Source: Methanotrichaceae archaeon
GTDB taxonomy: Archaea > Halobacteriota > Methanosarcinia > Methanotrichales > Methanotrichaceae
DNA length: 64,000 nucleotides
Assembly: GCA_963748825.1 (NCBI GenBank)
Contig: CAVVKN010000018.1
Span: forward strand, 87,493-151,492
Direction of reading: 5' to 3'
Shown here: piece after piece, positions 1 to 64,000 of the stretch
Layout: each line of letters starts with the position of its first letter
How positions within the stretch are numbered: the stretch's first letter is position 1
Notes under the pieces: generated by a model
The model's input: the letters and a program-made list of their open reading frames with translations, nothing else
What the model was told of the DNA's origin: nothing
Databases searched by the model: none
Made by a program: the position numbers and the translations under genes

Positions 1-2406
1 GTGGCTGAATGCAGTAATATTCACAGCCTCAATATTAGAGCGAACATCGATGGTGTAGTTCTTCGTTCTTTGGGCATAACCGTTCCCGGTCTCAATATTG
101 AACATCCACTTGCCTGGCGTTAGCATCTGCACTCGCACATCATAGAGCCGATCAGGCTCGATATCTGTGATCCTGGTGCTGCCGGTTCTTTTGTCCGGGC
201 TGTAGAGGTTTAGGGCGGTGTAACTTGCGTCACGGTTAAGGTTCCAGGATATGTTCGTTCTGCCCGAGTAGATCCAGGTGGGGTAGGTCAGGTTGATTAC
301 CGGCTCGTCATCCACATTTTCCAGGGTATGGTTATAGGAAAAACCCTCGTATGCGGCCGTAGCCCCGGTGTCCAGCCGCTCTTCCCAGCCAGAGTCCATG
401 GGGTAGAGCAGTTCTACATCTACATTCAGACTGGCAGACTTGTCCGGCTCAAGCCTGTTTATATTCCAGCGAAGCATGGACCCGTTGAGGAATGCATTAA
501 TGGCATCCGAAGGCTTCCCGCTATAGGGATCGGTAACATTTGCCTCGCCCTTTTGTGGCTGGGGCCATTTTATGAGCCTGCCCATGGGGAAGATGTCCAG
601 CAATCGCACATCTTTCAGCACATCTTTGCCGGTATTGCTCATAGTGATGTTGAGCCTTACAATCTCTCCCAGCTCCTCTGCCGGCACCTGGCTTGGGCTT
701 ATTTCGGTTCTTATCAGCAGATCATCAACAAATGTTCGCTCTACTACGGGATTTGGCACAGGCTGCAGAAGCGAGAGATCATGAGAGTTGGCAAAGACCA
801 CCATGTTCGGACTATCTCCCCTTTTATTCATCTGCTCGATAAGGAATTCGGAATTTCCCTCATGCAAGGTAATGTTCATTTGGCTCAGGTTCTGCCTCAC
901 AACTGGCGAGATTGGACCTACAATCACAGCCTCTTTGACATTCAGGCGTGATAATGCGCTAGCCGTCTCATCTGGCAGTGATCTGTCCACGAAGAGGAGC
1001 GGCCAATTTAGATAAGAGGCAATTGGAGCAGCAACAAGGGCCGCGCTGTAATTTTCGCCTACAATTACGGCTCCCGGCGAGCTTTTCCAGTAACGGCTTA
1101 TCTTTTCTGCCATCTCAAAGCTGTTATTTGCCTGCACCGCTGCATCGCAATTCCAGGAGACTTCTCCAATGGCAAGAGTCTTTCCGCCTAACTGGCCTAG
1201 TAGCCAGTGCGCGGCTAATGAAGGAGGCTGCAGCTCCGACCAAACGGGTGTATGAACGACGTTATACTCGAAGGCAACTCCTGCTGCGCCGGATTTTATG
1301 AGGTCCTCGATATACTTCACCGCGCCCTCTACATTCTGAGTAGAGAGAACGTATGCGAGGTAATCATCGCTCAAACGGACATAAACCGGTTTTTTGCTGA
1401 GAATGCAGGCCTGTCCTGCATCCTGGGCGGAGAGTGGGGATATTAAGGAAAAGTCCGTTACCTTTGAGATCTCGGCGAAGTTGTAGCCCCGGATGCGATC
1501 GAAGGGATTGTCAAAAGCCACGCCAAGCTTCACAGGACCCAAATCAGTGGTTATATTTCGGGCATAATTTACAATTTGCATGAGCTGATCCTGCTTCCAC
1601 TGCGTCCATCTCGCCTGGTTGTAGCTATTAATATTGACTTTGCTGAGATCTATGCCTGTATCCTGATAGAACTTCTCCTTGCAGACGTTGCAGTAGCAAT
1701 AATTCTCATCCTGAAAGCCAAAATGATAAAGCACAACGCCATCGACCTTGTAGTCGTCTATCAGCGTTTCGATCAGATTGTAGAGATTATCCCTCACCTC
1801 TTGGTTAGCAGGACAAAAAAGGGCGGCTTTGCCGCCGATTTCGGGATTTGCCACCTGAAGCAAGCTTTTATCGATCCTGGAATCGTCAGTCACTGGTAGG
1901 TCAAGGCCTGCCTCTGCAAGCATGGCTTTCCTGGCCTGCGGCAATTCTTTTATATCTCCTGCTGCCCCCGGCTCGGAGATAACGGGAATCTCAAGAGTTG
2001 CTGTAATGTAAGCTTTCAGACCGTCTTTGTGGGCTGCTTCAACCAGAGCTTTTACCTGATCTCCTGTTCCATGGATAGTTATGGTGCTGATATTTGCCGC
2101 CTTAAATGTGTTAAGGATTGCAGAAGCACCATATCTTTGCAGATCGCTCTCTTCAACCCAGCCGTTTCTATCCCCGGCCTGGACCGCTTTGGGAAGAATC
2201 AACATAGGCAATGCTCTGGTCTCATTTTCTTCAGACCAGATAGCAAGAGGTGTAGCTGCAATGGGTGCATGCCAATCGCCTGATCCGACTAAAATCACAT
2301 CCTCCAGGTCGCCCTTAACTCCTCTTTCCAAGGGTGCTTCCTCTGCGAAGCATTGCCCTGTAATGGACATGATTGCTATGAATAGTATTAGATATTGCAG
2401 CCTCAC
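1..2406 (-). CDS. Large secreted/surface protein (signal peptide, GH-like TIM-barrel region, cell-wall-binding-2-like segment, DUF11-like Ig domain); runs off the window start
   Basis: Absent from the ORF track (no stop in window). Manual minus-strand translation is open from GTG at 2406 (GTGA overlap with the upstream stop) to base 1: VRLQYLILFIAIMSITGQCFA..., FCPANQEVRDNLYNLIETLIDDYKVDGVVL...NYCYCNVC, VGENYSAALVAAPIASYLNWPLLFV. Confidence 0.75.
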   Translation of the reverse strand, partial: MRLQYLILFIAIMSITGQCFAEEAPLERGVKGDLEDVILVGSGDWHAPIAATPLAIWSEENETRALPMLILPKAVQAGDRNGWVEESDLQRYGASAILNTFKAANISTITIHGTGDQVKALVEAAHKDGLKAYITATLEIPVISEPGAAGDIKELPQARKAMLAEAGLDLPVTDDSRIDKSLLQVANPEIGGKAALFCPANQEVRDNLYNLIETLIDDYKVDGVVLYHFGFQDENYCYCNVCKEKFYQDTGIDLSKVNINSYNQARWTQWKQDQLMQIVNYARNITTDLGPVKLGVAFDNPFDRIRGYNFAEISKVTDFSLISPLSAQDAGQACILSKKPVYVRLSDDYLAYVLSTQNVEGAVKYIEDLIKSGAAGVAFEYNVVHTPVWSELQPPSLAAHWLLGQLGGKTLAIGEVSWNCDAAVQANNSFEMAEKISRYWKSSPGAVIVGENYSAALVAAPIASYLNWPLLFVDRSLPDETASALSRLNVKEAVIVGPISPVVRQNLSQMNITLHEGNSEFLIEQMNKRGDSPNMVVFANSHDLSLLQPVPNPVVERTFVDDLLIRTEISPSQVPAEELGEIVRLNITMSNTGKDVLKDVRLLDIFPMGRLIKWPQPQKGEANVTDPYSGKPSDAINAFLNGSMLRWNINRLEPDKSASLNVDVELLYPMDSGWEERLDTGATAAYEGFSYNHTLENVDDEPVINLTYPTWIYSGRTNISWNLNRDASYTALNLYSPDKRTGSTRITDIEPDRLYDVRVQMLTPGKWMFNIETGNGYAQRTKNYTIDVRSNIEAVNITAFSH

Positions 2407-3989
2407 GATTTCACCTCTTCTGTTTTGACGCCTGCATCTTGTAGTGGCTTCGTATACTCTGCTCCAATCTCTCCCACGGTCATCGCCCTGGAGAGGGTAA
2501 CATTTCTTTTGGTCATTTCCGCTATGGCGGCCCTGGCATTCTCGGTCACATCGCCCTCGCATACCACGATTGGCGCGCCTGTCATCTTGGCCGTCTGATA
2601 GGCCCTGAATATGTCAGCTGGCCTGGATCCGGATAAGACCACCTCTGCAGTTCCATTCTGCCAGATTTCTGCGGCAAAGAGCCAGCACTCTTCGTAAAGG
2701 CTATTTCCATCAATGCGCTTGATTTCGACTCCGTCCAATACTTTTTCGGCGTCTTTAGTGACGATGGATTGATTGCCCAAAATCACAATCCGGGAATAGT
2801 CCTGCAGCTTCTCCTGATCCATTTCACTTAATTTGCCCGGAGGAACGGTAATTATGTCGAAATAAGCAGTTCCATTGCTCAAGCTGCTTATAGATGCGAT
2901 AGTGCTATAGAGGAATTCATCTCCCGTCAAAATGGCATTGCCTTGCGGCAAGATCACTTTGATGGATGCTATCTCTTCCGGCATTGGAATGCCCTGGGAG
3001 TCCATGAGCCGGAAGACAAGCGGATAGTCGCCTGCAGTCGAAGCCAGCAGGGTGAAATTGGCTATGCCAGGGCTATGCGGGCTAACATCTACCGTCTGGG
3101 CTAAAGGTATGACCATAAGCTCAGGAGGCGTTACTATTCCTACCATTACCTTCTCCTTAACATCCAGCATGATGTTGAAGGAGCCTTTGTAGGTCTTGTT
3201 GGTCACTATTTTTTCCGGGACCTTGATTTCCACGTTGTAGCCCCGAACAGCCACGGCAAAATCAACCACCGCCTCAACAGAAGAATTTTTGGACTGGTTG
3301 CCCAAAGATGTGGCTACGATTGAAAGATTGCCTTTCTTGCCGGGTTTGACTGTTTCCACTTGCAGCTTCATGGTATGGGTTGTGCCCGGGTCTAATGGCA
3401 AGTCGTAGGGAAAGTCGAGCGTTTTATCTCCATCCAGCAAGCTCACGCTCCACCCATCCGGCAGTGTCCCGGCGTCGATAGAGGCCACATCCCTAAAAGC
3501 GCCCAGGTTTTTAACAGCCAGATCGAATTGAGCGATATCTTCGGCATTGGCAGAAAGCTCAGCAGACTTGGCATCATCAATGGTCATGCCAATGCCATAG
3601 CTCTCCTGTCCGATGACAGTGAGAACGAAGTCTATTCTCATTGGCAGCGAGGGAGGTGCGCTGTCCAGTAAATATATAAATCCGGTGTAAGTTCCCGGTT
3701 TCGTCTCAGGAGGCAGGATAAAGTAGATCTTAATCTCTGCTTTATCCTGAGGCATGAGCGGTTTTTCTTCGGGCATGTCCAGAAATATGTAATCCCTGGC
3801 AGTTCCGCTCATCTCGGTTTTTGAGATCTTGAAGATTGTCGCATCTCCAATATTGGTTACCTTAAGCGTTCTCTCCTCCAGGTCACCGGAATGGAGCACA
3901 ACATCAAATCTTTCCTTGTCTGCTGTCAGCTGGGCGGAGCTGGCGGCAATCAGCAGGAATAGAATAATAATCGGGTATATCTGCCTCAT
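2403..3989 (-). CDS. Secreted protein with Ig-like/NPCBM-associated domains and a C-terminal cell-wall-binding-2-like region
   Basis: 528 aa ORF; signal peptide; Ig-like motifs (LKVTNIGD, VKNLG...LPDGWSV); alpha/beta C-terminus (IVILGNQSIV, GAPIVV). Confidence 0.7.
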   Translation of the reverse strand: MRQIYPIIILFLLIAASSAQLTADKERFDVVLHSGDLEERTLKVTNIGDATIFKISKTEMSGTARDYIFLDMPEEKPLMPQDKAEIKIYFILPPETKPGTYTGFIYLLDSAPPSLPMRIDFVLTVIGQESYGIGMTIDDAKSAELSANAEDIAQFDLAVKNLGAFRDVASIDAGTLPDGWSVSLLDGDKTLDFPYDLPLDPGTTHTMKLQVETVKPGKKGNLSIVATSLGNQSKNSSVEAVVDFAVAVRGYNVEIKVPEKIVTNKTYKGSFNIMLDVKEKVMVGIVTPPELMVIPLAQTVDVSPHSPGIANFTLLASTAGDYPLVFRLMDSQGIPMPEEIASIKVILPQGNAILTGDEFLYSTIASISSLSNGTAYFDIITVPPGKLSEMDQEKLQDYSRIVILGNQSIVTKDAEKVLDGVEIKRIDGNSLYEECWLFAAEIWQNGTAEVVLSGSRPADIFRAYQTAKMTGAPIVVCEGDVTENARAAIAEMTKRNVTLSRAMTVGEIGAEYTKPLQDAGVKTEEVKS

Positions 3990-4148
3990 CTAACACCACA
4001 CGATGGCATACGCCGGATTTTACTACTGTAAGTATCCCACTACGTTCCCCATTTATAAATCCTCTCTCAAAGGAATAAATAATAAGCTTCTCCTCTCGAC
4101 GGGCTAGTTTATATCTGTTATGCATCAGAACAACAGGTCGGTGTTTCC

Positions 4149-4640
4149 TTGGATCGAGAGAAAGCCTTTCTGGTGGCCACGCCCTTCAAGAAGCGTGGCA
4201 AGACAAGCCTGAAGATCAGCGACTTTATCTTTGCTCTATCCCTCGACCTGAAATGGGGGCCGCCGGAGAAGGTGCGCGCCCTCCTCCGGGAAGCGGAAGC
4301 TGAAGGCATGGTTAAGATGGAAGGTGAGATGGTAAATGCGATCTTTGATGCTGCGGCAGTGGATGTTCCCCTGGGATTCAAGCCGTCCACGGAGGAGGGC
4401 ATACTGGATCAGGGAATAAGGCTCATCACCTCCCATACTGGCATGAGCCGAAAAGAGGTCATTGCTCTTGCCAATGAGAAACAGGATTCCCTGAAAAAGC
4501 TGGTGGAGCTGGACGGCGTGGTGCTGCTGATCGCCAGAGAGATGGGCATCGATGTCTGCGAACTGGCTACTATTGCCTACGAGAACCTGCTGGCTCGCGG
4601 CAAGGAAGAGAAGAGCATTTCAGCCCGTCCGGAATCGTAA
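4149..4640 (+). CDS. DUF2240-family protein
   Basis: 163 aa; PFKKRGK...DFIFALSLDLKW motif typical of this archaeal family. Confidence 0.7.
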   Translation: MDREKAFLVATPFKKRGKTSLKISDFIFALSLDLKWGPPEKVRALLREAEAEGMVKMEGEMVNAIFDAAAVDVPLGFKPSTEEGILDQGIRLITSHTGMSRKEVIALANEKQDSLKKLVELDGVVLLIAREMGIDVCELATIAYENLLARGKEEKSISARPES

Positions 4641-4674
4641 GATTAATCTTCCATGGGGAAGGGACAGGGGATTT

Positions 4675-6024
4675 ATGACTCCCAGGGTTCTGTTCACAAC
4701 CATTTATAGAAAGGGCTCCGAGCCTTATGACTACATCGGAGCCAATACCAGGTCATGGTTCAGATTCTACTGGCCGCGCATCCAATCCTTCGGCCTGAGA
4801 TTTCTAAAGCAGAACATTCCCGAGCTGGAGATCCTGGAGTTTCCCACCTGGGATGAGTACCAGAAGAAGCTGCAAGAGGGCTGGGATGTAGTGGGGCTCT
4901 CCTTTTACCTGAGCGAGACCCATGAAGCCATGGAGATGGTGGATGCGGCGCGCGCCGCTGGAGCCGGCGAGGTTTGGGCGGGGAACTATGGCGCGCTGAC
5001 CACTGCGGTGCAGGACAGGTTCGATAGGATCTTCGTGGGCTACTCAGAGCGCGAGCTTGCCCCCTATTTCGGACGGCAGATCAAGGACATAATTCACCCT
5101 CCGCTCATCGAGTATCTCAACACGCCCTTCAATATCAAGCTGAACATTTACGGAGTGCTGTTCACCACGCGCGGCTGCCCGGTAGGCTGCAAATTCTGCC
5201 AGACGCCGGTCTTCTGCAATAAGCCCAATATCATCTCGCTGCAAAGCATCGAACGAGTTTTGGCCTACTATAAAGAGCACGGAATCAATGTCGTTTTGAT
5301 TGAGGATGAGAACTTCGGATGCAATCGCCGCCATGCCGATGCAGTCGTAGAGCTTTTGGACAAGTATCAGATGGTATGGGGATGCATGGCGCGGGCTGAT
5401 TATCTGAGAACGAAGATCGATGACTGGGCGGATATGAGGAAGAAGAACGGCAGAAAGGTGTCCGGCTTTGGGGGGGCGGCCATCGGCATCGAGAACTTGC
5501 ATCAAGAGCGCCTGGACCAGATGAAGAAGAAGGAAGGCACCGAGGACATTTTAGAGACGCTGCGCATGCTGCAAGCAAGAAATCTTGGCACCGTGGGTTA
5601 TTACATGATTGGCTTTGAGGAAGACACCAAGGAGTCGCTACGTGAGGACATAAAGAAGCTGGCGGCACTGAAACTGGACATAACCCAGATCTGCGTCATA
5701 ACCCCTCTGCCCCAGACGCCCATGTGGACGGAGATCGAGGAGAAGTTCGGCATCTGGGATCACGACTATCATCACCACGACGGCAAGCACATGGTCTGGA
5801 ATCATCCTCGCATCAAGCCCGAGGAGTTTCCGGGCATACTGGACTGGTCATTCAAGCAGGTCCATCCCTGGCATGCGCCTCTACGCACCTCGGCTAGGGT
5901 TTGGACCAACGCCTATCGCTACGGTGGCTGGAACGGAGTGAAAGAGGTTGCCGGCTACATCAGCCGGGCCAACAAGTTCGACTGGAATGCGGGCCTTCGG
6001 CTGCTGGAAGTGAGTGAGAGTTAA
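4675..6024 (+). CDS. Radical SAM protein with B12-binding-like N-terminal domain
   Basis: TTRGCPVGCKFC (CxxxCxxC), IEDENF, DVVGLS; likely start is ATG 4675. Confidence 0.85.
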   Translation: MTPRVLFTTIYRKGSEPYDYIGANTRSWFRFYWPRIQSFGLRFLKQNIPELEILEFPTWDEYQKKLQEGWDVVGLSFYLSETHEAMEMVDAARAAGAGEVWAGNYGALTTAVQDRFDRIFVGYSERELAPYFGRQIKDIIHPPLIEYLNTPFNIKLNIYGVLFTTRGCPVGCKFCQTPVFCNKPNIISLQSIERVLAYYKEHGINVVLIEDENFGCNRRHADAVVELLDKYQMVWGCMARADYLRTKIDDWADMRKKNGRKVSGFGGAAIGIENLHQERLDQMKKKEGTEDILETLRMLQARNLGTVGYYMIGFEEDTKESLREDIKKLAALKLDITQICVITPLPQTPMWTEIEEKFGIWDHDYHHHDGKHMVWNHPRIKPEEFPGILDWSFKQVHPWHAPLRTSARVWTNAYRYGGWNGVKEVAGYISRANKFDWNAGLRLLEVSES

Positions 6025-6039
6025 GGATGAAGGAAATCG

Positions 6040-7506
6040 ATGAAGATATTACTACTATCCTCTCCCGTAGTTCAGCTCGACTTTGACCGCATCGCTCGCG
6101 TGCCTAACCTGGGCCTCGCTTCATTGGCGGCGCATGTAGATGATCTATGCACGGTTCATGTAGCTGATATCCACGGCCTGAAAAACCACCGGGAATATAT
6201 GAGCAAGATCGTAAACGGCTACGATCTGATTGGCCTGACCGCTATGAGCTTTCAGTATCATGAGGCCCTGGCCCTGGCAAAGATTGCCAAGCAGGCAGGC
6301 GCAGAGACTGTTTTCGGCGGCTATCATCCCACGCTTGCGGCAGAAGAGATTGGCAATAGCACGGATGCTGCGCTCATCGACTACATTGTGCGCGGGGAAG
6401 GCGAGGCCACCTTCCGAGTGTTGGTAGAGGCCCTGTTGGCCGGAAAAAGCCCTCGGGGCATACTGGGCCTCTCCTACCACGAGGGCGAAGGGATAGGGGA
6501 AGGAATGGTCCATAATCCCCCAAGACCTCTGCTCAAGGTGGAAGAGATCAAAATGCCCAAAAGGGATGCGCGCCTCATCACCAAGGGCTTTTACAGCTTT
6601 GATGTGCCCATCGACTGCGTGGAGACCAGCCGGGGCTGCACGCAGGGCTGTAAGTTCTGCTCCATCAATCTCATGTATGGTCGCCGCTTCCGGCGCTTTC
6701 CCATTGAAAGGGTGATCGAAGATATCCGGGACGCCGAAGCGCACGGGGCAGGCTCCATCTTCTTCCCGGACGACAACATCACCCTGGACCCTAAGAGGCT
6801 GGAGAGGCTCTGCCAGGCCATCATCGATGCCGGGCTTACTCATCTGCGCTACAAGACGCAGGCTTCCGCCTCGGGCATTGCATCGAGCAAGCAGTTAGTG
6901 GACAAGATGGGCGAGGCAGGCTTTGATGGCGTCTTTTTGGGAGTGGAGAGCATCAACAAGAGGAACCTGGAGTTCCTGGGCAAGGGCAAGATGTCCAATG
7001 ATGCCGAGAAAGCCGTGCAGTACCTGCATGATAATAATATTATTGTCTCTACAGGCCTGATCGGTGGAAATCCCGATGACGATGAGGAGGACCTGTGGGA
7101 GAACTTTAAGCTGGCACGCAGGCTCAAAGTTGACTTTCCCATCTTCTACATCTCCACGCCCTACCCCAAGACAGAGATGCGTGCAGAGCTGGAGGAGATG
7201 GGCTTGGTCACCAACAGCGACTTCACCAGGTACGACGGGCTGCATGCCAATTTAAAGACCAAGAACCTCTCCGAAGAAGAGGTGCAGTACATCACCTGGC
7301 AGATGAACGCCCGCTACTACGATTTGGAATGGCTGCGGTACAACAAAGTCAAGCGCATCTATCCCAAGTGGTTTGCCCGCGAAATCCGAAGGCTGGCACC
7401 CTTTTACGCCAGGAGAAAGCTGGACCTGGCGCTGGGAAGGAGAACGCCGCGGGATTTCTTCCAGGAGGATCTGGCGAGCGGGGAGCTGTGCAAGGGAGTG
7501 ACCTAG
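6040..7506 (+). CDS. Cobalamin-binding radical SAM protein (class B methyltransferase-like)
   Basis: PNLGLASLAA, GGYHPT, VRGEGE, ETSRGCTQGCKFC, FPDDN motifs. Confidence 0.9.
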   Translation: MKILLLSSPVVQLDFDRIARVPNLGLASLAAHVDDLCTVHVADIHGLKNHREYMSKIVNGYDLIGLTAMSFQYHEALALAKIAKQAGAETVFGGYHPTLAAEEIGNSTDAALIDYIVRGEGEATFRVLVEALLAGKSPRGILGLSYHEGEGIGEGMVHNPPRPLLKVEEIKMPKRDARLITKGFYSFDVPIDCVETSRGCTQGCKFCSINLMYGRRFRRFPIERVIEDIRDAEAHGAGSIFFPDDNITLDPKRLERLCQAIIDAGLTHLRYKTQASASGIASSKQLVDKMGEAGFDGVFLGVESINKRNLEFLGKGKMSNDAEKAVQYLHDNNIIVSTGLIGGNPDDDEEDLWENFKLARRLKVDFPIFYISTPYPKTEMRAELEEMGLVTNSDFTRYDGLHANLKTKNLSEEEVQYITWQMNARYYDLEWLRYNKVKRIYPKWFAREIRRLAPFYARRKLDLALGRRTPRDFFQEDLASGELCKGVT

Positions 7507-7552
7507 TCAGAAGCAATAATTATTTACATAAGGCAGTTGTATTATCTGATAG

Positions 7553-7747
7553 ATGAAAACGAAAACCCGTGCGGTATTCGAAGATGGTATTTTAAGACCC
7601 TTAGAACGACTTAATTTGAAACAGGGCGAAGTGGTAGAAATAGAGATCTCCAATGCAGTTCGTAGATCTAAAGGCATCATAAAGATCGATGCAAAGCTGG
7701 GAAGAGAAATAGCAGAAAGCGATGAGTTTTCCTGCCTGGAAAGTTAG
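7553..7747 (+). CDS. Antitoxin, AF2212/DUF104-like
   Basis: 64 aa; AVFEDGILRPLERLNLKQGEVVEIEI; abuts a PIN toxin gene. Confidence 0.8.
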   Translation: MKTKTRAVFEDGILRPLERLNLKQGEVVEIEISNAVRRSKGIIKIDAKLGREIAESDEFSCLES

Positions 7748-8239
7748 ATGCTAGATACTATCCTTCCCGGAAGCAAAATCTTTATTGATTCAAATATAAT
7801 GATCTATCATTTTCTTGATCTTTCAGAGAGCTGTTCAATTCTCCTCGAACGAGTCGAGCACGGTGAGGTTCAAGCTTATATTTCCACAGTTGTGCAGGCT
7901 GAGGTCTTGCATAGATTGATGATATCAGAAGCGGTGGATAAATTCGGGATCAAACCCAACCAGGCGGTAAGATATCTGAAGGAGCATCCTCGTGCCATTG
8001 CATCCTTGGATAAGTGCGAGATTGCCTTAGCAGATATCCTTGAGTTCAATATCGAGGTCATATGCATGGGAAGAGAAGCAATAATCAAGAGCCAGAATTT
8101 TAGAGAATGCTACGGTTTAATGACCAATGACTCCTTGAACTTTTATGCGATGAAGAAAGAAGGGCTCAGAATAATTGCCACCAATGACAGAGATTTCGAG
8201 CGTATTGATGGGATCGAGGTCTGGAGACCAAATGTTTGA
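7748..8239 (+). CDS. vapC: PIN-domain (VapC-type) toxin
   Basis: FIDSNIMIY, EVLH, LMTNDS, IATNDRDFERI PIN motifs. Confidence 0.85.
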   Translation: MLDTILPGSKIFIDSNIMIYHFLDLSESCSILLERVEHGEVQAYISTVVQAEVLHRLMISEAVDKFGIKPNQAVRYLKEHPRAIASLDKCEIALADILEFNIEVICMGREAIIKSQNFRECYGLMTNDSLNFYAMKKEGLRIIATNDRDFERIDGIEVWRPNV

Positions 8240-8278
8240 AATGCAGCTACTGGCGTACTTTAATGTCTCGGAGCTACC

Positions 8279-8485
8279 TCAATCTCCTCTCCACTCCTGG
8301 ATCTTGTGTTGCAGTTCCACCGATGTGTACCGATCCTTTATGTCTTCCAAAGCTCCTCTCCAATCCAGCTTCAAGCGGCCTTTTGGCTTTCTGCCTCGTT
8401 TCTCCATCAGGAACTTTGCGAAATCGGCAACCTCTTGATGGAGATCAGGAGGAAGCTCTTTGATTACTTCTTCCGGCTCTGACAT
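8279..8485 (-). CDS. DUF2281-like small antitoxin-type protein
   Basis: 68 aa; LPPDLHQEVADFAKFL...LKLDWRGAL...TSVELQH. Confidence 0.7.
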   Translation of the reverse strand: MSEPEEVIKELPPDLHQEVADFAKFLMEKRGRKPKGRLKLDWRGALEDIKDRYTSVELQHKIQEWRGD

Positions 8486-8767
8486 GGAAATAACATCCTA
8501 TCTGTGAAGTAAGACTTCATCTTTTTTCAAGATCAATATAACGATCATACGCTTCGAATTATGATAAAAATATATTAGACATCTTAATTCGGCTTGGTAT
8601 ATCCTGTGCCTTCCGCCTGCTCCACGCTCTTTTCCATGGTGATCTCCCGATAAAGTCCGCCTTCCATTTTCCTGCCGCATTCTGATCCACTTTGTTTCCC
8701 TCTTCAGGCCGTTTTTGCAGGAAGATCGACATATTGATTAGCGATAGTAACCGTAAGCCGCCTTGAT

Positions 8768-11700
8768 ATGCCGCAAGATGCCCCCTCCCCCCAGGGCTTT
8801 CGAGTTCTGGTAATAGTCTCCCGGCCGCTGGACCTGCTGGACCTGCCCAACTTAGCTGACCAGTGGGCCTTGCAGGGCGGCCTGAGACGGGTCCAGGCCC
8901 TGGCCTACCTGAAGATGCTCCGCCCGCCCACGGTGGAGAGCCTACGCAGCGAGATTTTGAACGGCTACGACATCGTCCACTTCGATGGTCACGGGGACTT
9001 CGGACTGCGCTGCCCTAACTGCGGCGGGCTCCAGTTCGCCACAGCAGAAAGAGTGCGAGCCGCTGCGACGCTCTTCTTGAGGACGAGATGGCGAAGGGCT
9101 ACTTCGCCTTCGAGCGAGAGGACGGCAAACTGGACGCTCTTGGCGGCGGAGGAGCTGGCGAAGATCGTCATGAGCGCGCCGGGCAAAGCAACGAAGTTGG
9201 TCTTCCTGAGCGCCTGCGAGTCGGCCAAAGGAGGCGAGGCCAGTCTCTTAAACGCTCTGCTGTCGTAGCGGCGTTCCTGCCGTCCTGGGGATGAATGAGT
9301 CCGTTCCATTAAAGGCGACCATGGCTCTGACCACGCCCTTTTACGCTGGCCTGGGAGCGGGCATGACCATCGCCCAGGCCTTCCAGAATGCCCTGCCTGC
9401 ATTTGAAGAGGTTGGAGAACGGCAGCAAACTGCAGAAGATCCCGGTGCTGGAAGGGCCGGGAAAGGATGTCAAGATTCTGCCGACAAAAGTCAGCGGGAG
9501 GGCAAGCTTTGAGGCGGAGCGGCTCTTCGGCCTTCCCGAGCACGAGTTCGTGGGCGACTACATCCGGGCGATCCGCCGCGCGGGCGCAAGGGGCTTCTCT
9601 CTCAGGCCATGGATGCTCTTCAGTCCGGAGAAAAGCTGGTCGTCCTCACCGGGCAGGGAGGCATCGGCAAGACAGTGCTGGCCTCGGAAGCGGCCCGGCG
9701 GCTGGCCTGGCGCTATCCGGGCGGCGTCTTCTGGCGGAGCGCTGCCGAACTGGAGACGACTGGGCCTGGAGGAGATGCTTAATGCCTTTGATAATGTCTT
9801 TGGACTAGAGTTCCGGACGCTTCCCCTCGATGCAAAGCGCGACCAGGTTTTGGGCTATCTCAGGAATTACGATACAGCCAGCTTGCTGGTGGTGGATAAC
9901 GCCGAGAGCATCCAGGATCAAAATCTTTGGCGCTTCCTGGAGGGCATCCCCCAGCCCAGCGCCGCTCTGGTGACCACGCGGGAGAGCCTGCCGTGCGGGG
10001 GCCGGGAGATCCGAGTGCCCGAGATGGAGACAGAGGAGGCAGGCAGGCTGCTCATCAGCAGAAGCGCGCCGGCGCTCGCCCAGGTGGGGAGAGCACTTGA
10101 GCCCGGCTGATCTGCAGAGCCTGAATGAGATCGCAGGCTTCATGCAGGGTCATCCACTGGCCATCAAGCTGATTGCGGCGCTCATGACTAGCAGAAGCCT
10201 GGCCAGCATCAGAGACGAGCTGAGAAGAAATCCACCTAGAGAAGTATCGGATCGTTTTGATGTCTCTTACAGAAGTTTGACAGAAGGGCAGAGAGATCTC
10301 TTCTGCCGCCTGGCGGTCTTCTCTGGCTCCATGACGGAAGAAGCCATGGGAGCATTTGCATTGAGGAAGATCAAAAAGGCAATTGGAACTGGCAGAGCGA
10401 TCTGGGCGAACTGGAACGCAGATCCTTCCTGGACAGAATTGAGATAGAGGCTCATGATGATTCGGGCAATGAGGTCACGCTCTATCGCTACCGCCTGCAT
10501 CCGCTCATGCGCCAGTATGCTGCCGGAAAAGCTGGAGAAGAGCTTCTGGCCAGATTTAGATCGAAGGCTGCTGATTATTTTATGGGATATGCTCAACATT
10601 TTAATAATAGCTACGATATGCTTGAGATGGAAAAGGGAAATATTCTTTCTTGCATGGAATGGGCTAATCGATGAGATTCGCATGATCCAGATCGGAATTC
10701 ATAAACTGGGAAATTGTCTCAAAGAATTGGCAATTATGCGAGAAGCTCGCAAGCTTTACGAACATGCAATAGGCTGTGGAGGACTTGCTCCGCATAAGGA
10801 GTTGGGACAACGGCATCGAGTAGCTAGGCAGCTCAGGATAGATCAGTACCTTCAGTAACCTATCCTTTCGCTTTCTCGTCGATGCTATTGTTTCATCCAG
10901 CATCACATAACCTGTTTTGGCTGTGGGCGAGAAGATGAAATCAAAGAGCCACTCAAGATATACCCCAAAACCACAATCAGGATTCTCTTTAAAATCCGCC
11001 AGCAGTTCATAATAGTGCCATAGCCGATCGATAAAACCACTCAGCAGAGTTCTATGTTGTTCAAGAACGGGTGTTAGTTTCCTATAATGCCGTATCTCAT
11101 GTATCCAGCATAACCCCTGCTTTGAAGATATGGAATGGAATTGCTGGGCAGCATCCGAAACCATTGGCTTGTCTATTTGCTCGCCTTCTTTCAATCCGAA
11201 AATGGGTCTCAAATCATCTTTGCTTTTTCCGCCTAGAATGAAGAACGAGCCGAACTGATCATTGCACACCACGTCCAGATAATGATTTTTCCCTGCGTGC
11301 CTGGCACCAGTGTCATCTATCTGAAAGTAATCTGCGTTCTCCATACCGGTTTTGAATATCGCATTTTTTTCGGCGGTAAATTCTTCGCGCTTCTCTTCGA
11401 TCATGATGTTTGAGATCGTGCCTTCAGAGATGATGGTGCCGATGCTCTCCAAGATCTTCTGGATTTTGTTCTCGGTTACTCTTCCCAGGTTATGGAGGGT
11501 GATCGCGAATGCTTTCAGGCGGCTTCCAAAACTGGTCCCTTGCAGATCCTTTGGAAGTTTCGCTTCGAAGGTCTTTTTTAAGGAAGGCGAATAGAATCGC
11601 TCAAGAAGGCACTCCATGTTGCATGTTTTAAATGCAATGTCTTGAATAACTACGCTGCGAAAACCCTTTGGAATCGCATCATCTGGAAGAATGCTCCTAT

Positions 11701-12746
11701 CGACGCAGAACTTCTGAATGCGATCTATCTTGACTCTGGTTATTTTGGCTTCTTTTTTCCAGGGTTTGGATTTACCTACTTGATGATTGGGTTTGTCACG
11801 AGGAATATCAGGAACGTTTGGCAGTATCTTTGGTTTGTCTAGATGCTTTAGATCAGAGGTCGGCATTCAAAATATTGAGCATGTTCAGCTTTACCAGCAA
11901 AGTATGAAAATTAGTCGGGAATTATGGGATGTGAGAGGAGAATCTGGCTCGCTTCATAATTTAGGCGTTCTTGCCTATGTTTGCGGTGATTACGCCGAGG
12001 CCCGAAATCACCTTTACCAGAGCTTGGAAATTGATCAAGAATTGGATGATAAAAGGGGGGTGGCTAATTCTTTAAATCATTTGGGTTTAGTGGCTCAAGC
12101 AATCGGCGACTATAACGAGGCCTGCAAGCTCTATCAGCAGAGCCTAAAAATAAAGTTGGATATAGGAGAAAAGAGAGGTGCATCCAGTTCGCTTATCAAC
12201 TTGGGCAATCTGGCCCAGGCAACTGGCAACTATGAAGGGGCCCGGAAGTTCTATCAGCAGAGTGTGGAAATTGATCAAGAATTAGGTGATAGGAGCGGAG
12301 AAGCTAGATCGTTGCTCAACTTGGGCACTCTAGCCCAGGCAACTGGAAATTATGACAAGGCCCGGGACCTCTACCAGCAGAGCTTGAAAATTGATCAAGA
12401 AATGGGTAACAAAAGAAGCGTGGCCAAATTGCTGAACAACTTAGGGACCTTGGCTCAGATCACTTGCAACTATGATTATGCTAGCATACTCTATCAAGAG
12501 AGCTTGAAAGTTGATCAGGAAATAGGTGATAAAAGAGGTGTGGCTAGTTCTCTTCACAACTTGGGCGCAATATCCCAGGTCACCGGCGACTATGCCGAGG
12601 CCCAAAAGCTCTACCAGCAGAGCATGAAAATTATGCAGGAACTAGGCGACAAGAGCGGCATTGCTCTCACCCAGGCACAACTAGCATCTCTGGAAGAGAA
12701 AATGGGGAATAAGAAAGTCGGCTTTGCAGCTCATTCTTCAGGCTGA
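8768..12746 (+). pseudogene. CHAT (caspase-like) protease / NB-ARC STAND ATPase / TPR protein, multiply frameshifted and interrupted by an IS66-like segment
   Basis: Across frames: DIVHFDGHG and LVFLSACES (CHAT His/Cys), LVVLTGQGGIGKT (Walker A), LLVVDNAE (Walker B), GHPLAIKL, YRLHPLMRQYA, then about seven 40-aa TPR units from about 11880 to 12746. Confidence 0.85.
10826..11880 (-). mobile_element. IS66-like transposase segment, truncated at both ends
   Basis: ORF 10664-11866: FGSRLKAF, ISEGTISN, FQIDDTG, MVSDAAQQF, LCWIHEIRHY, LLKVLIYPELP. No terminal inverted repeats seen; boundaries approximate. Confidence 0.75.
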
Positions 12747-12841
12747 GGCGAGCTTTTCTGGAACTGGGTAGCCCCTACGCAAAACTGGCCGGAGAGGTCA
12801 GGCAAAGACTGGATCAAAATCAATGAGATAGGAGAACGATC

Positions 12842-13057
12842 ATGCTCAAGATACAATGCTTCAATGAGAAATGCACTGCACCAGGCCGAATATTTCAGTG
12901 GAATGAGCGTCCACACTTAGAGGCAGACGGTAGGCTGGCCAAAGAAGGAGACGAAGGAGCGGTATCGTTTGTTGAGCTATGCCCATCCTGTGGCACCAGG
13001 AACAAGATTCCGGGTGACAAAGGTGCAAGAGAACGACGTAAGAAGGAAATGATTTAG
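12842..13057 (+). CDS. Small zinc-ribbon protein
   Basis: 71 aa with CFNEKC and CPSCG cysteine pairs; GGAG-like site upstream; co-oriented with neighbours. Confidence 0.65.
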   Translation: MLKIQCFNEKCTAPGRIFQWNERPHLEADGRLAKEGDEGAVSFVELCPSCGTRNKIPGDKGARERRKKEMI

Positions 13058-13075
13058 ATTGGGGAGGACACAGAT

Positions 13076-13556
13076 ATGCCAGACAATGCAGACGCACCGG
13101 ACGCCATCGGCGAGCCCGTCACCGAGCTGGACGAGTTCTGGCTGGAGACGGCCAGGACCGCAGTCCGTGAGTCCATCGCCTCTCTGGAGGAGGCGGCCAA
13201 GCAGCTCATCGGGGCTGTGACCCTGGTGGAGGGCATCTATTTTGCTGCCATATCCTTCAGCGACCTGCGAAAAGTCATGGCTGTGCAGGGCATGGAGGCG
13301 TGATTTTCGCATCCTGCTCTTCGTGAGCCCCATCGTCCTGTGGCTCGTCTGCCTCTTCTTTGCGGTGCGGGTCTTCACACCCGAGACCTACAAGACAAAC
13401 CTCAACTCGCCCCAGCTTGCCGAGAAGTTCTACCGGGAGATGGTCGGCTACAAGCACCGCAATTTGAAGAGGGCCTACTGGGCGCTGCTGGCCGGGTTTG
13501 TGCCGCTGGTATTCGCCGTGGTGTTCTACCTCAAGCTCCTGGACGGGCCGGGCTGA
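13076..13556 (+). CDS. Three-TM membrane protein resembling Pycsar-type (PycTM) effectors; one frameshift near 13300
   Basis: Joins ORFs 13076-13303 and 13242-13556: EEAAKQLIGAVTLVEGIYFAAISFS / LWLVCLFFAVRVFTP / YKHRNLKRAYWALLAGFVPLVFAVVFYL; GGAGG upstream. Confidence 0.6.
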
Positions 13557-13857
13557 AGGCTTTGCTCTGGTACCACTCGTTGTTTCGAGCGGGATCCCGA
13601 ATGGGAATTGGCCAGAATTTTAAAAGGCAAATGGACTTCGTCCTGATCGATTTTTGCACATAGAAATTCCACCAGAGTCGCGGCAAAGTGGCCCAGGATC
13701 ATCCTCTTTCAGGCTCCCGTGCTTGCGGGCAGGGCGGGCGCGTCGGGGCTTACGGGCTGGGCAAGCAAATCAGAGATAACAGGAATGGAGCCTGCAATAG
13801 CAGGTCTAAGGCCTGGACGTATTTGACTTCCGTAACATCAATCTAGGAAAGCCTCGC

Positions 13858-13968
13858 CAGAAAGGATCTGATCTATCTGATACAGAATTGGCAGAATTTG
13901 CTTTTTCAAGATATCCCAGAGTATCTCTTCATCCAGGCCGAAGTACCTGTGAACAGAGATATCCCTTC
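13858..13968 (-). pseudogene. HepT/DUF86 (HEPN ribonuclease) C-terminal remnant
   Basis: Minus strand reads RDISVHRYFGLDEEILWDILKKQI (RxxxxH motif). Confidence 0.65.
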
Positions 13969-14019
13969 CAAGCCTGGCAGAGGACCATAGACAGAGTTTT
14001 GTCAGAAATTAATGTGCAG

Positions 14020-14306
14020 TTGTTCAGCCATTACTGGCCGAACTCCCACCCTAGATCAATAGGCTGATCCTCCTCCCTGCTGGCGGTCTGTTTTTATTGC
14101 CTCTGCATGCCATACCTATCTCCGATGGCCGGCTCCTCTGCCAGCGTTACTGCATAAGCTATCAGCTTGCGAGACAGGATTGATCGATGTTATGAAGGGC
14201 AGCGCAGAGGAGTTTGTTGGCCTTCCTGCGGGGTTTATGCTTGCGGGAGTTCCCTGTGTTGTGAGCAGCCTCTGGTCGGTACCGGATATCTCCACTGCCC
14301 TTCTGA
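14020..14306 (+). pseudogene. Second CHAT-domain remnant with internal deletion
   Basis: RLILLPAGGLFLLPLHAIPISDGRLLCQRY joined directly to LSACETGLIDVMKGSAEEFVGLPAGFMLAGVPCVVSSLWSVPDISTALL. Confidence 0.75.
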
Positions 14307-15241
14307 TACCAGCATCCTATAGTTGAGGCCTGAAATAATTATATCTAAACACTTGCGTGTGGCCAGCCTGTCCTTGTGGGTGGGGTATATTTCGGGCCGC
14401 ACGACCGGTTCTCCGGGATTCAGAAATCATCGGGTCTTCGTTGCTCAGATCTTATTCACGATCCTCTGTGCTCACGAAATAATAAACCTTCAGCAATACC
14501 TACTTTGAATATTGAGATAATGTCAATGAACATATTATTTCAGCGAGTTGATCCATTTCGCGCAGCAAAGTGGCTAGTGAATCCCAATGACTGAGCTTGC
14601 AGGTTGAACTTGCTGGTAAAAACATGTGGGCATCCCGTCCTCCACATGGCCATATACCGGTAATTACTTCCAAGTTGCAAGCTGCGGGGCATCAAAGGCG
14701 CCGCCGCATGATATTCTGTATTTCACAAAATCACCTCTTTTGAAACTAATATGTTCAGTAACCTTAAGAACTTTTGCATTTAAGATACACTAATTAATTT
14801 TATATTGGAGTTAATTTTTTCTAAAAAATATAAAGATAATTAGAGCCAATTCCGTTATCAATCGGACTTTTGTCGCATTGGCATAATAATCTAGGCGGAA
14901 GAAATTTCTCTGCTAAATGTGATTAATTATCAATTTTTTTTATCTCATAAATTAGAAACCAAATTTCTTAATACTATTATTATGTGGATTGCAGATAGCT
15001 TCGCGAATAAACTGCTAAATTATTTTGTAATTATGCCTGTATTTCCTATCGTATTAATACTGAAACCATTAGCTTTATTTTTACAGAGTTCGGTTTCATT
15101 TTTAATACTATTATCTCTATTACAACTACGATCATTTTCTTGAATATCCATATGATATAATCCAACAATTGCTTTCGATATGTTTATATCCCTTAAAGGC
15201 AAATTCTTCGTATACTCAATAGAGTATAGGGGTGAATTAGA

Positions 15242-16123
15242 ATGAAGGGAGTAGTAATAGCGACAGCTTTAATTCTAATGCTATGCTGTTGTACCGCATT
15301 GGCCAACCCACCATTGGTTCCGCCAGTACAGTACGAACAGTTTTGTGAAGCACAGAAGGTATCCGGAAACGGCGTTATCGATGTCAGTACCTCAATAGTC
15401 GATAAGAAGATCGCTCTGGAGTACTTCAACAACATGGCCGGAGACGGCGATTTCGAGCTTGACCAGGAGCATGCTTACTCGCAAAATTCCGATAAGCTGC
15501 TGAGAAATATAACCTCTGTCAACGGTGGAAACGAGTCTGAGCTCAATCTATTTGAGCAGACCAAGCTCACCTACGCCAGCAAGGACACGCCTCTTATGGG
15601 TGAGAAGTTCCTGCATTCCAAGGCGTTTTACGGAGGCATAGGTGCGAAGATCAAGGAGTCTTTTGCGGTTTATGAAATGGAGAAGGATCAGACCTCTTTC
15701 TTTGTCTCAACCACGCCCTACAATCCCCAGGAACCGCCGGCAACGCCTGTCTGCCAGGACTACTTGCAGCTTCTGGCATTGTACTATCCACGGGAATATG
15801 CCCAGTACATGGCACAGACCACGCACACCATAACTCCTGAGCAGCTCATTAAGGAGCTCAAGGATGCGGGAAGGGACACTGCCCGAGTGGCTGCCCTCAT
15901 GGGCAACAATCCGGCCCACGTTATCGGCCTTGAGACCAAGAATACCTTCAACGGCACATGGGGAACAGATGCTACATGGCATAAGATATTCTACAAGGAT
16001 ATCAACGCCCACGAGATGTTCTCCGGAACATTCGAGGCAGAGAAGACCATCAAGTTCCATGAGAATCCCGTGCCCGAAAAGGAAGGAGGACACCACCTTG
16101 CTTGCGACGGCATAGATTGCTAG
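15242..16123 (+). CDS. Secreted beta-rich hypothetical protein
   Basis: 293 aa; signal peptide; Cys near both mature termini; GGGGTGA site upstream; T-rich tract downstream. Confidence 0.75.
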   Translation: MKGVVIATALILMLCCCTALANPPLVPPVQYEQFCEAQKVSGNGVIDVSTSIVDKKIALEYFNNMAGDGDFELDQEHAYSQNSDKLLRNITSVNGGNESELNLFEQTKLTYASKDTPLMGEKFLHSKAFYGGIGAKIKESFAVYEMEKDQTSFFVSTTPYNPQEPPATPVCQDYLQLLALYYPREYAQYMAQTTHTITPEQLIKELKDAGRDTARVAALMGNNPAHVIGLETKNTFNGTWGTDATWHKIFYKDINAHEMFSGTFEAEKTIKFHENPVPEKEGGHHLACDGIDC

Positions 16124-16444
16124 AAAACCGGCATTCTAGCTCTTTCATCTTTTTTCGCAGTTTTCTTTCCTCATTCGATTATAATATTCTGGGTGAGTTT
16201 TGGTACTCGCAAGTCCCGATCTCGTTGTCATTTCGCAGGGAAAACTCTTGAGGCCAACTATGTACGGGAAAACTTATGTGCAAATCAAGAGGCGAGGCCG
16301 AGGCAATTTTGTTTGTTGTTTGGTCTTTAGTAGAAAGCCTGTGTGCTCACAACTCATAAGCCAATAATGCAACTGCTTTGCCCGCAAAAAATAGAAAGGA
16401 GATCCTTAGATTTAATCTCCCTGATTTCATTGTCTTTATTCTTT

Positions 16445-17044
16445 TTACACTGGGCCGAGTGGTGCTACAACTTTCTTGTAGACCTCGTTGAGGACCTGGG
16501 CCAAGCCAGCGTAAACGGCAGACAGTCCGCAGATGATTCCCTCATATCCTGCCAGCGTTCCTATTGCAGCACTGCCCAGGTAATCTCGGGCGGCAAGCAA
16601 GAAGAAAAGGATGGTTAGCGAGAGGAAGACGAACTGCAGGGCTCTGTTGATGCGCAGCGTACCCAGGAACATAACAAATGTGAAAAGCCCCCACATAAAG
16701 AAGTATGCTGCAAAAGCTATCTTGGATGTGGCTTCAGCAAGTCCAAGCTTAGGCAGAAACAGCAAGCCCACCAATGAGAGCCAGAAAAGGCCGTAGGATG
16801 TGAAGGCGGTAGTTCCAAAGGTGTTGTTCTTCTTCCATTCCATTATTCCTGCAATAATCTGGGCGAGGCCGCCGTAGAATATCCCCATGGCCAAAATCAT
16901 GGAGTTCAGCTCGTAGTATCCGGCATTGTGGATATTCAGCAGTATCGTAGTCAATCCGAAACCAAGCAGGCCAAGAGGCGCTGGATTGGCGGTAGTGTCT
17001 TTGAGGATCAGAGTATCTATCGTTTGCTTCCTCGTTTCTTGCAT
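16445..17044 (-). CDS. satP: Acetate uptake transporter (SatP/GPR1/FUN34/YaaH family)
   Basis: [33 protein letters not shown]; six hydrophobic helices. Confidence 0.93.
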
Positions 17045-17329
17045 AGTCTTATTTCCCTCCTGAATCTTCTTCAGTCGGTTCTTAATATTAAATTGTTACC
17101 CTTAGAATATAAATTAATAATAGTGTTTAATGTTGAGAGTTATTTCGAAAAAGAAATCTTTTTGTAATGTAAATCAGGATTTATAAGTAAAAATAGGTTG
17201 CATAGGTCTATCATTGTTGTAAGACCGCTTCCACCTTTAGCCTTTATTCATTTTTTCTCCCCTTCTTTTATAAGACTTATGATACTGAAAATCATGCCCT
17301 TCGCGAAATCTTATGTGAAAAACATCAAA

Positions 17330-17836
17330 AAAGTGAAGCGGGGCATTGTAGATACGATTTCAGCTCGTCATTCTGCCAGGATTTTAAAAAAAAGGGTCTC
17401 GAACCACACTTGATTCGCTACTGGCTAACACCTGCGCCGGACGAACGGTTTGACGAAAAGGTAGACGACATCAATTCATTGTACCAACAAGCCCAGAATT
17501 TAGCTCAAAAAGGTGAAGTTGTAATGAGCATCGATGAAATGACGGGGGTTCAAGCTCTCGAACGCAAACACCCTGGATTGCCAATGGCACCAGGAAAAGT
17601 GGAACGAAGAGAGTTTGAGTACGTCAGGCATGGAACTCAATCATTCATCGTGAGCTTTGCGGTAGCCAGCGGACGGATTGACACCATTTCTTGCGGCGAT
17701 ACGCGCAATGAAGATGACTTCGTATCGCATATCAAGGAGGTGGTTGAAAGCTCTTTATCCGCATCCCGCTGGCACTTTGTCGCTGACAACCTCAATATCC
17801 ATAAATCAGAATCCCTCGTGAGGTATGTGGCCGATA
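17330..17836 (+). mobile_element. IS630-family transposase fragment
   Basis: SIDEMTGVQALER, EFEYVRHGT, VADNLNIH; TTTTAAAAAAAA slippery run near 17385; truncated at both ends. Confidence 0.8.
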
Positions 17837-18050
17837 GTACTAGGGATTTCCTTTCTGATCCAAGCTCAAATCTTTAGGCTAATGCTAAGCATTTCGCCTT
17901 TTAGAGCGTTGATAATTTTATAGAATGATATAATTTTTTCTTTTTTCTTTTTCAATCCGCTGTCAAAGCATAAAGATAAGACACTCTCGAAGAAAATTCT
18001 CAGAGCGTTATACAGAAAAATTTATATATGACCAGCGATAAGATATATAT

Positions 18051-18115
18051 AGATCCGGGATTTCTTAAGCGATTTTTAAGTCATCCATCCCCTCAAGATG
18101 AATAGACCCGGATCT
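18051..18115 (+). ncRNA. Candidate hairpin small RNA with CCATCCCCTC loop
   Basis: Terminal stem AGATCCGGG/CCCGGATCT; GAAAAATTTATATA (BRE-TATA-like) about 25-30 nt upstream. Confidence 0.4.
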
Positions 18116-18214
18116 TCTCCTTAAATATCTCAAGAATCATTATGCAATTCTTCATCGCACATCTGAAATCCCTTTCGGATGCGTTTGGCTTAAATTCTCA
18201 TCTTTCCTGGATAT

Positions 18215-18613
18215 ATGATTATGATCGAGATCAAGACAGGGAAACCAGTGGATGTTGTTGATATCACAGATCACGTTGAGCGAACTATGCGAGAGAGCGG
18301 CGTAGAAAACGGCATCTGTCTGGTCTATTCTCTTCATACAACTACTGGATTGACCGTCAATGAAGCGGACGGCGCATTGATAAACGATATCTTGGACCTT
18401 CTGCAGAGAATTGCTCCTAAGGGTGCAGGCTACCAGCATGATCGGGGCGACGGCAATGCTCATGCCCATTTGCAGGCAACCTTGCTTGGAAATAGTGTCA
18501 TCATTCCCGTTGAGATGAGGAGACTGGCCCTGGGGACGTGGCAGAGGATTCTCTTCTTCGAATTGGACGGGCCCAGACGGAGAAGCATTTTTGTTCGGGT
18601 GCTGGCCGATTGA
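18215..18613 (+). CDS. yjbQ: YjbQ/UPF0047 family protein
   Basis: HTTTGLTVNE, NAHAHL, LGTWQRILFFELDGPRRR. Confidence 0.9.
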   Translation: MIMIEIKTGKPVDVVDITDHVERTMRESGVENGICLVYSLHTTTGLTVNEADGALINDILDLLQRIAPKGAGYQHDRGDGNAHAHLQATLLGNSVIIPVEMRRLALGTWQRILFFELDGPRRRSIFVRVLAD

Positions 18614-18661
18614 TGCGCTAAAAAAATACTAAATGAGGGAAAAATCCCTCGAGCCTTCAGC

Positions 18662-19534
18662 TTATTTGAATATGGTCGTGCCCGTGGTCATGGTCAGCTC
18701 TTTGAAGGCCGCCATGAGATCCTTTGTGATGGTTCCGGGCTTGCCGGTGCCTACGACCCTGCCGTCGACCTTGGTAACGGGCGCAACCTCTGCTGCTGTG
18801 CCTGTAACGAAGACCTCGTCTGCCGTGTAAAGGTCAAACAGACCTAGATCCCTCTCCATGATTTCGTTTCCGCGGCCCTTGGACAGCTCCATGACCGCTT
18901 CTCTGGTTATGCCCTTGAGATTGTTTACGGTAAAGGGTGTGTAGATCTTACCGCCTTTAATGATGAATATATTGTCTCCGCTTCCCTCAGACAGCAACCC
19001 ACGGGAATCGAGGATGATGGCCTCATTGCCGCCTTTGATATTGGCCTCAATCTTTGCCAGGATATTGTTCAGATAGTTGAGGCTCTTGATGTTGGGCGGC
19101 AGGCTGTCCGGTGAATTTCTGCGCACAGTGACGCTTATTGCCGTGAGGCCAACCTCGTAAAGGTCTCCATACATTGCCCCCCACTCGACGGCAATGATGA
19201 TGATCGAAGCCAAGCTGCACTTATTAGGATCCAAGCCCAGGTCACCGAAACCTCTGGTAACAATGGGCCGGATATAAGCATCACGCAGGTTATTCTTCCT
19301 CAGCGTCTCCAGGATTGCCTCGCACATTTCCTCTTCGCTCATAGGAACGCAGAGCAAGATGGCTTTTGCCGAGTCAAAGAGCCTTTTGACATGGTCCTCT
19401 AGCCGGAAGACGCGCCCTCCATAGGCTCTTATGCCCTCAAAGACTCCGTCTCCATAGAGAAATCCGTGATCGAAGACCGAAACCGCAGCCTGTTCCGCCG
19501 GAACAAACTTTCCGTTAAGATAAATTAGGTTCAT
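18662..19534 (-). CDS. ilvE: Branched-chain amino acid aminotransferase
   Basis: [46 protein letters not shown]. Confidence 0.95.
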
Positions 19535-19662
19535 AGAGCATCTCGTCACCGGACAATTGCCGAGGATAAATGCATTTTGATCGTTTTGATTATGAGTGAA
19601 TCGATGGGTTTATTAGTGAAGAAAGGAAGGAGGGTGCCTACTTTTAACGGGGTTTGGAGCTT

Positions 19663-20073
19663 ATGGCAAGACTTGGTTTCGTAGTCTCGGAGTTCAATAG
19701 GGACATTACCTATCAGATGGAGCTATTGGGCAGAGAGCATGCCCGGTTCCTGGGAGCAGAGGTCGCTACAGTCTTTTATGTTCCCGGAGTTTATGATATG
19801 CCCATTGCGGTGAAGAAGCTGCTTCGTCGCGAGGACATCGATGCGGTCGTGACAATTGGCTGCGTCATTCAGGGGGAGACCGCTCATGATGAAATTGTGG
19901 CCTCTCAAGCGGCCCGAAAGCTGATGGATCTGTCCCTCGAGTTTGACAAGCCAGTGACTCTTGGCATAACCGGCCCCAAGATGTCCCGGCCGGATGCCCA
20001 CAAGCGCGTGGATTATGCCAAGCGAGCAGTTGAGGCGGCGGTCAAGCTTTTGCAAAGGCTGGATGGTGTTTAG
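19663..20073 (+). CDS. ribH: 6,7-dimethyl-8-ribityllumazine synthase
   Basis: [35 protein letters not shown]. Confidence 0.93.
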
Positions 20074-20076
20074 ACC

Positions 20077-21213
20077 ATGGTCTCTGCGCGGATGGCCTCC
20101 ATTAACGAATCAACCACATTGAAGATCTCGGCTATGGCCAAAAAGCTAGCTGCCGGTGGCCAGGACATCATAGATATGGGTGTGGGAGAGCCCGATTTCG
20201 ATACCCCTAAGCATATTGTTGAGGCGGGCTGCAGTTCCATCAGAAATGGCGAGACGCGCTACGCTCCCACGGGGGGCATTCCCGAACTGCGACGGGCCAT
20301 TGCCGAGAAGCTCTCCCGGGAAAATTCGCTTCACGCTACGGCTGATGATGTCATTGTAACACCCGGCGCCAAGATGGCCGTATTTGCCGCTATCCAGGCG
20401 CTCCTCCAGGAGGGTGATGAGTGCCTCCTCATCGGACCTTCCTGGGTGAGCTACGAGCCCTGTGTGGCCTTTGCCGGAGGGCGCGTCGCCTGGGGAAAAG
20501 TAGATGGCAATTTTATGCCCCAGAACCTGGCGGAAAATATCAATTCCAAGACGCGACTCGTCATTGTCAACTCTCCCTCCAATCCCACTGGATCTGTTTT
20601 CGACCGCAAGGTGCTGGAGGAGATTCGCGATCTGGCCGTGGATCACAACCTATTTGTCATTTCCGACGAAATTTATGAGAAGATAATTTACGATCACGAG
20701 CACATCAGCATAGGCTCAATGCCGGGAATGGAAGATAAAACCGTGACTATCAACGGTTTCTCCAAGGTTTATGCCATGACCGGATGGCGTCTTGGGTACC
20801 TTACCGGCCCCAAAGAGACCATGAAATGGGTAGTCAGACTACTTTCCCACTCAGTCTCCCAGGCTACAACCTTTGTGCAGCGCGCCGGTGTTGCTGCGAT
20901 GCAAGGGCCACAAGATGAAGTTGCTTCCATGGCGACGGAGTTTCGGGCGCGCCGGGATATGCTGGTTTCAGGTCTGAAGGATTTAGGAATACCTTGCAGC
21001 GTACCTGGGGGGGCTTTCTACGTCTTCCCGAATGTATCCGGTTTAGGCGGCGGGGATGCTTTCACCGATAAGCTGCTCAAAGATGCCCTCATTGCGGCCA
21101 CGCCCGGATCGGCCTTCGGGCCAGGAGGCGCAAATTATGTCCGGCTCTCCTATGCTATATCACAAAGTCGAATCAAACAGGCTCTGGAAAGGATAGAGAA
21201 GATCTTGCATTAA
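20077..21213 (+). CDS. PLP-dependent class I/II (aspartate) aminotransferase
   Basis: GEPDFDTP, NSPSNPTG, SDEIY, GFSKVYAMTGWRLG. Confidence 0.92.
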   Translation: MVSARMASINESTTLKISAMAKKLAAGGQDIIDMGVGEPDFDTPKHIVEAGCSSIRNGETRYAPTGGIPELRRAIAEKLSRENSLHATADDVIVTPGAKMAVFAAIQALLQEGDECLLIGPSWVSYEPCVAFAGGRVAWGKVDGNFMPQNLAENINSKTRLVIVNSPSNPTGSVFDRKVLEEIRDLAVDHNLFVISDEIYEKIIYDHEHISIGSMPGMEDKTVTINGFSKVYAMTGWRLGYLTGPKETMKWVVRLLSHSVSQATTFVQRAGVAAMQGPQDEVASMATEFRARRDMLVSGLKDLGIPCSVPGGAFYVFPNVSGLGGGDAFTDKLLKDALIAATPGSAFGPGGANYVRLSYAISQSRIKQALERIEKILH

Positions 21214-21289
21214 GAGAAAAAATAATCATTTTTTTTAATTTTATTTTATTATGATGTTTTTATGTTATTAAGCCACCCAGTCAAAACTA

Positions 21290-22045
21290 TCATTGGCCAA
21301 CTGCACATGCGGAATTTGATTGTTTTAGCCTTTTTAGTGCTTGCAGGCTCTCAATCACTGCTTTTTCCGTCTTCTGCTCTAGAGCGGCAGAGATATTCCT
21401 CTCCTCTATTATCTTCAGCACAGGTTGCAGGTCAATGCAGCCTTGCCCGAGAGCCAGGTGTTCATCACCTTTTCCAGAGTTATCATGCAGGTGGATGTGC
21501 GTCAGGGCTGGATGGCTTAAGAATTCCAGCAATGTGCCGCAGGTATTGGCGTGGCCCACGTCCAGCACTAAGCCCATGCCGTGTAGATCCAAGTCAGGCT
21601 TGCTAAAGAAGAGCCAATCGCTCTTGGGCATATTCTCCACAGCCAAGCGGATGCCCAGCTCTTCCTGCAAAGGTGCAAGTTCTCCCAGCGACTGTTCAAG
21701 GCAGAGAAGTGCTTCTCGCCAGCAGAAGCTCCAGGGGGTATAGCCGGGGTGGATAATGTAAAGCTCGGCTCCCGTAGATGCGCTGGCAGCAATGGCTCGG
21801 CGGTGCAGATTCACTGATGCCTCCCGAAATTCCGGGTAGATACTGGCGATATTTATGTCGGCAATCAGCCCGTGCACGCTGTATTTCATGGAGAATGATG
21901 ATGCTGCATCCTGGTTCTCGGGACGAAAAAGGCTGTGCCTGGCCTCACAGAGTATCTCGGCTCGATCGGAAAGCTCTGAGATTCTCTCCAGAGCTTGCTC
22001 TAGCGGCTGATCCAGGTAGGCCCAGGTAGAGATTGCAAGCTTCAT
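21290..22045 (-). CDS. Sugar phosphate isomerase/epimerase (AP endonuclease 2 TIM barrel) family protein
   Basis: IHPG, LAVENMP, LDVGHA, HIHLHDNSGKGDEHLALGQG; likely start ATG 22045. Confidence 0.85.
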   Translation of the reverse strand: MKLAISTWAYLDQPLEQALERISELSDRAEILCEARHSLFRPENQDAASSFSMKYSVHGLIADINIASIYPEFREASVNLHRRAIAASASTGAELYIIHPGYTPWSFCWREALLCLEQSLGELAPLQEELGIRLAVENMPKSDWLFFSKPDLDLHGMGLVLDVGHANTCGTLLEFLSHPALTHIHLHDNSGKGDEHLALGQGCIDLQPVLKIIEERNISAALEQKTEKAVIESLQALKRLKQSNSACAVGQ

Positions 22046-22200
22046 ATCACTTGATCGAGTCAGAATGAAGAACTGGTATATTATTGCTATTGTGTCTCCA
22101 GCCAAATCCCTGATGAGCACTCCTGCTAGAAAATGCTAACGATTATTCAGGCACGCCAACCTTAATAAAGAAGCCTTCCAAGAATCTAGCGTGGTATACC

Positions 22201-23451
22201 ATGTCATTTCAGATCGAGAAGATTCATGCTCGTGAGATCCTTGACTCACGAGGAAACCCGACTATAGAAGTCGATCTTTACACCTGTTGCGGCTTTGGGC
22301 GCGCGGCTGTGCCCTCGGGTGCCTCCACAGGCACGCACGAGGCTTTGGAGCTACGCGATGGAGGAGACAGGTATGACGGCAAGGGTGTCCTCAAGGCTGT
22401 CAAGAATGTCAATGAGGTCATTGCACCAGAGATGCTGGGCATGAATGCCTCTGCTCAGAGGGAGATCGATGATTTCATGATCGAGATGGACGGCACACCT
22501 AATAAGTCCAATCTGGGCGCTAATGCCATCTTAGCCGTTTCTTTGGCCGCGGCCAAGGCGGCTGCATCCTCCGCGGAAATGCCGCTCTACAAGTACCTGG
22601 GCGGAGTGAATACCTCTCGCCTGCCCATTCCTTCCTTCAACGTTCTCAACGGAGGCCAGCATGCCGGCAATAATCTCTCCATCCAGGAATTCATGATTCA
22701 GCCCACCGGTGCCAGGACATTCAGCGAGGGCCTGCGCATGGCTGTTGAGACTTATCATGCTCTGGGCAAGATTTTAAAGGGCAAGTACGGTGTGGGCGCA
22801 ACCAACGTCGGCTACGAAGGTGGCTATGCACCGCCGCTGGTGAGGACCCGCGATGCACTGGATGCCATCATGAGCGCTCTTGATGTCAGCGGATATGGCG
22901 AGGAGATCAAGATCGGCCTGGACTCGGCGGCCTCCAGTTTCTACATGGAAGGCGGCTACTCCGTGGACGGAAACCGGCTCACGCCCGGAGAGCTGATCGA
23001 TTACTATGTAGATCTGGTCAAGACCTACCCCATAATTCTGCTGGAAGACCCCTTCGAGGAGGAGGCGTATGACAGCTTTGCCGAGCTTACTGCCAAGCTG
23101 CCGGGCACGATAATAGTAGGAGACGACCTTTACGTGACCAACATAAAACGCCTGGAGAAGGGTATCAAGATGCATGCCGGCAACGCCCTGCTGCTCAAGC
23201 TAAACCAGATTGGCTCCGTCTCCGAGGCCTTTGATGCGGCACGCATGGCCTTCCGGGCGGGCTGGAAGGTCATGGCCTCCCACCGCTCGGCAGAGACAGA
23301 GGACGCCGCTCTGGCCGACGTGGCTGTAGCTTTGGGCTGCGAGCTGCTCAAGACCGGCGCTCCGGCCCGCTCCGAGAGGACGGCCAAGTACAACCAGCTT
23401 CTCCGAATACAGGAGCAGCTGGACGAGGCGGCGGAATACGCCGTCATTTAG
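22201..23451 (+). CDS. eno: Enolase
   Basis: REILDSRGNPT, VPSGASTG, LLKLNQIG, SHRSAET, RSERTAKYNQLLRI. Confidence 0.97.
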   Translation: MSFQIEKIHAREILDSRGNPTIEVDLYTCCGFGRAAVPSGASTGTHEALELRDGGDRYDGKGVLKAVKNVNEVIAPEMLGMNASAQREIDDFMIEMDGTPNKSNLGANAILAVSLAAAKAAASSAEMPLYKYLGGVNTSRLPIPSFNVLNGGQHAGNNLSIQEFMIQPTGARTFSEGLRMAVETYHALGKILKGKYGVGATNVGYEGGYAPPLVRTRDALDAIMSALDVSGYGEEIKIGLDSAASSFYMEGGYSVDGNRLTPGELIDYYVDLVKTYPIILLEDPFEEEAYDSFAELTAKLPGTIIVGDDLYVTNIKRLEKGIKMHAGNALLLKLNQIGSVSEAFDAARMAFRAGWKVMASHRSAETEDAALADVAVALGCELLKTGAPARSERTAKYNQLLRIQEQLDEAAEYAVI

Positions 23452-23713
23452 ATCTTTTTTGTTGGCTTTTCCCAGGAAATTGGGACGACTCATTTTTTCT
23501 GGTTCTAGTCATCTATGTATGTTGTTCCATTTCAGCAACTTAACACCTAAGAACATGTATTTTGCAGTCCAGTTAACTTGTCACAGAAGGCAGAGACTGG
23601 AAATACCATTGTTGTTGAGGCGGAGTTACATGGGGGATGAGATGCACGAGGCTCTTAGGATCGGCCTTATGGAGAGATCCTGATGTGCCGCCTCTCTTTT
23701 GCCCCAAAAAATT

Positions 23714-24115
23714 TTAAAACAGAGTGCTCCTCGGCTCTTTGACCATGGCTACCGGCCTTCCCGAGAGCTGGGCCAGAAGCCACGGGTCTACGTTTAAGCT
23801 ATCCTGGGATTGAGATTTGCTTGAATCCGTTCGATTTATGAAGATCGGAGTATAGTCCGAATAGCTGTTGGGATAGTACCATTGAGGCTCAGTTCCCGGT
23901 GGGTAGAGGGTGCCGTTATGAAGCGCGAATCCCTTGGGTGCACTGCCCCAGTTCCATAGGTTGTTGGCAATTTCCAGGGTACTTATCGGCTTGCTCCCGT
24001 ACGTCTCCAGCCATGAAGTCCCAAAGTCGTCACCGACACTTTGAAATCCATAAGATAGTGGTATGCATATCAAGCTGGCGCATATGCAGATAATTGCGAC
24101 CAATGAAGCTCTCAT
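23714..24115 (-). CDS. Secreted hypothetical protein
   Basis: 133 aa; signal peptide; LWNWGSAPKG motif. Confidence 0.65.
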   Translation of the reverse strand: MRASLVAIICICASLICIPLSYGFQSVGDDFGTSWLETYGSKPISTLEIANNLWNWGSAPKGFALHNGTLYPPGTEPQWYYPNSYSDYTPIFINRTDSSKSQSQDSLNVDPWLLAQLSGRPVAMVKEPRSTLF

Positions 24116-24216
24116 CTCATCTCCCCTAAATTATTACCTTTGGTTTTTATTAAATTGGTGGTTGGCTTGGCCGAATTTTCGATCAAATGGTTTCCTTTCA
24201 GTATAGGCATTTCCCC

Positions 24217-24555
24217 TTAATATCCCATGTGGTTCATCCTGAGGACGGCATAGGTCTCGGCGCTCTTGGGATCATAATTGGGCGGCAATGGAGCCGTAGG
24301 GGGCTTGGAACCCCAGTCGGAGAGATTTTTTGAGGCATTTGTCAGATCCTGAAACAATGAGTTTCCGTCGTCTCCGCCAAGATGCAGGACAGAAGCATTC
24401 TGCGAGAGGTTTAGCGATGAATTGCTGGTCGAATTGTTTGTCAATCCTCCTAAGATCAGATTCCCGTCTCTGCCCCCGAGATTGACCAATGGTCTGCTTT
24501 GGGCCAAAAAGACTAGTGCCAGCAGTAGTACTAGAATCAATATCGTTCGTTTCAT
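24217..24555 (-). CDS. Secreted hypothetical protein
   Basis: Signal peptide MKRTILILVLLL; internal repeat xLGGxDGN; LSDWGSKP resembles the neighbour's WGSAP motif. Confidence 0.6.
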   Translation of the reverse strand: MKRTILILVLLLALVFLAQSRPLVNLGGRDGNLILGGLTNNSTSNSSLNLSQNASVLHLGGDDGNSLFQDLTNASKNLSDWGSKPPTAPLPPNYDPKSAETYAVLRMNHMGY

Positions 24556-24739
24556 TCCATTCCCCAGATGAGTCATCTATGCAGTGGCTTAAATACGCTG
24601 CGCTATAGAAAATCGCGATTTAGTGCTTTGCAGCTTTCTTTTCAGATTATTTTGAACCAGTATTTTATAATTTAATATAAATAAATAATATTAATTAAAA
24701 ATAGAAGCAGACATTTCGCCTGCTTACGACCTGCCATCT

Positions 24740-25315
24740 CTAATAAACTTCGCCAAAAACCTCAAAGTATGCCTGCTCATGCTTGCAAGCCGGGCACTCT
24801 TCCGGAGCAACATTGCCCTCATGCATATACCCGCAATTGCGGCATCTCCAGACTACCTTGCCGCTTCTCTTGAAGGCAATGCCTTCATCGAGATTCTTTT
24901 TCAGGGAAAGATATCTTCTTTCATGCCCTTTTTCGGCGGCAGCTATGTTGAGGAAGGTTGTAGCAATCTCTGGGAAGCCCTCAGACTTTGCCATCTCTGC
25001 AAAGGATGTATACATCTCTGAGTATTCGTATCGCTCGCCATCTGCAGCTTCTTTTAAATTGGCAATAGTATCTGCAATGACTCCCGCTGGAAAGCGTGCC
25101 GAAACCTCTGCATCTCCTCCCTCCAGCAGCTTGAAAAGAACTTTAGCATGCTCTTTTTCATTATCGGCGGTGTCAAGGAAGATGGCAGCAATCTGCTCAT
25201 ATCCTTCTTTCTTTGCCTGAGAAGCAAAATATGTGTATCTATTCCTGGCCTGTGACTCACCGGCAAATGCTGTCATCAGATTTTTCTCGGTCTGAGTACC
25301 TTTAATGCTCTTCAT
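24740..25315 (-). CDS. rbr: Rubrerythrin
   Basis: AFAGESQARNRY, EKEHA, EKGHE, CRNCGY...CPAC. Confidence 0.95.
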   Translation of the reverse strand: MKSIKGTQTEKNLMTAFAGESQARNRYTYFASQAKKEGYEQIAAIFLDTADNEKEHAKVLFKLLEGGDAEVSARFPAGVIADTIANLKEAADGERYEYSEMYTSFAEMAKSEGFPEIATTFLNIAAAEKGHERRYLSLKKNLDEGIAFKRSGKVVWRCRNCGYMHEGNVAPEECPACKHEQAYFEVFGEVY

Positions 25316-25708
25316 TCTTATTTCTCCTGAAATGCTTACTGATCTACCTGTAATCTTTTATAAGATTCCCATCCCTCGCATTAAAATTTTGCATTATTTG
25401 CCCGCTTTAGTGCTGAATTTGATCTGAGGATGCAGGGGGAAACCTGTGCTCTAGATAGAAGGATCGCAGGTAGCGATTGTTTTCGCTAGCAACGGATCGC
25501 GAACTTGCATGGCACAGATTTTCGCTCAAAAAATAAGGGGACAAATAAGAAGAGTACGCCGGAAATGATACATCTCTGATCAATTGATGCCTGCAAAGTG
25601 ATTTCTGTGGGCCGTAATCTTTTTAACCGTTTCCGTGGCTCAAAGTTCGAGGCCAAACGCGACGAAGGCTAAAAGCTGCCGCAAAAACGGGCCATATGTA
25701 GGTTTTCC

Positions 25709-25957
25709 ATGTTAGACGGATGGATTAGACGAAGGATCTTCTGGTATCTAAAGAAAAAGCAAATTTTGGCGTGGCGGACTAAGAGGGGCGGAGAGTGTGT
25801 CCGGTGCGGCAAATGCTGTGAGTTTTGCCTCGCCCACGACGCTAAAAATAAGCGCTGCAGGATATACAGCATCCGGCCCGCTATATGTAAAGCCTTCCCG
25901 CTGACGCCAGAGGATTTAAATAAAGTCCATACCTGCGGATTTCATTTTAAAAAATAG
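25709..25957 (+). CDS. YkgJ-like cysteine-cluster (CxxCxxCC) protein
   Basis: CVRCGKCC...CRIYSIRPAICKAFP. Confidence 0.7.
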   Translation: MLDGWIRRRIFWYLKKKQILAWRTKRGGECVRCGKCCEFCLAHDAKNKRCRIYSIRPAICKAFPLTPEDLNKVHTCGFHFKK

Positions 25958-26156
25958 GTTTTATTAAAGCCTAGGAGCCTCTTCTGCAAGGTCTGCATTT
26001 TGCCATCATTATATTGCCTTGTCACCGCGAGAGGTCAAATACCACAAGGCTTAAGTGCCTTTCACACGTTTCGTATGTTCTGTTAAATCCGAACAAATGT
26101 GAACTAAGAGATAAGAGCCAAAAGCTAATTGACGCAGCGATAGCTGGAGATCTTTC

Positions 26157-26573
26157 ATGGACAAAATAAGCGGAGCATGCTGGAAAGACAGATTTTGGGC
26201 CTGGTTGATTGACGTCCTTCTCATGGGCATCCTCTGGTCCAGATTCATGACCATTTCGACAGCAAACAGCCTAAGTCCAAGCGGCCTAATTTTGCTGATG
26301 GCTCTTCTCTTCGTCTACTGGACGGTCCTGGAAGGCTACCGTGGTCAGTCCCTGGGAAAGATGCTCTTGAATATCGTAGTAGTAGGCCCGGAGGGCGAGA
26401 AGATCGGATTTAGAGATTCGGCTCTGGAGAGCCTGGGAAAGGCCTTCTTGCTTCCGCTTGACTGTCTAATTGGATGGATTGTTTATAAAGGCCAGGGGCA
26501 AAGGGCCTTCAATAAATTCTCCAACACCGTTGTCGCCTCTGCCAATGAGGTGAAGTGGTGCACGCAAATGTGA
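26157..26573 (+). CDS. RDD-family membrane protein
   Basis: RFWAWLID, GQSLGKMLLNI, QRAFNK. Confidence 0.85.
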   Translation: MDKISGACWKDRFWAWLIDVLLMGILWSRFMTISTANSLSPSGLILLMALLFVYWTVLEGYRGQSLGKMLLNIVVVGPEGEKIGFRDSALESLGKAFLLPLDCLIGWIVYKGQGQRAFNKFSNTVVASANEVKWCTQM

Positions 26574-26647
26574 TTTGGGGTCTTAGTGCACTGCAATCTT
26601 AGCAACCTGCAATGCATCGACTGTTGATTGCACCGCTGCCGTGCACC

Positions 26648-27577
26648 TCATTGCTCTGCTCTCTGCTTCACAGCACCTATCTCCAGTTCATCCCTCTTGA
26701 GCATGTGCACCTCTACCATGTGATGGGGATGATAGCGTGTCTTTGCCTCTCGGATGCCTTCCACGCCCATGTCGCTCTCCCGGTTGATGTAGATATAATC
26801 GCGTGCCAGGATCTTGGCAGTCTCAGCATTGACTGCGCGGTAGATTCCTTTGCAATCGGGAAGACCCTTCTCGAAATGCACCAGTGCCGTATCGTTGTTC
26901 AGTCCTTCAAAGAAGGACATAGCCCCGATCTTACCTTCGGCTCGGATGGCAAGGCCGGAGAGCTGCAGCTCTTCATAGTGAGATAAAGCAAAGGACACGG
27001 CGTCTTTTTCGCTGGCGAGCACAGGATCGGAATCGCAGTCCTTCCAATCGCACCACTGATCCAGAAAATCCTTGATCTCGCCCAGATTATCTTCGTTGAT
27101 TGTCTCGATATGGGGCATGCAGGTCTTCTGGAATTTGTTAAGCTGATGCCTGATGGTCAGATATTTCTTGCCCGGCAATTCCGCCAGATCCGAGGCCAGA
27201 TAGACATATTCGAAGTATCTTCTCTCCGCATGAAATTGCAGGTCCGGATAAAGCCCCGCCATCCATCCTTTCGTCTCCGGGTCCAGGATCACGAAGGGTT
27301 GCTCCTCTTCGCTCTCAGCAGCAAGCCTCAGCACCTCGGCCAAGAGTTCGGGATTGCGAGGGCCGATGGGCGGGCGATAGCGCGTCTTTCCTGCAATGGT
27401 GCTGCAAAGGACGATACAGCCTTCCACGTAGGCGTACCTGTAATGGGCATAATCATTCCAGCAGACCATGTTGGTGAAGGTATTGTCGCTGTGAACCTGT
27501 GGATAGTTCAGGTAATGCTTACGAAAGAATTCCCGGTCCGAGAGAGTGACGGGCTTGAAGTCGGCGGCACTCAGCAT
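26648..27577 (-). CDS. DUF2156-domain (aminoacyl-transferase-like, GNAT fold) protein
   Basis: YVYLASDLAELPGKKY, VHFEKG, INRESDMGVEGIREAKTRYHP. Confidence 0.85.
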   Translation of the reverse strand: MLSAADFKPVTLSDREFFRKHYLNYPQVHSDNTFTNMVCWNDYAHYRYAYVEGCIVLCSTIAGKTRYRPPIGPRNPELLAEVLRLAAESEEEQPFVILDPETKGWMAGLYPDLQFHAERRYFEYVYLASDLAELPGKKYLTIRHQLNKFQKTCMPHIETINEDNLGEIKDFLDQWCDWKDCDSDPVLASEKDAVSFALSHYEELQLSGLAIRAEGKIGAMSFFEGLNNDTALVHFEKGLPDCKGIYRAVNAETAKILARDYIYINRESDMGVEGIREAKTRYHPHHMVEVHMLKRDELEIGAVKQRAEQ

Positions 27578-28035
27578 CCTTTTGCCTCCTCATGAAAGAG
27601 CATGGGCACATGCCCGGGCATGGGCGCAAATCCATGGGATCGATAAAACTCCTCATTTCCCGGCTCGGCTATCAGGCCTATCCAGGTGATCTTACGAAAT
27701 TTGCACTCCTCCAAGAGCATGGTGAGAATCATTGTTCCCACCCCCCGGCTCCTCCAGTCACCTTGCACCACGAGATCCTGAATATACGCATCTGCAATCC
27801 CATCAGAAATCACACGGCCCATTCCCACGGCCCTGCCGGTAGAAATATCAATCGCTACGGCGAATAGAAAGCTTCCAAGGATCAAATCGTTGATTTTGCT
27901 CGCATCCATCTCCTCCTTCCACCAGCCTGCAGCTCGATAAAGATCCACTATCTGATCCTCATGCCAGGATCGCACGAGATCGACCCTGAATGAATTATTA
28001 TTTGATTTTTCTTTCTGCGATTTATCTTCCGTCAA
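27571..28035 (-). CDS. GNAT-family N-acetyltransferase
   Basis: GMGRVISDG, IQDLVV..WRSRGVG, FYRSHGF. Confidence 0.88.
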   Translation of the reverse strand: MTEDKSQKEKSNNNSFRVDLVRSWHEDQIVDLYRAAGWWKEEMDASKINDLILGSFLFAVAIDISTGRAVGMGRVISDGIADAYIQDLVVQGDWRSRGVGTMILTMLLEECKFRKITWIGLIAEPGNEEFYRSHGFAPMPGHVPMLFHEEAKGC

Positions 28036-28069
28036 TTTAGGCTTCTCCTTCGCCGTATTCGTTTGTTCT

Positions 28070-28600
28070 TTAACTTATCCACTTCAAGACCACATTTTCT
28101 TCTCTCTTGGGGGCTTTCTGATCGAGTTTGACTGGATAGCCGAAGATAAGACAGCCCGCCAGCTTGCAAACAGACGGAACGCCCAGATCATCCATAACTG
28201 CCTGCACCTGGCCTAATGGAGCGCCAAGACCAATCCAGCAGCTTCCAATTCCCAGTGATCGGGCCGCTAGCATCATGTTCTCCGCCGCGAGAACGCAGTC
28301 GATCTGTGGGGAGAATGCGTCGGGATCTGAGAATATCATTATCAGAAGTGGGGCATTAAAGAAGATATTGAAGCCCGGTCGGGACACCATGTTGGCCAGA
28401 GCAATCAATTCCGGCTTGGAGGCCTTGGCATCCAGCTCCATCCACAGCTCTTTGGCTTTGTCGGAGAGTTTATTCATCAGCTCTCTGTCCTTAATGACTA
28501 CAAAGCGCCAGGGCTGCTTGTTGGCCGCGCTTGGTGCATAGGTTCCGGCCCTGATCAGCTCTCGGATCACTTCGTCCGGCACAGCATCGGGAAGATAAGT
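28070..28600 (-). CDS. Nitroreductase family protein, native N-terminus apparently lost
   Basis: APSAANKQPWRFVV, AAENMMLAARSLGIGSCWIG; lacks the usual N-terminal RRSxR motif. Start boundary approximate. Confidence 0.75.
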   Translation of the reverse strand, partial: TYLPDAVPDEVIRELIRAGTYAPSAANKQPWRFVVIKDRELMNKLSDKAKELWMELDAKASKPELIALANMVSRPGFNIFFNAPLLIMIFSDPDAFSPQIDCVLAAENMMLAARSLGIGSCWIGLGAPLGQVQAVMDDLGVPSVCKLAGCLIFGYPVKLDQKAPKREENVVLKWIS

Positions 28601-28659
28601 CAAATATACTAGTACATTCTTCTCAGCCTTTGCTAAATATTGAAGTGCCACGTTAGCAT

Positions 28660-28960
28660 TCTTGAGCATAAATGCAGCCTCCTCCCATGCCTTCTCCAAC
28701 AATGCCTCATGATTCATCGCATCAAACTACTAGTCATATCTTTCGGTATCTCCTTCCCGCTTTTTGGCATCCTTCACCACATATCCAATCTCCATTCCCG
28801 GAACCAGCGATAACCCACATTTCTGATATGCCTTTACCGCCGAAGCCTCTGCACACTTGCGCGAGTAGTTCGTCCTGCTCAATCTTCGATGAATAGCAAA
28901 CACTCTTACATTCACATCTTCAAGCCCATCCATGTATTTCGCGCGAACCTCACCCACTAC
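28660..28960 (-). pseudogene. C-terminal remnant of a family B (PolB2-like) DNA polymerase
   Basis: AIHRRLSRTNYSRKCAEASAV...PGMEIGYVVKDA, continuing after a stop as LLEKAWEEAAF. Confidence 0.55.
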
Positions 28961-29055
28961 ATGGATGCAACACAAGATGTATCATGGTTCATGATCATGA
29001 CTTATATCTTAAAGTCCGCAATATCTTAATAGAAATGCCGCGATAATAAGTTTAT

Positions 29056-29529
29056 ATGCGTGCAGTTAGAATGGGGTTTATCTTGCTTTCCATTTTTCTA
29101 GTGATGAGGCTCGCTACCGCAGCTATGCCAGCCTCATTCTTCCAAGCCATGAACAATATGAAGACGGAAGATACCCTTTGTATTAAAAACTACGATGCAG
29201 GAGCAAGCGTAACCGAATCCTACACGGACTTTGAGTACCTGGACAAGGAAACGCAGATATTGAGCCGCTCTTATAACACCTCTAACAACGAAAATGACAC
29301 TACCCAGGGCAATGCTTCTTTAGAAGTCAAGATAAATTCGAATGCAATAGGTAAGTCCCACTTAGACTGGCAGTCTAAGGACATTATACTCGACTCCTTT
29401 GGTCGTCATGCCACCATTAGCCGCTCTACCGAAGATCTGACTGGTGTATTCAGTATAGAGAAGTTTATTCAACTCTGGTCCAACATCACTCGTGGCGCGG
29501 TCAGCCTGGACTGGCTACCATGCAGCTAG
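29056..29529 (+). CDS. Secreted hypothetical protein
   Basis: 157 aa; signal peptide; CIKNYDAGASVTESYT...EDLTGVFSIEK...WLPCS. Confidence 0.7.
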   Translation: MRAVRMGFILLSIFLVMRLATAAMPASFFQAMNNMKTEDTLCIKNYDAGASVTESYTDFEYLDKETQILSRSYNTSNNENDTTQGNASLEVKINSNAIGKSHLDWQSKDIILDSFGRHATISRSTEDLTGVFSIEKFIQLWSNITRGAVSLDWLPCS

Positions 29530-29795
29530 TTGATTTGATGCTTGAGGGCTAAAAGAGAGACATCCAATCATATGGTTTAAATTCCGGACGAAATCTGCAA
29601 AAAGTCTACAAATCCCCTATAACTATCTTATAAAGGGGAAATGTCTACTTTTTTAGGAATTCTTAGTTGCTTGAAATTTCTTCTTTCGTGCTAAACTTTT
29701 TATATAATATCCCAAAGATCATTAACATCTAAACAAAAGATTTATATCATTTAACAGTAATTATTATATAATCAACCAATTGCTGACCAAGAAGA

Positions 29796-29984
29796 TTGCC
29801 CCTGATACATAGAATGTATCGACTTTCGGGAGGGAGTAGCATAGGCAGACCAAAGAAGAACAAGGAATTACTGATCGGCAGAGAAGGACGAAACGCCATC
29901 GAGCGTGAAGACCTTGCAAGAGAAGCTCTCAGATGGCAACGCCGAAAGCAAACTATCGAAAAATTCAAGGGTATCATTGAGTAA
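29796..29984 (+). CDS. Small basic hypothetical protein (GRPKK motif)
   Basis: 62 aa ORF, start uncertain; basic and helical. Confidence 0.4.
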   Translation: MPLIHRMYRLSGGSSIGRPKKNKELLIGREGRNAIEREDLAREALRWQRRKQTIEKFKGIIE

Positions 29985-29994
29985 CTGAGGAGGT

Positions 29995-30051
29995 AAACGG
30001 CTCAGATGACATGAAGCTTGCGAATAAGAGGGTAGTGGTCCTGAGCCGTTT
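29995..30051 (-). ncRNA. Candidate hairpin small RNA
   Basis: Perfect 11-bp stem AAACGGCTCAG/CTGAGCCGTTT; minus-strand loop contains CCACTACCCTC; minus-strand TTTAAATA at 30077-30084. Confidence 0.45.
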
Positions 30052-30186
30052 ATTACCTAAAGAATACCTCTGATGGTATTTAAACATTATGTATATTTTA
30101 TGTATGTTATAAAAGTCTCTAATCATGATGTCTACGACCTCGATCTAAATTTCGATCAAGGGTATAAGAAAGATGCTTATCGTTCT

Positions 30187-30405
30187 TACGTATCTACGTA
30201 AACTGTTTTGTTCATCTTACGCAGCCGAGATCAATATGCATAGACGGTCTTACGTAGTTTACGTAGCTTTTGAGGAATGAGGAAAAAAGCTGTTTATAAA
30301 GACCATTCGACCTATTTACTTTCTTTTGAAATACTACGTAAATTACGTAATTAGTCTTATTGATATTGATTCTATATACGTAAAGCAATACGTAACTGGT
30401 ACGTA
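30187..30405. repeat. Cluster of nine TACGTA palindromes
   Basis: TACGTA starts at 30187, 30195, 30251, 30260, 30335, 30344, 30377, 30389, 30400. Confidence 0.85.
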
Positions 30406-30436
30406 ACTACATTGAATACTAATTTGCGAAAGGGAA

Positions 30437-30507
30437 CCAACGGCTCAGATAGAAAAGGAATGTATGAGGGGATGGAATTGAGCCGTGGTGAGGTAGCTTT
30501 TCTACCT
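30437..30507 (-). ncRNA. Candidate hairpin small RNA with CCATCCCCTC loop
   Basis: Stem ACGGCTCA/TGAGCCGT (30440-30486) plus small hairpin 30491-30507; minus-strand CTTAAATA at 30531-30538. Confidence 0.45.
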
Positions 30508-30653
30508 ACTGTTAATAATAATAGTAATAGTATTTAAGTCTTTCTGAGTAGCATCTTCTTGCAAGCATCTTTTTAACCATATGTTGTCCAGGAAACTGAT
30601 TTATACAATCAGAACCATCCAAATTTATCACTCTTTGGTGTAGGAGGAACATC

Positions 30654-30995
30654 ATGGCAGAAAAAGAGATGAGAAACTTTGCCTTGCGGGACAAAGATGG
30701 AACCGAGATCGGAGTTTTCACAGGAAAAGCGCCGAGACAAGCTGCACTAAAAGCTGCCAATCGTGGTTATACCGATATCAGGCTTCGGGAGAGGGGCGCC
30801 AAAAAGGTACATGTATTCACAGGCGAGCGAAAACAGGTAAAGAAGCCCGCCAGCGCACCAGCATGGATGCCGGAAAAGATCTGGAAACCCATTGTCAAGA
30901 AAGTGGGTGTGGAGAATCTGGAAACGCTCGAACCGGCTGCGGCAAAGGTGGTCGTGTCAAGCGCAGAAAGTAGTCCTAGTCATTTGCTAATATAA
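30654..30995 (+). CDS. Non-histone chromosomal protein MC1
   Basis: RNFALRDKDGTEIGVFTGKAPRQAALKAANRG...IRLRERG.KKVHVF...PAWMPEKIWKP; AGGAGG upstream. Confidence 0.93.
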   Translation: MAEKEMRNFALRDKDGTEIGVFTGKAPRQAALKAANRGYTDIRLRERGAKKVHVFTGERKQVKKPASAPAWMPEKIWKPIVKKVGVENLETLEPAAAKVVVSSAESSPSHLLI

Positions 30996-31103
30996 TTTTT
31001 CCCTTTTAATTTTTCCTATTATTTATGTCTGTCTAGATACTGATTTGGTGCAATCATTTTTATCCCAGTGCATTCGTTGTTCTGCGATTAGGAGGACGAA
31101 TAT

Positions 31104-31390
31104 CTGGTAGGGATAATAAACCATGAAGCTGTTCTTGCTGCCATTCCCAACAGCAAAGCCGATGCCAAATCCCTGAAAGATATCGCGCAGGTGATTGGCT
31201 TGGAGATATACACACATACGGATTGGATCAGAGCAGAACGCCGTCTCGCCAGAGTTCTCAGGATTCTGATCAAATGGGTTGGGCATCTCGTGACCGTAGG
31301 CAAAGCGATAATGGTCATCGATTCTGGTACAATGTTTACTGGAAGACAGAGTTGGCAATCCAGCACGATTCTGCCAGAAAAGAATAAATT
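31104..31390 (+). pseudogene. Small winged-helix-like hypothetical protein, frameshifted
   Basis: AVLAAIPNSKADAKSLKDIAQVIGL...RRLARVLRILIKW, then in another frame NGHRFWYNVYWKT. Confidence 0.45.
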
Positions 31391-31605
31391 GCACTGAATT
31401 TTCTTTAAGATATTAAATAATAATATCGGTCATATAAGTTGTTCTCATTATCATATTATTAGTTCTATTTTATTGTACGGTTAATAGCAAAAACAACCCA
31501 TATAACCAATTCTTCAACATAGGCTTTCCTGGTCTGCTTCTGGATGCCAATTGATTGGAGAAAGCTCAAGAGGGGAAACTATTTAGTTCAATAACGGAAC
31601 CTTAC

Positions 31606-32782
31606 GGTCGTGAGTAACTAACCAGTTGGTATTTTGTGATAGGGAAACGTTAGGAGATGCTTCAGGGACCATACGCGATCTATGAGCCCAGCATGCTTTG
31701 CAGGACAATTGTAAGATGTTTTTCCTGTATCCTCTTTATATTTCAGAGATCGATGCGTTCTGCAAAAATTATAGTACGCAATATAAAGTGTCATCTGGTT
31801 ATCTAATTCTTCTGTCTTTTTGGAGAATCCAATGGTCTTCCTTGAAATGCGATTGTTATCCTGTCTTAAAGTGAGATTTTGTCGTTCGATGTAGCTGGTT
31901 GAGATCGATTTGGGATCTATATCATTTCCAAAAACGATCTTCTTGACAATTTTTTTAAGGCGAGATCCAGATCTCTCCTTTATAATTTGCCCATATTTTA
32001 ATAAAGAATTAGCTATTAATCTTGGCGATCTGGGCCGCCCCCTCTTCCCAGTCGATGGATATTTGATGACCTCATAATATTGGTTTAAGAGAGCATTTTT
32101 ATAAAATTTTAAACCATCTGTAACAAAAAGCGGAATTGATGCAAGGCGTCTAGCAGTTTTAGTGACGAGTTGATTTGCAGTCTTCTGTGTTCTTGGCCCC
32201 ACACAATGCGCTAATAGTAACCGTGATTCACAAGCCATGCTCAGCCAGATCCATGTACCTTCATCTTCATATTCGTCTTTCTTGGGCAACGTTTTTTTCC
32301 CACGAAAGTCCATAGCTCGTCCATTTCAACCTTCTCAGTCTCAACACCAGTTAGAGTTGATTCATTGACCTTTTCGCAATGGCTTGCTGCTTTCCCAGTC
32401 CATTTTCTGACCGTCTCAGGGCAAACCTTAACTACTTCAGCTATTTTATTTACACTTAGGCCTTTGGTTGAAAGATCCAGTGCTAGTGTTATTTTTTCTG
32501 GGCTTGTTCGCAGACCATAGAAAACAGTGTTCTTCCGACTACAGAATACGAGTCCACAAGCGCTACATATAAATTTTCTCACTCGTCCGCCGGACTTAAT
32601 TTTAGATGTACCATTGCTCGTAACGTTACCCTTACCAGTAACTCCGTAGCAGGAGCATTTGGTATTGGGACAAGCTACGTCATTGAACTTAGGCTTTGGC
32701 CCTCTTTTCCCCATTGCTATCCCTTGTTGGATAGCATATGAATCGCACATATTTAATACCAACTGTATAGTCTTTCACGACC
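31606..32782 (-). mobile_element. IS1-family insertion sequence
   Basis: Imperfect 28-bp terminal inverted repeats (GGTCGTGAGTAACTAACCAGTTGGTATT / GGTCGTGAAAGACTATACAGTTGGTATT). ORFA 32241-32714 (Zn finger plus HTH, EMDELWTFVGKK) and ORFB 31618-32313 (TDG, IERQNLTLRQ) joined at a GGGAAAAAAAC run. No clear target duplication. Confidence 0.88.
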
Positions 32783-33213
32783 TTGCCTCGCGAAATACCT
32801 TAAATTTATATGTGCATAGCTTATAATATATTGATATTTTGATACCAAAAGCTTTTTATCCAGTAAGTGTAAGTCTTAGGGCCCTACCGAGTCTGTTTGA
32901 CCTTCTCCATCACCAATACGATCAAGTCCTCCAGTCTGGCCTGGTGCTTGAGGGCCTCGGCCAGCTCCAGGACTGAACCCGCCTCTTCTTGCAGCTTATG
33001 TGCCTCATGGCGGGATGAGGGCACACGGGCAGCCTTCTGTAGGGCATTATATCCTGAAGATTACCTTGAAGATCGGCATGCTGAAGCAGTACGGGCTGAA
33101 TATCAACGAACCCAGTCGAGCCAGGGTCCTGCGGACGCTGTCGGGAAGGACCTCATGTACGTCGGCTCGCATGAATAGATATTCTTTTCATTTAGGTGAG
33201 AGAGTATATCCTT

Positions 33214-34344
33214 ATGGAGTCTTATGTTAAAGTAAAAGAGGATCCAAAAATAACTTCTCTTACAGAAATAGACCTGCAATCTCTGGCAGAGATAAGAGAT
33301 GCGAAGGATACCTTCCTGACAGTCTATTTTGCAGCTAAAGGAAGGGATAGCGACCAATCCTTTGTGGCATCAAGGCTGAGTATCATCCAGAAAGCCCTGC
33401 CAAAGGATCTATTGGAGGGCTTTCATGAGACGCTTGGCATGGTAGAGGCCGCTCTGTCAGCCCCAGGCATAAAAGGTGAACGTGGCCGGGTCATCTTCGC
33501 CTCAGCCACCGCCGGCTTCCTGCACGTCTACAGATTGAGCGTGGAGCCGGAGCCGCTCGTCGTTTGGGATGTCTCACCGTTTCTTCTACCCCTGGCCAAG
33601 CTGAAAGAAGAGTACGAGGACTACGGGCTTTTGCTCATCGACTCCCAGGAGGCCAGGCTCTTTTTGGTGCGGTCTAACTTGCTGGAGAAGAATGATAATG
33701 CCTCTATAGACCTCATGAACAAGCACAAGAAAGGAGGTTGGAGCCAGATGCGCTACAATCGCCTCCGAAGGGGGCAGATCGATTCCTTCTTCACTCAGCT
33801 TATAGAAGATTTGCAGAAGAACGAAGATCTGACCAAGATGCGTGGCCTGGTGGTGGCCGGTCCGGGCGAGGCCAAGGGCCAGCTTATGGAGATGATGCCT
33901 CAAGCCCTGAAGGATAAGGTCATAGGAACTGTGGATATCTCTATGGATGCATCCTCGAAAGACCTGTTGAATCTAGGCAAGGATTTTACCCATGAGGACC
34001 AGCTTTCCAGAGAAAAGGTTCTGGCTGAAAAACTGAAAGAAGCCGTGCTGCGCGGTCATCATGCCGCCTATGGCCTGGCGGAAGTTGGGAATGCTCTGAA
34101 GGAAGGGCGAGTGAACTGTCTTTTGATCTCAGAGGGCTTTACCCTGCCTGGAATGATCTGCACAAGCTGCCAGCAAATCGATTCAGAGGAAGAGAAGTGC
34201 CCTACCTGTGGTGGGGAGGCGGCGGCACTCAGCCTGGAGAGCCTCTATGAGCTGGCAGAGAGAATGGACGCAGAAGTGGTTTTAGTAGAGGACGACGCAT
34301 TCCTGGAAAGCCTTGGGAATATAGGGGCAATACTAAGGTACTGA
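33214..34344 (+). CDS. eRF1-fold release factor paralogue (baeRF/Vms1-like peptidyl-tRNA hydrolase)
   Basis: NKHKKGGWSQMRYNR loop, VVAGPGEAK, Zn knuckle CTSC...CPTC, IGAILRY terminus. Confidence 0.85.
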   Translation: MESYVKVKEDPKITSLTEIDLQSLAEIRDAKDTFLTVYFAAKGRDSDQSFVASRLSIIQKALPKDLLEGFHETLGMVEAALSAPGIKGERGRVIFASATAGFLHVYRLSVEPEPLVVWDVSPFLLPLAKLKEEYEDYGLLLIDSQEARLFLVRSNLLEKNDNASIDLMNKHKKGGWSQMRYNRLRRGQIDSFFTQLIEDLQKNEDLTKMRGLVVAGPGEAKGQLMEMMPQALKDKVIGTVDISMDASSKDLLNLGKDFTHEDQLSREKVLAEKLKEAVLRGHHAAYGLAEVGNALKEGRVNCLLISEGFTLPGMICTSCQQIDSEEEKCPTCGGEAAALSLESLYELAERMDAEVVLVEDDAFLESLGNIGAILRY

Positions 34345-34750
34345 AAGGATTTTAAAGGAGAACGGAGAATCTTAACCCACTTTTTTCCCCGAAGCAGTTG
34401 CACTTGCACCTGTGGGATGTGGGTTACTGGAATGGGTTGTTTGCCAGAAGCGATTTTGGACTTGTTAAGTGTTGCCCAGAAAAGGGGGAAGCGTTCTGTA
34501 AGTTACACGCACTTTTCCTTTCACAATTTCCGGTTGGCCGGCCAGGGCATAGACTCCATATTAGGTTATCTTGTGGCCATGCTGGGTGCACCTGAACGGG
34601 GCGACGATAAAAGCCATCTTCCCTCCTACATTCCGCCTATAGTCTGATCGGTTCTCCCTTCCTCTGTTTCATGCCTTTCTGAATCCACCCCTTCACATTC
34701 GCTCCACGCACGGCCCGCCCTCATATCCTCAGAGCCGCCAATAGTCGTCT

Positions 34751-35020
34751 ATGGAAATCGAATTACACCCAGCTGTCTCCTTGCTCTCCGAAACATTCAA
34801 CGTCCTTGTCGCCCCGGTTGAGATGCTAGTTGATGCCCTGAACAGCCATCTGGAATTGCAACGCTACAAAATTCTCTTCATCAGTGGCAACTATTCCCGC
34901 ATTCTGAGTCGCCTGGATCGCAACTTCACGGAGTTGGAAGTGCGCCGGGCCTTCACATCTTTCCAACTAATGACCATATTGGAGGAAAACCACCATAGCT
35001 TTCTGATCGTGGGGCGAGAT
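34751..35020 (+). pseudogene. Truncated inactive-RadA-like protein of PolB2-type operons
   Basis: ILFISGNYSRILSRLDRNF..LEVRRAFTSFQLMTILEE; reading breaks down after FLIV. Confidence 0.55.
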
Positions 35021-35118
35021 CCCATTTCCTGCAAGAACACCATGATGACACTCCTTTTTTGGCTTTGTCAAAGGTCATACGCCATTAGCCGTATGATCTG
35101 GCCGCAGTCTCTCAATAA

Positions 35119-35874
35119 CTAGGAAAGGCCGCTACCACCCATTCCAATGGGTATTTGGCTGATATCTCCCACGCCTGTCAAGATCTTATCTGCATCCTCA
35201 CGCACATCATGGAAAGTGGATGTCTGCGAAGGTTGCTGCGGATAGGTCTGATCTGTGGCTTTTGGGGCTATGGCACTGGCTGCATCGGACGAAGCTGATG
35301 CTGCAACTTTGGGCTCTTCAATGGTTGCGGGAATGTAGCTGGATGTATCTGGATTAATCCACATGGCTTCGAAGTTGCCCCTTGCTGAGATCTTGCCCTC
35401 GCTCACCCGGAAGAAGCTTCCTTTTAGGGATTGGCTGGCAGCATCAAAGATTCCTGTCATCTTGAAGGAGCTCTGCTCGTTGCCATTCATTATAGTCAAA
35501 ACCATCCCCACATCATCTCCATATATAGAACCGATAACATTGGCGTTCCAGGGCTTTCCGCCATCAGGCTCGTATTTGGCTGCACCATAGAGATCCTCGT
35601 TCTCCTGGTTGATTACCATAATAACCTGGCCGGATTCAAGCCCCGTAACCGACCAGATGTAGCTTAGACTAACCGCACTATTTGTCTCGTTGGCGGCTTT
35701 GTCCACAGTGCCCTGTATAGATGCATTTGTCACCATGGTTTCGTTTTTCTGAGAAGTGGCATTATCCCTAATAATCGTTTTATTACTTAGGTCATTCGAA
35801 GGCTGGCTTAAGGACATGCCCACAGCAACGATTAATAAAAGCAATATGGATAGAATCATGAATCTTGTGGTCAA
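35119..35874 (-). CDS. Secreted hypothetical protein
   Basis: 251 aa; signal peptide; beta-rich core; low-complexity linker. Confidence 0.7.
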   Translation of the reverse strand: MTTRFMILSILLLLIVAVGMSLSQPSNDLSNKTIIRDNATSQKNETMVTNASIQGTVDKAANETNSAVSLSYIWSVTGLESGQVIMVINQENEDLYGAAKYEPDGGKPWNANVIGSIYGDDVGMVLTIMNGNEQSSFKMTGIFDAASQSLKGSFFRVSEGKISARGNFEAMWINPDTSSYIPATIEEPKVAASASSDAASAIAPKATDQTYPQQPSQTSTFHDVREDADKILTGVGDISQIPIGMGGSGLS

Positions 35875-36219
35875 TTAATTGCCTCCATCACATGCTTTGT
35901 TTTTTCCCGTTCTCCGCTTTTAGACGACATACGTTTCGTCGTTTGACTATAAATACCTATTGAGGCTCACCCATATAAGCTTTTCAAATCAGAATTGCCC
36001 CTCAGGCACTGGCATAGACTTGGTCTTTTAAGTGGATGCTGGTAACCTGTTTTGGCTATACTGGTTATAGGAATGCTATGGAGACGAAGAGAAATAATTT
36101 ACGCATTTCCAGAGGCGTATCGGAAATTACCTCGTTTATTGATAGCCGTTTTCTGCCTACGCGGGCCAAAATTTAAATATTTTAGCTCCCGTCAACACCT
36201 AAGTTCGGCCAGATCCGGC

Positions 36220-36330
36220 CCAGGTCACTCTCATGGGCAGCAATATGGTGAATGCGCTCATAGCCGCGTGCCTGTGCCCATGATCCAGAAGCATGTTAGG
36301 TACAAGAGGCTATCCAAACCGATCTTCTCT
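36220..36330 (+). pseudogene. Degraded tyrosine recombinase C-terminal remnant
   Basis: HSH...VNALIA / VPVPMIQKHVRYKRLS resembles integrase box II (RHS..V.AL.AGVP...IQKQLGHK.LSTT). Confidence 0.4.
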
Positions 36331-37298
36331 TTTGACCAGGATAGTCACAAAATAGTTTAATCAACATCGTCTAAACTGGAAAAACGCTGTAGCGCCAATG
36401 ATTCTTTTCCAGCTAATGTCCTTATAGCTTGAAGTTTTGGCCTCCATTGAACACGAGCGGCACGAAGTACGGGCTGCTACCACATTTATAAGTCGCTAAT
36501 GTTTTGGCGTTAGTATTAGCTGAGCTTACTGTATTGCTTTTGCCTAACGCATCAAAGAAATATGACAGATAGTCATGGCTCCAATGAACCTCAACTGAAT
36601 TTGCATAACCTCTACTCAACGGTCGAAGTGAAGTATTGGACGCAACAAGACCTTCACATAACGGAGCCGGGGCTGGATGATTCTTCGCTCATAGATCCTC
36701 TCCCATCTGGCTTGGGTCGAGCGGATCGGCTGCTTCGGCATTTGCTTGGAGAAGGAAAAAAGCAATAATCGTTATGCATAATAGCAGCTTGTGATATATC
36801 ATATCGACCTCTCTTGGACGCGGCTTTGGATCACACGCAGTCTCTAAATCCAATCGAACCTTCTCTTATAACTATATGACGATTTAGATCTCGCCAAATG
36901 TCGAAGCAGGTCATTAGCTTAGGCCTTTAAGCAAACCTCCAGGGCTTGCTTTATGCGCCCGCACCGGACTCCCACCAGCAGGAGATTACCTACCTGGCCG
37001 ACAGGTATCCTGCTTCTACGGTAAGCAGGCGATAGTAGAAGCCTTTCGAGCCACAATATGAGACCCTCCGATCTGATCTGGTCAAGGAGCTAGCTGAATT
37101 CAAAGAGGAGACTCAAAAACTGCTCTAAGGCATAGGATAGATTTGAGTGCTAATCTTCTAGTTTCTCTAATTTTGAACCATTAGCTTCGATTCATAAAAT
37201 TTGAATTTTCAAGGCATAGAAAAAATTGGGAATTGGCTGAGAAAAAGCCAGGCTGTAAATTGCCAGCTTCCAGGTTCTCATAACTTATTTCCATTTTA

Positions 37299-38117
37299 TT
37301 AAAAGCTCGTGGAACCTGTGGAGCTGCCCATAGATCCGCCATAACTCTCGCTCATGCTTATGCTCTTGGACGAGCTGAAGGTTGAGCCTATGCGACTACC
37401 CTGTCCAAGCTGGAGGGGTTCTGCTCCTGCGGTGGTAGAGGATAAAGGCTTAGTTGCACCCGCAGCAATAGCTGAACTCTTTGGCGGCAAATCTTGAGGA
37501 GATTGCAGCTTCACAGCCCCATTAGAAAGGATGCCTATCGCCGTTCCCGATAGGGTAGCTCCATCTGTAGAATGAACATTGTAACTGCCTTTAAGCGTAT
37601 TTCCTTCGGGCTGAAGCTCCAAGCTGTAGAGTTCTGAGCTTCCATCAGTTGCAATTGTCAGGCTCAGCTTTCCATCCTCCACCACCCCACTTGCCGTGAC
37701 GTTTTGGACGGAATTGCCAGAGATTAAGTTCCCTTGGCCCAGAACCGAGGCATCGCTCTGATGCAGTTCCAGATTCAAGTAATTGATGGCTTTATCTTGA
37801 AGGATCAATAATAAGGCTCCTGTGACATTAAGCTCTTCTTTCCCAGACATTGGCTGAGTGCCTGAATCTCCGAGAGGGGCTGAAGCTGTTGCGGGCGTAC
37901 CCAGATTGACATCAGAACTGCCAGAAGGCAAGGACTCCGTAACCTGAGAGGCGCTTTCTATTATTCCCGAACTGACCCCCCGTTGCAGCAGGTCTTGAGG
38001 TAATGGCATGTTCATCGATTCGCCGAGCTGAGACGGACTTAGAATGTCTGCGCCTTGGATTGTGTTAATGGTAAAAGCAAAAATTGCTAGGCAAATTCCC
38101 AATTTATCGAATTTCAT
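37299..38117 (-). CDS. Secreted Ser-rich hypothetical protein
   Basis: 272 aa; signal peptide; beta-rich core similar in style to 35119-35874. Confidence 0.7.
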   Translation of the reverse strand: MKFDKLGICLAIFAFTINTIQGADILSPSQLGESMNMPLPQDLLQRGVSSGIIESASQVTESLPSGSSDVNLGTPATASAPLGDSGTQPMSGKEELNVTGALLLILQDKAINYLNLELHQSDASVLGQGNLISGNSVQNVTASGVVEDGKLSLTIATDGSSELYSLELQPEGNTLKGSYNVHSTDGATLSGTAIGILSNGAVKLQSPQDLPPKSSAIAAGATKPLSSTTAGAEPLQLGQGSRIGSTFSSSKSISMSESYGGSMGSSTGSTSF

Positions 38118-38501
38118 TCCAACACCTTAACCGAAATATCTCTCATTATTGTCCAGAGATGCAGTTGACCTTTTTATATGTTTCCGTTGATTGTCGATAA
38201 GAGCATTAGATCCGGTCGAATTCGAGTAGGACGCGAAATAATTTCGGGATTCCACAGCTGCATTCTTGAGTCATAAATCATAAGTTGTCACGCAGAATAA
38301 TTATTTGTGTGGTCTTGAAAGTATGAGACCCAAAATCCTGATCGCTCCGTGGCTGGCCTTTTTCACATTCTTCTTCTCCTTCAACGGAGCCGCCATCAAG
38401 CTCTTGCGTATTCCCAAAAATGTCTACAATTCCCCTGTATGTATTGTAATAGCAATAGGGGAAATGTTTACTTTTTATGAAATTCTTAGATCTTCTGGCA
38501 A

Positions 38502-41156
38502 TTAGACAGAGGCCCCCAGCGTCCCCAGCCCGAAGGCCATGGGACACGGCGCTGCCTCTCTTTTTATGACCACCTCGATCTCGCCGGATGCAAGGCCCCG
38601 TAGCACCTCCTTTATGTTTTCCACCTCGAATCTATCCTCGATGATCTCCCGAAAGCTCTCCCGCAGCACGGCAAACTCGTCCAGCTTGCCGGCAAAGCCG
38701 ATGAGCATATCAGCGTCCAGTTGCTGGTGCCGGGCGCTCTTCTGCCGTCCCTTGTAGCTTTTCAGGATCATGAAAGAGCGGGTGGCGTTGATGCGAAAGA
38801 CGCTTTTCAGAAGGCTCGTATTCTGCAAAGATCGATAGAGTAGCTGCTCGCAGTTCTCCTCCCGGATGGACCCAATGATGGCCGGCAGATTCACTTTGCC
38901 GGACGCGGGAAGGGAGAGCACAAAGCCCGAGTCGTAAGTGGTGATGCAGATATCACTCATCCTCTGGCGAGCCAGGAGGTAAGCTACCATTCTGGCGAAT
39001 CCCTCGTTGAAGCGCAGGCCGTAGCCAGAGAGAAAATAGTAGATCCTGCGGCCCGTTTCCTGGTCGAGGCACTCCTGCACAACTATCCTGCAGTTGGTGG
39101 GAACCGCATCTTCTCCCAGGAAGGCGATCTGCTGGCGGAATATCTCGCAAATGGAGCGGGCGCTGTTCTCGTCGATGGGATACTGCTTCTGCAGCCAGCT
39201 GACGATAGCTATGCTATTATCATCATCCTCGCCTTCCCGGCCCTCTTGGCTCTTCATCTTCCGGCTCTTCATCATCCAGAGCATGTCGCTTTTAAAGGAC
39301 AGAATGCTCCGGGCCAGATCAAAGGATAAGGGCAGCCTCTCCGAAGACCAGGTGGGAATATTGGGCCGGCCTGCTGCAGGGTCCACATAGATCTTTCCAC
39401 CCCGCCGATAGCAGAAGGAATAGGCCCCACCGCCGATGGAAAAGACGTCACCTCGATCCAGTTTTTCCATGTATTTCTCATCCAGCCTTCCTACCCAGCG
39501 ACCTTCACGGGTGAGCACATCGCAGGTGAACTGATCCGGTATCATGCCCGAGTTGGTGTAGTAGATCATGCGAGAGCTGCCGCCCCGCGTTCCTATAATC
39601 TTCGTCTCGGAATCATAGCGGATCTTTGGGTAGATGCGCCTCTCCTGCATGCCTGCGTGGGCTGCAGAGAGGTAGAGCACAACGCTCATCAGCTCTTCTT
39701 CGCTGAGGCTCCGGTAGCAGTAGGATCTTTGCACGACCCGCATTACTTCGTCCAGAGTCCAATCTCTCTCCAGGACCATTCCAAGCAGGTGCTGGCAGAG
39801 GGCATCAAGCGCATTTCGGGGAATGTGAATTCGGTCCACATCGCCAGCTTTTGCCCTCTCCAGCATCACGGCGCATTCCATCAGCTCCTCTCTATCCAGA
39901 ACTATTATCCTGCCCTTTACCGCCTGATCCAGACTGTGGCCCCCTCTGCCGAAACGCTGCAAAAGCGCCGCTACTGATTTAGGCGAGCCGATCTGCAGGA
40001 CGAGATCGATGTAGGGCATGTCGATGCCAAGCTCCAGGGAGGTGGAGGAGCAAACGACTTTGAGCAACCCCTGTTTGAGACGGCTCTCCGTGTCCTGCCT
40101 TCCCTCCCGGCCCATGGAACCGTGGTGGCAAGCAGAGTTTTCGGCATTGTAAAACTGAGGATAGCGCTGCTTGAGGTTGAATAGCGTTCGCTCCGCCCCG
40201 TTCCGGCTGTTGGTGAAGATGAGAGTGCTCCTGTGCTCCTGGATATGGCGGTGGAGCAGCTCGTAGAGCCTGTCGGCCAGATCGGTTTGGTCAGCAAGGA
40301 TTAGATCGGGCACCGGACAGAGCAGGCGCAGGTCAAAGCTGCGGGAGAAGCGGCAGTCCACCACCTGCACCGGGCGATAGTTTCCCGCCAGAAAGTCGGC
40401 CACTTCTTGCAGCGGCTCGACTGTAGCCGAGCAGCCGATACGAACGAAGCTTCCAGATGAGGGATCAACAGAAGAGTGAATTTCTCCTTCCTGCAGCTCT
40501 CTTTTCAGCTCCTCCAGCCGCTCCAGGCTGAGGGAGAGGTGCACGCCCCTCTTTGAGGCCGCTAGCGAGTGAATCTCGTCCACTATGACCCAGCGCACCG
40601 TCTTGAGCTTCTGCCGGAAACGCGGAGAGCTGAGAAGGATGGCCAGGGACTCAGGAGTGGTGTTGAGGATGTGCGGAGTCCTCTTCAGCATGCGGGCCTT
40701 TTCCTGGGCAGAGACGTCCCCATGCCGGATGGCGTGCCTGATCTCCTGCACTTCTAGTCCCCGCTCCTCTGCCAGGGCCTGCATCTCCTGCAAGGGCCGC
40801 TCCAGGTTTTTGTTAATGTCGTTGGCCAAAGATTTGAGGGGAGAAATGTAAAGGCAGTAGACACTGTCTTCCAGCTCGCCTTTTTTTGCAAGCACGAAGA
40901 GCTGGTTGATGATGGAGATGAAGGCGGAGAGGGTCTTGCCCGATCCGGTGGGCGAGCAGATGAGCACATTCTTGCCCTGCTGGATGAGTGGCACAGCCTG
41001 GATTTGAGGCGGAGTGAAGAGGCCTTCGGCTGAGCTGAAGGAGGCAAGCCACCAGTCCCGCACGATGGGATCGAAGAGAGAGAGGAGGGCGGCGTCTTCG
41101 GGGGAGACTGGCGGGGAGGCGGAGGGAACTGGGGTGCTAAAAGATGGGTCGACCAT
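38502..41156 (-). CDS. lhr: Lhr-type ATP-dependent DEAD/H-box helicase
   Basis: SPTGSGKT, YISPLKSLAND, TTPESL, VDEIH, SAT, HHGS, SLELGID, QRFGRGGH. Confidence 0.92.
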   Translation of the reverse strand: MVDPSFSTPVPSASPPVSPEDAALLSLFDPIVRDWWLASFSSAEGLFTPPQIQAVPLIQQGKNVLICSPTGSGKTLSAFISIINQLFVLAKKGELEDSVYCLYISPLKSLANDINKNLERPLQEMQALAEERGLEVQEIRHAIRHGDVSAQEKARMLKRTPHILNTTPESLAILLSSPRFRQKLKTVRWVIVDEIHSLAASKRGVHLSLSLERLEELKRELQEGEIHSSVDPSSGSFVRIGCSATVEPLQEVADFLAGNYRPVQVVDCRFSRSFDLRLLCPVPDLILADQTDLADRLYELLHRHIQEHRSTLIFTNSRNGAERTLFNLKQRYPQFYNAENSACHHGSMGREGRQDTESRLKQGLLKVVCSSTSLELGIDMPYIDLVLQIGSPKSVAALLQRFGRGGHSLDQAVKGRIIVLDREELMECAVMLERAKAGDVDRIHIPRNALDALCQHLLGMVLERDWTLDEVMRVVQRSYCYRSLSEEELMSVVLYLSAAHAGMQERRIYPKIRYDSETKIIGTRGGSSRMIYYTNSGMIPDQFTCDVLTREGRWVGRLDEKYMEKLDRGDVFSIGGGAYSFCYRRGGKIYVDPAAGRPNIPTWSSERLPLSFDLARSILSFKSDMLWMMKSRKMKSQEGREGEDDDNSIAIVSWLQKQYPIDENSARSICEIFRQQIAFLGEDAVPTNCRIVVQECLDQETGRRIYYFLSGYGLRFNEGFARMVAYLLARQRMSDICITTYDSGFVLSLPASGKVNLPAIIGSIREENCEQLLYRSLQNTSLLKSVFRINATRSFMILKSYKGRQKSARHQQLDADMLIGFAGKLDEFAVLRESFREIIEDRFEVENIKEVLRGLASGEIEVVIKREAAPCPMAFGLGTLGASV

Positions 41157-41202
41157 TCTGCTCAGGGATTATGCCGGATGCGAAATAGATCTTTTGGCTA
41201 TG

Positions 41203-41883
41203 TTATGCTGAATAATTCCCGTCTTCCAGCAGCGGATCCCTGCATCCATTCAAGGCAAACGCTTCCTCCCTCTCGATGCAGGTGGGGCAGGTGCGGCAGG
41301 GCTTCTCCTCTCCTCTGTAGCAGGACCAGGTCAGATGGTAGGGCACCTTCAAGGCAAGACCCATCCTCACGATCTCCGCCTTGCTCATATCCACAAAAGG
41401 AGCCTGCAACTCTACGGGATGCCAGGCGGTAGCGAGCCGGATGGCAGGGCGCAGCGCCTGAACAAACTCTGGCCGGCAGTCGGGATAGATTGTGCTGTCA
41501 TTCTTGTGAGCCGCGTAAAAGACCTCGGGAATCTCATGAGCCTCAGCGTAGCCCGCCGCCACGGAGAGCATGATCATGTTGCGATTGGGCACTACTGTCT
41601 TTTTGGCGGCCTCCTGCGTGTAGTGGCAGCTTGGCACCTCCTTTCCTCCCAGCAACGCGCTGTCGCCCAAAAGGGAGGCCAAAGAGCTGAGATCGACGAT
41701 ATGATGCGTGATGTGCAGCTTTTCTGCAATCGCTTTTGCAGAGGCTATCTCTTTTTTATGCCTCTGGGCGTAGTTGAAGGTGAGAGCCGCCACCTCATAG
41801 CCGTCAGATCGCATCTTGTAGAGCAATGTGGTCGAATCCACGCCCCCGGAAAGAATTAAAACGCCTCTCATTATTTCCCTCAT
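41203..41883 (-). CDS. queC: 7-cyano-7-deazaguanine synthase
   Basis: SGGVDST, VPNRNMIML, YPDCRPEF, TWSCY...CRTCPTC. Confidence 0.95.
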   Translation of the reverse strand: MREIMRGVLILSGGVDSTTLLYKMRSDGYEVAALTFNYAQRHKKEIASAKAIAEKLHITHHIVDLSSLASLLGDSALLGGKEVPSCHYTQEAAKKTVVPNRNMIMLSVAAGYAEAHEIPEVFYAAHKNDSTIYPDCRPEFVQALRPAIRLATAWHPVELQAPFVDMSKAEIVRMGLALKVPYHLTWSCYRGEEKPCRTCPTCIEREEAFALNGCRDPLLEDGNYSA

Positions 41884-42212
41884 GCCTCGTACCCTGTGGA
41901 TGATTTATAAAGCGCTCGTATCTTTTCCGCATCCTCACCCGACATCTTCTCTTCCAGCATATCAATGAAAATCCCGGCAGATTCCGGAGATATGCAGAGC
42001 AGGCATTCTGAGCCATCCAGGATGCGTCCCGCGAGATAGCTCAGCTCCTGGCCGTCCAGCCTCTCCAGCCTTGCCTGAAAGTCTTCCGCATCCTCTGCAA
42101 AATGCATGGATACCGGCGGGAGAATGGAGCGATATTCTATGCGTGATTTGCCCTCGATCTCCGGTGCCATCTTCTTCAAGATCAGGATGTCTTTCTCGCT
42201 TAGCTTTCTCAT
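41880..42212 (-). CDS. Conserved hypothetical protein
   Basis: 110 aa; ATGA overlaps with both neighbours; YRSILPPVSMHFA, DGSECLLCI. Confidence 0.75.
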   Translation of the reverse strand: MRKLSEKDILILKKMAPEIEGKSRIEYRSILPPVSMHFAEDAEDFQARLERLDGQELSYLAGRILDGSECLLCISPESAGIFIDMLEEKMSGEDAEKIRALYKSSTGYEA

Positions 42213-43525
42213 ATAGATCCATCTTTGTCCTTTCCCAGAGGAGTTACCAGAATCTTGTCTACTTTTCGCTCATCCATGTCCACAACTTCAAAACGGTAGC
42301 CTCCCCACTCGAAGTGATCTCCAGTCGCAGGTATCTTCTCCAAATGCGTCATCACAAATCCGCCTAAGGTTATGTATTGACTCTCTTCCTCCTCCGGCAG
42401 CCCTTCCGGATCAACCATCTCTTTGAAGTCATCCACCGGAAGAGAACCGTCCACCAGCCAGGAGCCGTCCTGCCTCTTCACTACTTGCTGTTCTGCCAGA
42501 TCATCGATGTGCGGTATATCTCCCACCAGCCCTTCCAGGAGATCTACAAGGGATACTATCCCCTGCACCGATCCGTACTCATCCAAAACAATGGCCAGAT
42601 GAATTCCCGTCTGCTTGAACTTCTCCAGCACCTTCAGAGCCCTCATGCTCTCCGGGACGAAGAGCGGCGGCAGGAGAGACGATCTTAGGTCTACCTTTTG
42701 GTCGGCCAGATTGCAGCTCAGCAGATCCTTGGACTGGACCACCCCCAGTACGTTGTCCAGCCTCTTACTGCAGACCGGAAACATAGAGTATGCACCGCCG
42801 GCGATCTTTCGAGAAATCTCGGCTGCTGAATCATCGACTTCCAGCCACACAATCTCGCCTCTGGGGGTCATGATGGAGTTTACCCTTCTGTCCCCCAGAG
42901 AGAAGACCCTCTCCATGATATCCTGCTCCTCCTCTTCGATCACACCAGCCGTCGTTCCCTGGTCGATCAGGATGCGTATCTCCTCCTCGGTCACTGAAGG
43001 CTCGGTGTAGGCCTTCACCCCCAGCGCCCTCAGCACAAGATCGGTGCAGAAGCTGAGCAGGACAATTGCAGGAGAAACCAGGCGAGAGAAAGCTGCTAAA
43101 GGAGGGGCTGAAAGAGAAGCGAAGCGCTCCGAATTGCTCAGTGCGATTCTCTTGGGTACCAGCTCGCCTATGACCAGGCTAAAGAAAGTAATCAGCAGGA
43201 CGACAGCGACCAAGGCCAGGACGCTGCTGTAAGGGGAAAGAGCCGGAATGGAGCTGATGTAAACAGCCAGCTCATCAGCAATTGTTGCGCCTCCATAGGC
43301 CCCGGCCAAAGTGGTGATGAGAGTTATGCCGGTCTGCACGGCAGAGAGGAGGCGGTTAGGATTTTCGGCCAGTTCTAGGGCTGCCTTTGCACCACCATGG
43401 CCCTCTTCCGCCATGGCCCTGAGCCGGGCTTTGCTGGAGGAGACCACTGCAATCTCGGCCATGGAAAACGCGCCGTTGGCCAGGAACAGGAGAAAAATGA
43501 TTAGGATTTCAGTGAACATGGTCAA
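42209..43525 (-). CDS. Hemolysin-family (CNNM/CBS/CorC) membrane protein
   Basis: NGAFSMAEIA, GELVPKRIA, IMTPR, DEYGSVQGIV, TLGGF. Confidence 0.92.
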   Translation of the reverse strand: MTMFTEILIIFLLFLANGAFSMAEIAVVSSSKARLRAMAEEGHGGAKAALELAENPNRLLSAVQTGITLITTLAGAYGGATIADELAVYISSIPALSPYSSVLALVAVVLLITFFSLVIGELVPKRIALSNSERFASLSAPPLAAFSRLVSPAIVLLSFCTDLVLRALGVKAYTEPSVTEEEIRILIDQGTTAGVIEEEEQDIMERVFSLGDRRVNSIMTPRGEIVWLEVDDSAAEISRKIAGGAYSMFPVCSKRLDNVLGVVQSKDLLSCNLADQKVDLRSSLLPPLFVPESMRALKVLEKFKQTGIHLAIVLDEYGSVQGIVSLVDLLEGLVGDIPHIDDLAEQQVVKRQDGSWLVDGSLPVDDFKEMVDPEGLPEEEESQYITLGGFVMTHLEKIPATGDHFEWGGYRFEVVDMDERKVDKILVTPLGKDKDGSI

Positions 43526-43695
43526 TTGCCTTCGCTATCCATTTCGCTACATTTCCTTGAAAAAACCCCGGGCGGCTCATTCTAAAAGGTAAGCTACCTG
43601 GAAGTTATTTATAGCTTCGCCGAGAGTCGGCATCCAGAAAAAGGAAAGGTGATTTTTGTTTTGGCCTTCTTTTATTATTATCATTAATGGTTTGA

Positions 43696-44181
43696 TCAAT
43701 CTGTCCGCCCCTCTCCGTTCCCTAAATCCTGCAAGCTCTTTATCACAGCATCCACATGCCCTTTTACAGCAACCTTCCTCCAGATGCGGGCGATCTTTCC
43801 TTGCGGGTCGATCTGAAAGGTGGACCTGACCACGCCGTAGCTCTCCTTCCCGTACATCTTCTTTAGAGCCCAGGCTCCGTAGGCTTGCGTGACCTTGTGA
43901 TCCTGATCGCTCGCCAGCTTCACGCCCAGGCCGTGCTTCTCGGCAAATTTCTTGTGGCTGGCAGGAGAGTCGCGACTGATGCCCAAAACCTCCGCGCCCA
44001 GATCTCGTAGCGCCGGCAGAGCGGCTGTGAAGTCCACGGCCTCGCGGGTGCAGCCGCTGGTATTGTCCTTGGGATAAAAGTAAAGCACCAGCCATTTGCC
44101 CTGGTAGCTTTTCAGGCAGATCTCCTCTTCATCGCCGCCAGGCAGGCAAAACTCTGGAGCCGTATCTCCAACCTCGACCAT
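43696..44181 (-). CDS. bcp: Peroxiredoxin Bcp/PrxQ
   Basis: VLYFYPKDNTSGCTREA, VRSTF.ID. Confidence 0.93.
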   Translation of the reverse strand: MVEVGDTAPEFCLPGGDEEEICLKSYQGKWLVLYFYPKDNTSGCTREAVDFTAALPALRDLGAEVLGISRDSPASHKKFAEKHGLGVKLASDQDHKVTQAYGAWALKKMYGKESYGVVRSTFQIDPQGKIARIWRKVAVKGHVDAVIKSLQDLGNGEGRTD

Positions 44182-44689
44182 AATTGAACGCCTCTCTTTG
44201 ATAATTCCTTTAACTCCTGTTCTTGAAAAATAAAAGGTTTATGGGAGCTTGACGATCCGGTTGTACTCGTTTTGCTGAGATGCTGCGGCTTATACTTATT
44301 TTTCGTAATACTTCGGTGCTTGCATCGGGATCGGGGATAAGGGGAATGCATATCCAACTTGGGAATGGATCCGCTCGATAAAGTACCATCTTTATCCGGC
44401 GGCGCCTTGGATGTCCCGCAGCTTGCTGCGCGGGAGTACCAAGGTTTCACTATATTATTAATTTAAAATTTAAATGAATTATCGATCAGTACTAATGATA
44501 AGATTTATTTACTTGATAAACCTATAACCCTAAATGCGCTGTAATCGAATTGGTGTATGGAGCAATGATTATCTATGAATCCGTTGGATGGTTCAATTCT
44601 AGCAACATACTCTAAAGTATATTGGAGAGAAACTAATCGTCAGATATCTATTTGAAAATTATAAAAAACGTAGATTGGTTGGGAGGGGC

Positions 44690-47600
44690 ATGAGAGATTA
44701 TTTTCGTTTCAACTTGTTATTGGTATTGAGCATATCGATCTTGATATTACCTGCAAATTCAATAGTTGTTCCCGCTCCAGAGTGTTCCTGGCAGGGGACA
44801 AGCACAGTGAATTTGATGGCAGGAAAAAACACTGATTCCGGTGACGTCATAGTTTTCGTGCAAGATGGAAACTTAGTAGTAAGATATCAGACACAAAGTG
44901 AATGGAAGCTATACGAAACTCAGCTTTATGTGGGAACAAATGCCCCCACAGATTCAGCACCAGGCCAATTTCCATATAAGCATCAAAGCCTTGAGGGAAT
45001 TAGTACTGATGCATTCATAATTCCTCTCACAGATCTAAATGGTCTTGGAGTTGGCTGTGATTCCAATGCCCAAAAAACGATTTACATTGCCACTCATGCA
45101 GTTGTGAAGATCCCCGGCCAAGAAGAAACTGGTTGGGGAGCAGGCACGAGATTTGATCGGGGCTGGGCAATGTATTTCACCCTAGATTTAAAGTGCATAT
45201 GCTTAGGCAGCTTGATCGTTACCAAAACGGTCGACTGGAATGGTGCAACTCCCGATACTTCAAAGACCTTCACGATCTGCATTAAGGGCCCATCATTCCC
45301 TGCAGGAACCGAATCTGGTGCCTGCAAGACGATAAGATCAAATGGTGGACCATTAACCTGGGATAACCTGGTTCCCGGAACATACGCGGTAACTGAAAAC
45401 AATCCAGGCAGCGAATGGACTGTAACCGGTACAGGCAATATTCAGGTAGCCTCCGGTACTGCTACTCCTAAATCCATAACCAACACCCTCAAGCGAGGCA
45501 GCCTGAAGGTAACCAAATCTGTAATCGGTCAATGCGATCCCAACACCAAATTCGTGGTTACCATCAACGGTCCGAGTGGATCTAAGTCCCACGAATTCGA
45601 TTGCAGCGGTGGTGACTATGTCTTCACCGATCTCATACCAGGTGAATATACAATAACCGAGGCAGCAATTGAAGGCTGGTCTACCTCGATTTCAGGCTCA
45701 CCAGCCAAGGTGGTCAAAGACACCCAAGCCACAGCAACCGTAACCAATACTCTGGACACGAGCAGCCTGAAGGTAACCAAATCTGTAATCGGTCAATGCG
45801 ATCCCAACACCAAATTCGTGGTTACCATCAACGGTCCGAGTGGATCTAAGTCCCACGAATTCGATTGCAGCGGTGGTGACTATGTCTTCACCGATCTCAT
45901 ACCAGGTGAATATACAATAACCGAGGCAGCAATTGAAGGCTGGTCTACCTCGATTTCAGGCTCACCAGCCAAGGTAGTCAAAGACACCCAAGCCATAGCA
46001 ACCGTAACCAATACTCTGGACACGAGCAGCCTGAAGGTAACCAAATCTGTAATCGGTCAATGCGATCCCAACACCAAATTCGTGGTTACCATCAACGGTC
46101 CGAGTGGATCTAAGTCCCACGAATTCGATTGCAGCGGTGGTGACTATGTCTTCACCGATCTCATACCAGGTGAATATACAATAACCGAGGCAGCAATTGA
46201 AGGCTGGTCTACCTCGATTTCAGGCTCACCAGCCAAGGTAGTCAAAGACACCCAAGCCACAGCAACCGTAACCAATACTCTGGACACGAGCAGCCTGAAG
46301 GTAACCAAATCTGTAATCGGTCAATGCGATCCCAACACCAAATTCGTGGTTACCATCAACGGTCCGAGTGGATCTAAGTCCCACGAATTCGATTGCAGCG
46401 GTGGTGACTATGTCTTCACCGATCTCATACCAGGTGAATATACAATAACCGAGGCAGCAATTGAAGGCTGGTCTACCTCGATTTCAGGCTCACCAGCCAA
46501 GGTAGTCAAAGACACCCAAGCCATAGCAACCGTAACCAATACTCTGGACACGAGCAGCCTGAAGGTAACCAAATCTGTAATCGGTCAATGCGATCCCAAC
46601 ACCAAATTCGTGGTTACCATCAACGGTCCGAGTGGATCTAAGTCCCACGAATTCGATTGCAGCGGTGGTGACTATGTCTTCACCGATCTCATACCAGGTG
46701 AATATACAATAACCGAGGCAGCAATTGAAGGCTGGTCTACCTCGATTTCAGGCTCACCAGCCAAGGTAGTCAAAGACACCCAAGCCATAGCAACCGTAAC
46801 CAATACTCTGGACACGAGCAGCCTGAAGGTAACCAAATCTGTAATCGGTCAATGCGATCCCAACACCAAATTCGTGGTTACCATCAACGGTCCGAGTGGA
46901 TCTAAGTCCCACGAATTCGATTGCAGCGGTGGTGACTATGTCTTCACCGATCTCATACCAGGTGAATATACAATAACCGAGGCAGCAATTGAAGGCTGGT
47001 CTACCTCGATTTCAGGCTCACCAGCCAAGGTAGTCAAAGACACCCAAGCCACAGCAACCGTAACCAATACTCTGGACACGAGCAGCCTGAAGGTAACCAA
47101 ATCTGTAATCGGTCAATGCGATCCCAACACCAAATTCGTGGTTACCATCAACGGTCCGAGTGGATCTAAGTCCCACGAATTCGATTGCAGCGGTGGTGAC
47201 TATGTCTTCACCGATCTCATACCAGGTGAATATACAATAACCGAGGCAGCAATTGAAGGCTGGTCTACCTCGATTTCAGGCTCACCAGCCAAGGTAGTCA
47301 AAGACACCCAAGCCACAGCAACCGTAACCAATACTCTGGACACGAGCAGCCTGAAGGTAACCAAATCTGTAATCGGTCAATGCGATCCCAACACCAAATT
47401 CGTGGTTACCATCAACGGTCCGAGTGGATCTAAGTCCCACGAATTCGATTGCAGCGGTGGTGACTATGTCTTCACCGATCTCATACCAGGTGAATATACA
47501 ATAACCGAGGCAGCAATTGAAGGCTGGTCTACCTCGATTTCAGGCTCACCAGCCAAGGTAGTCAAAGACACCCAAGCCATAGCAACCGTAACCAATACTC

Positions 47601-50600
47601 TGGACACGAGCAGCCTGAAGGTAACCAAATCTGTAATCGGTCAATGCGATCCCAACACCAAATTCGTGGTTACCATCAACGGTCCGAGTGGATCTAAGTC
47701 CCACGAATTCGATTGCAGCGGTGGTGACTATGTCTTCACCGATCTCATACCAGGTGAATATACAATAACCGAGGCAGCAATTGAAGGCTGGTCTACCTCG
47801 ATTTCAGGCTCACCAGCCAAGGTAGTCAAAGACACCCAAGCCACAGCAACCGTAACCAATACTCTGGACACGAGCAGCCTGAAGGTAACCAAATCTGTAA
47901 TCGGTCAATGCGATCCCAACACCAAATTCGTGGTTACCATCAACGGTCCGAGTGGATCTAAGTCCCACGAATTCGATTGCAGCGGTGGTGACTATGTCTT
48001 CACCGATCTCATACCAGGTGAATATATGGTAACTGAAGCGCCACTTGTAGGCTGGTCTACTTCGATTTCAGGCTCACCAGCCAAGGTGGTCAAAGACACC
48101 CAAGCCACAGCAACCGTAACCAACACTTATAGTCCAATCGGAGGAGCCTTCAAGATCTCTGGAACAAAGTACGAGGACCTGAATGGTGACGTGGCGAAAG
48201 ATTCCTTTGATCCTGGTCTCAGCGGCTGGACGATCTACCTTGACTCTAATAATAATGGAGTGCTGGACGAAGGTGAACAATTTAAAGTGACTAACGCTGA
48301 CGGCAAATTTCTATTTGAAGAGCTAACGCCAGGCACCTACATCGTCCGCGAGGTTCTGCAGACCGGCTGGAAACAAACAGCACCTGTAAAAGGTTTTGCT
48401 GATGTGACTCTCACAGTGCAACATCCAGTTCAAACTGTGGATTTCGGAAATTGGAAAGGACCAGGTCCCATTCCGCCCTCTCCTCTCGTGGTCACGAAGA
48501 CAACTCCACCCGTGACTTTAATTCCGAATATGGAGACTACCTTCACCATCATAGTGGAGAATATCGGCAAGATAGAAATCCACGATATCAAGATCGTTGA
48601 CGAGCTCAGTCCAATGCTGGTATTTATTCCCCCTGCAAAATATGGCGATATAGTAATCCAGCACACCATTGAAGGCGACAAGCTGAACTTTGATCTGGGA
48701 CCTCTCGGCTCTCTGCAACCAGGGAATTCTTGGGCAATCACTTACAAAGTTAAATTGAGTCCAGAAGCCTGTAGCGCAGCTTCGAGCATAACCACCTTGC
48801 CTCCCATCATAACTGCTGGGGATACAAAGCTGAACGTCATGGCTGCAGCAAGCGACCCTGCCAACATACTGCAGATAATTGACGCTCTATCCAGGAATAA
48901 GACCAAGCTGGAGGCCAAGCTGGAAAGCATCAAGAAGCAGCGCCACACATTCGATAAGGCCGGCGCAACTCTAGAATCTGGCACAAAGAGCATTGCTGGT
49001 ACGAACTACACACTAAACAACTATACGAATATTTCGACAGGTGAGATCCTGAAAGAGCAGCTTAATACCACAGGATTCCTGGTATTGTCTGAGTACACCA
49101 GGCCAGCCAAGTACGACCTCCTGACCACGACATACGGTATGAATGGCGAGGTGCTCTCAGACTTCTATAACTTCTTGCCGACTAAGGAGACTCTAAAGAT
49201 AGAGTACAATAAGCCTGAAAAAGGCTATAGAACCTACACAGTAAGGTACTATGCCACAGGAGACACCCTGATCATAACGGTTGACCCCTATGGCAACGTG
49301 ATCGATAAGCAGTACAGAAAAACTCCCGGAGTAGCGGAACCGAAATATCTAACGAATTGCGCCACAGCATATGGCAAAGTGGGGGAACAAGAAGAATCAG
49401 TAGAGAGCAATAGGGCATGCGTTGATGTGGAATGGAGCTGCATGTCTCCTCAGCCATTGCTAGGTCTTGAAGGTTACTAAGGTGGCGGACCGCGAAGTTG
49501 CTATAGTGGGAGATTTAATCAAGTACACATACACCGTAGAGAACACCGGCACCATAGCGCTCAACTCCTTGACCCTCAACGATGACAAGCTGGGCATTGT
49601 CGTGCTCAACGATCCTGACCCATTAGATCCGGGCGAGTCACGCACCTACTATGCGATACTACACAGTGAAAAATGGAGATGGGCCAATATTGAAGAATAC
49701 AGTTGTGGCCACTGCATTAGATCCTGACGGAAATCCCGTCGATTCGAAGGCAACAGAAGATGTGAAAATCGTCCCAAGCTGCTTGACCAAAACCGCCTCA
49801 CCCAAGGTTGTGAAGCCAGGGGACTATGTGACGTATAACATAACATGGTACGTTGTCCAGGATACAAGATTGTGGATGACTATCCAAGAGGCGTGTACTT
49901 TCATATCTGCTTCCCCAATGCCCGTTGATGATGGCAAAAACAACCAATGGAGAATAGATGGGCAAGGATCTGGAACCATTATTATCCTGGTCCAGGTAGC
50001 ACAGGACATCGGCAACACCTCCTTTGACATGGGCCAGGGTGTGACGGGAACGGGATTTGTGAATGTTCACAATGATATTCGCACTAATCCAGTCATATTG
50101 AAGAACAAAGCAACCCTGTTCCGACGAGAATAATGCGGCAGTTATGCACAGCATACGCCGACGTCAACATCGGCCCGCCCCAGACCTATGCCGCCCTCAA
50201 GGAGCACGGCAGCGGCAACTACGCCAGCGAGGACGTGATCAAGTACCAAAACTCCAATCGCTCCATTGAGTGGAACAAGAGCCTGACTGCAACATATAAG
50301 CCAACCACTTTCTACCTGCCCAATAATCGGGATATCAACTACAAAACCAAGTGGATCGAGAAGGCCAAGTCCAAGAACTATGCCACAGGAGGTTCTACCA
50401 ACGAGGAGTACACCTACGCCAACCGCATCAACCGTGACAGCTCCCTGAAGCTGGACGAAAATGGCAGCACAATGATCACCGAAACCGACTTCGAGGGCGT
50501 GGGCCACATAGGCCTCCTCAAGAAAGATGCTGATGCGAATAGAACGTGGAATGCCAGCCAGATCTTCGAGTCTCAGGAGGACTATGTGGGCAGCTTCAAG

Positions 50601-52031
50601 ATCAACCAGAAGTTCGATGAATACGGTAAGAATGTAGAGTATGAGAAATCCGTTAGCGGCATTGGGTACGTGGCCGGTGACAGGAATATTGGAAACAGCC
50701 AGAAATCTTATGAGTCGGGCACGGGCAAGTATCAAAGTGAAGAGAAGATCAGTACAGTCGTCAACTACATCGCCAAGGATATCAACCTCACTCACTTGCC
50801 GACCAGCTACACTTACACGCCCACCTTCTCCACATCCAGCGACTTGAAATGGAATGAGGGTATGTGGTCCAAGACCCCCACCAGCCTGATCAGCGAGAGG
50901 TTCTCCTCGGCAGAGAACCTGGATCTGCAGTCAACTGCCCGAGGCCTAAACGAGATGGTAACCGAGGCCAGCGTGACCGGCCAGGCCGATTTCCGGACGG
51001 TCTACAAGGACAATTCTCGGAATCGCACAGATGAGATCGATCAGGATGAGCAGTATGTCGGAAAATTCGAGATCAAGAGAAAGACCTCCCTTGGCGGCGT
51101 GGCCAAGTATGACCGACCGCATCTCTCTTTGAGTAAGGTGGCCAAGGTAGACCTGCTTAACACAACCTTTGCCGACTACAGGATAACCATCGAAAACAAC
51201 GGCAACCGGGCTCTAGAGCCGGTCTATGTGAAGGACGTCTTCCCGACGGGAACCGAGTACATCACCTCTTCTCTGCGGCCAGCAGAGCTGACGACAAGCT
51301 ATGCCAACTGGTCGCTGCCTTTCATGGGCATCGGCAGCAAGGTGATCATAGATTTGCGGCTGAACATCACCGAGGAGCCATCCAATCTGGTCAACCGTGT
51401 AGAGGCCGCAGGCAAGTACGCCGAGAGCTGGACAATGGGCAGGAACTTCTCCGTAGTCCGCCTGAACTGGCTGACCTGCTGTCCGCCCCAGATCTCTGCT
51501 ACCAAGACCGCCAAGGTCGATGCTCTGGACCCGAAGGTGGTCTGGTACAGCTTGAACCTGAAGAACAGAGAGAAGTACACCATGGTCGCTTTCTTAATGG
51601 ACCAGCTACCCATGCCCATGAAGCTTCTCAACTCATCTCTGGAGCCTTCTGAGAACAGGTCCAACCTCATCACCTGGACCATCCTGGATCTGGCCCCAGG
51701 AGAGAGCAGGACCATCACCTACCGGGCAAGGGCTGAGAAGGATGGCGTCTATGTTAACGTGGCCCACATCGAGGCCTTCTCTGTGGACGGGCCGGATGGG
51801 GCCGCGGCAGATGTTGAGGCGCGAATCGATCTGGGCAAAGGAGGAGCATTGCCTTCGTCCTCATCCTCCGACTGGCAGCCGCCGACGTGCTTCGGCCTCA
51901 ACTGCAGCGGGCAGATCTACAGCGAGGACTGGGTCCCCTGCTACACCTGCGGGACAGGCGAACCAGGGAACGCAGTGGTCCTGCCATCCTGTGCCTCGTG
52001 CGTAGATACAGGAGATGATAATCTACCTTGA
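44690..52031 (+). CDS. Giant secreted surface protein (CnaB/SpaA-type repeats, SdrD-B-like domain, DUF11 domains, Cys-rich tail), split by probable indel errors
   Basis: ORFs 44675-49480, 49467-49727, 49651-50133 and 50133-52031 overlap or abut and continue DUF11-like domains across frame changes; single N-terminal signal peptide. Confidence 0.8.
45500..48128 (+). repeat. Intragenic tandem repeat, 10 x 264 bp (88 aa)
   Basis: Unit AGCCTGAAGGTAACCAAATCT... recurs at 45500+264n up to 47876; units nearly identical, last one diverges. Confidence 0.97.
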
Positions 52032-52290
52032 AAAGCCACCTGCAGTTCTCTCGGACTTCTTAAGGTGGAAGGCGCCCTAACTGGAATCAAAGGATGTGGG
52101 GGGCCAACAAGTGAGCTACCCCTACACCATATTCCGTTTTGCTCTAGCTCTCAGTCCTAAAGACAAGTTGAGGGCAGCTTTATTTTTATTTAATTTTATG
52201 GCCATGATTGGTTAAAGAACAACCTTTATATGGTAATGTTGGTAATATGCCAAGATTATAAGGCATCACTAAGGAGAATACCAGATCAAC

Positions 52291-52749
52291 ATGGGCAATA
52301 GCTTGGAACTGGACGAAGTAGATCGAGCCATTCTTCGTAGTCTTCGAGAGAATGCGCGCATGAGCTTGCAAGAAATATCAAGAAGATCCGGCATCTCCGA
52401 TGCGACAATACAGTTCCGCCTCAAACGCATGAAAGCCAATGGGGTTATTGAGCGATTCACCATAACAGCCAATCCGACAGCTACGGGCTATGCTGTGACT
52501 GCGATTATGCTTGTGCAGACAGACAATGAAAGACACGACCAGGCAGTTGCCGCTCTGACGAAGATCCCCGAGATAACTGAGGTTTATGGAATACTGGGTG
52601 AGTATGACCTATTCCTCAAGGTCTGGTCCAAAAGCCTCGAGGAACTGAATACCCTCATAAACGATCACATAAGATCGATTGAAGGCATTGAAGACCTGCA
52701 TGAAATCGTGGTGGTAGAGCGAGTAAAAGAAGAGACATCTCCGGTTTAG
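52291..52749 (+). CDS. Lrp/AsnC transcriptional regulator
   Basis: LDEVDRAIL..LRENARMS, RLKRMKANGVI, GEYDLFLKV. Confidence 0.92.
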   Translation: MGNSLELDEVDRAILRSLRENARMSLQEISRRSGISDATIQFRLKRMKANGVIERFTITANPTATGYAVTAIMLVQTDNERHDQAVAALTKIPEITEVYGILGEYDLFLKVWSKSLEELNTLINDHIRSIEGIEDLHEIVVVERVKEETSPV

Positions 52750-52757
52750 AGGTTGGA

Positions 52758-53978
52758 ATGGCTACATTCAGGAGCATTACGGAGAAAGCAAAGAGTTTGG
52801 GCCCACTGCTGGCAAACGACTTGAGCCAAAGCGCTGGAAGAGGAAAGAAGAAGGGAGATCTTTCCTCGAAAAATAAAGGATCTAACTCCGATATCCTAGA
52901 ACTCGCAGTACATCCGCTGCCGATGGCAAGCGAAAAGCCCCTGGAAAGGCCAAAGATCACCATAATTGACTATGATGAACAGCATTATCACGAGGCAGAG
53001 GTCAAAGAGGTAGAGGAGTGCTTCAGGTTCAAAGATAAGCCCACGGTAACCTGGATAAATATTGACGGCCTTCATCAGATGGATGTCTTAGAGAAACTCG
53101 GATTATGTTATGGAATTCATCCACTGGTCCTGGAAGATATCCTGACCGATCAGCGTCCTAAAATTGAGGATTATGACGATTACATATTCATCGTGCTCAA
53201 GATGCTCTACTACGATGAAGAGAGTGATAAAAAGACAGATGCCGAAGATGATGAAGACGATGAAGACGGCATGGGAGATACTAATTTAGATATGGATCAG
53301 GTCAGCATGATCCTTGGACCAAATTTTATAATATCTTTCAAAGAAAAAGAGGTTGATGTTTTTAATCCCTTGCGAGATCGGCTGCGCACAGCCAAGGGCA
53401 GAATAAGAAAGCAAGGCGCAGACTACCTGGCCTATTCAATGATTGACGCCATCGTGGACCACTATTTCTTGATCATGGAGAAGCTCGGGGATCGGTTCGA
53501 GGATCTGGAGGATGCGGTGGTGTCCGACCCGGAGCCGGGCATTCTTCCTACCATCTACAATCTGAAGCGAGATATGCTGTTCCTGCGAAAGTCTGTCTGG
53601 CCTTTGCGAGAGGCCATCAGCAAGATGCAGAGGAGTGATTCGCCGCTCGTCTCAGAAGCGATCAAGATCTACCTGAGAGATGTTTACGACCATACCATTC
53701 AGGTGATCGAAAACATCGAGACCTTCCGCGATATGTCCGCCTCGCTGCTGGAAACATACCTCTCCAGCCTGAGCAATAAGCTCAACGAGGTGATCAAGCT
53801 CTTGACCATCATTTCCACCATATTCATTCCCCTCACCTTCCTGGCGGGGCTGTACGGAATGAATTTCAAGTTTATGCCTGAGCTGGAGTCCACTTGGGGC
53901 TACCCGGCCGTTTTGATATTAATGCTGCTGGTAGTGGTGGTAATGATGGTTTACTTCCGGAAAAAGGAATGGATTTGA
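52758..53978 (+). CDS. corA: Magnesium/cobalt transporter CorA
   Basis: WINIDGLH, QRPKIEDY, PLTFLAGLYGMNF. Confidence 0.95.
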   Translation: MATFRSITEKAKSLGPLLANDLSQSAGRGKKKGDLSSKNKGSNSDILELAVHPLPMASEKPLERPKITIIDYDEQHYHEAEVKEVEECFRFKDKPTVTWINIDGLHQMDVLEKLGLCYGIHPLVLEDILTDQRPKIEDYDDYIFIVLKMLYYDEESDKKTDAEDDEDDEDGMGDTNLDMDQVSMILGPNFIISFKEKEVDVFNPLRDRLRTAKGRIRKQGADYLAYSMIDAIVDHYFLIMEKLGDRFEDLEDAVVSDPEPGILPTIYNLKRDMLFLRKSVWPLREAISKMQRSDSPLVSEAIKIYLRDVYDHTIQVIENIETFRDMSASLLETYLSSLSNKLNEVIKLLTIISTIFIPLTFLAGLYGMNFKFMPELESTWGYPAVLILMLLVVVVMMVYFRKKEWI

Positions 53979-54107
53979 ATTGGCTCCTTAGTGCCTTCGT
54001 GGTGATCGATATGCAACGGCTCACCATAAAAGTACAAAGAACGATTATATAAAATTCTATTTTCAAACTCAATCAATACCCTGCAGCTTGCTGTGCGGGT
54101 GCGCCGC

Positions 54108-55456
54108 CGTTTCGCATGAAAAACCCGAAAAATTGATTTAACCGAATCCTCCTCTGCTCTCGCTCTTCGTACCAACATAACCTGCCCGGACGATGCAGTC
54201 AATCATCTCTTGGATCGACATCTCAATGGGAGACGGCGGCGTTAAGGGCTTCTGACGCATATTTTTCTTATTTCTGTCTTCAAGATACATTTCTTGATTT
54301 ATGAGAAGATGGTGAAGAATGCAAAGAACCTTTCTTGCCAGAGCAACCGCTGCTACTTTAGATCCCTTCTTGGCCTGAATCCTCAAGAAGAATTTCTTTA
54401 GTTTCGAATCTTTGGTTCGCGATATGGCATAGGCGACTTGAATCAACATTCTTCGAATATGCTTGGAGCCTTGTTTGGTTATTCCTCCGAGGATAGTCTT
54501 TTCTGCAGACTGATATAAAGAAGGAACAAGGCCACACCATGCGGCAAGCTGCTCTGGCTTTTTGAAATCAATGTAGTTGCCAATTTCCGCCAGAATGGCA
54601 GTAGCAGAGACGAACCCTGTCCCAGGAATGGACATAGCAATGGCTAAATCGTTCTTGCGATACTGAATTCTGGCACTAATCTCTCCATCCAGCTCATCTA
54701 TCCTCTCCTGGATGGATCTCATCAAGCTCAGAGAACCCCTAATCAAAATGACCTGGGAGATTTCTAGACGACTTTTGATAGACTCTTTAATTTGATCCGC
54801 CTTTTTCTTGAGTCGTCCAGATGGAATGCCTTCAATTATCTCATCAATATCTCTTCCTTCTAGAACGCAATTCAAGAGATACATACCGGACTTGCCAAAT
54901 ATATCAGAGATAACTGAAGCCAATTTGATGCAAGCAGAATCGAGAGATTGGTGGATCTTGTTCTTTTCCTGAGTCATCTGCTTAACATAGCCTTCTCTCG
55001 CTCTGGTCAACCTTCTCAGCTCTCGATCATCTTTAGGAAAGATCCTGGAAGGCTCAATCATTCCATTGAGACAAAGTTCAGCAATCCATTCGGAATCGTT
55101 GACATCGGTCTTTCTTCCTGGAGTATGCTTAATCTTGTAGGAATTCGCCACAATTAAATCGATCTTTCCCTCTAGAACAGAGTGTACAGGATGCCAATAG
55201 ATTCCAGTTGATTCTATAGCTACCTGTTCACATCCATTTTCGATAACCCAATCTCTAAATTTTAAGAGATCTTCCAGGGTAACGCTAAAACGTTGAGTAT
55301 CCTTCTTCCCGTCTCGGGAAAGGATTGTTGCTATCAGAAATCGTTTGTGCACGTCAATGCCACAAACTTTATTCCTCTGCAGTTCCATGATTATTCCCGT
55401 CCTGATATGGGCGGATAACTTAATCCTCAAAGGGTGCTCATTCGCATTCGCGTTTC
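54108..55456 (-). mobile_element. IS110-family element (transposase 54138-55388)
   Basis: DEDD RuvC-like motifs GIDVHK, IESTGIYW, KTDVND; C-terminal GLVPSLYQS serine motif; CGTTTC directly repeated at 54108 and 55451 as likely boundaries. Confidence 0.9.
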
Positions 55457-55457
55457 A

Positions 55458-56486
55458 CTAACTTTTCCCGCCCAGGATTTTTTCGTAGCGCTGCACAATT
55501 CTCTCCAGAATGTCCATGTCGTAGGGTTGGTGAGCGGGCACCAGGATATCGGCCTCCATTCCGGCAGAGTCGGGTGCGACCGACAGTCCCCCCTCCTGTA
55601 CAGGCAGGCGCAGGTCGCGGGCGATCTCCTCGATCATGGACGTGAGCGGCCGAACCGGCCGGGCGGTTTTAGCCCTCTGCCGGAATCTCTTGAGCAGCGA
55701 GTCCACCTCGGCAGCTAGCGGCTCGACATCCCCGCAGCCTGACTCCTGGCAGATTCTCTCCGCGCTCTCCTTGAGCTGGGAAAGGGTGCGCACACTCGCC
55801 TCCAGCATCTGGCCGGAGTAGTGCTGCTTGACCCTTTCTGCGTAGCCGGGGGCGAGCACGAGAAGCTCAATCTCTTTCAGGCGTTCCAGGTCCTCCGCCT
55901 CCGGCTTGTAGGGATTTACTACTATGTAGTCCAGGGCAAGACGCAAGGCCAGGCTTTCGTACATGGGCGAGACGCCCACCAGCCTCTTATCTTTGAGAAG
56001 GGCTCTTCTGATGGCCTGGGGATTGCAGGAACTGATGCCGAAGTAATCGGCAAAGCCGCGCGTGGTGGTGAGCAGCTTGGTGCGGCTGAACTTTTCCGCG
56101 TTGATGAGGCCCCTTTCCTCCAGCTCTTTCACGTGATCGTAGCTCTTGTTGCCCCGGATTTCCACCAGAACGCTCTGCTTGATGGGCTGCTTGTAAGCGA
56201 TGATGGCCAAGGTTCTGATGAGCGGAGCCTCGATTTCCTTTGGAGCGAAGGAGAGGACCCGACCGGCCAGGCCGAAGCGGACCTGCATGGAATAGCCCTC
56301 ACCAATGCTCTTGATCTCGATGCCCGAGTCGCGGGTGGCGTACTCCGCTGCCAGGTCGTCCGCCAGGGCCCGCGCCCGCTCTTCGGAGAGAGTGGAAAGA
56401 TCTGCCAGCTCCCGCGGAGTGAGGGTTCTGCCCGATGCGAAGAGGGCGGCTTCGATGACGGCTTTGGCATAGGAATCTGCGGTCAA
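55458..56486 (-). CDS. scpB: SMC-ScpAB subunit ScpB with long C-terminal extension
   Basis: IEAALFASG, LRTLAIIAYKQPI-like, IRG, TTRGFADYFGI in the first about 160 aa. Confidence 0.88.
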   Translation of the reverse strand: MTADSYAKAVIEAALFASGRTLTPRELADLSTLSEERARALADDLAAEYATRDSGIEIKSIGEGYSMQVRFGLAGRVLSFAPKEIEAPLIRTLAIIAYKQPIKQSVLVEIRGNKSYDHVKELEERGLINAEKFSRTKLLTTTRGFADYFGISSCNPQAIRRALLKDKRLVGVSPMYESLALRLALDYIVVNPYKPEAEDLERLKEIELLVLAPGYAERVKQHYSGQMLEASVRTLSQLKESAERICQESGCGDVEPLAAEVDSLLKRFRQRAKTARPVRPLTSMIEEIARDLRLPVQEGGLSVAPDSAGMEADILVPAHQPYDMDILERIVQRYEKILGGKS

Positions 56487-56684
56487 GATAATCCTTGGAA
56501 GGCTGTGCTCATTAAAAGGGTTTAAGGTTACGCCCAGTGAGCGGGGCGGGAAGGAGCTGGACTGAAAAAGGGATCAATTATAGATTTCAGGCTCTAAATC
56601 TACATATTTTGACGGCGCCTGCGAAGAAAGCCCAATAAGCCCTCTTGAGATCTCGCGCTCATGCCAAAAAAAACGGGGGGATTT

Positions 56685-56930
56685 CGAAGCCCACTTGATT
56701 GCATTAAGCTGCAGTGATCCACCAGAGGGTTTCGCACGTTGGTCTTTGAGGTTATTAGTCAACAAGGTTGTCGAGCTCAACTTGGTGCTGGATGTTTACA
56801 GGTGTGCGTTTGATCCGCGTTATTCTGTTATATGCAAGGACGAACCCAAAAACAGTTGATAACAAGGGCCCCCATCCCGGCATCACCTGGGCAAACGGCC
56901 ATATGATTAGGAATGAGCACGGCAGCTCTC
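56685..56930 (+). pseudogene. Degraded IS630-family transposase remnant
   Basis: AHLIALSCSDPPEGFARWSLRLLVNKVVEL then LDVYRCAFDPRYSVICKDE. Confidence 0.65.
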
Positions 56931-57039
56931 CTGCCGCGTTGGCCTTTTAGGGCGCATAGCAGCCCCATCGACCGTGCAGCATGGCTAAGTGGTAATAGTA
57001 ATCCAATAATTTCAAGCTTTGCGAAAATAGAGATTAGGT

Positions 57040-57166
57040 GAGCACGGCAGCGATCTGCAGTTCCCGAGAGCTCGCGCATCTGAGTACAGTGCAGAACGTG
57101 GACAGGCTTATCTTCTGAGTTCGGAATGGGTTCAGGAGTTTCCCTGTCGCTCTGGCCGCCATGCTC
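57040..57166 (-). rRNA. rrf: 5S rRNA
   Basis: Minus strand GGCGGCCAGAGCG...ACCCATTCCGAACTCAGAAGATAAGCC...CGCTGCC; ends approximate. Confidence 0.92.
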
Positions 57167-57274
57167 GATTCCAAGTACCGGAATCGAACCGGTTTAGTGC
57201 CTCCCCGGGCCGTAACCCGGGGTCTTGGGTTAATGTGCCTTAAGCTTTGCGACCAGATTTCGCCCGAGTTTAGT

Positions 57275-60170
<2,896 letters not shown>

Positions 60171-60297
60171 GCTTATGCCCCACTAAACTCAGTGAGCGTC
60201 TGGTCGCAAAGCTTGTGCACGGCATCATCGGACCGCTCCGTCAAGAACGGACCTTCGCCCTTCCACATCGAGTCTGCCTCAATGTGTGCATTGTAAT

Positions 60298-60370
60298 TGG
60301 ACTTGCTGGGATTCGGACCCAGGGCCTCCGCCTTGCAAAGGCGGCGCTCTACCAGCTGAGCTACAAGCCC
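60298..60370 (-). tRNA. tRNA-Ala (TGC)
   Basis: GGGCTTGTAGCTCAGCTGGTAGAGCGCCGCCTTTGCAAGGCGGAGGCCCTGGGTCCGAATCCCAGCAAGTCCA in the 16S-23S spacer. Confidence 0.96.
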
Positions 60371-60491
60371 GGGTACTAGCCCCAGCTAATAATCAGAATA
60401 GCTGGCTAATTGGTTCTCTTTTTGGTCTCGGTCGACATTTTCAGCTTCCAACTGGTTACGGGTGGGTATGCTTGTGCATACCCATAACGTT

Positions 60492-61962
<1,471 letters not shown>

Positions 61963-62169
61963 TCATATCCTTCTAGGAAGTTTTAAACTCAATCATGTTA
62001 TTCCGAAACCAGTCGGAATTGGCTGAGTCGCCAAGACCAATGTCAGACACGAAAAAACTCGCGTCTCCATCTTTGTTATATCGCAACTTTCAACCTCGAC
62101 CCTTCAATGATATCGGAGCCTTGCTTTGTGGGTTGCGACGCCTCATCGGCCCATTAAGGTTGTCAGCCG

Positions 62170-62345
62170 AGGTATTTAAGCATTTCCCCCTCATCTCATT
62201 TTCGGAGAAGACGAAGAGAAAACCCGGGCATTCTTAAGCCGATGTCATACTTAGGCCCTATAATCACTATCTACAGGACCCGTTGCCCCACCCTTCCAGG
62301 CGGGCCGAACTCATCCAATAACTCAGACGTATATAACCTTTTTGC
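62170..62345 (-). promoter_or_regulatory. Two candidate BRE/TATA promoters for the rRNA operon
   Basis: Minus-strand AAAAAGGTTATATAC (about 62329-62343) and GAAATGCTTAAATAC (about 62173-62187). Confidence 0.5.
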
Positions 62346-62440
62346 TCTATTGATTCACGCTATCGCTTAGTTTTAATATGATCGTAACCAAGAATCGAGG
62401 AATAATAATCCAGGATTAATACGCCTGCTGGAGGTCTTTT

Positions 62441-64000
62441 ATGGGTTATACATTGACTGAGAAAATCCTGAGGCAGCACCTCGCGGATGGCTTCTACGAG
62501 CCCGGCAAAGAGATCGGCATAAAGATAGACCAGACCCTTACCCAGGACGCAACCGGCACCATGGCCTATCTCCAATTTGAGTCCATGGGGCTTTCGGATA
62601 TTGCCACCGAGCTTTCCGTCAGCTACGTTGATCACAACACCATACAGGTAGGATTCGAAAACGCAGATGATCACGCCTACCTGGAGTCCATCGCGAAGAA
62701 GTATGGCATCTACTTCTCTCGACCTGGAAACGGCATTTGCCATCAGGTCCACCTGGAGAGATTCGCCAGGCCCGGCAAAACCCTGCTGGGATCCGACAGC
62801 CACACGCCCACTGCAGGAGGCGTGGGCTCCCTGGCCATGGGTGCAGGAGGACTTGATGTAGCCGTTGCCATGGGCGGCGGCGCATACTACCTTACCGCTC
62901 CGCGCGTGATCAATGTCCACCTTACAGGCGGATGAAGCCCTGGGCCACAGCCAAAGACGTAGTCCTGAAAGTCCTCTCCATCCTGAGCACAAAAGGAAAT
63001 GTCGGCTGCGTCTGCGAATACACCGGAGAAGGCATTGCCGAGCTGACGGTGCCGGAGAGAGCAACCATCACCAATATGGGAGCCGAGACAGGCGTCACCA
63101 CATCCATCTTCCCCAGCGATGAGCAGACGAAGCGATTTCTGCAAGCGCAGGGAAGAGAAGAGCAGTGGGTAGCTCTGGCAGCGGACAAAGATGCCATCTA
63201 TGATCGCACTCTTGAGATCGACCTATCAGAGATCGAGCCGCTTGCATCCGCGCCTCACAGCCCGGGAAACATAGCCAGGATCAAAGACCTCAATCTGCCC
63301 GTGGATCAGGTGATGATCGGCTCATGCACCAACTCCTCTTATGTGGATCTCATGACCGTGGCGGCAATGCTGAAAGGAAAACATCTTCCGGCAGGCGTTT
63401 CTCTGGGCATTGCGCCCGGCTCGCGACAGGTGCTGGGCACCATCGCCAGGAACGGCGCCCTTAGCGACCTGATAGCCTTCGGTGCCAGAATCCTGGAGTC
63501 CTCCTGCGGCTTTTGTATCGGCAACAGCATGTCACCGTGCACGGACTCTGTTTCTGTTCGCACCAGCAACCGCAATTTTAAAGGTAGATCAGGCACACCC
63601 AGTGCACAGAGTCTACCTGACGAGCCCCGTAGTTGCCGCCGCCTCTGCTCTCACCGGCAGGCTGACGGACCCGAGAGAACTGGAAATGGACTATCCCAGA
63701 ATAGATATGCCGGAGCATTTTGAGATCGATGACAGTATGATTATTCCGCCCCTTCCAGCTGCAGAGCGAGCTGAAATAAAAATATGCCGCGGCCCCAATA
63801 TCGGAGAGCCTCCCGTCAACGGACCCATGCCGGAAGATATCTCAGGACAGGTAACCATAAGGGTGGAAGATCTGGTGACCACGGACCATATCATGCCCGC
63901 CGGCTCACGCCTCAAATACAGGTCCAATGTCCCCAAGTACTCTGAATTCGTCTTTGAGCCGCTGGACAAGGAGTTCTGCCAGCAGGGCATCCGCCCTGCG
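62441..64000 (+). CDS. Aconitate hydratase, partial, with probable indel errors near 62932 and 63609
   Basis: QTLTQDATGT, DHN, GICHQVHLE, GSDSHT, IGSCTNSS, CGFCIG, NRNFKGR, TTDHIMP. Confidence 0.92.

Follow-up and report, generated by a model that had tools for sequence, protein, structure and literature searches.

A Methanothrix locus that probably represents an inactivated version of a horizontally spread, conserved cassette of a caspase-like STAND sensor, a zinc-ribbon protein and a three-helix membrane protein

The locus lies in a 64-kb window (the whole stretch of DNA that was analysed) and holds three genes, an insertion element and the remnant of a further gene (Table 1). The first gene has an Apaf-1-like STAND architecture, in which an N-terminal caspase-fold CHAT protease is joined to an NB-ARC NTPase and a TPR array; we refer to it as the NLR-like gene. 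The second encodes a zinc-ribbon protein of ∼70 amino acids with four cysteines and the third a three-helix membrane protein (3-TM) of ∼155 amino acids (about 159 in relatives). Since neighbouring genes of the cassette touch or share a few bases, their co-translation is probable. All three genes fit into ∼4 kb.

Table 1. Coordinates of the features at the locus (positions in the window).
Feature	Position	Strand	Remarks
CHAT-NB-ARC-TPR (NLR-like) gene, whole	8768-12826	+	11 one-base frame errors; split by IS66-type element
NLR-like gene, 5' part	8768..10759	+	CHAT, NB-ARC and helical region, in shifting frames
CHAT domain	about 8768-9560	+	Pfam match; three-frame translation
Internally deleted IS66-family element	10760..11886	-	inside the TPR codon run of the NLR-like gene
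NLR-like gene, 3' part	11887..12826	+	TPR repeats and conserved C-terminal tail
Zinc-ribbon gene, 71 aa (C6, C11, C47, C50)	12842..13057	+	one frame error
3-TM membrane protein gene	13076..13556	+	split: frames 13076-13303 and 13242-13556
Remnant of a second, separate CHAT gene	14063..14326	+	matches Pfam CHAT (E 8.9e-14) over positions 192-246 of the 289-position profile

A sequence-only reading of this DNA had proposed an archaeal operon whose first gene starts with a CHAT protease that has intact His and Cys motifs and a Cys-rich insert after the His. The open reading frame at 8768-9268 matched CHAT (PF12770) with E 4.1e-12 and 46.6 bits against a Pfam cut-off of 24, compared with 73.4 bits for an intact relative and 60-69 bits for six bacterial homologues. 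It contains the motifs HFDGHG (8978-8995) and LSACES (9206-9223) in the same frame, and H..GHG and LSAC.S were invariant in all 12 aligned homologues. The motifs were thus confirmed, but the seemingly intact frame hides three +1 insertions (9034, 9059, 9140) that leave ∼35 codons between His and Cys out of frame. Of the insert, CPNC was found at 9011-9022, whereas the second Cys pair is broken by the same insertions. DNA alignment with six relatives placed four more one-base insertions (9263, 9401, 9756, 10059), seven in all, and two one-base deletions (9566, 10348) in the 5' 2 kb of the gene. Neither the indel at 10058/9 nor that at 10346/8 is present in public contigs.

That a STAND ATPase and TPRs follow the protease was borne out. 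The Walker A motif GQGGIGKT is located at 9651-9674, and NB-ARC (PF00931; cut-off 23.5 bits) was matched by an intact relative with 34.8 bits and by the bacterial homologues with 34-46 bits. The fragments of this copy gave no Pfam NB-ARC match at E<=0.01 and matched a profile of their relatives at E 1e-38 to 1e-57. Among solved structures, Apaf-1 was nearest to the NTPase (E 2e-6). TPR repeats were detected in the frame 11787-12746 (Pfam TPR_12, E 2.8e-49), which is open to 12746, and the conserved C-terminal tail (ending in AFLELGSPYAKLAGEVRQRLDQNQ before the stop codon) is reached only past one-base shifts at 12717 and 12752. The extra bases at both positions are missing from contigs of three public runs (X1, X2, X3). 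The length of the NLR-like protein varies from 799 to 1212 amino acids, with TPR arrays of different length.

The two small genes were also found as described. In the alignment of 29 zinc-ribbon homologues, C11, C47, C50, F18, W20 and N8 are invariant and C6 is nearly so; two Cys pairs combine with a small beta fold, which was modelled with four strands (pLDDT 78). The tail of this copy departs from the other aligned homologues: it runs out of frame past the second CxxC, after N54-K55, through an extra base near 13008 that is missing in the X1 and X2 contigs. The zinc-ribbon protein matched no family in Pfam, NCBIfam or PADLOC. In the 3-TM gene, three-frame comparison with six intact relatives traced the split to one extra base near 13301, which the contigs of X1, X2 and X3 lack. 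A relative of the 3-TM protein was modelled as three long helices (pLDDT 91.9), and the K/R-rich loop 2 of the protein implies that its N-terminus is inside. For neither small protein did Foldseek return a solved structure at E<=0.001.

The NLR-like gene is interrupted by an IS66-type element with terminal inverted repeats (GAACATGC..AATA / TATTGAGCATGTTC), flanked by an 8-bp target duplication, AGCTTTAC, at 10752-10759 and 11887-11894. The reading frame at 10664-11866 encodes a truncated transposase and continues beyond it into NLR sequence. It passes the Pfam cut-off for DDE_Tnp_IS66 (28.6 versus 23.1 bits) and, because the copy is internally deleted, misses that of the NCBIfam IS66 equivalog (55 bits against 180). 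Further copies with 99% identity are located on three contigs (C22, C6, C11). An IS-free allele with a single AGCTTTAC was present in contigs of X1 and X2. Given the target duplication and the empty site in other strains, the insertion is probably real.

Together, the three genes carry 13 one-base frame errors: 11 in the NLR-like gene and one in each small gene. Public metagenomes contain almost identical strains in which the IS and 6 of the 13 errors are absent; for the remaining seven indels, the evidence comes solely from aligning the relatives. As no public run contained the reads behind the assembly (the best shared a fraction of 0.21 of the words), artefact and mutation could not be directly separated. 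Nonetheless, the single-base errors are probably assembly artefacts, about twice as likely as mutations, because the frame-corrected genes showed no stops in 605 codon columns and no excess of amino-acid changes (unique N/S of 5/10, within the 0.22-1.5 of nine relatives). The possible, if less probable, reading is that all 13 indels are real mutations and that the whole cassette is decaying, with the IS or a frameshift as the first silencing event. The damage affects each of the three genes and spares the flanking genes, the insertion is probably real, given its target duplication, and 500 bp downstream lies a truly degenerate CHAT remnant, of which nothing but the stretch C-terminal to the catalytic core is recognizable, in a region without a long open reading frame (13663-15242). 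Moreover, cassette loss is common in the genus, as three genomes retain deletion remnants in which the CHAT N-terminus is joined to a membrane-gene fragment. However, besides the lack of stops, contigs ∼99% identical over 12265-12799 differ by six substitutions but two indels, and this indel share is far above that of neutral decay. The assembly also looks long-read-like, with the rRNA operon and IS copies inside contigs, and on very long contigs elsewhere the cassette has frame breaks in four loci, although not in a fifth. The errors at this locus call for caution about consensus quality where apparently long-read assemblies contain strain-variable islands. Owing to the IS and the frame errors, the proposed operon is not a working unit here; the cassette in this genome is a non-functional copy of a putative variant of STAND/caspase conflict systems.

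To examine the cassette elsewhere, we collected 35 loci with the membrane protein as query. A zinc-ribbon reading frame was located directly upstream of the 3-TM gene, on the same strand, in 32 of them; two loci had none and one had no room for it. Where the upstream sequence reached 2.8 kb or more, which was the case for 24 loci, 22 had a CHAT-NB-ARC-TPR gene there. The hosts include Methanotrichaceae, Acidobacteriota and Chloroflexota and belong to at least three phyla; in six bacterial loci (four Acidobacteriota, two Chloroflexota), CHAT, NB-ARC and TPR were confirmed by Pfam. Since this gene order recurs in 22/24 loci and two domains of life, it reflects more than chance, and because of the bacterial copies the label 'archaeal' proved too narrow. 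Starting from the NLR-like protein gave the same picture: homologues with at least 57% identity were followed by both small genes in all six assessable genomes of the genus and in 3/3 metagenome loci, so the outcome that the sequence-only reading had named as its refutation, NLR genes without the two small genes behind them, did not occur at these loci. A CHAT-NB-ARC homologue with 45% identity had neither small gene within 3.5 kb downstream. Conversely, the zinc-ribbon/3-TM pair occurs without the NLR-like gene in two loci (L050, L053) and adjoins an MBL-fold gene in a third (L061), so this gene is not obligatory for the pair.

Trees of the NLR-like and membrane proteins agreed in their major groups, and the archaea separated from the bacteria (support 100 and 91/88). 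Between the two domains, conservation among the three proteins is highest for the membrane protein (43-51% identity, versus 26-28% for the CHAT region). Presence of the cassette is patchy, with 12 of 36 genomes of the genus carrying it. Overall, the three genes form a conserved unit. We assign a probability of roughly 60% to the reading in which the Methanothrix locus represents an inactivated version of such a unit, one that has spread horizontally.

The membrane gene had been said to resemble Pycsar membrane effectors, with no cyclase nearby. The latter holds beyond the locus, as the class III cyclase (PF00211) had no match in the whole source genome (94.9% complete), and no cyclase gene was among the neighbours listed in the cassette loci. 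The resemblance was only weakly borne out. Against PF18967 (gathering score 27.2 bits), five of seven proteins scored 7.7-13.2 bits and two gave no score. Within the 3-TM family (569 representatives at E<=1e-3), none of 40 representatives reached the cut-off, the best having 21.6 bits, and at E<=1e-5 PF18967 had no match in the source genome or in 12 Methanotrichaceae genomes. In favour of the likeness, hhalign comparison with seven true PF18967 proteins yielded a probability of 86.5 and a score of 41.4 over 119 collinear columns. Reversed controls scored 19.5 and 23.6, and none of 30 block shuffles exceeded the real score, but the best came close (40.3). PADLOC PycTM models matched the protein at E 1.5e-4 to 2e-2, and 4 of the 30 nearest ESM Atlas clusters carried PF18967, on 21% of their members. 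The likeness to PycTM is therefore weakly supported, and we treat the 3-TM protein as a distant look-alike only.

The cassette is probably an immune or cell-death switch. In the proposed mechanism, the TPR array would bind an invader or stress ligand, and NTP-dependent oligomerization, by analogy with Apaf-1 and Avs, would gather and activate the CHAT domains. The activated protease would then act on or recruit the zinc-ribbon/3-TM pair, and the pair might damage the membrane, leading to abortive infection or cell death. Cleavage of the zinc-ribbon or membrane protein is a prediction. Tentatively, an Apaf-1-like caspase-STAND protein may thus gate a PycTM-type 3-TM effector through a zinc-ribbon adaptor, in an immune or cell-death system of archaea and bacteria that has no name. 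If so, the part that the cyclic nucleotide plays in Pycsar would fall to proteolysis or protein recruitment, and caspase-like proteolysis would for the first time be linked to PycTM-type membrane effectors.

A rather unlikely alternative is that the CHAT protease itself is the executioner, acting on cellular proteins after STAND oligomerization, and that the zinc-ribbon/3-TM pair serves as a regulator, membrane tether or safeguard. This would fit the invariant His/Cys dyad, and the strong conservation of the membrane protein might be expected of a housekeeping-like partner. However, pairs without the NLR-like gene (L050, L053, L061) are unexpected for a pure NLR regulator, and the recurrent, if weak, PycTM likeness points to an effector role.

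It is less likely still that the cassette is not antiviral and that filamentous prokaryotes of the multicellular type use it for regulated cell death or for conflict among kin. Its hosts include Methanothrix and relatives as well as Anaerolineae/Chloroflexota, all filamentous; the Acidobacteriota hosts, however, are not known to be filamentous. We found no relative in viral contigs, and the locus is not in a rich defence island, as its neighbours within the window are housekeeping genes and toxin-antitoxin pairs. Moreover, the parts of two surveys that treat caspase-STAND conflict systems report them as enriched in multicellular prokaryotes (PMC7159879, PMC8195603). Yet cell-death and antiviral roles are not exclusive, and variable TPR length, patchy presence and IS hits are typical of defence genes. 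Least likely by far is that the NB-ARC-TPR protein belongs with the upstream radical-SAM genes and assists RiPP maturation, as HaaT or FxSxx-COOH-type helpers do: although these gave the best NCBIfam rows (HaaT, E 1.3e-73; FxSxx_TPR, E 3.2e-31) and two B12/radical-SAM genes lie upstream at 4552-7506, likewise in Methanothrix relatives, the scores are far under the cut-offs (248.6 versus 1125 and 108.6 versus 300 bits) and reflect only common NB-ARC and TPR regions, variable toxin-antitoxin genes separate the radical-SAM genes from the NLR-like gene, and the reading-frame lists of the bacterial cassettes showed a radical-SAM-like gene upstream in 0/6.

How does the cassette compare with known systems? 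Bacterial gasdermins are paired with CHAT or caspase-like proteases, and in Craspase, Csx29 is reportedly paired with Csx30. Common to these and the cassette is a caspase-fold or TPR-CHAT protease gene next to that of a protein whose cleavage frees, or in the cassette would free, a toxic or membrane activity. The cassette lacks a CRISPR component, and its 3-TM protein is helical and integral to the membrane, unlike a soluble pore-former that carries an inhibitory tail; PADLOC gasdermin models matched none of the three proteins. The sequence-only reading had not recognized the trio as a named system, and searches of Pfam, NCBIfam, PADLOC and the literature returned no name for it. PADLOC-DB v2.0.0, a library of 2023, gave no match to Avs or another named STAND defence model, only generic TPR models and weak matches to mad8 (E 4.5e-4) and SAVED_CHAT (E 1.4e-3).

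With Avs and the bacterial Apaf-1-like caspase-STAND proteins, as presented in passages of PMC13581612, the cassette shares a single polypeptide in which a STAND NTPase is joined to an effector at the N-terminus and a repeat sensor at the C-terminus. The effector is a caspase-fold protease, and the NTPase is nearest to Apaf-1. In contrast to these systems, its sensor is made of TPRs instead of a beta-propeller, and two conserved small partner genes accompany it. These passages do not mention such partners; the supplements may list the clade among at least 90 families. Kaur, Burroughs, Iyer and Aravind predicted combinations of AP-ATPase, TPR and caspase, which the cassette also has, to be immunity or apoptosis switches; the passages of these papers covered here describe no zinc-ribbon and 3-TM pair behind a caspase-AP-ATPase-TPR gene (PMC7159879, PMC8195603). 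The 3-TM effectors of Pycsar and Pucsar (PycTM, PF18967; 'pJV1-spdB3 family 3TM') likewise have three helices in ∼150-200 amino acids. Effectors of the PycTM type act on membranes in abortive infection, and PucTM assembles into a hexameric cylinder, according to the part of the preprint that covers it (bioRxiv 10.64898/2026.08.12.744502). The collinear alignment includes the conserved Lys before TM3, whereas the TM2-TM3 loop of the cassette protein is about 40 residues shorter. Instead of the cyclase of Pycsar, the cassette has a zinc-ribbon protein and a caspase-STAND protein as partners, and with these a trigger would have to be a protein or proteolysis rather than a cyclic nucleotide. Its compactness, its occurrence in three or more phyla and the lack of a name for it in the libraries searched make the cassette a practical choice for defence-system screens. 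If the proposed mechanism is true, a PycTM-type 3-TM effector would be driven by a protease-bearing NLR-like sensor in place of a nucleotide cyclase. This would represent a new output arm for prokaryotic STAND immunity and a caspase-type regulated cell death in archaea, testable through the bacterial homologues.

Positions 8768-13556 of the forward strand hold fragments of three genes: a CHAT-NB-ARC-TPR gene resembling NLR sensors, a zinc-ribbon gene and a gene for a membrane protein with three transmembrane helices (3-TM). Translation in other frames downstream of the CHAT ORF also gave the motifs LLVVDNAE and VTTRE.

Features of the cassette and its surroundings (window positions)
Feature	Position	Strand	Remarks
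AF2212-like gene	7553-7747		toxin-antitoxin-type
PIN-domain gene	7748-8239		toxin-antitoxin-type
DUF2281 gene	8279-8485	-	toxin-antitoxin-type
CHAT ORF	8768-9268	+	Pfam CHAT, 46.6 bits vs cut-off 24
HFDGHG	8978-8995	+	in ORF 8768-9268
CPNC	9011-9022	+	in ORF 8768-9268
LSACES	9206-9223	+	in ORF 8768-9268
Walker A GQGGIGKT	9651-9674	+	ORF in another frame
IS66 transposase-family ORF	10664-11866	-	28.6 bits vs 23.1 (Pfam)
Inserted element	10760-11886		start GAACATGC..AATA, end TATTGAGCATGTTC
TPR array ORF	11787-12746	+	TPR_12 E 2.8e-49
Four-Cys (zinc-ribbon) protein ORF	12842-13057	+	71 aa
Three-helix membrane protein	13076-13303 and 13242-13556	+	two joined ORFs
Second CHAT gene remnant	14063-14326	+	profile positions 192-246 of 289, E 8.9e-14
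DDE_3-type transposase fragment	17410-17877	+	E 1.9e-11; mobile-element remnant near cassette
Complete archaeal rRNA operon	57042-61962	-	internal to contig, typical of long-read assemblies
5S	57042-57163	-	
23S	57275-60177	-	
Spacer tRNA	60298-70	-	
16S	60492-61962	-	

The expectation of the sequence-only reading that the three genes stay together in homologues was borne out. Relatives of the window's genome are Methanothrix, judged by the source names on homologous proteins and loci. Within the genus, hits to the membrane protein came from 20 of 36 other genomes and hits to the CHAT N-terminus from 12 of the 36; the 24 genomes searched in other genera yielded neither. In the six genomes with both full-length genes on one contig (G001, G004, G012, G020, G028 and G034), the order was NLR, zinc ribbon, membrane protein on a single strand, with NLR lengths of 799 to 1212 aa; the NLR of G020 is split (722 + 320 aa) and the zinc-ribbon gene of G012 is frame-shifted. 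A membrane-protein profile search, with one genome per species, yielded 35 loci, 32 of which had a zinc-ribbon ORF immediately upstream of the membrane gene. The upstream sequence of L035 was only 12 bases long, and no such ORF was found upstream in L049 and L062. Where at least 2.8 kb of upstream sequence was available (24 loci), 22 had a CHAT-NB-ARC gene upstream in the same orientation, the exceptions being L050 and L053. These 22 include four loci from Acidobacteriota (L052, L056, L057, L059) and two from Chloroflexota (L054, L063), and in the large proteins of all six, CHAT, NB-ARC and TPR were confirmed by Pfam. In many loci, the stop codon of one cassette gene abuts or overlaps the start codon of the next. 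Two trees, one of the membrane protein (27 rows) and one, by quick search, of the first 620 NLR residues (20 rows), showed the same major groups, with the split between archaea and bacteria supported at 91/88 and 100, respectively. In the reverse test, scanning metagenomes with the CHAT region gave 80 loci. As NB-ARC, zinc ribbon and membrane gene were all present in the three closest loci (57-89% identical), and both small genes were absent from L079 (45% identity, NB-ARC present) and neither was found in any of the remaining 76, the trio marks a single clade of caspase-STAND genes rather than CHAT genes in general.

Rearranged forms were also observed. A CHAT N-terminal fragment abutting a 3-TM fragment has the look of a deletion remnant in three genomes (G010:C13:10303-10727, G011:C183:55693-56205 and G013:C97:1802-2156). 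Two Methanothrix genomes carry two copies of the 3-TM gene, in L024 (G020; 5395-5822 and 6387-6863) and L027 (G016; 3713-4042 and 5165-5644), the second copies being N-terminally shortened or shifted. An IS200-type (Y1_Tnp) transposase gene immediately precedes the zinc-ribbon/3-TM pair in L053 (5243-5662; Anaerolineae) and in L059 (5090-5536; Chloracidobacterium); in L059 it separates the pair from the NLR gene. The 3-TM proteins of L058 and L060, on contigs labelled as Clostridia MAGs, cluster with Chloracidobacterium (support 100/100), and their zinc-ribbon ORFs have 60-70 additional N-terminal residues; these oddities could reflect mis-binning, gene transfer or misassigned start codons. 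Viral contigs yielded no relative of the 3-TM protein. In the window's own genome, G000 (2.88 Mb, 25 contigs, completeness 94.9%), no second cassette was found, only a TPR/zinc-ribbon-like remnant on contig C3. This belongs to a second STAND-like set without CHAT, outside the window (C3:23385-26586, reverse strand): a 450-aa P-loop protein with GHRGCGKS, a 571-aa TPR protein whose tail resembles that of the NLR (...LFLELRSPMASQAQKARERLEKE) and, last, a zinc-ribbon-like remnant of 52 codons (E 3.4e-9), with no membrane gene detected.

All 12 aligned homologues of the sensor, drawn from both domains of life, retain H..GHG and LSAC.S without change, and the four-Cys insert after the His was present in all six Methanotrichaceae and in none of six bacterial sequences. 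The nearest solved structure to the NTPase was Apaf-1 (E 2e-6). Across 29 sequences of the zinc-ribbon protein, C11, C47, C50, F18, W20 and N8 were invariant. Its model has four strands (pLDDT 78) and gave no Foldseek match in the PDB at E<=0.001, and no Pfam, NCBIfam or PADLOC family covers the protein. Complex prediction for the zinc-ribbon and 3-TM proteins gave scores of 0.17 and 0.24 against a mark of 0.32, which speaks neither for nor against binding.

The membrane protein had been called PycTM-like, after the 3-TM effector family of Pycsar (PF18967). Its three helices and its matches to PADLOC PycTM models (E 1.5e-4 to 2e-2) agree with this, but PF18967 scored only 8-13 bits against a Pfam cut-off of 27.2. 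A search of 1.84 billion cluster representatives placed 569 of them in the family at E<=1e-3, and none of 40 family representatives reached the PF18967 cut-off. The model of a relative (pLDDT 91.9) has long helices at 14-58, 70-95 and 109-152, and the K/R-rich second loop implies that the acidic N-terminal 40 residues would be cytoplasmic. With hhalign, seven true archaeal PF18967 proteins aligned at a probability of 86.5 over 119 collinear columns with a score of 41.4, compared with 19.5 and 23.6 for reversed controls and 40.3 for one block shuffle. In the ESM Atlas, unnamed bacterial clusters ranked first and PF18967-bearing clusters made up 4 of 30 hits. A relation to PycTM is thus suggested recurrently but weakly. 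According to a 2026 preprint, PycTM/PucTM are 3-TM proteins of the pJV1-spdB3 family, one of which forms a hexameric cylinder (bioRxiv 10.64898/2026.08.12.744502). In a search of 401 genomes, PF18967 was found at E<=1e-5 neither in G000 nor in 12 Methanotrichaceae genomes. The absence of a nearby cyclase also held: a class III cyclase match was absent from G000 and none was seen in the loci. Against the PDB, the 3-TM model had no Foldseek match at E<=0.001 (best 0.23) and the family sequence profile nothing below E 0.37. Among the non-significant Foldseek rows for the L021 model, the best geometry was that of NINJ1 chain 9bia_A (probability 0.84, target TM-score 0.60, E 0.77), a weak lead only. 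NINJ1 is a membrane-rupture protein in animal cell death.

In the window, the cassette, which the sequence-only reading had put forward as a candidate defence operon, is not a working one, as it carries a total of 13 frame errors over ~3.7 kb and an IS in the sensor gene. DNA alignment of the first 2 kb of the sensor gene with six same-genus relatives (73-81% identical) revealed seven one-base insertions (9034, 9059, 9140, 9263, 9401, 9756 and 10059) and two one-base deletions (9566 and 10348). The CHAT ORF looks intact and has its His and Cys motifs in one frame, but the insertions at 9034, 9059 and 9140 are hidden between them: they offset one another, leaving ~35 codons scrambled where relatives read CPNC-x(9-10)-C-x-R-C...GYFAFEREDGKLDALAAEELA. 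The conserved C-terminal tail of the NLR (...AFLELGSPYAKLAGEVRQRLDQNQ, then stop) needs two further frame shifts, the tail of the zinc-ribbon protein diverges from its family past N54-K55, and the membrane gene switches frame past ...QGMEA. All other window genes that were translated or scanned proved whole, including the radical-SAM, PIN, AF2212-like, enolase and aminotransferase genes. When 46 short ORFs from gaps poor in ORFs were scanned with Pfam, no further frame-shifted genes came up, only the second CHAT remnant and one CxxCxxCC fragment; three of these gaps proved to be within or next to the rRNA operon.

The one-base errors may be consensus errors in a strain-variable stretch or very recent decay. 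No public run contained the source or even half of the sampled words (best share 0.21). For comparison, contigs of related strains were drawn from three metagenomes, and only the parts that they cover serve as evidence. Related contigs lack the window's base change at at least six of the 13 sites (10058/9, 10346/8, 12717, 12752, 13008 and 13301). Some are ~99% identical to the window, with 6 substitutions and 2 gaps over 12265-12799, and the flank 7500-8311 aligned with 0 gaps. Placed in a relative's codon columns, the window had no stops across the first 605 usable columns; its unique changes at otherwise conserved positions were 5 amino-acid versus 10 silent, a ratio within the range of nine relatives (0.22-1.5). 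Thirteen indels alongside so few substitutions are a poor fit to neutral decay. Several IS copies, like the rRNA operon, are internal to contigs, as in long-read assemblies. Because substitutions are few, stops are absent, related contigs are free of at least six of these indels and the assembly resembles long-read ones, we favour consensus errors over very recent decay by about two to one.

The IS66-type element is flanked on either side by AGCTTTAC (10752-10759 and 11887-11894) and interrupts a TPR-repeat codon run (EARKLY|QQSMKI). Copies with 99% identity to it lie on C22, C6 and C11 of the same genome and have internal parts that it lacks. As an IS-free allele, in which 10751 is followed immediately by 11887 and AGCTTTAC occurs once, is present on contigs from two public metagenome runs (X1 and X2), the insertion looks like a true transposition event. 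Whatever the origin of the indels, the IS by itself disables the sensor gene in cells carrying it.

Upstream of the cassette, the toxin-antitoxin-type genes at 7553-8485 separate it from radical-SAM genes. Relatives have different genes of this type at the same spot, resembling nucleotidyltransferase and HEPN genes in their sequence motifs, so that 7553-8485 forms a variable islet within conserved surroundings. The second CHAT remnant sits in an ORF-poor stretch (13663-15242), and its catalytic core seems to have been deleted.

The data establish what the cassette consists of, that its catalytic and NTP-binding residues are conserved and that its three genes are linked across archaea and bacteria. 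By analogy with Apaf-1, Avs-type STANDs and protease-gated effectors, the TPR array would bind a ligand, the sensor would oligomerise in an NTP-dependent manner, proximity would activate the CHAT protease, and the protease would act on, or through, the zinc-ribbon/3-TM pair to damage the membrane. In the leading alternative, killing would be done by the protease itself, and the pair would regulate or tether it. The pair was also found without the NLR, in L050, L053 (beside the IS200-type transposase) and L061 (beside an MBL-fold gene), and may thus be a self-contained module recruited by this NLR clade.

The cassette had also been described as unnamed, and PADLOC, NCBIfam and Pfam models indeed name neither the small proteins nor the trio. 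A reading as a RiPP-maturation helper (HaaT / FxSxx-COOH type) was rejected, as the best NCBIfam rows for the large protein, HaaT and FxSxx_TPR, are both far under their cut-offs. Proteins that combine caspase, AP-ATPase and TPR parts have long been known, and STAND families with protease effectors have already been surveyed (PMC13581612, PMC7159879, PMC8195603). Full-text literature searches turned up no description of the trio, nor did the searched passages of these papers, whose supplementary tables could list the clade. The cassette occurs in Methanotrichaceae, Acidobacteriota and Chloroflexota; the G000 copy is disabled. We file the cassette as a putative caspase-STAND conflict system, sharing with known systems of this kind the caspase, AP-ATPase and TPR parts and adding to them an unnamed zinc-ribbon/3-TM output pair.
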